This document shows, piece after piece, positions 1 through 64,000 of a stretch of 64,000 nt of DNA. The position numbers and the translations under genes were made by a program. The notes beneath the pieces were generated by a model. It made no database searches, was not told the origin of the DNA, and saw only the letters and a program-made list of their open reading frames with translations. Source of the stretch: Trichoplax adhaerens (Eukaryota; Animalia; Placozoa); the NCBI RefSeq assembly GCF_000150275.1, contig NW_002060945.1:4203397-4267396 (forward strand). The letters run 5' to 3'. Position 1 is the stretch's first letter, and each line of letters opens with the position of its first letter.

Positions 1-1066
1 TCGCACCGATTCGATAAATAAAACCTAAAGGTAGACATGATCCAAAATTGCTACAAACAATAGTATCGGCAAATTGCGCAATTACAATCGGAGACATTAA
101 AGGAAATTAATTCTCTACGTACGTGCGTCATAGAAATTTCCACGAGCAAGTTAACCGTTTTATCTTTTGTAGATCGGTAGCATTAGAGACCCTTAGGTAG
201 CATGCGTCACTGAATACAAAAAAATCAAATCCATCGAAAATATTCTACATCATTTAGATTGTGCTTTGTATAGAATAGCAATGGTACCGACCTACAGTAT
301 AACAATGCATACTTCTATACCAATAACTGAATCTCTGCTGTTATGCTGGAAAACTGCAATAATACATACAATAACTTTGCTAGAGTATTTCTTAAATTAG
401 AGTTTTATTGAAATCATGAATCATTTAAGTTGAAAATTCATTCTATCAAATCTTGATGAACTATCGCAATAAATTAGTACAATACAGACATTTCATCCCA
501 CGTCACACGATAGCTAATAAGATCATAATAAACCCTCTTTAATTAAATCGATATTACGATATTTACAATATTGATCACCTCTTAAAGTATTACCTTCATA
601 GTAGGTATCCCTACCAGAATATCTCCGCTTAAACTCAACTTCGACCACTGTAGGCGTATTATTCAATATTGTCTCTCGGTACAGGAGATTAGATCCAATT
701 GTAATAATTAATATTTATCTAAAGTACAGTACATCACTTGATAGCAGATACTACTAACATAATATGATATGAGCTTCTAATTCATTCTCTTGTGTGACTT
801 TAATTATTATTAAATAAAATGTTCCAAGTTTCTCTTAAATAATGATCGTCACCCTTCTTCCTACTGAATCCATTTAGAATAACCGAAATAACCCTTACGG
901 CCAATGTTGAAATCTCGCCACTATGATATAATACATGCATTTCTCCAATTATAATAATTAATATAGCAACATTCTCGCATTCTACTAATTACTATCAACA
1001 TAACTACAGTAGTATGTGTGAGCTACAAATTGAATCACTTTACTTGCTTTATTAACAAAACTATAG

Positions 1067-3780
1067 GACTATCTGGTGCTGGTAAAACCACCTTGAGTTA
1101 TACTTTAGAAGCTTATTTATGCAATAAAGGGATACCAGCATTTTCACTGGATGGTGATAATATTCGTACTGGCCTTGCTAAAGATTTAGCCTTCTCTGAA
1201 GCTGATCGAACTGAAAATATACGTCGAATTGGAGAAGTCGCAAAATTATTCGCTGATGCGGGAATCGTCACAATCGCTAGTGCTATTAGTCCATATCAAG
1301 CAGATCGACTTACTGTACGACAGTTACACCAACGAAGTGGCCTAAACTTTTTCGAATGCTATGTCAGTACATCATTAGAAGTATGCGAAAAGCGAGACAC
1401 CAAAGGCCTCTACAAGAAAGCCAGGGAAGGCGTTATCAAAGGTACACGTATCTATATAGTTATCGTATGATGCCACGATAAATAGTTATTTACGTAAGTT
1501 CAAAGTCTATAATCGATAGGAAAATCTTGATTGTATAGCTATTGTGCAGCAATAATTCAGATACCATTACTACTGGATATTTGTAAGTAAAATTTTTCAT
1601 CCAAGTGTACTAACTTATAGTATAAAATTTACTATTGTTGCAGATTTTACGGGCATAGATTCACCTTATGAAATACCTATCAATCCTGATATTGTTTTAA
1701 AAGCGGGAGAGTGGTCAGTTCAACAATGCGTTGATATAATTATCAATTTTTTAGAGGCAAAGGTTAGATATAAAATTATAGTATTAATAAGTTGGTCGTA
1801 CGAATAACTGCATCATATCTTTGATTATTTCTATCTAGTTAAAACTAAAACTGTTATTGTCCTAGATTTATTAAAATGTCAATTCTTTGTCATGCTATAT
1901 CATCTTGTGTAGAACATTATACCATTCTCTGCACTAAATATGGTACGAGAGCTTTTTGTGCAGCCAGATCAAGTAGAAGAAATGAAACAAATAGCAAGGA
2001 AATTGCCTAAATTAAACATTACCAAAGTACGTGCTAAAGATTACTATCAGTATCTCGCTATTATTTATTTTTTATTCGATATATCGATCTATTAAATTTC
2101 AGTTTTTGAGTTTTACTAAATTACTATTAGTAAATTACTTATAGGTCTTTCTTTACCTTTATCTTACAGCTCGATTTACAGTGGGTTCAAGTTTTGTCTG
2201 AAGGTTGGGCATCTCCTCTTAAGGGATTTATGAATGAGAAAGAGTATTTACAAGCCTTACATTTTGGAATTTTATTAGATGGTCAGTTTATGATATATTT
2301 CTCTTACTAATTAATACTTACACATGTATAAACATAAGAATATATCTCTAAGCAATCTTACGACGTTAATTTCGGGTAGGTGGTGTATCTAACCAATCAA
2401 TACCAATTGTTTTGCCTGTACACGATGATAACAAGCAACGGTTACAAAATGAAGAGCGATTTACCTTAATATATGACAATCGACCTGTCGCAATAGTATC
2501 TAAACCTGAATTTTTTGAACACCGTATTGAAGAACGGTGCTGTCGACAGTTTGGAACATACTCTTCCGAACATCCCTATGTAAAGGTAATAAAATTCACA
2601 TCCATGTTCTTCAATATTAAAGATATAATTATCACAATTCAAATAATATCGCGCAAATCCTACTTGTAATTTGCAAGGCTTTCTATCAGCTTACTGTATT
2701 GTTGTTATCGGAATCTTAGTTAATCATCGATTCAGGGAATTGGCTAGTAGGTGGTGAATTGCAAGTATTGGAGAGAATTTGCTGGCATGATGGACTTGAT
2801 CAGTTTCGCCTAACGCCAATGGAATTAAGGAGGAAATTCTATGAACTAGATGCTGATGCTGCTTTTGCCTTCCAACTTCGAAACCCTCTTCATAACGGTC
2901 ATGCTTTACTAATTTCTGATACCAAGAGACAATTGGTGGAACGTGGATTCAAACACCCTGTATTATTACTACATCCAATCGGTTTGTGAACGAATTAGCT
3001 CATCAAAAGATAACAATTGTAATATTCCTCTTTCCGTAAATTGTCAAGTAATATACTATAAACTATTCAATATCTCTTATAGGCGGAATTACCAAGCCAG
3101 ATGACGTTCCATTGGAAGTCAGAATTAAGCAACATTTAGCCGTAATTGAAGACGGTATTCTTGATCAAAGTTCGACAATCTTAGCGATCTTTCCTTCTCC
3201 AATGATGTATGCAGGACCAACGGAAGTATGCTTCCTGTGTAACAAAATTATTTCATTTTTGTAGTGATGTGTATCTTTTACTAATCGGTATTGTTTAATC
3301 AATAGGTTCAATGGCATGCAAAAGCAAGGATAGCGGCTGGAGTTAATTTCTATATTGTTGGTAGAGATCCAGCAGGTATCCCTCATCCAGTTACCGGGAA
3401 AGATTTATATCATACAACGCATGGTAGTAAGGTACTAAGACCAAGACAAATTGCCTTATGCCTGAAATTAAATTTTGACTCAACTGTAAGCCTAAAATGA
3501 TTTCATTTATATATATAATTTTATTTTATTTTAGGTATTACAGATGGCTCCTGGATTAACTCAACTAGAAATTATTCCATTTCGAGTAGCTGCTTATAAT
3601 AAAATCAAGAGAAAGATGGATTTTTATAAGCCCGATCATGCTGACGATTACAATTTCATCTCTGGAACTAAAATGAGACAATTAGCTCGGGCTGGTAATA
3701 AACTACCTGATGGATTCATGAGTGAAAAAGCATGGAAAATTTTATTGAGACATTACACATCTAGTAATCAGACTCAGTAA
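1067..3780 (+). CDS. PAPSS: Bifunctional 3'-phosphoadenosine 5'-phosphosulfate synthase (APS kinase + ATP sulfurylase); N-terminal exon(s) not found, probably upstream of the window
   Basis: In-frame GT-AG exons: 1067-1441, 1644-1762, 1913-2026, 2170-2281, 2380-2585, 2720-2981, 3083-3225, 3306-3431, 3535-3780. Motifs include P-loop [60 protein letters not shown] and ISGTKMR. Confidence 0.95.
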
Positions 3781-4825
3781 CCATCGTTTCAGTTATGACT
3801 GTAAATTTTTTTATCCTCAACCCCCCTAGACTTTTGTATGATAATTATTTACTGCCATTGTACAAAATATTATCCTGTATAGATTCTAAAGGATTAGGTG
3901 GTAATCATAGTAATCGGTTTCTCTGTATTAAAGCTTTAAAACTGGTATAATCACTCATTTATGAGGTAATGTGTACAGTACAGTATATTACAGGATTCTC
4001 TAATTATTTTAGTTAAATTATGTTATCGATCGATATATACCGAATTTCATATGGTACATCTGTATGTAAGATAGTATTGTCGTCCAATTCTCAATAGTGC
4101 TATCGAGCACTTTCATTTTAAACTTTCTAGTAATAATAACAGTTGTATTATCAGCTTAAGACATTATAAAGTAACGCATTAAAGCCAATCCTATTGCAAC
4201 AAATGCTTTGGCGTGCAGTTTATTTTCGTAAATTTGTTGATTTATACTGGCGATTCTACGGATTTAGTGATTGTCAGGAAAGTATATAATTATTAGGTAT
4301 ATATCAACTTTCCTGATGCGCCAAGAATCAAAATATCAGTATCTTACAATTACAGTAGCTTTCAAAAGATGACTACGAGACAATCCTATACCGCAAAGAT
4401 CACTTTATTATTATTGAGATTTGCATGTAAGCGCGAATTTTAGTGCTCGTGAATGATCTATTTATAATTGTGATATAAGGAATGGTGCAAAGCGCAAATT
4501 AATATAACAAAGGCATGTACATCGTCAATGATGCTTTTATGGTAGATTGAACATTCAATACTAATGATACATCATCGACATAATTTAAAACGCATGATTC
4601 CTAATTTCATTGCAAATGGAATAACTTACAATGAGCAATTTATAAGGATATTGACAAAGTCATAGCTTAAAGTATATAGAAACAATTAAAGTCATTTGTA
4701 ACATAAACATACTCGTATCAAGTTAATAATAACAAACAAATCAGCGCATTTATGTCAATTATATAGTCACACATTTATACAGTTGCGTAGGAAGTTTCTG
4801 TTTTTTTTGTGCATTTATATATTAA

Positions 4826-4843
4826 ATATATATATATATATAT
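4826..4843. repeat. (AT)n microsatellite between the convergent PAPSS and CERT1 3' ends
   Basis: Direct run atatatatatatatatat. Confidence 0.85.
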
Positions 4844-5265
4844 CTTTATATGTATATACAGAAAAGCAAGCATGTGTCGTTGACGTAATAAAAAAGCTAA
4901 TAAAGATGGTAAATAAGTCTTTCCTATGAAACCGTATAGAGTACATTTTAGATACAGTACAGCGCTTATCAGTTAAAATAGCAGGAAAAAATTCAAAATT
5001 TACGCTCATTTACTGTGGGTACTGTACTGCCTTGCAATACTTCCGCAGCACTTGTAAATATAAAGAGCTCTAGTATTTTATAATACAAATGCACATCAAT
5101 TTTACGATTTAGGTACTTCAGGCTACTCTTAACGATATAAACGTACAAGCAAATACAGTAGCAGACAAATTATTGTCACTTTTTTTCTACAATTAAATTC
5201 CCTAAAAAGTACTTCTTACCCAGTATGAGGATTCAGAGTCATCACCTTGGATACTATACATGAAT

Positions 5266-8200
5266 TTACCACACTATTTTAGTATTTTGCAATTTCTTAT
5301 CTACATATGAACTAAATTTTCTTAGAAATTTCGGATACTCTCTTTTAGTAACAACCCTAACGACAGCCGGTGGTGCCCAACCACCCGGGTTCACTGTAAT
5401 AAAACAAAGAAATGTATATTATAAAATTTCAGCTTAACTAAATACGGCAGTAACGCTATTCATACATCGTAAAGACTACAATTAATATTATGATGAATAA
5501 AAAAATAAAACTCTCACATCCTTTGTAGCCTTTACTTACCATGAGCAATATATACAATCCTACTGGCGATATCATTACGAGTTAATTCCTCCAATGGACA
5601 ATCTGTCTTTCGAATAATTGTCTCGCAGTACATGCAAACTGTAAATTGAACGCGGACGTATTTCTTGTTCTGGTGACGTTGAAAAAAGTCAATAATTCAG
5701 TAGATAACTAGCGATTATAAATGATATATATGACAATTACCGTAGCAAGTGGGTGATCAATAGAATAGTTGACGACAATCCAAGGATCTACGCCGGTTGG
5801 GTTGCTGTCATTTTCTAATCTTACAACTGGTCGCATATGACTTGCGAAGCACATATCACGTTGTGCGGTAGGCCATACGCGTTTAATAAGTTGATGAAAA
5901 ACAAGCGTATCTTGAGATATCTCTTCAATTACCTTTGTCGACTCCAAGGTTGCTATTAAATTATTTCAAAATGTCATCACATCAGTCATACAAGCGTAAT
6001 AATTAAAATTGGTGGCTATTAAGCGTAATTTCTTACTTTCCCATTCCATCCTAACATCCTTGTCGAAAAATATATTACAAACTTCATGACCAGTGACACC
6101 CTAGATCGAAAAAAATTAATAATGTTTATAAAGCTAGCAACCAAACGTATGCTGTCATTGCGGTTTAGGACAGTGCATCTTACATCGACAATATGTTGAG
6201 CGCGTAAAGGATCCAAAGCTACGCCGTCTATCTCCAATTCACGTCTATAAACCTTAAAAAAAATTTAAACAAGAATCAATAAATTTGCTTTATTTATATA
6301 CTAGTAGTACATTATAAACTTGGTGAAAAGGATTATCGAATAGAATTATTACCTTCATTTCATTATCTTCATGAACCAAATTCCATTCTTCATTAATTTC
6401 TTCACGGACACAGCTTACATATTCGGATACTTTAGAATCCATCTGAAGTAAACAATCAAGAAAAATGTGTTAATTACACAGACATAATAATTCTACCATC
6501 TATTAGTAAAGCCAATAAGCATTTCATGTAAACATCTATTAATTTGATAACCTCTCTCATGAGAGTGGCTTTGGAGTCGTCTGGATTGTAAAAATCGATA
6601 TCATTCTAAGTAAAAAGCAAGTAACTATTAGAGAAGTTTCATCAAATGCAAATAATACGTTGTGCATAATCCTAAAGAATAACTGCGACTTCTTTTTGGT
6701 AGACTGTACATACTTGCTCATTTAACTCAGTGCCTTCCTTATCTAGGGCAGTTTCGACAGCATCGAAAAATTCCTCATCGGTCATCATACAGTTAGGACC
6801 TTCCTACTCAAAAAATAACACACCCAAAACATCATGCAATAGGAATAGATTAAAGAATGCCACAAGGCTAACAAAGGCAGGAAAATTCGTACGATTAACC
6901 TGGTAATCAGGACCCGCAGCAAGAGCTCTCTTTCGCGCATCTTCAAGCACCTGCTTGTACTCCTGTTGTAGCCTACGTCTTTTTTCCATTTCCTGCAAAA
7001 AATTAACTGCTATTAGTATTACAACATACGGTATTGTCAAATAAAAGGAGTCATGAAATCCTTTCATGAAAGCAATTGCTTACCCGTTCCAAGCGTTTAC
7101 GCCATTTATCTTCTCTAGTTAGCATTAAATCGATGCAGTGCGATAAAGTTGCTAAAATTCCAGCAGTTGTTGCTTTAAATGTGATTGATTCCCCTTTAAA
7201 GTCGATACCCGATTTCAATAATTCAAGTGCTGTAATGGCATCGATTCTCTCTTTTTCATCAATACTATTAGCCACTTGTGATATGTTATTTGAACCGGGA
7301 GAAGTAGAATAACTACTAGAAAACTGTAAAAATAATTTGTTGGATAAAAAAAATTTAGTTAGATTGGTTCCTTAATTAATTGTCTTACTTGTAATACAAT
7401 GGTTTATTTAGTATATTACATAACATTTACCCTAGTAAAATTTATTAACGATGATATCCTGGAGGTAGTATAGGTAGCTATTCTTGATGCTGATTTTCTA
7501 GGTGATAATTTGTATAGCGTTTTAGGTAACAAAGTTGTTCCTTCTGTTATCTCATCATCTCCAGAGTCTGCTTCATCTACTAATGAAGGTATGATTAATA
7601 CAAAGTTAGTTTGACACAGTCATTAACCATGACTATGATCATTTTGACAATCCTATGATTTCCAAAATTGATTTTGTCGCATTTTAGTTACTTCTAATGT
7701 CTTCACTAGGAGGTCGTAAAGAATCTGCCATGTCCGGTTCATTCCTTTTAAACTCTTCAATTTTATGCTCTGCCTCAACAACGGCATCAGAGCATTTATC
7801 AAAGAAACGTTGTAAAGTATCCACTTGCCGGCATAGAATTTCCCTATATGTCTCCATTTCCAAAAGTTTTTCTTTCAAATTTTTGTCCCGCTAAAATTAA
7901 ATCCAGTTCAATCCTTTAGCAATAACTCCTAACCAGTTAGTAATTGCGTAGTATTGTATTCTATCAGTTAAGGATAACAACAACACCAGTACCTTTGTAG
8001 ATGAGGTGGAAGCTGTTGATAGACTTGTGTAAGAGCTAATGGACATCATTGAGCCTTGACGTCTTAAATTTGTCTCACCGACATCAGGACTAGCTTCCTA
8101 ATATGTGGATTAGAAGGATATATGATAAGTATCATTACAGAGCTGATGATTATAACGTATCGACTGTTCAAGCATTGGAAATCCTAATATAACTAGTATC

Positions 8201-11200
8201 TAATTTAAGCAATAGTCGCATTTTTAAACCTGAAAAGTATATCATTGCTCTTACGTCTAGATGAAACTGATTCGCTAGACTGATACTTCTAACGAAGCTA
8301 AAATTAAGCGTAGGCTACGTGACTGTCATTTTCATTTTTTAATATAGTGCTGTTAGTATTCAACTGGATTCCAATTTTATTACATGCATAGCCAACATTA
8401 TTTTTGCTAACGCGGCCATGTTCAAGAGTAAACATTATTATATCTATTTATAAAAAATAAGATTGGTCGATGATTGTTATAACAACAAACAGCTTAATCA
8501 TACTATAATTTTTTGAAGATAGATATTAACTGATCTATTTTCTAAATAGCAAAGATGTCTAAACTTTAAGAATGATATCCACATACATTATCGTCTACTA
8601 GAGGGATAAAATCAAAACCCTATTTAGGTATTGAATATACCATACACGGACGTATATCATTTTGATAATAATTCATTAATCAATTTTATATAATGTATAT
8701 ACCGTAAAACGATACCAACAGTGAATAAACTTACTCTCGAAGTTTCAAGGGCATCTATCCATCTCTGCCTTTCTTCCTTGCTTTTGGCACGTAAGTAATA
8801 AACTTGATCGCTAATGCTAACATCAAATCGGCAGTCATCGAATTCATGACACTATGATAGGAAGATAAATTGATAAAAAACAAGCATGAAGATTAGAGAC
8901 GAGGGATTGAAATGATATCGTAGTACTTTAACGTGGTGAGATAAAGTAGATTAAAAGGAGATTAAATGTGAGGAATTGAAACTGTCGTGATAGCCATAGA
9001 GGGAAAAATGGCAATCATTCAGCATATAAGACAAGTAGCTAAAAGCCAAGATCAGACATAAGGAATTGAAATAGTTGTGCGATAGTTAACATGGCGTGAC
9101 AAGTAGATAAAAAAGCAATAACATTAGGCATGAATATCCGTCACAAGCACACCCATTGCTCTTGCTTGACGACTAATTGAGCGGTTTACGACCAATTTAT
9201 TAATGTAGCATACTATTGAAATTGTCAATCTAACCCATTCAAGTCGACAAGTGTAATACTGTACGGTTTATTGACTTTTTTTTGCATCCTCTTTTAGCCA
9301 TTACAAAGTAGTACTATCGTAGATATTTATTAAAGGCTACTTCACTAACGATAAGTGTTGATAAATATCTCCATCGTCAAGTCATGCCTGTTTTTGATCA
9401 CCTCTTTTATCGAATTCATAATCCATGGATTTTAACCTACTCCTTCTTTTTGTAAAAGTAAACTATCAAAATCATTAAAGCATGTTCTACTTTAACAATT
9501 TATTAGCCGCACTCAGTCATTGGTAAACTTATAACTTTGGAAATATCAGATAAATTTAGTTCTCCCTATGTTGGAAAATGTTTAAATAATAGTTGTCTGA
9601 TGTACAGGATAGTGTTATTTTTTCTTAATTAAATCGCATACTTTCTTGACAACGAAAATTGCAAGTATTGGCTAGGCGGTTTATGTCCTTCGTATACAGG
9701 ATTACCGTAAAATTTTAACCTTCAGCAACTGAAAAATCGACCTTTAATCGATAGTATACAGTATGAGGGATTCACCATGAATATGCATGCATTATTGAGT
9801 ATTTTTTAGTCCATCTTTCTTTATAAAGTCTATTAGTCAAATAATTGGATAACAAAAGCAATATATTTAATGGTATTAGGTAGAGGATTGTAACTTCCGG
9901 AGTAGAATACGTGGTGGTATTGCCTTAATTATTTGATAATTAAAACTTCATTTTTGGATAGAGGAATAGAAGAAAAGAATGAAATTCGATAGAAAAAAAT
10001 GGAGATCAAGTCTAATTCACTATTCTTTTTCGCTATTAAAAGTCATTGACGAGCTATGTTGTATCAGGAAATCAATTCTCCAATCGCGTAGTTTACAGTC
10101 TAAAAATATTCACACTTGGTATTTTGATCGATCTTTATTTTTCAATTAAAAGACTGGCCAATCATGAAATGGTTCCACTAGAATAGAATAAACATCAATA
10201 ATGTATATGGCTATTGAAAACGGATTATTCCTAGACTAATCATATGATAAAAGGTATCTTTTTAACGGCGTTATGTTATTCTTGGCCATGGCTAATCCAA
10301 TTTGCAAAGTTTAAAGCCAGCATAGAATATCCATTCTGAAGTAGTTAGTTTGGGGTGGATAACGGTCAAAAACTTGTCATTAAGTATTCTAGTCGTGGAC
10401 GTTTGCTTTGAATAGATCAATTTATTTCCCCTAAAATGGACTATACTATTTCAGTCGACGAATATTGTCTAATGTCGTTCTACATATAATAATATCCAGC
10501 GTTGTCTACAAGCAAGTGTTAAGCCCTTTTATGAAAATCGATCTGCATCTGCCTTTTAACATTTCTCCTTATTTTATCATAGCAAGGGATTTACAATCAT
10601 GTCATGAAGGATTATCATTCGACTGCGATATCATGCTTGGCCTTGAGAAAGATTAGCGCGAGTGTGCTATATAGGCGTAGAATAGTTTTTCCGCCTTTTT
10701 TCCATATGGATATTGCTCAACAAATCAGAAAAAACGATACGGTCATTAAAGGAAAAATAATTGCAAGGTAAAAATATTGACGACAGACTTGACAAGTATT
10801 GATTGAATGATGACGAGTACAGAAGGGCAAATTAAAAATCAGAATGATTGGAGTCTTGTCATTGCAACAGTAAGGAAAATGATGATGACGAGGAGTCCAA
10901 ATTAAATTTATGCATCATCTTTTTAATTTTGATGACATCCATTGCCGTCCGTAATGTAATCATAAATAGAATTCAAAACTAGTTATTTCAATCATGTCGA
11001 AGATAGACAAGATTTGGATTGTATGTTATGGCTTCAATTGATTATACCCATAAAGGATAAGATGAAAGAAGAGAGTTACTTTGATATATTGGATACGATG
11101 ATCCAATATTCAAGATTGCAATGACGACAGATTGAAAATGGACGGTATTGCTAGATACGATGTAGAGCTCGATAGTACTATCGATAGACGAGGAAAGGCA

Positions 11201-13615
11201 TTCACTGAATTTGATATATCGAATCGTAGTTAAGCATGACTCGTTTATGTTGGACAAGACATGAAGGTTAAAGCCAATGAAGATGCCATGCAAGTCGTCT
11301 TCAACAGAATAAAAAAAAAAACTCCATTGACTTGTACAAGTATAATGAATTGGGGAGGAAAATTGACCGTCGGCAAAATACAGACCCAAAAATAGCCTGA
11401 TTGGGAATAGTATTTCCCTTCTATCCTTGGTTGATTTTACTACTATCGCGCTCCCTTGAACTATCAGTAATAATTTCACTCGATCATCAATCGAGTGAAA
11501 TAGTAGGTGTAGGAGTTCCAACTGCCTTTCTAGTTGGATAAAATTTCAAATCCTACACGTACTGTGCAATGTTGGATCAACTCCAGGCAACCTTGACCAT
11601 GGAGAAGAATAGATAGTAGAAATGGATCATCAACAGCATTTGCATAGTCGATCATTTATGACATTATTAGTCGATACGCGTAGTTGTGACTTAAGAAAGG
11701 ACTACAGGATAGGAAAATTGTTGATTAATGATAGCCATTATTATCAGCAATGCAAATGATTGCACTATAATGTCATCATTAATCCGATCATGATAATTGT
11801 ATAGAAGGAAGAGTAATAATCAATAGGAGTGCAAAGAAAACATGGGCAATAATACTGTAAAGTGATCATCTTGTCTTGTTGGTGAATACCACGCTAGGAT
11901 TGAATTATCATTTTTCTTGCAATGTGAATAAATTGAGCTTTGATGATGCTAGACGATGAGTTGAATATTGCGTTTGACAAGGACGTCTCTACTCTAGTGT
12001 ATGGCCAAGGTGGCGCGGCCATTTTGACGCTCACTCAAGATTGAATAGGGAACATTTTACGCTGTGATTCTTTGCTAATGGATAAAGATAAAACGTACGG
12101 ATGCAATAGTCATGACTAGCAGTGGAAATAGGTATAGAGTGATGCTTTACGATAGAGATTTTGCGGACGACATCATCAATAAATCATGACATAGCCAACT
12201 TATTGCAACAACAGTTAAAATGCTATTGCAACCAATAGCATCCATATTGGATAATTGTCGTTTGTATACGTACTATTGTTTTTATTTATCCTCGATACAA
12301 AATAGATGATTCATGCTGCAGTTATACAATTTAATACAAGTTGGAATCTATGTTAGAGCAGCCATATGGCTTGAGTCATGACTTACTGGAATGATTGGAG
12401 GCGAGAAGGACTATATTAGGTCGGTCAACAATGTGGAGATGATGATCAAGTCATTTTCAATCGATCCAGTAGAAAGTAAAGGAAACATGATCAGGTATGC
12501 AAACGGATACAGCTTCAAGGTGCTATCCTCATAACTCTAGAATAGTAGATTTGCAAGAGTCTAAACTATCCCTCTAAATCAATGACAACAGTGAAGAAAA
12601 AAACCAATTTCCAACCATACCAATGGAGAAGATTGTTTTAGGCAAGGCTTGCATGTTTTCAATCTACGCGTCCAATTGATCTCATGTTATCCCTCAAGGA
12701 TAGTAAATCAGAATACATCATTTCAACTGACACAAAGCAACTCTAGTCCTTTCAAGGCATACAATGATAAAGTAGTTGCAACGATGGTTATTGAAAAATG
12801 GAGTCAAGGCTTTTCAAAAAGGGTAAGAGAGAGAGCGAGGTGGACGAGTTTATGTCAAAGCAATCGATTGATGAGAGAGAGCAAGGTGGACGAGTCTATG
12901 TCAACACTATCGATTGATCAGAGAGCAAGGTGGACGAGTCTATGTCAAAGCTATCGATTGATCAGAGAGCAAGGTGGACGAGTCTATGTCAAAACTATCG
13001 ATTGATCAGAGCAAGGTGGACGAGTCTATGTCAAAACTATCGACTGATGAGAGAGAGCAAGGTGGACGAGTCTATGTCAAAACTATCGATTGATCAGAGA
13101 GCAAGGTGGACGAGTCTATGTTAAAACTATCGATTGATCAGAGAGCAAGGTGGACGAGTCTATGTCAAAACTATCGATTGATCAGAGCAAGGTGGACGAG
13201 TCTATGTCAAAACTATCGACTGATGAGAGAGAGCAAGGTGGACGAGTCTATGTCAAAACTATCGATTGATCCCTATCGAAGCTGCAATCTCGGTTGGATC
13301 GCATTTCAGGCAAATCCCTCCCCAAGAAAAAATTGCAAGTTATGAATGGGTGGTAGAAGATAGCATGGAGCCATGCTGTAGTCTTACCTCGACAGCAGCA
13401 GATCGAATACTGATCGATCCTCGACAACCGATTGATAATTCACTTTCTGATTTAAAATAGGCTAAAGTTCCATCACGTAAAATAAACCATCGGTCTTGCC
13501 AGCCATGAATGTAATTGGTCCATTTGCTTAGTGTGCCTTGCATGGTGGGTGCAATCGGTGCATCGGCAGAATCATCATCGCTCTCACTCAGGCTGCGATT
13601 CTCTTCTTCAAACAT
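5266..13615 (-). CDS. CERT1: Ceramide transfer protein (PH domain, serine-repeat motif, FFAT, START domain), ~655 aa, 15 coding exons
   Basis: Exons (minus): 13615-13388, 8851-8735, 8097-7993, 7890-7692, 7579-7431, 7323-7084, 6992-6900, 6803-6714, 6605-6552, 6442-6353, 6252-6184, 6100-6037, 5952-5741, 5669-5540, 5393-5266; total 1968 nt, in frame. Motifs: [94 protein letters not shown] and VNPGGWAPP. Confidence 0.95.
12830..13270. repeat. Tandem minisatellite A, ~44-bp unit x ~10, in CERT1 intron 1
   Basis: Unit gagagcaaggtggacgagtctatgtcaaaactatcgattgatca (42-48 bp). The variant cgactgatgagaga recurs 176 bp apart (13041, 13217). Confidence 0.95.
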
Positions 13616-13809
13616 GATCGTCGTAGTTGAGATGATCGTGTAGACAGGCAATCAATGAAATAAAATGGTGTTGATGAAATTTTTTCGATCCTCCAACCGA
13701 TGATGGAGGCAAGAAGGGAGAAAAAATGCGACCCAGTCCAAGTCAACAGCGCCAATAATAGTAGTGCTAATGGTCTGGACAAGGATCCCCTTTCCAATGA
13801 CTGGTGTCC

Positions 13810-13988
13810 AGTCCCAGTACACAGGGTAGGCCACAACTCGCCCTGGCCCCATACTGATCCTGTCTACTAGGCTCACTATAGAGTTGCGACCCAGTTGAGA
13901 GTGGAGTCCCAGTACACAGGGTAGGCCACAAGTCCCCCCCCTGGCCCCATGCCGATCCTGTCGTGTAGGTTCACTATAGAGTTACGAC
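13810..13988. repeat. Two-copy ~96-bp GC-rich direct repeat upstream of CERT1
   Basis: agtcccagtacacagggtaggccacaa...ccctggcccc...gatcctgtc...cactatagagtt at ~13810 and ~13906. Confidence 0.9.
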
Positions 13989-14069
13989 GGTAAGGCAAAT
14001 ATTGACAGGCTTCACCACGTGACGATCAGACAAGGTGGTCATTGGACCACTGCATGGTCTCGTCCGCGG

Positions 14070-14817
14070 TGCATGCGTCAACGCTGAGAGGATTCACCCT
14101 TGGCAAATACATCGTTCGCACCTTTGTCTTCACCCTACGCCTGAGTTCAGACACAGTCGTATCACCCCAAAAGTCGGAAGTGCATGCGTCAACGCTGAGA
14201 CGATTCACCCATTGCAAATGCATCATTCGCAGTGAGTGCCTGAGTTCAGACACAGCCGTATCAACCCAAAAGTCAGAAGTGCATGCGTCAATGCTGAGAG
14301 GATTCACCCTTTGCAAATGCATCGTTTGCACCCACTCTTCACCCTCCGGCTGAGTTCAGACACAGTCGTATCACCCCAAAAGTCAGAAGTGCATGCGTCA
14401 ACGCTGAGACGATTCACCCCTTTGCAAATGCATCGTTCGCACCCTGTCCTCACCGGGTGAAGTTCACCCTACGCCTAAGTTTCAGACACAGTCGTATCAA
14501 CCCAAAAGTCAGTAGTGCATCCATCAACGCTGAGAGGATTCACCCTTTGCAATGCATCATTCGCACCCTGTCTTCACCCTACGCCGGAGTTCAGACACAG
14601 CCGTATTAACCCAAAAGTCAGAAGTGCATGCGTCAACGCTGAGAGGATTCACCCTTTGCAAATACTGTACATCTTTGGCACCCTGAAATTCACCCTACGC
14701 CTGAGTTCAGACACAGTCGTATCAACCCAGAGGATTCACCCTTTGCAAATGCATCGTTCGCATCCACTCTTCACCCTACGCCTGAGTTCAAACACAGTCG
14801 GATCAACCCACAAGTCG
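14070..14817. repeat. Tandem repeat B, ~100-125-bp unit x ~6.5
   Basis: gtgcatgcgtcaacgctgagaggattcaccctttgcaaatgcatcg...ctgagttcagacacagtcgtatcaacccaaaagtcagaa, starting near 14070, 14180, 14280, 14390, 14515 and 14624, plus a truncated copy. Confidence 0.95.
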
Positions 14818-15599
14818 GAAGCGTATCTACACTACCATGTACTGTAGATACGCTTCATACTGTAGTACTGTACTGCACTCTCCCTTCTCTACAGTACCAT
14901 GTACTGGATTCACACAGTACTGTACTGTACAAGTGGACATCGGGCTGCTGTTGTTTTCAACTTGTTTACCACAACTTGGGGAATCTGCGTAGCAGTGTTG
15001 AAAGCGACTGCAAGACAATGGAATGGATTGTGAAAGCAGCATTGAAGACAACATTGCGATCAACATGGATATACAGTACAACTCCCCTATATGATAGGCA
15101 TAAAATCGACTGTATCCATATACGACTGTCCTACGGGCTATAGTCCATGTATGCTGTAGAACTTGGCAGTATTTTCGACACGTCGACTTGTACACTTTGT
15201 CTACAGGGAATACTATCGAAGCCATTGACTACTCCAAGAAAAATCTTTGCTTCCCGTAGTCCATGCTCAATGTCTCAGTCTGTCTGTTACTCTCACATTT
15301 CTTACTGATCAACCGATAGTACTAGTACGAACAGCAAGAAATGTGAGAGTACTGCTGAAGTAATTATCCAAGTATCAACACGAATGACTCTAATCGATGT
15401 ATACGAGGGAAAAAATCCCTGTCCAGGCTAGATTATTATATCATTATTTTGTTTTGGCACTACGTGGAAACAAAACAGTAAATCACCTCGCGGTCAGATG
15501 ACCATTTTTTTACCTCAGTGCGTGAGACCACATGACTTGAGACCGGGGCACGTCCAGTGCTACTAGTCTACTACTATACTCCAGTAGTCCAGTATACTG

Positions 15600-16153
15600 T
15601 ACTGTACTGTACAAATGGCTAGTAGTAAGTACAGTACTGGATGAGTTTAGCCAAATCCAGTATCAGACAGCGTTTGAACATGCGCAAAGCTCACCATGCC
15701 ATCCAAGCCACTAGACCGGGGTCCGTCGAGTACTACTACCTAGACCTGACTACTACCACTACACTGTATGAATGGCTAGTACTAGCGGGTGAGTTTAGCC
15801 AAATCCAGTATCAGGCAGCGTCGCTACGTTTGAACATGCGCAAAGCTGACAATGCTATCCAAGCCACTTGACCCGGGTACGTACTGTACTACTACTACTA
15901 TGCTGTACAAATAGCTAGTACTAGTACTGGATGAGTTTAGTGAAATTCATGGGCAGCTTCGCATCGCTTGAACATGCGCAAAGCTGACAATGTCATCCAA
16001 GCCACTTGACCGGAGTACGTACGGGTACTACAGTACTACTACTATACTGTACAAATAGCTGGTACTAATTACTGGATGAGTTTAGCCAAATCCAGTATCA
16101 GACAGCGTCGCATGGCTTGAACATGCGCAAAGCTGACAATGCCATCCAAGCCA
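15600..16153. repeat. Tandem repeat C, ~145-bp unit x 4, upstream of NCBP1
   Basis: gg(a)tgagtttag...ttgaacatgcgcaaagct...catccaagccac at ~15639, 15788, 15929 and 16074. Confidence 0.93.
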
Positions 16154-16529
16154 TCTTCGAAACAATACCGACCGCGCGGATGTGTAACTTGGTCAATGAT
16201 ACGCTGGACTAGTGACGTGCGATTGGAGTACGTACTCTCACTCAAGTCACTCGATGTGCAGTTGAAGAGCACAACGGTATCATCGACCTAGCTGGCAAAG
16301 GATTCTCCTTCCATTTTTCTCCTCCATCTTTCCATGTCTGGCTAAAAGAAAAATTCTCACTTTCCTCCACCCCAAAAGGAGCTATTCAACGACAACAGTA
16401 TTAAAAAAGGATCGACATTGGTGAATAAAGTAACAACACAAAGCCAATATTATTGCCTACTACCATAAGCTCATTCAGCGTTGATTGAACATTTTGAAAG
16501 ATTGCGCTACTCTTCATTGAAGTTTCATC

Positions 16530-19500
16530 ATGTCGCGTCGACGATATCACGATTCCGATGATGAATATGGTAAGAATTGACAACAAGATATACAATTCCA
16601 TCATTATGATAGGTGTCAGCATGGATTGCTGAATGGCCTACATGCAGTAATCTACGATATCGCTCTCTGTGTAGTGATGATTGAAAGTAGACAGTAGGAC
16701 TTGTAGAAGGATAAAAATTCACACTAGTCTCGTTGTATTGCAATGTCTTTGGTAAGCCAATGATAAATTATGCCAAATAGTTTATACTGAATACGATAGC
16801 AACCATCCAATACAGTGATTGATTTCATGAGAAGGTTGCTTGAAGAAGAAAACCTAGTTATTGATCGAATTGAAAGAGCATTGGTCAGCTCAACAAAGCT
16901 TTAAATCAATAGTAGAATGACTTACGTATATAATGCATGGACATGCAATAGATCGAAAACAAATAGGATTTATGTACTGTAGTTAAGATATCATTAGCTT
17001 TCAATGAATCACAGGATAATAGCTAGCATGGGTAAAGATGCAATACATCCAAAGAAACGATTCATCTTATGTCATTTAGATATCCTTAACCTTGAATGAA
17101 TCATAGCATAACAGTAAGCATGGAGAAAGATGCAACATGTCCAAAAGAAATGATTTATCTACTGTAATTTAGATATCATTAACCATGAAATCATAGCATA
17201 ACAGTGAGCATGGAGAAAGATGCAATACATCCAAAAGAAATGATTCATCTACTGTAATTTAGATATCATTAACCTTGAATGAATCATAGCATAACAGTAA
17301 GCATGGAGAAAGATGCAACATGTCCAAAAGAAATGATTCATCTACTGTAATTTAGATATCATTAACCTTGAATGAATCATGGGATAATAGTGAGCATAGA
17401 GAAAGATGCAATACATCCAAAAGAAATGATTCATCTACTGTAATTTAGATATCATTAACCTTGAATCAATCATAGCATAACGGTAAGCATGGAGAAAGAT
17501 GCAACATTTCCAAAAGAAATGATTCATGTAGTCGAGATACGTATCATTGACCTAGAACGAATCACAGAATAACAAATAAGAAACACGGATAGAGATGCAA
17601 TAGGTCCAAAAGAAAGTGCTCATGTAATCAAGACATCGATGATTTTAGTAAGCATAGATAGAAATACAGCGTATCCGTGCACAGTAAGCCAAACATCATT
17701 AATCTGAAACTTTCCCTACAGTAAGATAAATGATACGCGTACAAGCATGGATAAAGATTCAACATGTCGAAAGAAAATCACTCGTATCATTAATTATTGT
17801 CATTGATCTTGTATGAATTTAAGGATAACTAATCGAATATCCACGGATAGAATTATATACAATTGAGTCAGAACAAGTCACACATCTACTGTAAGTATTA
17901 TTACTGATCTTGGATGAAATACGGGAGAACGAATAGGAAACATAAATAGTATGATACTACAGTCCTAAGAAATCACAGATAGAGTTTAGGTATCATTGGT
18001 CTGCAATCAATCACACAATAGCAAACATGCATATTGCATGGCTAGATGTACGACATATCCAGAGAAATCACGCTTACACGTAGTCTGCTATTTAATCATC
18101 ATTGATCTACAATGAATCACAGGGTACTAAATATTAAAAAAGGAATCATGCATATCGCTTAATTATTATTATTCTTGAATGAGCTACAAGATAATCAAGA
18201 TGAAGCATACAGAAGCAGCATCCCCACTTATCTGTTTCTATTTGATCGTAATCATCTTTCTAACCGATTGTGATTGTCAAATAAAAGTAGTAGTCATTAT
18301 AATATTTCATTAGATTAATTGTGCCTCTTGGCAATGGTGTTGTTTTTCGAAATACTCAACCGGATCATTAAATATCAATTAGATCATAGGCAAGCTAAAC
18401 GATTTCGCAGAAGCAACAATGAACCCAAGCAAATTGAAGACAGATTAGAGTCTTTGATATTTCGCGTTGGAGAAAAAGTAAGTCTATAAAAATCAATCTT
18501 TACATCATAGTTGCTCTCTTGTTATAATGTCTGTAATATCAACAATTTTAATCCGTAATTGTACACTAAAGCATGAAGATGGAATATCGAGCTGCATTGC
18601 AAAACCATAATTTATTCAAACCATTTTGCCTCCTTAATCACTAAAGTACACTTTCATCAAATTTATGATAGACTATCTGTATATACTGGATGTTATTATG
18701 AACAGGGTATTATAATTATTATTATTATTACAGACCGCAAAACAATAGTAAATATGTTTATGCGTCCTATACTGTACTCGTTGTATATATTAGTATGCTA
18801 TGATAATATATAAAGCAATCATCCGTATCATGGTGGGTATATTTAAGAATAGACAATTGAAACCATCAACTTGAAATTTATATTTCGCCGCGTTTTAATT
18901 AGCTAAACAGTACACTTATAGTAATGCATAGTTTATTAACATGGATTAAAGCCACCAAAAAACATTTGTACGCTTTTTGATCACGGTTTGCAATATCATT
19001 ATCTCCATCAGTTTATTTTAGGTAATTGAAGCCACTACAAAATATATCGTAAATACTTTGCATCTTGTAACACAATCCTGCAGAAATGAAATATAACATT
19101 ATACAAAATTGATACGGTTCATAACGTTACATCGTTCTTACTTGCAAATTGCACTAATATCAATTCAATTTTACAGAGTAGTTCGTCATTAGAAACGAAT
19201 TTAGAAAAACTTGCTGGCGTACTACAAGCAGATATACCTAATTATAAGCAAAAAATTCTCGATACTTTGTACAACAGGTAAGAAATTGCATTCAATACGA
19301 GCTTACATCTTGGTCATATAAAACTAAGCCTAATGTTTCATAAATAATTCTACATTATCGTGATATTTTTGATGCTTGCTTTATATGTTCATATTATTCT
19401 TCTACTACTGAGTACGACGTAGAAAATTAAAATACCACTTATTATTAAATTAGTCTTCATGTTTACTACACTGCAGCTATATTAATGTAACAAAAATTAA

Positions 19501-22500
19501 AATATCGTATTCTTATATGTTTCTTCCTTATTGGTTGTAGATATGATTAAATAGTTCGGCTTGTTAATCTATCAATTAGAACGTTGAAACTAATACTCAT
19601 TACCGAAATCCTTTTGTTCTCTTTTTCTTCATATTGACAGTGTAACGTTGCTACCTTTCAAAGTATCCATTTATTCCACTCTTATTGGCCTCTTAAATGC
19701 TAAGAATTATAAATCTGGTGAAGAGGTAAATGAATAAATAGTATTATGTACCCGACACATTATATTCATAATGTAAAAGATATACCACGTATGGCTAACA
19801 TACTATACTACATAAGTAACTTCTACATAAAAAACAAAATGCGTAGAACTTTAACAACAAAGTTAAATAATTATGATTGATCCCGCTAGTTTGTTAACAT
19901 GGCTGTTGCAAATCTTGAGCAAGATCTAATGAAAGGCCAATTTGAACCAGCTCTAATAAAGGTAACCGCCGTCATCTTATATGCTATTGTTTTACAATTA
20001 TATTATTTTTGCATAGTGAATCTAATCTCTAAAGCGCTAAATCTACTTCTGCACGATATAAAAATATTACGGTGTATAGTTAGAGATTGTTTGAGATGCT
20101 CATTAGCTTAAAATTAAATAAACTTTATCTCTTTATGTTTAAAAGGTACGCCTTTTAGCAGATATGGTCAATGCTCATGTCATATCATCAACTCCTATCA
20201 TGATCATGTTTAGCAGTTTTGTTGGTGTTACTAAGGAACCTGACATTCCGCAGGTATCCCATAGCTGAATAAAAAGTTTCCTTTTTTTATCAGTTACTTA
20301 TATAGTTAAGAACTACAAATTAGAGCAACTGTAAGTACTTTAACGTTACACCTTGTACACTAAATTCATTTCCTTATAGGCCCGATCTGACTGGTTCGTG
20401 TATGCAGTGCTTTCTGCTTTACCATGGGTAAGTTACAGTCTGACATTGAATTAATCTTACAACTTAAAACATGCTGGATCAATGATACAAAATCATTACA
20501 ATACCAGGTTGGCAGACAACTATTTAAAGAGAAAGGAGAAGATTTGGCGAATTTAATGTCGAGTATAGACAGTTATATCAAGTAAGGGGCGGTTCCACTT
20601 CACTACAATTGGATTGATGCTGAATTATCCCTCTAGACTGTACCATAGTGTGTAAATTATCTTAATGTATTAATCTAGACGTAGGAAAAAACCATACCTG
20701 TCATCATTGTATACCTGGAAGGAAAAAATCTATCCACCCCAAGAAGATGTTAGTTAAATTCTTATCCTGTCCTCATCTGTAAATTATTTGTCCTGCTAAT
20801 CCTATAAGATCAATTTCATTCTTAAATTTAGTATCTAGACTGCTTATGGCAACAAATAAAGGATTTAAAATCAAATGGGTGGAAGGTAATTCTTATCTAC
20901 CTTGCATCTAATAAGACTCTTCCCTGTTATCAACAATATATTCTCTTTCAGGAACGTTACCTACATCGACCTTACCGTGCTTTCGATGATATATTGGTCA
21001 ATGCCTTTGATGTAAGACTTAGACAATTCTGACTGTACAATCTAAGCAAAATCCTACTACTTTCATAAAAAATAAAATTTACAATAGCTATCGATATCTT
21101 TGGTTAATAAATTAATGTTATACATTATCTATCTATTTTAGCATACATTTCCAATAGTAACAATACCGCACCATGACGATGATGTGATCTACCCGTTGCC
21201 AAAAGTTACTTTTAGGCTTATTAAACAAGAAGCAGAGGTAATAAAGAAACTAGATAGATAAAAGTTTATTTATTCAACACTACTCATGTAATACCAATTC
21301 TTTAAAGAGTGAAACTGTTCATTGCGTCGAGAGATACATAATGGAAGAATCTATCCGTACTATAATGAAATCCATGTATAAAAATCGTAAAGAATGGTTA
21401 GATGTAACAAATATTTCAATAATCTCTATTAATTAATTACTTATACCAAGAGAGATATCATATTTTGCATAGATTCATATCGTAAATTGTAATCAATGTC
21501 TTTAATACTGTAACATTTATTCTGTTGTAGTGCTTCTCGCCTTTTGTCTCTTCCTAGCAGATCCAGACTGTCATTATATGATACTATTATCGAGGTAACA
21601 GAGCATACGCATATATGATTACAAATCGTAAAATATTCAATCGCACCTATAAAAACTCTCAATGTTGTTAATTGCAGACCATTTTTAGTGATCTATTCAC
21701 TCTTCCGAAATCAGTATTTCCAGAGCTTTTCACTAGTTCTTTATTAATAGAATTATGCAAGTCAGAGCCAACCGTTGTCCCCAAAGTGGTATGCTACCTG
21801 ATTTTTAAGCTATATCTTCCAATTACATTTATGATGTTAATTTTGTCAAAATTATTAATAGAAATTTACAGCATATAATTACGAATAATAATAATAATAT
21901 TTGTTTACCATTTAGCTTGCTGAAGCAACAGGGATCCTATATGATCGTGTTGACATCATGAATGTTACCTGTGTGCATCGGTACATCTTTAAATACACTT
22001 TTTTAGATAATGAAACAATCTACGCTTTTAATTTCACCTTTATTACTGCAATCCGTAAATGTTGATTTAGTAGTTATTTTTGATTAATATTAGTAAGATT
22101 GACTCCATGAATTATTGATATGACAGATTTGCTAGCTGGTTTTCATATCATCTTAGTAACTTTCAATATAAATGGAGTTGGAACGATTGGTAAGTTAACA
22201 ATAGTTCGATAATATTTTATCCTTATCTTAAAATTTGAAAGATACTGATGCTTTAAAACCCTTACAAACGCGATATTAGGGAGGACTGCTTAAACCAAGA
22301 ATCATCCCCGAAACGGAGATTCGTTAGTGAAGTTTTAGAAAAATGTGTACGGTAAGTAGATCGATATTAAATTTCCATCTTTAGTACTTAGCAGTTGTAA
22401 CTCGAAAACAATTTCATTTTAACGTTTGTTGCATTGCGATCTTTAGGCTAGCATATTTCGACCGTATCGTTGAAATTATCACTGAGCCTCTTGTTCAATT

Positions 22501-24433
22501 ATTACCCCCTGAACCCTCGCCGAAGTGCAAATTTGAAAGATCAGATGCTGGTGATTACAAAAAGCTAATAATTTTTCAAATATATACTTATGGAGAAAAT
22601 ATTACGTTATTATAAGACATATTGTCTCCTATATATACGCGTTCGTAGAATCAACGGATCCTGCTGTAAATCTAGCTCAGCAATTATTTACAGCATTCAA
22701 GGCCAAGAAATCGCCAGAGGAAGTTATTGAAGTTTTAGAGAGCGCAAAAACAAGTTTATTTGCTGATAATGAAGGTATTTATATTTATTGTAGGTATAAA
22801 ACTTTATTATTATCGCTTACTATACAAAGAATCTAATCTTGCCTATGATAGTCTGAATTGAGCCAAGGCAAACAGCTGAAATATTACAGAGTACTGTAAA
22901 ATTGTTCGAATTTTAGCAGTTAAAAATCTTTAATCATTTGTAGATGAATATGCGAAGACTGCTGCAGAGGTGTTAGTACAATGCGTACTATCCATTGGAC
23001 AAAAGTCTATTAGCCATGCTACAAGCGGAATTACAAAGTATGCTTAATGTATAGAAACGTATTGAATATACACCACAAAATGAATAGATAAAGTGATTAT
23101 TAATGACAGCACTAAATTCTCTATCTACCTATTAATATTAAAGGAAATTAATTTCTTATAAATCATAGATTTAAGACAGTATTTAAAGCTATCATCAAGG
23201 GTGGTGACGAGCAAATAATATGTTTAAATTCTATGTTTAGCGTTTGGGAACGTAATATACAGGTACTTCATATATCAATACTACGAATTGTATGATAACA
23301 AAATTATGTTAAGGCTAAATAATATTCAGTTAAACCTTAAATTTTAATTGAACACTTTTGTTTTTATCTATTTATGATAAGATTTTAGAGTTACTTTTAG
23401 ACAAAATGCTACGACTTGAAATTATTGAACCATCTTCAGTCATTAATTGGCTTCTTTCACGGGATATGTTAGGCAGTTTTCAAAGGTTATATTGCACAAT
23501 ATACTTAACCACTTCATAGCTTGTATTTGCCTAGATTTTCTGTTGTCTAAAGTTATTCTATCTATATATTTAAAATGATTTATTCTTTAGATTCTTTGTA
23601 TGGAATATCGTACATCATTGCTTACGAAAATGTAGTAAACGATTGCGTATTGTAAGTGCATCCCAATCTTTCTAAATCCAAGTTTGCATATCTGCTTTCA
23701 CGCTTTAATAATAATTGTATACGTGTACGCGTATATTAATTAATAAATGATGTTTCATGATTCAAAGGCCAAAAGAGAACTGCAGGATGTAAAAGAAAAA
23801 TTTAGTGCTTGTTCGGTTTGTCCTGCAAAAATACTTTCATTTAATCAATCTGGTGTTTTATTGCTAATACGATATATATTCATACTAATATTACAGAATT
23901 CAGAGGATACCACTGATGAAGAAAGATCAAAACTATCTAATGCTGTGGATAATCTATCAGATGAAGTGTATAACGCTTATCAAAAGCAAAAAGAAGTATT
24001 TTTAATCTTATTCCAGGTAATACAGTGCCTTGCATAATTTGTAAGACAATGATATACAGCAAATCATCATTGGAGTAAGCTTCATTAAGATTTTTACTAT
24101 CTCTTTGTCTGTTTTTAGCGATTTATTATCATACTAAATGATCATCTGTATCGTCGAGAGCAAGATCAAAGTAGTCCATGGTTAAGCTTCGCCCTGGAAA
24201 AGCTGAAGGAAGTGATGCATATGGTAAATGTACTAATAGAATTATGGTTATTGTTGCGTACGGTATATACAGTACTCGTAAATGCTCTTTTTTTAATCAA
24301 TTTTCTTCTTATATTATAGTATTATGAAGAAGTATTTTCATACAAGGAAACACTAGAACAGTTACTTTTCACTTCCGAGACGGATTCACGTATACTTCGA
24401 GTTTTTACTGACTTTTGTTCACTTCGTGATTGA
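16530..24433 (+). CDS. NCBP1: Nuclear cap-binding protein subunit 1 (CBP80), ~28 small coding exons
   Basis: Exon 1 (16530-16569, MSRRRYHDSDDEY) splices in phase 1 to 18383-18477 (DHRQAKRFRR...EDRLESLIFRVGEK). Later exons encode SSSSLETNLEKLA, IYSTLIGLLNAKNY, DWFVYAVLSALPW, YLDCLWQQI, WFSYHLSNFQYKWSW and KSISH. The last exon (24320-24433) ends LEQLLFT...FCSLRD*. Confidence 0.93.
16975..17640. repeat. Tandem repeat D, ~92-bp unit x ~7, decaying to ~18200, in NCBP1 intron 1
   Basis: atcatagcataacagtaagcatggagaaagatgcaa...ccaaaagaaatgattcatctactgtaatttagatatcattaaccttgaatga at ~17008, 17100, 17190, 17283, 17377, 17469 and 17561. Confidence 0.93.
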
Positions 24434-25597
24434 ATAATATAGCAGCTATCTACTTGTTTAAATATCAACATCCTTTGGCTAATCTTTATAATACTCTAAT
24501 TATGTTATGTAAAGTTTCGACACTGTCCTTTTCTTTCTTAGAATATATGCCATGCCGTTTTATGTAGGTCTGTAAAGTGTTTTAAATTCTACCCTTTCAA
24601 ATAATAGCAGGCCTACTTTGGCATATTATACCTTTATCAATAAATGAAAATATACATATATTGTATATGGAAAATTGTCTATTTTCTATTACTTACAATT
24701 AGTAAAATATATTCTAGATGGAATGGACAAATATTCAATCTACAGTATCTAGATTGGATATCATTCCTAACACATTCAGTGTTCAGGAATGCCTTAGTAT
24801 CCCAGCAGCTTTTCTATTTCGAAATTAACTCTATGATCACCCAGCCAGGAAATATTCCAAAAAAATTCTTTGGTGATTGAAAATGATAGTTTCTATTTAT
24901 ATAATTATTACAGAAGAATGTATGTAGTAGTCCTTGACAAGGAATAGGTTATTCTTTGCTGCTGCAGCAATATATTGCTTATAAACTGCATAAATCATAA
25001 TGCAGCATCTTTAGAGATAAAGGTCAATCAATCCTGATGGAGTTGTTACTAGGTCAGAAGGTAGATACAACAAAAAGTCAAACAATATCGTATCATATTT
25101 CAATGACAACGTCGCATCATTGTTGTATGAGAAAATAATTTTCGAAAGCTGAAGTGCGTATTTACTCAACACTATAATAATATATCAACGACTCTACAAC
25201 AAAAGTCTACTTATTACTATTATTAGTTAAATCTGATTATAATTGCATGTAAGTTTCTCTATCACTGTAAATATATAAAACGGTCAGAAGTTTAGAGCTC
25301 ACCCATCAAGTCATCCGCTGCTAGACCAGCTAAAGTTAAAAATATCTTACTAATAAACAAGGAAGTAAATTGTATCAAATCCATTACACGTATAATTCGT
25401 TTTATTTACAGTCAATACGATGGAAGTAACTATGTAACGACTAAATTTTTGTCAAAGTATTGAATTAAAAATTTTACAAAACTTACAGATTTCTAGTTTA
25501 ACTAGATCAACAATTTTTTTATTAAAAATAACGTTTTTCTTACATTCCTAGTTTACCAGGTAGAATTAAATTTCAGGTCGGAATGAAATCAGCTCAA

Positions 25598-28500
25598 TTA
25601 AGAGCTTCTAATGTTACATTTGTCATCTTCGTGTAAGCTAACAAATCTATAACCAATCAAATATCCAACAAGTGCAGATAGCGAAGTAATAATAAACGAA
25701 GAGACTTCAAATAAGAGTCGCGGAGCAAATATTTTCCATGCCATCAAATGGCGACGCAATACTGCAGCAGCGATTGCGGCTGAAAATACTTTTATACCAC
25801 AAAATAAAATGAAATAAACAACAATCTCAAAGAATGAACTATAACAAATAATTTCTCTATTCACGCCTTTACGGTACTTTTTCCATAACTCAGGATATCG
25901 AATCATAGGCACTAATAGAGTTACACAAAGGCCAAATATAATCTGAGCTGCGTATGTATTTAAAAGGACCAATAAACCAAGCAAAGCATAGCTATTAGAA
26001 TCACCATGAAGACCAGTAAATGCAGCAGCCCATCTTATTGTAATAATTGCATTTTGGTGACCAGTAATAAAATAGGATTGTGAACATAGGATTTCCCAGG
26101 TAAGTATTTGTGTCCAACATGACATCACAGAACCTAAAGATATAAATCATATTGAATGCAATTACATATTTGTTACTGTCGACAGAGGCATTTTTACCCG
26201 AATCATGATCACACCTATAAAAATTTATCAATTTTATATCATAACGTGTACAGTATAGTACTATACATCCTAAATGTACTATAAATTAGCTAGTTGATTA
26301 CTGGAGTATACCTGAATTGTCTTGCATTGATAATAAACGGCAAAAATTACTTAGAGCTAGAAAGCAAGTAATACCAAATAGGCAAAGTAGTAACGATGGT
26401 GCTAACCCACAGCCTAGCAGCATCATTAACGGTAAAGATAGTGTTAAAAGGAGTAACTTCATTGTTATTTCTAGTTTATCTAGTTGTAACCCTTTACTAA
26501 GGTTAACCTTTGCAATCGTTTTCATCATAGATTTAGATAATAAAGTTATTACTGTAATAATTACAACAGCGTAGACTATTCGAGGTAAGATTACATGCTG
26601 CCACGGTAGTAATGACTTTAAAATAGATTCTGGTAAAGATAAGATCAACCAGTAACCAATAATACATATTGAACAAATTGGAGTACTCCATTTCAACAAT
26701 TTGCCAAAGGTAGTAAATTTCAAATTATCTTGATGTATCGTTAATATAAGCAATACAGATACTATTAATACGGATGCAAATGAAAGGCATTTATAGGACC
26801 AATGGATTCCTGTAGGAGAGTTCAGTAAATTTGATGGAGCACACCAGTATTGCTCTTCTCGACATGAATAAAATGAGGAAGCAATGCGATTACCGCACAT
26901 CCAAGCCAAACCTAATAACAACATATTTTTCAATCCATTGGCATTCTTCTCTCCTTTCTTAACATTCTTTGCAGTATTTTTAAAAAGTTTAAATATGTAC
27001 ACTATAGCACATGTTTGGACAAAGAAGCGTGTAATATTATCTTCCATGACTACAAAACTATTTGAAAAATAAGATAATGAATGAAAGATAAAACAACATC
27101 CAATCAGCATTGATTCACATTCGGTGGAGTATAGCAAATTTACCCAAATTATAAAATAATCATCAAGTCTGCCTGTATTAGTATAAAAGCAAGATACAGC
27201 TGATGCCAATGCACTTATAAAGACAACAATAGACAAAACGTATGATATATCAAGCCAATGTAAAAAATAAGTAGCTAGAACTAACGTCACTAATGTCAAG
27301 AACCAAACTCTATAAGCTAGTTTGATATTCCAATTAATGGTACTATCTACTTCCAACTGGACTAAAACAGATTCTTTCAAATTTCGTTGGCGTTGTAATA
27401 TCATTAATGTACTAATAATGGCTATCATTAGTATTAAAAGACCGAAGCAAATTGTAATCATATCAAATTTAGCCCAAACACTTGCACAAATTTCTCGTAC
27501 ATTCCTCAGATAGCTTTGATAGGCTCGATGGATGTTACTTAATTGTTCACTGTTTAACGATAAATCATGTGAATTTAAATTTTTCCAATAATTTGCTTCT
27601 AAAGCTGTGTATTCTTCTTCTAATTGTAGCGATATTGGACCAAGAAAATCATTAGCCAATTTTGAGTAAGTTTTTAAATAAGTGTTAACCTGCCAAGCAT
27701 TTATTCGCAGCATTTCAATCCTGTGGTACATGTTTATCAAAGAATCGTTTGTAATTGTAAAGAGTTCATCTGCTACTAAGCCGAGATTGGCAAATGGAAT
27801 AGGTAGTCCAAGCAATAGAGATATAGTTGGTACTAAATCAGCTTGTGAAATTGTTTTCCACCCCTGTATTATTGCACAGTTAAAATGTCAATAGTACCTG
27901 TCAGAATTACATTGATGACGATAAATAGTACCGTATTGATGTTCAATTTTTTATGAAGTATTGTCGTTAAGTCATGATCCTTATGAATTAATCTATCCAG
28001 TGATACAATTTTTTTATTTATTCTAGATATTATTCATACCTTGTCTGGCCTACCATTATTTATAGGACGTCCAGAATAAACGAATAGTGCCGCTGTAATT
28101 TCAGCATCACTATCACCTCCATGGTCTCCAGTTCGAGTCATACCATGATCTCCCATAATCAATAGTATAGTATCATTATCGATATTAGCGATGATTTTTC
28201 TAATAGGATTAATTGAGTACATCGCTAGATTAATTTGCGTTACTTGACTGAAATGATTAGCGATTAGATATGATTTATTATCAAATATATTACGAGTGAT
28301 ACAATTACAGTATGAGCTACATCCTATTTTAAAAGTACATTGAGTAGCCTCTAATACAATTGCTATTTTCAGCCAACGTAATTCCTTACCTTAAGATAGT
28401 ATCCATTTGTATTAATTTATTGGACATTTCTGGATGATTGGGACCATAAGTATGACCACAATGATCAACACCGAGAAAATGAGCTATCAGTACACTCCAA

Positions 28501-42800: not shown

Positions 42801-45800
42801 AATATTCGAGCTGATTGGTCATTTACTCCTGAATTAAAAGGTTATCACTATGTATCATGGGGTGCAACCCAATCTCGAACCACCGTGCCAAGTGATGATC
42901 AAAGTAATACCTTGCCAGCAAAACCTATTTATGGCCGCTTACTGGGTAAATTATCAGCTGCTGATTTTCAACAAGTTGTTAAGAAAGGTTTGCAAAGTTA
43001 TAGCCGTGAAAATGGTGAATTAAATATATTAATCTTTGATGAAGTACTCGATCTTATTGCTCGTGTTGAAAGAGTTATAACACAACCAGGTGGATCATTA
43101 TTACTTGCTGGACGTAGTGGCGTTGGTCGTCGAACTGCTGTTCGATTAGTTACCCATTTACATCAGATGACATTATTTACACCTAAAGTTTCACGCAATT
43201 ACGGCTTAAAACAATTTAGAAATGATTTAAAATCAGTCATGCAACAAGCTGGCGTTGAAGGAGAAAATGTCGTATTACTTATTGAAGATTATCAAGTTGT
43301 TGAAGCGGAATTTTTAGAAATTATTAACAGCTTATTAAGTGGCGGTGAAGTACCAGGTCTCTACTCGACAGAAGAATTAGAGCCATTATTAACCCCATTG
43401 CGTGATCAAGCATCACAAGATGGATTCCGTGGACCGTTGTTATCCTATTTTACATCCCGTGTACGCTCTAAACTTCACTGTGTCTTAATTATGGACAATA
43501 CTAACGCACAATTTTCAGTAGCATGCAAGTCTAATCCAGCATTTTATAAAGCTTGCTCATTCCAATGGATGGATTCATGGAGTACCAACAGTCTCATGAA
43601 AATACCTCAGATTTATCTAGATCCACACACTCAATCCGATTCAAGCATTAAAAATGTCTGGAATGATTTAGCTAAAGCGATCTTACACATCCATGAATCA
43701 GCACCAATCGATAGTACACCACGTCGCTTTATGACATTATTGCAAAGTTGTCAAGCTGTCTATAACATGAAACGTGAAGGTATTGAAAAACGCCAAAGTC
43801 GCCTTCAAGCTGGTTTATCGAAATTAAATGAAGCTAAATCATTAGTCGATGATTTAAAAAAGGATGCAGCTAAACAGAGTACATTATTAGCTGAGAAACA
43901 AGCTGATGCTGATCAGGCATTGCAAGAAATATCCACAAGTATGCAACGAGCTAGTGATCAGCGAAATGAAATGGAAATATTAAAACAAAAATTAGCTGAA
44001 GAATCGGCTAAATTAGAAAAAAGAAAGAAAGCGATTGATATCGAATTATCCGAGATTGAGCCATTAGTTCAATCCGCTCGTCAAGCTGTTGGTAATATTA
44101 AGCCAGAATCTTTGTCTGAAATACGTTCACTACGTATGCCTCCTGATGTTATACGTGATATTTTAGAAGGTGTACTAAGATTAATGGGCATTTTTGATAC
44201 ATCATGGGTCAGCATGAAATCCTTTTTAGCTAAACGTGGTGTTAAAGAAGAAATTTGCACTTTTGATGCACGTAAAATTACAACAGATATACGTGACAAT
44301 GTCAATGAATTACTCAAATCGAGTAATTCGTTCGATGAAAAAGTAGCTAAACGTGCTAGTGCAGCTGCTGCACCATTAGCTGAATGGGTTAAAGCCAATA
44401 TTAAATTTTCTATTGTATTAGAAAAGATTGAACCCCTTGAAACGGAACAAAATGCGTTAAAGCGTAACCTTGATAAATCACAAGCACGCTTAGATAAATT
44501 AGTTAAAGCATTAAATGCAGTGGATAAAGAGGTTGCAGCTATGAAAGAGCGTTTCGAGAAGCGTACAACAGAAGCGGCTAAATTAAAGATACAGCTAGAG
44601 AAAGCACAAGAAACGATTGATGCAGCTGAGACATTAGTGACTAAATTAGATGGGGAATATAAACGATGGTCAACTCAAGTTACTAACTTAACATCAGAAA
44701 TGAATCAATTACCTCGATGGTCATTAATTACAGCTGGTTTTATGACTTATCTTGGAAGTGCACCGGAAAATGTACGTGAAAATAAAATTCATGATTGGTG
44801 TCGTGCATGTAATGTAGATCGATTGGATTTGCGACGATTTTTGAGTACAGAAAGTGAGCAATTGTCCTGGAAAGCAGAAGGTCTACCGTCGGATAATTTA
44901 TCCATTGAGAATGCTATCTTTATTTTAAAGTCTTCTATAACACCATTTTTAGTCGATCCCTCGATGAGAGCAACCGATTGGTTAAAAACCCATTTAAAAG
45001 ATGCAAGATTAGAAATAGTCAATCAACAAGATCCTAACTTTACGACATCACTTGAGTTAGCGATACGATTTGGTAAAACATTAATTATCCAAGAAGTGGA
45101 TAATATCGAGCCTATATTAATACCATTATTAAGGAATGATTTAATCAGCCAAGGCCCACGTTATGTGATCCAAATTGGCGAAAAAGTTATCGACTATAAT
45201 GAAGATTTCAAGTTATATTTAGCTACACGTAATCCTCAACCGGAATTACCATCAGATGCTGCATCAATCGTGAACGAAATTAATTTTACAACAACGAAAG
45301 CTGGTCTAACAGCTCAATTATTAGCTATGACAATACAAAACGAGAAACCAGAATTAGAAGTACGCAAAATGGAATTTTTAAAGACAGAAGAAGAATTAAA
45401 AATTCAAGTGGAAAAATTAGAAGATTCCTTATTAGAAGAATTAGCCCAAGCTGAAGGCAATATCTTGGAAAATAAGGATTTAATCGAATCATTAAATAAA
45501 ACTAAAGCAAGTAGCATTACAATCGCTGAATCGCTACAAGAATCACTACGACTTCAATCCGCATTAGATCAAGAGCGTGATGTTTATCGTCCATTAGCCG
45601 AATATGGTAGTTCCTTGCTGTTTGTTATAACCGATCTAAGTAAATTAAATAATATGTACCGCTTTAGTTTAAGCTCCTTTTTACGCTTATTTCAACGTGC
45701 ATTAAAATCAGAACTTGATGCTGGTAATATTGAAATGCGAATTAAATTATTAATGTCATCGTTAAGATCACTAGTCTACGAATATGCATGTCGATCATTA

Positions 45801-48800
45801 TATAAAGCTGATCATTTAACATTTGCAATGCACCTTGTCCATGGCATTCGACCAGAATTATTCCAAGAACAAGAATGGGAATTCTTTTGTGGCCTGATTG
45901 TATCGGACGTCAACGTTCACAAACAAGAAGGAAGTAAACGATCTCATGAATTTTTACCAAATTGGTGCGATGCTGAATTAGCCTCATCGATTGCTGCATT
46001 GAAAACCACCTTCCCAACTTGGTTTCAAAATCTTAAATTAGACGATAATAATATTTGGAGTACATTTTCAAGGCATTCCCAATGTGAGAAAGAGTTTCCG
46101 TCTGATGTAACACGCAAAATTAGTGAGTTCCAACAAGTGTTAACTATTCAAGCTTTGCGCCCTGATCGTTTACAAAGTGCTATGAGCCTTTTTGCCGCAC
46201 GTGCACTCAATATGAAAGAATTGTCACCGCCGACATTAAATTTAAAACGATTGTATACTAATGAAACTGTAGCTGATGAACCAATCTTGATTATTATTTC
46301 ACCTGGTGCTGATCCATCACAAGAATTGCAAGATCTTGCTTCTAAGACTGTTGGCGAAGATAAATATCATCAAGTAGCAATGGGTCAAGGCCAAGCCGAT
46401 ATTGCTATACGCTTATTACGCGATTGTGCTCGAAATGGCGATTGGCTTTGCTTGAAAAATTTACATTTAGTAACATCATGGTTACCAATTTTAGAGAAGG
46501 AATTTAAATCGCTCGAACCGCATCAGGATTTCCGTCTATGGTTAACTTCAGAGGTTCATCCAAAGTTTACACCAATATTACTTCAATCTAGCTTGAAAGT
46601 AACTTATGAAGCACCTCCAGGTAAGTTCGAGAAATTGATCTTATCTGTGATCATTTTAAAATACGTTAGGATAATAACTTTTAATCTCATGTTGGAACTA
46701 TGTTTAACAATTTACTTATTGAATTTACTCGTATGTTAATATTGGCATCTTGTAATATAGGGGTAAAAAGAAATTTACAAAGAACATTAGAATCATGGTC
46801 AACCGATTTTTTCCAGAAAAGTAATTCACCAATTAGAGCACAAGCTTTATTTACTGCTGCATGGTTTCATGCTATTGTTCAAGAGCGTCGTAGTTATATC
46901 CCACAAGGCTGGTCGAAATTTTATGAATTTTCAAGATCTGATTTACGTTGTGCTGCTGAAGTCATTGAAAGGGTGTTGAAAAAATCCGGTAATGACTCAG
47001 TGAAGTGGGAATTTGTCCATGGCTTATTAGAAAATGCAGTCTATGGTGGCCGTATCGATAACCCATTTGATATTCGAGTACTTGAATCTTACCTCCATCA
47101 ATGCTTTAATAAAAGTGTAATTGGAGGCCAATCAGGCCGACGAAAACCACTCACCAATAATTTTAGCATGCCTCAATCATCACATTACCAAGATTACATG
47201 GATATGATCTCGTTATTATCCGATAATGATCAGCCTTCCTTGTTTGGTTTACCAGCTAATATTGAACGATCAATACAAAGATCAATTAGTACACAAGTTA
47301 TTAGTCAGTTGAAAGTATTGATGAGAGCTGATGCAATAGTTGATAAATTCGATAAAGAGAAATGGCAGACAGAATTAGGACCGATATTGCAGTTGTGGAA
47401 GAAACTCAATCAGGTATAAAAACTCGTACCGTATTTAACTACAGTTTCTAAGTAATATAGTGATACAGTACAATAGTTAAGAAATAAAATGTCCTATTCT
47501 TTAATACGTTATTCCTCCTTCTAGGGTACTAAATTACTACAAGAGAAAGGCTCATTCCCCTCTGGGAAAGCTGTTGATGAATCCCCAGTTACCGCTTTTA
47601 TTCAACTTGAACGATATAATGCTATTAAATTAATGCAGGTAAAAATATGAAAACTAGATAATTTATGGATTAATCCATGCCTACTTTATTGGTGACTAAA
47701 TCACGACAAAAAATAATTTGTTAATATACTCTGTCCTACACAGTCCGTTCATGGCTCTCTGTCTGGACTAAATAAAGTTATACGAGGAAATGCTCTACTA
47801 ACAACAGCAATAACCGCACTAGCTGGAGCGCTTCTTAAAAACGAGGTAACTTTTGCATTACAATAATTCTGGTTAATATTAACTATGCTTGGAGTGTATA
47901 AGCAAGTATTAAATAGAATATGGAAATGATTGTTGTCAATAATCATCTAAATCTAGGTACCAAGTAGTTGGAGCAATAAGTGGGACGGTCCAGAAGATCC
48001 TATGCAATGGTTACGCGCATTAGTAGCCAAGACGTTAGCATTAGGAACATGGGTTCAAAAATCTGAATCAGGATCTTTACTTTCAGAATCATTAGATTTA
48101 GCTGAACTATTTCATCCAGATACATTCTTAAATGCACTAAGGCAACAAACAGCAAGGTAAATAAGCGGTATTTGGAATACCCTTTTAATATAGATAGATA
48201 GCTTCTAATTAAACATATTTACACCATATGACTATAGAGGGACAAAATTATCCATGGATAATTTAAAACTCCAATGTTCATGGGATGGAGAAATTAAAGG
48301 AGCAATGCATCCAGTTAAGGTTTGTACCGACATACATCAAACAAACTGAAAAACTACATTCTTTTATACCGTTAAGAATTTAATAAAGATACCCTATAAT
48401 TATTACAAGCAAGAAACTGATGAATTTACTTCCTTTACAATAGATTACAGGCCTACAAATCGAAGGATGTATATTTGATGGTAGTCGATTTTCTGATTGT
48501 CAGCGTGATACTTCCAGTATATCAGCTGTGCCAGATTGCAAAGTAGCGTGGGTACCGAAGGTAATAAATGAAAAAATATTCTTGGGGTTGTTTTTAATGT
48601 AAAAGCTAGCGATTTGAATTTCCTTTATTACATATCTATGTTAATGTCTCTTAATCATGATATTAATACTAGGAAATGGTTAGTCCATACCCTGAAAAGA
48701 ACTGTATGCTACTCCCTGTATACTATGATACAAGTCGGGAAGGAATTGTAACTAAATTGAATGTACCATGTGGTGGTCAACAAATTAAATGGATCCAGTG

Positions 48801-48831
48801 CAATACTGCATTATTCCTGAAAAAGATATAA
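33900..48831 (+). CDS. DYNC2H1: Cytoplasmic dynein 2 heavy chain (retrograde IFT motor), ~4,324 aa, 17 coding exons
   Basis: Exons: 33900-34913, 35017-35265, 35351-35424, 35537-35705, 35824-35999, 36103-36301, 36397-36657, 36751-36855, 36942-37081, 37460-46620, 46761-47413, 47525-47638, 47744-47845, 47957-48156, 48238-48319, 48444-48560, 48673-48831. AAA P-loops GPAGTGKT, GPSGSGKT, GPEGCGKE and GRSGVGRR match the dynein-2 pattern; QVAHFYNTIDQQMI and KLVHTPLTDKCYLTLTQ also present. Confidence 0.97.
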
Positions 48832-51800
48832 ACTCAATTTTTTGTTTTCATGAGCTACATGTTATGTCATTGCTGCTCTATCAACATTAGAATTGCACCG
48901 CATTACCTCAGTGGCATAGGAATATTTTATTCTAAATTGATTATTTGATTTTTAGAGTAATTAGTAATAATCGTATAACACTCAACCTCCGTACATTAAT
49001 CTTTATGAACTATTTCATAGAATTCTTATTCTTATTCTTATGTGATGATTTATTTTCAACATTAAATCCTCATGCTCTTGTATACGATCTCTTTTATTAT
49101 ATACTATCATAGCAATCTGCTTTATTAGAATGATAAAAATATAATATTATTATTAGTAATGAGGTATTTTCTTTAACACGGAGTTTAAGAACTCAATACG
49201 TCATTTGCTGTGGAGTTCTCAGTATTTGTTTGTGCATCCTATTATTTCAGAATTGTATAGCGAGTATATTTAGATCAGCCTGTGTGACCATTATACTCAC
49301 ATGACGAGTATAATATGCTTATATTACATATATACTATATACCTATTGTATATTCAAGCAGATGAAATAAAATACCAATCACAAAGCAATTAAAAATATC
49401 ACATCTGTCAAAGGTAGTACAGTATGTGTGTACACATATTATACATTTACTGTATAGAACACGACGTTAAATTAGATGATGACGGTGATGATGATGATTC
49501 GTAGTATACTGAGGACATCACGCATGCTAATATTACATTTTTACTCAACACTTTTTCAACCAATTTGCAAACAGACCTACGTTGAGGCAATATTCATTAA
49601 TTGCCCCATGCCCCATCACATAGAACTTGGTACTTGTTGTTTCTATTACATCATATTTTCTATTAGACTGTAAGGGCATTGATACTACATACGTTGTGTG
49701 ATATTGAAAGGAAGTTCACTTGACTCCTGCACTTAAGTAGCAGATAGTTATAAAAGTTATTAAATCAAATTACTTGCTTATTTGTAGGGCTTGGCAAAAT
49801 TATAAGGTTAACATTAAGGAAAAATTCTAGATTTAAAAACAAATTTTTTAATGATTGCCTATTTGATTAATTTAATTTAAGATAATTAGTCTGAGATTGG
49901 GAAGAAAGCTAGGAATGCAGAAAATCTACAGTCTTTAAGCCGCTGTGTGTCACTATTTATGTCAATCAAGACGCTAAAACTAGGTGTAAATATTGGATTT
50001 ACAGAAAAAAAATAGATAAGCAGCAGGACCAGAAATTATCATCAGACATGGCGTCTTCTTATTGCTAAAATAAAGTACGATGCGTCTTGTCAATATTATG
50101 ATTGTAAACGTAATAATTACTCATAACAAATTATAACGCATAAAGTTAAAATTTCGCCGACGCAACGCTGTACTATAAATTAATGCATACTTTGATGTAT
50201 CCTAAATTAGCCTATTGCCCACGTTGGATTTCATACGGTCTGTTTGCTTGTGATCATCAAAGTCAATATTATTAGTAGACGATCAATATTGAGAATTCAC
50301 CTTTAGTGATGAGGTAATAAATATAAAACGTAGAAAATATAAAAGAAAAAGTGGCCCCATATTTTATTTGTTTTGCCATCTTTGATGAATCAGTATCACC
50401 ATTTATACACAATTACGCGATAAAATGAGTTAGGCGTAGAAGTCAATTTTTTGGCTTCCATACAACAATGTAAGAGTAAATATAGTCTTTCAGACATGTC
50501 ACACATCAATACACGTCGAAGTTATAGTATAAGAGTTAGGACTTTACCGTCTAATATCAAACAAATCTGTAGGTTCATTGCATTAAGATACAAAAGTTAG
50601 AATTATGACATTAGAATAATGTAAAAACAATCGTCGCATACCTTACGCAGTAGACGATCATAGTTGTCATTCCAGACTAACACCAAACAATTTAGCATAA
50701 AAAAGTACTCCATGATCAAATATTGTAATCAATTGTAAGTCTAGCTTAAAGCATAGACTGATATCATTAATTACAGTTACAAATAAATGATATGATATTA
50801 TTTGAAATTTTCAGGTTAAATATGTTGCACAACGAACAAATTTACAATATGGACAATTATGATTGCAACGGCTCTAGTCATGGATAACATGTCAAGAACT
50901 ATAGTAGGTATAACAGGAAAGAATTTAAGCAACAGGATTTGCCACCTTGTCAGAGCAATCCAGATCACTATACCCATAATCGTTCAATAAATAAGAATAA
51001 TATTATTATTATCCATAAGAGATAATATAAATATAAATTAAGTTTAAGTTAGCAATTCCCGATTCGTATATATAGATTATGTTAAGTGATTGTCGACCAT
51101 TAGTGAATTATATTACAGCACTACGTATAAATTATTTCCTTCAATATTAGTTACGCAGATTTAATACATTTCATGCAATCTTCTAGAGCCTAATTACAAT
51201 TATTACCTAGATACACATGGAGGGCTATAAAGGCATAAGAACGTATATTCATCATAAATAACAGGCAACCCCAGGGTGTGACGATATATACAGTATGAAA
51301 AAGCTGTATACAAGTACATACAACGACTTTTAAAACACATCTTGAATGAAACACTGTACCGCCGAATCTATGATTGTTTTGCGAACGATCAACCTTTTGC
51401 TCACATAAGTCTCTTTTGAGGTTATTCATTTTTACTTAACGATAACGATAGCTCAAAAGTCAAGTCGTATAAACGAAATAAATAACTATAATTGGTTAGT
51501 GAAGTGATGAAAGATTTGTTGTTAACTCGATTAACAATAACAATGTGCGTAAATGCATAATAGTGTCATAATTAAACGAATATTATACTGTGATATCGAA
51601 AGAAGTATAGATATCTAACATATACAAGTAAATACAGTATTACTGTCAGTATTTAAAGGATATAACGCTCATAAATAGTAATAAACAATTTTAGTCGTGA
51701 CCTAAATTGACATCAGAATATATTATTGAAAGGCTTGAAATGCAACAATTTCCTAAGCCAATGAATCGGTAAACCAACCAGAAATAACAAAGTGGAATCA

Positions 51801-51925
51801 ATGTTTCTTTAGTACTCATGAGCCTTCCCTTCCTCGTTCATACGATAATAGATGACAATACTTGTAATTGGTTAATCGTACGTCAACTTTTCAATCACAA
51901 CCTAACGTTGTAAACTACCGATACA

Positions 51926-54655
51926 TCACAACGACATATGACGAGACATCAACAGCTGCTGACTTTCTTCTCTTCTATCAGGCAGTTTAAAACGTTTGAC
52001 ATCACTCAGACATTCTTCAGACTTCCAAAGTCTATCATGGTTATAACGTCGTTTCCTTTTTCCCATATAATCTTTTCAAATAAACGAGAAAAATTTTACA
52101 AATAGAAGCAACAAGCAGAGATGTCAGGAAACATACATAGTACTGCAAGCACTGTAGGCAAATTTTATACGTTTATCTTAACAAAAAAGACTATATCGGT
52201 TAGAACGTTACCATAAATCACCAAGATAACAATGTATATCATATAGCAGTATTGAAGCAAGAATGATAAGTGCACTCATATAGGTAAGTAAGTTAAAGCA
52301 TTTTCTTACCTACACACCATACTACACACAATCAGAATGTAAACTAAAAAATTTAATCAAAAGTTATTATCTAGTGATACTGTTTTCCAAGGATGCATCT
52401 GTATATTGTATAGCTAATCTAATCTAGTGAACGGCTTACAAGATATGGTAAATATTGGTCAATGAGTTGTCACTTATCAGTAAATATTATTACGATACGG
52501 TATTACTGGTACTACATTTCGCTTATCATGTTAAAGTATTTAATGAACCCTAGGCGAGTCTAATGAAACCATTATAACAAAATTAAATTTTATCGATGTT
52601 ATTATTATTAATTTTCAAACTGAAACAATATGTGCATAATATCAGAGACCTCTCAAAATAAAAAATACGTATTGCCAAATTTCAGAAAAAAGCTAGCCAT
52701 CAACCCTGTTTCTTGATGAAAAGTATTGAACAATTCTCATGCATCATACTACATACTCATACACTGAGTCTACAAATTATATTATTGATTAATTATAAAG
52801 CTGTCCTGTTCTTGTAGTAATTTATGTTACAGTAAGTATGTACCGCAATTTTGATCTACAGTAGGACTAAGGAATAACGCAATAAGTACGGTGCCGGAGT
52901 AAAAATTAAAACAGCAGCTAGTTTTTCTAGGTTGTTCACTTCCGATGTAGATTGTGAAGTAGTAAAAGCACTGTACTGTGGGTAGAGTACTTTAAGTACT
53001 CTACTGTTCCAGCACTACAGGATTCTGCTAGTAACGAATGAAATTATTACTAAAGGCGTTACGTAAGGTTAAAATAATACGAATTAACATTGATTCTGTA
53101 TACATGGTAAATCAAAGCATAATGTACGTCTATGTAATCAATTACTGAAATCATAAAGGCTTCAAAGGATAAATTAATATAATTAATTAATAATACAGTA
53201 TAATGACAACTATGGTTAATAATATCATGGCTACTAACAGGGACTACTTCACTTTTTCGAGTAGTCCCTACCACTAATTCGCTATGGCTGTATGGATAGG
53301 CAAAGCATAAAGTAGGAGTTTTACTGCAGCAAGACGCTTTGTGCTGTTTTGAAAATGCGTCATGTACACAGCAGTATAGGGTACTATGAATACATGTCAT
53401 GGCGTCAACTAATGTCTGCTAGCTTTGTACCCATATTTCAAAACTATCACAATTACGAATGGGATAACATTATTAACGATAGTCACATAATCGTCGATTA
53501 GCGATCATTTTTAAAGCCGTTAACAAGTCAACAATACAGTAGAATTAGGCCCTAAGGGGATACTAAGGAGTAGACAATAGTAGTACCTACTACTCGTTTA
53601 AAATGATAATACGTACTTCGGGCGATTTAGAAGTCTTTTCAACAAAAAAGCTAGATGTAGGAATATTGTACTAGCCGATCGCATCTAACGGATCGATTGG
53701 TCAAGCAAGACTCCTAAGAACATTAGCATTTTGTAAAATTGAACTGCTATTTTTATACAATATCGAATATTGTACTACAAAATTTAAGATTTATAGAAAT
53801 GCCATAGAGTGTACAAATTACATTATTAGATATTAACTTGCTTATTGAAGAGGAAAGTTAAAAAAAAAATAATATCCATACGTAGGCAATCAAATAAAAC
53901 GTCAATATCCGTAACTTGAAAGGTATGAATGGGGTAAATTTACATATTTCCTATTCTAATAATCCTATTTCCTACTATCTCACGTAGTGTACATAAAATG
54001 ATTATCATAATTTTTTACAGCATCAAGATTGTTTCTATATGCAATGCTGTAGGAACTTACCAGTCATAACACTTGTAAACACCATTTTAGATTTATAGCC
54101 CGGTTTATTTCGCTCACTGCGGCGGTAATAAACTCCTTTCTTTGGGGGTAATCCATGACAACTACTTCCATTGCTTGAATAGTTATCAAGCTTAATTTCA
54201 CTTTGCTCAGATATAATTGTTTGATGTCTACCGGTATTACTGGTTGACGGCTTTGGGATAGAATTGTTCCGAAAGTTATCGTAGTTATTTTTGTCATTCC
54301 CATTAGTGTCGATCATACAACTTTCGTCAAGAATTTGATTTGTCCTTTCCTTATTGTGAGGAATGCCGTTGGCGTCAGAAATATTTTTGGATGGCGTTAG
54401 CTGATTACAAGTAACGGTACTACCATCATCGTCGACTTTTTGCGCGACATACCTAGTAGCGGTCGAATCGATCAATTTCCATTGGTAGGGCCCAGGTAAG
54501 GGAGTAAACCTTTCAAAGTCGAAATTCCATTTCTGACTTTTCTCAGCACGGATCTCACGAAGAGCTTTTTCCGTCTCTTCCCTTAATTCGACTGTATCGC
54601 AAGAACCAAACAAACAACGCCGGGCGCGATTATTACCGGTACGTTGCTGTTGCAT
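51926..54655 (-). CDS. Cip/Kip family CDK inhibitor (p21/p27/p57-like), 246 aa, 2 coding exons
   Basis: Exon 54655-54061 carries the CDI domain (RARRCLFG...KWNFDFERFTPLPGPYQW). Its phase-1 GTAAG donor joins an acceptor at 52072-52073; exon 52071-51926 reads DYMGKRKRRYNH...RHMSL*. Total 741 nt, in frame. Confidence 0.88.
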
Positions 54656-57129
54656 TGCTTTCTAGTTGAAGAGATGAACCGATTTTTAGTGTTTTTCTTA
54701 GCTGTGTTGTCTTCCTAATTCAATTGATGACTAAGATTGAGATTCGCTGCAAAGTAATGGCAATTAAGAGAATGCGCTGTTGTTGAGTTCTTCCACGGCT
54801 GGACATCCGCATTAAACAGATTAAAGAAAAAAAAAATTGTTATTAAAAGGTAGAGATTAAGACTGTCTTATTGTGGTTAAATTAACACTTATGTACTATG
54901 GCAAAAGGCTAGGAGTGTGTACAATAAGTTACTTTAGTGTTAATGAAAGACGCCTATTGTGTATTATGTACTAGAATTTAACGTTGTAGAAACCAATTAT
55001 AGCAGTATTGTTGATAATATGAATAAAGACGCCACGTCTACTTTGCATATCAACATAAAACAATCAGATATTTGTCTTTCCATTACTAATGCATATTGTC
55101 GAGTAATTGGGTTACAAATTGCAAGTATAAACTTGTTTCATATTAGCAGAGCAGTGAGTGAAATATTTTTTCACATCACAGGAGATTATGAAATGAAAAA
55201 GAAATCGGAATTAATCAAAAATTCTTCAATGTCGTTATCAATTTTATAACCCAAATACTATTATCAACAATTCCATGTGTTATTCCGTATTGCCTACTAT
55301 CTTTGTAGTTGTCAGTTCAATTAAATTTTAACGTTTGACATTGACAGAAATGCAATTTCAACTAGGGATTACACAACAATAAAATACAGACTGTGATGTC
55401 AAGGTTGAATATAGGTTACAGAAGGATATAAACTGCAATGATAACATCAACAAAATAGCATAAGTAACATCCAAAGTCGTCTCTATTTGGTGGTATCCAT
55501 CTCCGTACAAACCTTTCTATTCAAATTGTACACTCCAATTACATCAAAAATTGATCCGAAAATGGACTATCGATAGGGTGGCAATCTGATCTACATCAAC
55601 GTTCATAAGTAGAACTAGTAAAAATTAATCCCCCCCCCCCAAAAAATAATAAGACAAAGCTGCACTACAGTGCTGATCGATCGAATATGTCTACAATAAG
55701 TAAATAAATATAAATACGTATTGTTGGCAGTAGCCACGTAGTATAGTGTATTATACATGGCAGATCGGGTGATGCTGAACTAGTGTAGTGGACTACAACT
55801 TTTGACACACCACAACATAAAAACATTCAATCAATCACTGATAGATGGATAGACAGAACATACGGTAGGTTGATCAAAACAAAAGGCTAACAATAGAAAT
55901 GATTAATCATATCGCGTATTATCTATCGTACGGAGAATTTTTTATCTTTAATAAACAAATTTTTACAGCTAGCAGAAAGTTTTCTTATTTTAGATGTACA
56001 GTACAGTAAAAGATAAGTACCACCATATTCCACTTTTCTCATTAGAATGGCTACATTCGTAATATGCATTCTGCAATGTACAATACAGTACTACTGTATG
56101 TGTATGTATCCACCAATATTTGTAGTATTGTACAATGATGTACGCGTCTACTCTTTTCACCATCAGAACAAATTGCTTCAGAAGATCTTAACTGCAAAGT
56201 GGACACTGTCGGTTCTTAGTCGGAAAGTGAATGTTTTATCTAGTTTAACACAGAGATGACGAAGTACAAATGGGATAACATGTTATGTAACTCTGAATTT
56301 CAACATCGACAAGGATAGTTTGCGACATTTGCGGCTTAGTCAAGGCTTTCATTTCACATTATTGCATATTACATGGTACATTATTACAGCTAGTAAATTC
56401 CATTAGCACAGTAGCGAATCTCTAAATGGCGCATGGACTGACATTATACCTAGCAGTTAGTCTCCCAATGGGACGAATTGAACTCACTGACTGAAGCTAG
56501 CACACCATAAAGTAATTTCAATCAAGGTTTACAAAGTTGTCATTGCCGTATTGTACGAAAATACTGTACAGTAGGATTACTAACTTGAAGACATATTATT
56601 GTTATATAAATTATTATTATCATCAATATTTGGAAAATAATGAAAATACGTACTTGACGCGAATGCCACCAGCTTAAAATAATAGCTTTTATAGACTACT
56701 AATGAGAACTATGCCTTTCAATCCGGCGCATACCGTAATAGCAGTAGGATAGAATGAAGCAATTTGGTACCTTGGCACACGAGTAAAGTTAGGATAATCG
56801 CAGAAAATACCTCCAAAAAAGCCGTCTCGTTAATTTACTTGAAGCAAGTAACGTTACAAAACGAAATACTATTGATTGCCCAGAAATCGACACTGATTAA
56901 TACTGTACATTGCTCTACACATATTTCAGTAATTACTTTAGCCTAAAAGGATTTTGCTCCTTATCGTACTCATACAACTAAACAGAATTGAATGTGTCTA
57001 CTCAAATTGGGGTCAGTCAATCGTTATAACTGTAGTTTAGTAGTTAAGTAAGTCAATAAAAAGTCATTGACATCTTGCGTCAAATAGTATTGGTGCTTGT
57101 TTTGATGCTACATTATTAGATACAGCAAT

Positions 57130-57191
57130 GATCAGGTTGCTGACAAGTCGAGGACAGGACTGATCATGTAATCACAAGTCTAAACATGTCA
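57130..57191. promoter_or_regulatory. Candidate p53-family response element array upstream of the CDK inhibitor CDS
   Basis: CANG cores at 57133, 57144, 57155, 57165, 57175 and 57185. Contiguous decamers GATCATGTAA TCACAAGTCT AAACATGTCA versus consensus RRRCWWGYYY. Confidence 0.4.
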
Positions 57192-59353
57192 TCCAATAAA
57201 CTCTATTTATATCAGTTGCACAGTCCAGTATTGTATGCGCATTTGTTAGACTCAAGTTGAGCAATTGTATTGAAAGAGAAACGTACGTGGTAGGCACAGT
57301 ACAGTAGTGACATTGTACTTTCATGTCCGCAACTTTAAAAAGAAAGATACAGTAGAACAGCAGCAGATCGAACGGCTGATACCGTACGCATTGAATTTTT
57401 ACTTTGCAAATGCTGTTGATACTCTCTAATTAGCTTGAATATCTGTAGTCCACACGCATCGATTATCGTATTGAATCAATCAAGCGTGAATACTTGTATC
57501 GTCTACTAGTATCACTATACAGCTTCAATGTCGACCAGGAACCACCATTAGCGTCTAAAGAGTACCGAGTGATTGTCAGGCAAGTTGTTTATTAGCACCA
57601 GTGCCGTCAACACCAGCACTTTTTCGACTGTCATTCACAGTCAATACTGATCGCTTTTGATTTGATTTTTACATATCAATAGATCTTGTGTAGAATGTAA
57701 GTAATATTACGCCTACCGACATTGATCGACTACTGTCCACTGTACACTGTACAGGTGGCTCTAGTAGTCTAATAAGCTACAGTACTGAATAGGAAAATGG
57801 GTTGGTAACGCGCACCGTACCGGTACATACTGTACAGTACAGTAAAAATAAATAGAAAATAAAATGCATCATTGCTGGCGTCCACTTTTTACAGTGCAGC
57901 GTACTACAAGGCATGGACAGTGAACAGTACTATACTGTAGTTACTTACTCAACAACAAACGCATGCAACTATGCAACATAATATTCTGTACTGTACAACA
58001 TGGCGTCCTCCAAATCAAGTTATCGTAGAAAATATCGTAAACAATCATTTTTGGTGCGTCCATTTCACTATCCTACCTTTTTTCGCCTCTGGCCGCGACA
58101 ATTTCGTAGTGGTCTTTGAAATTAGAAATTGAAAATGTCTTGATCCTTGGCAAGCTGTAGATTCTACTATTATTTCATCTTCTTGAGCATGTATTCAAAG
58201 AAATCAATTTTGCTTACTACGTTTTTCGACGATCCTCCTTCCACATTGAAAACGTTGCACTGACGTCGCAAGGAATTTCCTGTACAGTACAATACACTGC
58301 AAGTTGTCTGCAACTTGTAGCGTCTGACGGGCGTGCACTACTGTACACTCCACTGTACACTGTACAGTGTGTACTGTAGCAGCGATGCGTATCCCATACT
58401 GTACTATACACTACAGTGTACAGTATGGCAATATCAGAGGAGTTTATCAGCAAGGTCATCGTGCACTGTAGAAGACTGCCCTTTTCAGTACTGTACAGTA
58501 CAGTACAGTTGTATAGTACAGTACAAGTACTCTACAGTACTGCAATATTCCTCAGCGTGATACCGGCGTAACGGCGCCGTACTATCAGGTGTACTGTACT
58601 GGCATAAATCAATGGTACGATGTCCATGTGATCAGCGAAGGGACTGACAATATTTTTGTTATCCTTTATTTATTTTACCCTATGGAAGGAAAGGATAGTA
58701 CAGACTATAAACCCAGCAAGACGTCAAAGTAAAAAGGTCACCGTAGTCTGCAGAAAGCTTTTGTCATGCATGCAGTACAGTACACTTTCATGAAGCCAAG
58801 AAACGATCGAGCACGGAATGATAGCGATGAACAGACCTAGTGATCGTTTATTTCACTGTTTCTGCTTTCGTCGTCTCCTCATTACGGTAGGGTATTAGTA
58901 CAGTGTTACTGCATTGAGTATTAGTAAATTTTTACGCGCGAAATGACAGTAGTACTCAATGGACTACATTCACAGTGTGAAAAAAGCCCAGATGAAAGAA
59001 TGGCGGGAAAAAAATTTACGTCCTGTACAGTACTCAACTCAGAGTGTACAGTACTGTACTGTAAACCAGGTTGACCAGGTGCCATTACAGTACAGCACAC
59101 TACAGGCTACCGTATGCCTACTATACTGTACACTCTCTCTGTACTGTACAGTAGTCTACAGTATTCTGTACTGTAATTCACGGTAGTCGAGGGCCGTCGT
59201 AGACTCGTAGTACTGTACAAGTGTAATACACAAAACAATAATTCTATTGTACTGTAAGAGACGGACGGACTCCGACACAATCTGAAACATCGCTAGACGA
59301 TAGCCTTTTCTTGTTTTTCACTCCATTACTCACTTGTGCAATTTTAAAAGCAT

Positions 59354-59444
59354 ACTGTCAGGGGCGAATAAAGATAAAATTCCTAACCCTAACTCTAAAA
59401 CTCTTAGGGTTATGAATTTTATCCTTAGTAATCCCTGCTACAGT
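59354..59444. repeat. Fold-back inverted repeat containing telomeric CCCTAA/TTAGGG
   Basis: Arms gataaaattcctaaccctaa (59373-59392) and ttagggttatgaattttatc (59404-59423) pair at 19/20 positions. Imperfect outer pairing caggg/ccctg and actgt/acagt. Confidence 0.85.
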
Positions 59445-59510
59445 GCACTATACAGTACAGTACTGTAAATCGTACGGATCATAAAAACAGGAAAATGGAC
59501 TATCCACTGA

Positions 59511-59552
59511 TCCGCCCATCCGCCAACCCACTTCAAACTCCCGGCTATTTAT
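59511..59552 (+). promoter_or_regulatory. Candidate core promoter (GC boxes + TATA-like) of the AKIP1-like gene
   Basis: tccgcccatccgccaaccc followed by ctatttata, ~250 bp upstream of the ATG. Function is inferred. Confidence 0.4.
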
Positions 59553-59802
59553 ACTCGATGACGGTTTTTACTAGCTTTAATGAAATAGTTGATAGGCTAT
59601 GTCACTAAGCTTTCCATCTGGGCCACCGTACTACAGGCTTGCAGTCTACAGCAATACTATTACTGTAGTATTTCTAGCACTACTGTATACAGTACTATAG
59701 TTCGTCACACTACAGTACGTAGTATGTACAGAGTACAGTACAGTAAACTGTCGGAGGGTAAAATTAGGGACTAATCAATTCTAGTCTGATATCAGATTTC
59801 TG

Positions 59803-60180
59803 ATGGTCTTCGCAGGAAATCATGGAGAGAGAAGTAAGCCTATACCTTATACTGTACTAACCTCTGTAATCAAGGATCATAATTTAAGAGGAATTGAATA
59901 CATATAATAGAAAATGGGAGACATGCCCTGCAGTCGACTTGAAGTATAACGGGCTGGGCTCAAGTAAACCGTAGTTTATAACGTTACTCTTTGCTAAATA
60001 AAATATTATACAACGGTGGTCTTAATTTTTTGAGCAGTTGCAACTGATGAAAACGTTCGTGTCGATGTGCCCCCAGGAACATATGCCGTTACTGCAGGAA
60101 GATGGGGAGGTGAAAAAGATCATACTCACGTTGTCCACGTTGAACCTGGACAAAGTGTAGATTTGACGTTCGCTGTTTGA
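59803..60180 (+). CDS. AKIP1: AKIP1 (A-kinase interacting protein 1 / C11orf17) C-terminal-domain microprotein, 57 aa, 2 exons
   Basis: Exons 59803-59833 (GTAAG donor) and 60038-60180 (CAG acceptor) encode MVFAGNHGERIATDENVRVDVPPGTYAVTAGRWGGEKDHTHVVHVEPGQSVDLTFAV*. This closely resembles the human AKIP1 C-terminus as recalled (IEVYPGTYSVTVG...THVVAVDSGQSVDLVFPV*). The start codon is uncertain. Confidence 0.8.
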
Positions 60181-61859
60181 TTTAGTCAACAATTTTTTTT
60201 TTAAGCAAGTTTCATTGCTCACGATTGCTGACTTGGCGATTAGGCTAACCAATTGATGTCCTATATTGATTTAAAAATCGAATACTGTAATAACGTCTTC
60301 ATTTTATGTATATTGGAACGAGATGAAATACGGTCATTGAATAACAGTTTATCGAAGGAGTAGTGTTTTGTGACACAGTCCAGCAATATAAATATAAAGA
60401 TTATTACCTTTTTTGGTGTTCAGTAAATGCCTAACATTAGAATGAACACATCATTCTTCTTTCAACTATGCAATAATGTATATTTATAACACAGAATAAA
60501 TAGATACCGTCAATATACAGTATGTTACTGCACTTTGCAACATACTGTATAGAGAGAGTATTAGTGCGATAAAATTTAATATTATCTTAAATCAGAAAAT
60601 TCCTTGAAACTGTCCAAAGAAATTTTGATACCGGTAATGATTACCATATTAAATTTATTTACTAAGAATATGATAAAGTCGCTGTACTTTTTCGTACAAT
60701 TACACTGTAATATACAACATTTGCTTTGCCATCAATGAAAGCAGAGTGGATAGGTTCACGGAACAGTATTGAATCCTTCATTACCTTCCTTGAAAATGTA
60801 AAACTGTATATCAACGTTAAATTAACATCATACATTGGCTTAATATGCACTTTAGTTCTGTAACCTAATGAAACGATAATTCCCTCATTTTATTATAGTG
60901 AGATATTTAGTGAATCACTAAAATACCAAAATAAACACTATTGCATTCATTCGAACGAAGTATTTGTGAGTTCATGGTAACTTATAATAAGATTTTAACT
61001 TATGTTTGCAATGTTTATCGAAAGAAATATGCTATTTGATAAAACTATATGATATACGATTACTTTGTAACATATTAAAACCAGAATCGAAAAGACAAAA
61101 AAGATGCCATATTATAACATAATTTTCATCTATTTTTATTATTATTATTACACTCGTAAATGCATACTATATATATATATATACGCTTACATTTCTGGTA
61201 ACTTAAATATTATATTAGTCAAATAGAATCCAGGTAAATTTGGCAGAAAATTGATTGACAGCCTGATTATCTCATATGATACGATGATTAAAGAATATTG
61301 ATGTAGAATTCATAGCTTATCAGTCACACAAAGGCTATAAGATGTTACAGTCACTTCAATAAATAACTGCTATATCAACATCGTGGCTTGATAACTTTAT
61401 ACCATACAGAATGGAAGAATTATATTGTATAGGTTAATATAATATCCGCTCATGCTATCATGCCCGGAAAGCATCATATTTACAACAATTCATCTAGGGC
61501 GATTTAATATATTCAAGAAAATTTAATAGTAACAATTACTTATGAATCAGCATACTTGTGATAAAAATGAAAATTATAAAACTGAACTTGATCTTGTTGG
61601 AATATTGACAAAATTATCCTATCTACACAATGCAAACGTTTCAGTTTGTTGATAACGACGTGGATAGCCCTCATTTCTGAGATAATCTAATATTGGTATA
61701 AAATCGTAGAACGCAGATTAGGTAGATGACCAACGGCGTATATTCTATTTGGTCCAGATATTGACTCCACTTCAATACATACGAGCATATCTTCGTAATG
61801 TAGGCTCAATTTATGATACAATTAAAATGCTTTCGATTATACCGCAAGCAAGTATTCAT

Positions 61860-63946
61860 TTAATAACCAAGTTCTAGTTTAATTTTTATTGCTTTCTCTC
61901 GTTTAACATCAAATCTCTGTCGTCGACGTTCCTCATCAGCTAAACGATTCACTATAAGTTCCTTTCTTCGGCTAACTTCAGCATTCAGTTTAGCTGAAGC
62001 TTTATGATATTCCAGTTCTTTTGCTTGAATATACCGTTCATCTGCAATCTTTTCACGTTGATATTGCCTCCTTAGTCGATTTTCCTATAGGTAGGGATAG
62101 ACAGATATTTCCAGTTAATGTCATACATTTTAATGTTGTTACTTAGTTTACATACTTTAAATAGGATTTTTTAAAATGCTTAAAAGATAAATGAGTAACC
62201 GGGAGTTTTAATCTTTCATCCATAATGTAAAAGGAAATCTGTGTTAACCTACCTCAATAGCCTGAACTCTTTGAACTTTTTCATTTTCCTGTTGTATTTG
62301 CAATTGTTCTCTCTGATTTCGTTGCTGTTTTAAATATTCCAATCTTTTGGCTTCTTTTTCTTTCTTTTGTAATGTGCGCGAATCGTCCAAATCTCTTATT
62401 TTATTGTAATTTTTTCGTCGGCGGTCTATCAGTCGATTTTTCATTTCTTCATAATATTTTTTACGTTGTTTATCGAATTGCTCAAAGCCGGCCATCTTCT
62501 CTAATTTATGTTTTCTTCTGAGTTCATCCGCTGCTCGTTGTGTTTGCTCACGTTCAACTTCCTTCTGCACCTGTCGTTCATGCTGCAGCCTTTTAGTCTC
62601 TACCTTTTGCGCTTCTTTTTTAAGATACCTTTGGTGCTTTAAGTTAGTTAATCCGTCTTCTAATGTAGGCGCTTCGTATTTTATACGCTGTTGTTGTATT
62701 TCTTTTTGCTGATATTTCCACCAGTTTGGATAATCCGGATTTACCATTCGTATGTGATCCAAAAAATTACCTCTACTTTTAGGCTGTGGAATGTTAACTC
62801 GAGGTTCCTTTAATAATTTGGGCTGATATCGTTCAGTAGGTCCCGTGCCAGAAGGTGCGGCATACCAAGACCTCCAAGGAGGACGTTGAGTCTTGGTCTT
62901 GCTTTTCTGTTTTGTTTTGCAGTACGTTGACGTAGTACGTATAACTTCCTCATCATCATTCAGTCCTAATTCATCATACATTGTTTCCAATATATCAGGG
63001 TCAGAACTAATCAAATCATCTTCTTCTTCACTACTATAATAATTAGTTTCACGTCTTCCCGTAGGATCTAACGCATTTAGATAGCGCTCGATAGTCTGAA
63101 TTTGTTCGTCAATCCGAGAAGTCAGTTGATGATAAGGAAGATCTCGTGATGGAGGAGACAAATCTTGTGCATAGGAATTCATATTAAAATGATTTGTAGG
63201 AGTAGTTGATTGTGATCTACCGTAATACGTAGTGGATGTCATGTCAGGGAAACTTTGTGATCCTGGTGGAGGAAAAGGTCTTTTACTATAGATTTCATGA
63301 GAAGTGCTAGGTCTCATCAATTCATAAGTATCTTTATATAACGATTTATAGGTATTGCATGGAGCAAAGTCAGCGGGCCTTTGCATGGCAATATTTGAGT
63401 CCGTTGAATCCGCAATAATTTTATTCATTTCTCCACGTAAATGATTTGGAACCAATTGATCCATTGATAATTGTTCGTATAAAGCATTTGATATCCAAAC
63501 GGCTGAATTAGAATCAATAGTCTTTGTTAGACCACTCGAAAACACGACTATCATTGGTTCGATAGATTTGGACATTTTACCTAGGGATAGGAAATATTCA
63601 AAGTTCGATGAGTATTACTAGGAAATGAACTGTAGAACTATTTAAGATGTATGTTCATTTATAGTATGAATTTTTTCGTTAAATGATTTAAAAGAAACTT
63701 TAAGCACAGTATATAGTAGTATGCCTCACCAGTAAGAATTCTAGGATCGTTGCCCTCTAAGACAACAGCTGGAGCGTACTCGTACTTTCCGAGTTTTCTA
63801 GGTGCAAGAACTTTATCACCCAATTTGATGGGGTGCCGCCAAGCATCATTTAAAGCGATAATGTCATTTATATTAGTTTCCTGCTCGCTTTTTAATTTCT
63901 TCTTCTTGGGTAAGATTAAGTCAATCAAAAACTGTCCTTGGCTTAC
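61860..63946 (-). CDS. C11orf16-like protein (DUF4537-type domain + long charged coiled-coil tail); 5' part outside the window
   Basis: Exons 63946-63730, 63580-62253 and 62084-61860 are in frame. QETNINDII...HPIKLGDKVLAP...YAPAVVLEGNDPR...VVFSSG...AVWIS resembles the C11orf16 LRPGDKVLA...YGPGTVLLG...VHFWNG region as recalled. The C-terminus is E/K/R/Q-rich. Confidence 0.75.
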
Positions 63947-64000
63947 CTATTAGAAAGAACCAACATTCACAATATGTAAATGGCGTGATCACAAAATGTG

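Follow-up and report, generated by a model that had tools for sequence, protein, structure and literature searches.

A probable damaged copy of the AKIP1 gene underlies a 57-amino-acid open reading frame in the Trichoplax adhaerens reference sequence

Positions 59822 to 60180 of the stretch of Trichoplax adhaerens reference sequence analyzed here (64,000 nucleotides of contig NW_002060945.1, assembly GCF_000150275.1; i.e., the window) most likely represent a damaged copy of the placozoan AKIP1 gene (estimated probability, about 0.9), and the 57-aa open reading frame (ORF) found there would be a by-product of the damage and not a domain-only gene. In the mechanism that we propose, the loss of about 850 bp carrying exons 2 and 3 would have put exon 1 next to exon 4, and the loss of one A would have shifted exon 4 out of frame with the true ATG at 59822. 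An ATG located farther upstream (59803) would by chance lie in register with the shifted exon 4, giving rise to the 57-aa ORF. The features involved are listed in Table 1.

Table 1. Features of the AKIP1 locus in the window and its counterparts in other placozoan sequences (positions are those of the window unless another sequence is named)
Feature	Position	Strand	Basis or remark
CDK inhibitor (divergent neighbor)	54038..54661	-	Pfam CDI, E 7e-19
Upstream ATG of the 57-aa ORF, 19 bases before ATG 59822 and out of frame with it	59803..59833	+	C at -3 (weaker context)
Probable true first coding exon of AKIP1, ATG GAG AGA GAA (MERE), phase 0, donor GTAAGC at 59834	59822..59833	+	Match to contig L015, splice phase
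Composite "intron" (5' part of intron 1 fused to ~30 bases from the 3' end of intron 3)	59834..60037	+	blastn and global alignment to H2
About 850 bp (854 by global alignment) missing relative to H2	60006..60012		blastn and global alignment
Two 1-nt losses in the intron remnant (C before 60019, A before 60029)	60019..60029		Alignment to H2
Last coding exon (exon 4), one A lost at 60041-43	60038..60180	+	Profile match, H2 alignment
Gene with DUF4537 (C11orf16-like; convergent neighbor)	62247..63946	-	Pfam PF15057, E 9e-15, on 63662-63946
AKIP1 gene of Trichoplax sp. H2	GCA_003344405.1, NOWV01000094.1, L013:3602-4287	-	Annotated, 152 aa, Pfam PF27911
AKIP1 gene of contig L015	L015, 833-1941	-	Head to head with CDK inhibitor (6656-7366)

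The preliminary description of this locus had proposed a two-exon ORF of 57 aa with GT-AG splice sites, and its coordinates and splice sites are all correct (ATG, 59803-05; donor GT, 59834; acceptor AG, 60036-37; stop codon TGA, 60178-80). The first exon provides ten codons (MVFAGNHGER) and one base before the GTAAGC at 59834, a T-rich tract and a CAG ending at 60037 close the intron, and the second exon reads (A|TT=I)ATDENVRVDVPPGTYAVTAGRWGGEKDHTHVVHVEPGQSVDLTFAV followed by TGA (57 codons for the whole ORF). The surrounding window is AT-rich eukaryotic DNA without gaps. The reading frame of the second exon is open only from 60034 (a TGA occupies 60031-33) and there is no in-frame ATG inside the exon; therefore, an upstream coding exon is needed. 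A scan with a generic donor model identified 59834 as the nearest decent donor upstream of this exon. Since an ATG is available to it in both phase 0 and phase 1, the donor alone cannot discriminate between possible starts, and the sole support for a first exon read in the 59803 frame is the open frame together with the good donor.

The second exon (60038-60180) is, as judged from profile and database matches, a true terminal exon of the AKIP1 family. We aligned 12 full-length AKIP1-like proteins, including the named AKIP1 proteins of Latimeria and Rhinophrynus, and used the resulting family profile to scan the 4,576 ORF pieces of the window; the exon matched with 72.6 bits (E 7e-21). This significant match to a family model, together with relatives that are named AKIP1 or carry the Pfam tag PF27911, bears out the preliminary assignment of the peptide to the AKIP1 C terminus. 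The exon retains all of the invariant or near-invariant AKIP1 residues (8/8). In a leave-one-out test it scored 90.9 bits (rank 9/36), and simulation limited its neutral divergence to less than about 5%; on the basis of these two results, we conclude that the exon shows no decay. It is present as a single copy in the 105.6-Mb genome.

Database searches with the exon pointed to the same family. A word search returned one 65-aa ORF (63% identical), the Pfam tag of which (PF27911) is labeled AKIP1. A full HMMER search returned 57 hits, about thirty of which align at their extreme C terminus; the relatives comprise proteins named AKIP1 (Latimeria and Rhinophrynus) or "AKIP1-like" (Ptychodera and Amphiura), as well as proteins of Solemya, Watersipora, Rhopilema, and Sanderia. 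Precomputed PF27911 tags are found on relatives and on the gene at the same locus in Trichoplax sp. H2. The remaining HMMER hits are long multi-repeat proteins, bacterial ones among them. A sequence search of the PDB with the exon gave no match, and a scan against Pfam models that did not include PF27911 gave, as its best result, a sub-threshold match to the carboxypeptidase regulatory-like domain (CarboxypepD_reg; PF13620). We rejected this domain as an identity for the exon: the score was 19.7 bits against a cutoff of 32.3, and the match (E 1e-3) covered half of the profile, positions 44-80 of 82, corresponding to the second half of the beta-sandwich. We take the multi-repeat proteins to be the probable source of this weak likeness. 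As a separate observation, the sub-threshold beta-sandwich likeness (60040-60177) and the multi-repeat hits may point to a remote origin of the AKIP1 hairpin described below.

Structure prediction for the exon alone gave a beta-hairpin (pLDDT, 86.8), and a predicted model of a full-length jellyfish member contained three helices and a confident C-terminal hairpin that was not packed on them (pTM, 0.27). A Foldseek search with the 46-aa model yielded no match at E <= 0.001. Thus, in contrast to the beta-sandwich of PF13620, the models of the AKIP1 exon give one hairpin and no significant structural match. A small beta-rich domain had been suggested for this exon; the models depict the C-terminal part as a hairpin module and not as a domain of globular fold.

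The exon had also been described as bearing the signature of vertebrate AKIP1. The match to AKIP1 holds, and the AKIP1 proteins of Latimeria and Rhinophrynus are direct matches of the window exon; however, the signature is not restricted to vertebrates, as members that are named or Pfam tagged occur in a hemichordate, an echinoderm, a bivalve, a bryozoan, and jellyfish. The invertebrate AKIP1-like set comprises proteins of Ptychodera flava (XP_070531549.1), Amphiura filiformis, Rhopilema esculentum, Sanderia malayensis, Solemya velum, and Watersipora subatra, and their usual size is about 157 aa (range, ~157 to 166 aa). The family is represented in placozoans, in jellyfish, and in several phyla of Bilateria and is therefore pan-metazoan and pre-bilaterian. 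Our searches of the literature, including the supplements of a placozoan cell atlas, found no report on AKIP1 in placozoans or other invertebrates.

The order of motifs is fixed in the 12-member alignment (i.e., LCRS..LERA.RR.VEW, IDDAF..QFM..RQCKRYY, HC.RFH, KNP|LQ, and the C-terminal module), and the intact placozoan gene described below has the same order as the invertebrate AKIP1-like proteins. The invertebrate genes also share with those of placozoans a last intron in phase 0 that directly precedes a Leu codon. This intron lies directly before the Leu of NP|LQ in six other, non-vertebrate species. Among them are Ptychodera, Solemya, Watersipora, and the sources of a cnidarian and one further contig, and in those named here the last exon often begins with TTGCAG or TTGCAA. 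Placozoan AKIP1 differs from the genes of other invertebrates in that two middle exons are fused into one and the first exon has 4 codons, while the window copy differs from them in having the first and last exons only. Placozoan AKIP1 introns measure 80 to 520 bp; the last intron of the Ptychodera flava AKIP1-like gene (L010:13440-33643) is ~20 kb long and holds other annotated genes.

The last exon is the best-kept part of AKIP1 (about 75% identical to jellyfish). According to published descriptions of human AKIP1/BCA3 (210 aa), the human last exon encodes aa 165-210, i.e., 46 residues, compared with an extent of 46 to 47 residues in placozoans, and this terminal exon is homologous (PGTY..THVV..GQSVDL.F.., with the stop codon two residues after F). 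The last exon of the window, which at 46 aa equals the human one in size, is the counterpart of human AKIP1 exon 6. Vertebrate AKIP1 exceeds the placozoan protein in length and is more diverged in its N-terminal two thirds.

The exons that should precede the terminal exon were sought throughout this assembly. The profile scan of the ORF pieces of the 64-kb window yielded a next best score of 7.5 bits, the same profile found no other AKIP1 exon in the whole genome assembly, tblastn of ten full-length relatives against the window did not find upstream exons, and the ORFs upstream of the last exon had no Pfam match. The absence of an exon for the N-terminal and middle regions, as noted in the preliminary description, therefore extends from the window to the genome. 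Among the motifs, the N-terminal helix (L..RA..R.V.W) occurs neither in the window nor elsewhere in the assembly, and the middle motifs (I(D/E)DAF..FM..RQC.RY and H..[RK][FY]H) are likewise missing from the window, where no further piece exceeds 7.5 bits. As a control, a leave-one-out profile recovered all of the exons at the Ptychodera locus (79.8, 40.2, 35.5, and 30.8 bits), which indicates that the missing exons are truly absent from the assembly; the missing N-terminal helix motif is explained by the ~850-bp gap. Look-alikes at 58953-59183, 59530-41 (NPLQ), and 59788-99 (DIRF) were weak and not above noise.

We also considered a transposon that displaced the exons, the candidate being the microsatellite-rich stretch at 58.2 to 59.8 kb, and rejected it on finding only short simple-repeat matches elsewhere. 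This unique stretch (58150-59790) is dense in imperfect, palindromic simple repeats of the (CAGTA)n / TACAGTACTGTA type; its short motif arrays occur at dozens of genome sites, while the entire stretch is not a repeated element. Most of the region's indels between the sequenced strain (Grell-type H1) and H2 fall within it.

An intact gene is found in Trichoplax sp. H2, a lineage to which the window is 98.3 to 99.7% identical over 22 kb (blastn). The H2 AKIP1 gene occupies the same chromosomal place as the window copy, between the CDK inhibitor and the DUF4537 gene, and the H2 locus differs from the window by about 850 additional bases, which carry exons 2 and 3, and by the A of the last exon. 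The H2 exons match the family profile with 25.2 bits (exon 2; 45 aa), 68.5 bits (exon 3; 60 aa), and 75.9 bits (the third large exon). H2 and the window are identical at 101/101 bases around exon 1 and at 143/143 bases of exon 4 apart from one missing A. The annotated H2 model begins at exon 2 and lacks an ATG.

A third placozoan sequence was provided by a metagenome contig (L015; ENA ERZ27263980, k141_1139316; 7,427 bp), in which AKIP1 again lies head to head with a CDK inhibitor that is 49% identical to its Trichoplax counterpart. On the basis of this synteny and similarity, the contig presumably derives from a distant placozoan lineage. Its exons score 27.1, 68.0 (exon 3), and 74.8 bits against the family profile and have canonical GT-AG sites. 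The first exon of this contig, ATG GAA ACA GAG|GTTAGA (METE), is located about 390 bp upstream of its exon 2. From its conservation and from the splice phase, we infer that the MERE exon of the window (59822..59833) is the first coding exon of the Trichoplax gene: the ATG at 59822 has A at -3 and G at +4, and the acceptor of exon 2 is in phase 0 (tag|AAG) in both H2 and L015, which fits a phase-0 exon 1. Read in this manner, placozoan AKIP1 is a protein of 156 aa (MERE + 45 + 60 + 47) encoded by four phase-0 coding exons, with an N-terminal helix (...LKRAQERKIDW) in exon 2; IEDAF..HFM..RQCRRYF, HCCKFH, and RRNP in exon 3; and LQTDENVRVDVPPGTY...DLTFAV in exon 4. In the comparison of H2 with L015, 46/47 aa of the last exon are identical (pN, 0.009; pS, 0.51), and exon 3 has a pN of 0.062 versus a pS of 0.91; on these ratios, placozoan AKIP1 is under strong purifying selection. 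The possibility that the ~850-bp segment is an insertion specific to H2 is contradicted by L015 and by all of the other phyla examined.

The CDK inhibitor, which is 99% identical to "Cyclin-dependent kinase inhibitor 1B [Trichoplax sp. H2]," served as the anchor for reaching the syntenic loci in other placozoans. In or near its gene region, at 52538-52551, H2 has about 47 bases and the window about 12. On the other side of AKIP1 and in tail-to-tail orientation with it, the H2 counterpart of the DUF4537 neighbor (L013:1-1922) is annotated as a protein of > 978 aa with VWA and DUF4537. In Ptychodera, the 8 kb downstream of the AKIP1-like gene yielded no DUF4537.

The alignment to H2 locates the lesions of the window copy. 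The stretch that is missing from the window (L013 ~4632-3774 in H2, minus strand) comprises exons 2 and 3 with intron 2 between them, the remainder of intron 1, and the greater part of intron 3, and a short imperfect direct repeat (TATACAAC / TATAACGAAC) is present at both of its boundaries in H2. The A lost from the last exon turns TTG CAA ACT GAT of H2 into TTG CAA CT GAT (i.e., CAAACT to CAACT). The 1-nt losses before 60019, 60029, and 60042 form a cluster, and the next 3.7 kb downstream are free of indels. The window exon itself indicates the same defect: it begins with TTGCAA (L-Q) in phase 0, and the conserved frame is one base off the ancestral splice, with no phase-0 acceptor available that would restore the conserved frame of the last exon. 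The site of the frameshift predicted from the splice phase is the site of the lost A in the comparison with H2. A frame anomaly in an undecayed exon suggests a very recent one-base loss or an error. A choice between a young pseudogene and a frameshift rescued by a new exon, which could be posed from the window exon, was superseded by the comparison with H2.

These lesions bear directly on the proposal that AKIP1 evolved here into a stand-alone, beta-rich microprotein of 57 aa encoded by the exons 59803-59833 and 60038-60180, which we now consider extremely improbable. Several properties of the locus are those expected of such a gene: the ORF is open and has a good donor and acceptor, the nearest decent upstream donor (59834) has an ATG in its phase-1 frame, a confident hairpin is predicted for the C-terminal exon in isolation, and this exon lacks decay. 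However, a full four-exon gene is present both in H2, which is 99% identical, and in the distant placozoan of L015, under strong purifying selection, and the additional coding exons that yield a full-length protein are thus found in the sister lineage itself. The donor at 59834 also belongs, in phase 0, to the true exon 1, which accounts for it. Moreover, the 57-aa ORF requires both lesions, and among the three placozoan sequences compared these occur together in this assembly only, for which reason we regard the ORF as a by-product. A conservation test for small ORFs gave a concordant result, in that the start codon and frame of the ORF are not conserved in H2 or L015: the counterpart of the ATG at 59803 is absent in L015, and in H2, where it is present and identical, the frame enters exon 2 as x|AA GGT ATA TAA and ends after 13 codons. 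The same splice made from the true ATG at 59822 would give a 44-aa out-of-frame product.

What the intact gene does in placozoans can be proposed by homology to human AKIP1/BCA3. Human AKIP1 exon 6 (aa 165-210) is required for binding of the PKA catalytic subunit (PKAc) and for nuclear localization (PMC5923506); the PKAc and p65 sites have been mapped to exons 5/6 and exon 4, respectively, and the p65 site is the H.YRYH peptide of exon 4 (PMC3083391). By homology, binding to the N-terminal helix of the PKA catalytic subunit would require the module encoded by the placozoan last exon, and the H..[RK][FY]H of placozoan exon 3 probably corresponds to the human p65-binding peptide. The high level of conservation of the last exon between distant placozoans (46/47 aa) fits the PKAc-binding role described in humans.

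A variant of the microprotein proposal is that the deletion allele is real, the locus is transcribed, and leaky use of the ATG at 59803 produces an accidental C-terminal-only AKIP1 peptide of 57 aa. The reading frames fit, and PKAc binding in humans depends on the last exon (PMC5923506). This variant would need a real deletion, a transcript that escapes decay, and initiation at the weaker upstream ATG; in addition, the human PKAc determinant also covers the end of exon 5 (aa 150-179), and the full-length model has no sign of a self-sufficient hairpin domain (pTM, 0.27). We consider it improbable, if a little less so than an evolved microprotein. If true, it would amount to a natural experiment that uncouples the PKA-binding end of an adaptor from the rest.

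For the damaged copy that we favor, the lesions could be either a real deletion allele or an artifact of the Sanger assembly, and we rate these two origins as about equally probable. That the deletion and the 1-nt losses were real in the sequenced animal, forming a null or hypomorphic allele that was plausibly heterozygous in a clonal asexual lineage, has in our estimation slightly under an even chance. The window is a contiguous sequence free of Ns; the 850-bp stretch is absent from the entire assembly; and its flanking short direct repeats are as in slippage or microhomology-mediated deletion. Both Trichoplax lineages are reported to be heterozygous and long asexual (PMC6057997), a condition in which masked loss-of-function alleles can persist, and the haplotype with the null allele could be the one that was assembled. 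However, one substitution and several small indels are crowded into about 40 bp to either side of the junction, while the next 3.7 kb and the aligned part (41933-46736) of a 9.3-kb dynein exon are indel-free, and such an indel cluster looks like low-quality read ends that were misjoined. A real loss is also at odds with the strong constraint on AKIP1 among placozoans, and the absence of the stretch from the assembly is equally explained by a coverage gap.

The state of the reference is relevant here. The H1 and H2 genomes are 99.1% identical and the H2 gene models are evidence based, while the H1 reference is known to have missing data, whole genes included (PMC6057997). Among the genes on H2 scaffolds that lack a counterpart in the H1 reference is a PKA catalytic subunit gene (PMC6057997). 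Since that gene is also missing from H1, the reference is incomplete for both AKIP1 and its presumed partner. Exact look-ups of the H2 single-exon ORFs and of nearby ORFs for reads or contigs of the sequenced strain returned no record.

Nothing described here is new in kind, as the AKIP1 gene is already annotated in H2 and the family is covered by Pfam. The consequences concern how gene content is read from this reference: a survey based on it would list AKIP1 as missing, truncated, or "domain-only" for Trichoplax adhaerens. The correction is that placozoans have a normal, strongly constrained AKIP1 orthologue, and the reference sequence at this locus is to be flagged as defective.
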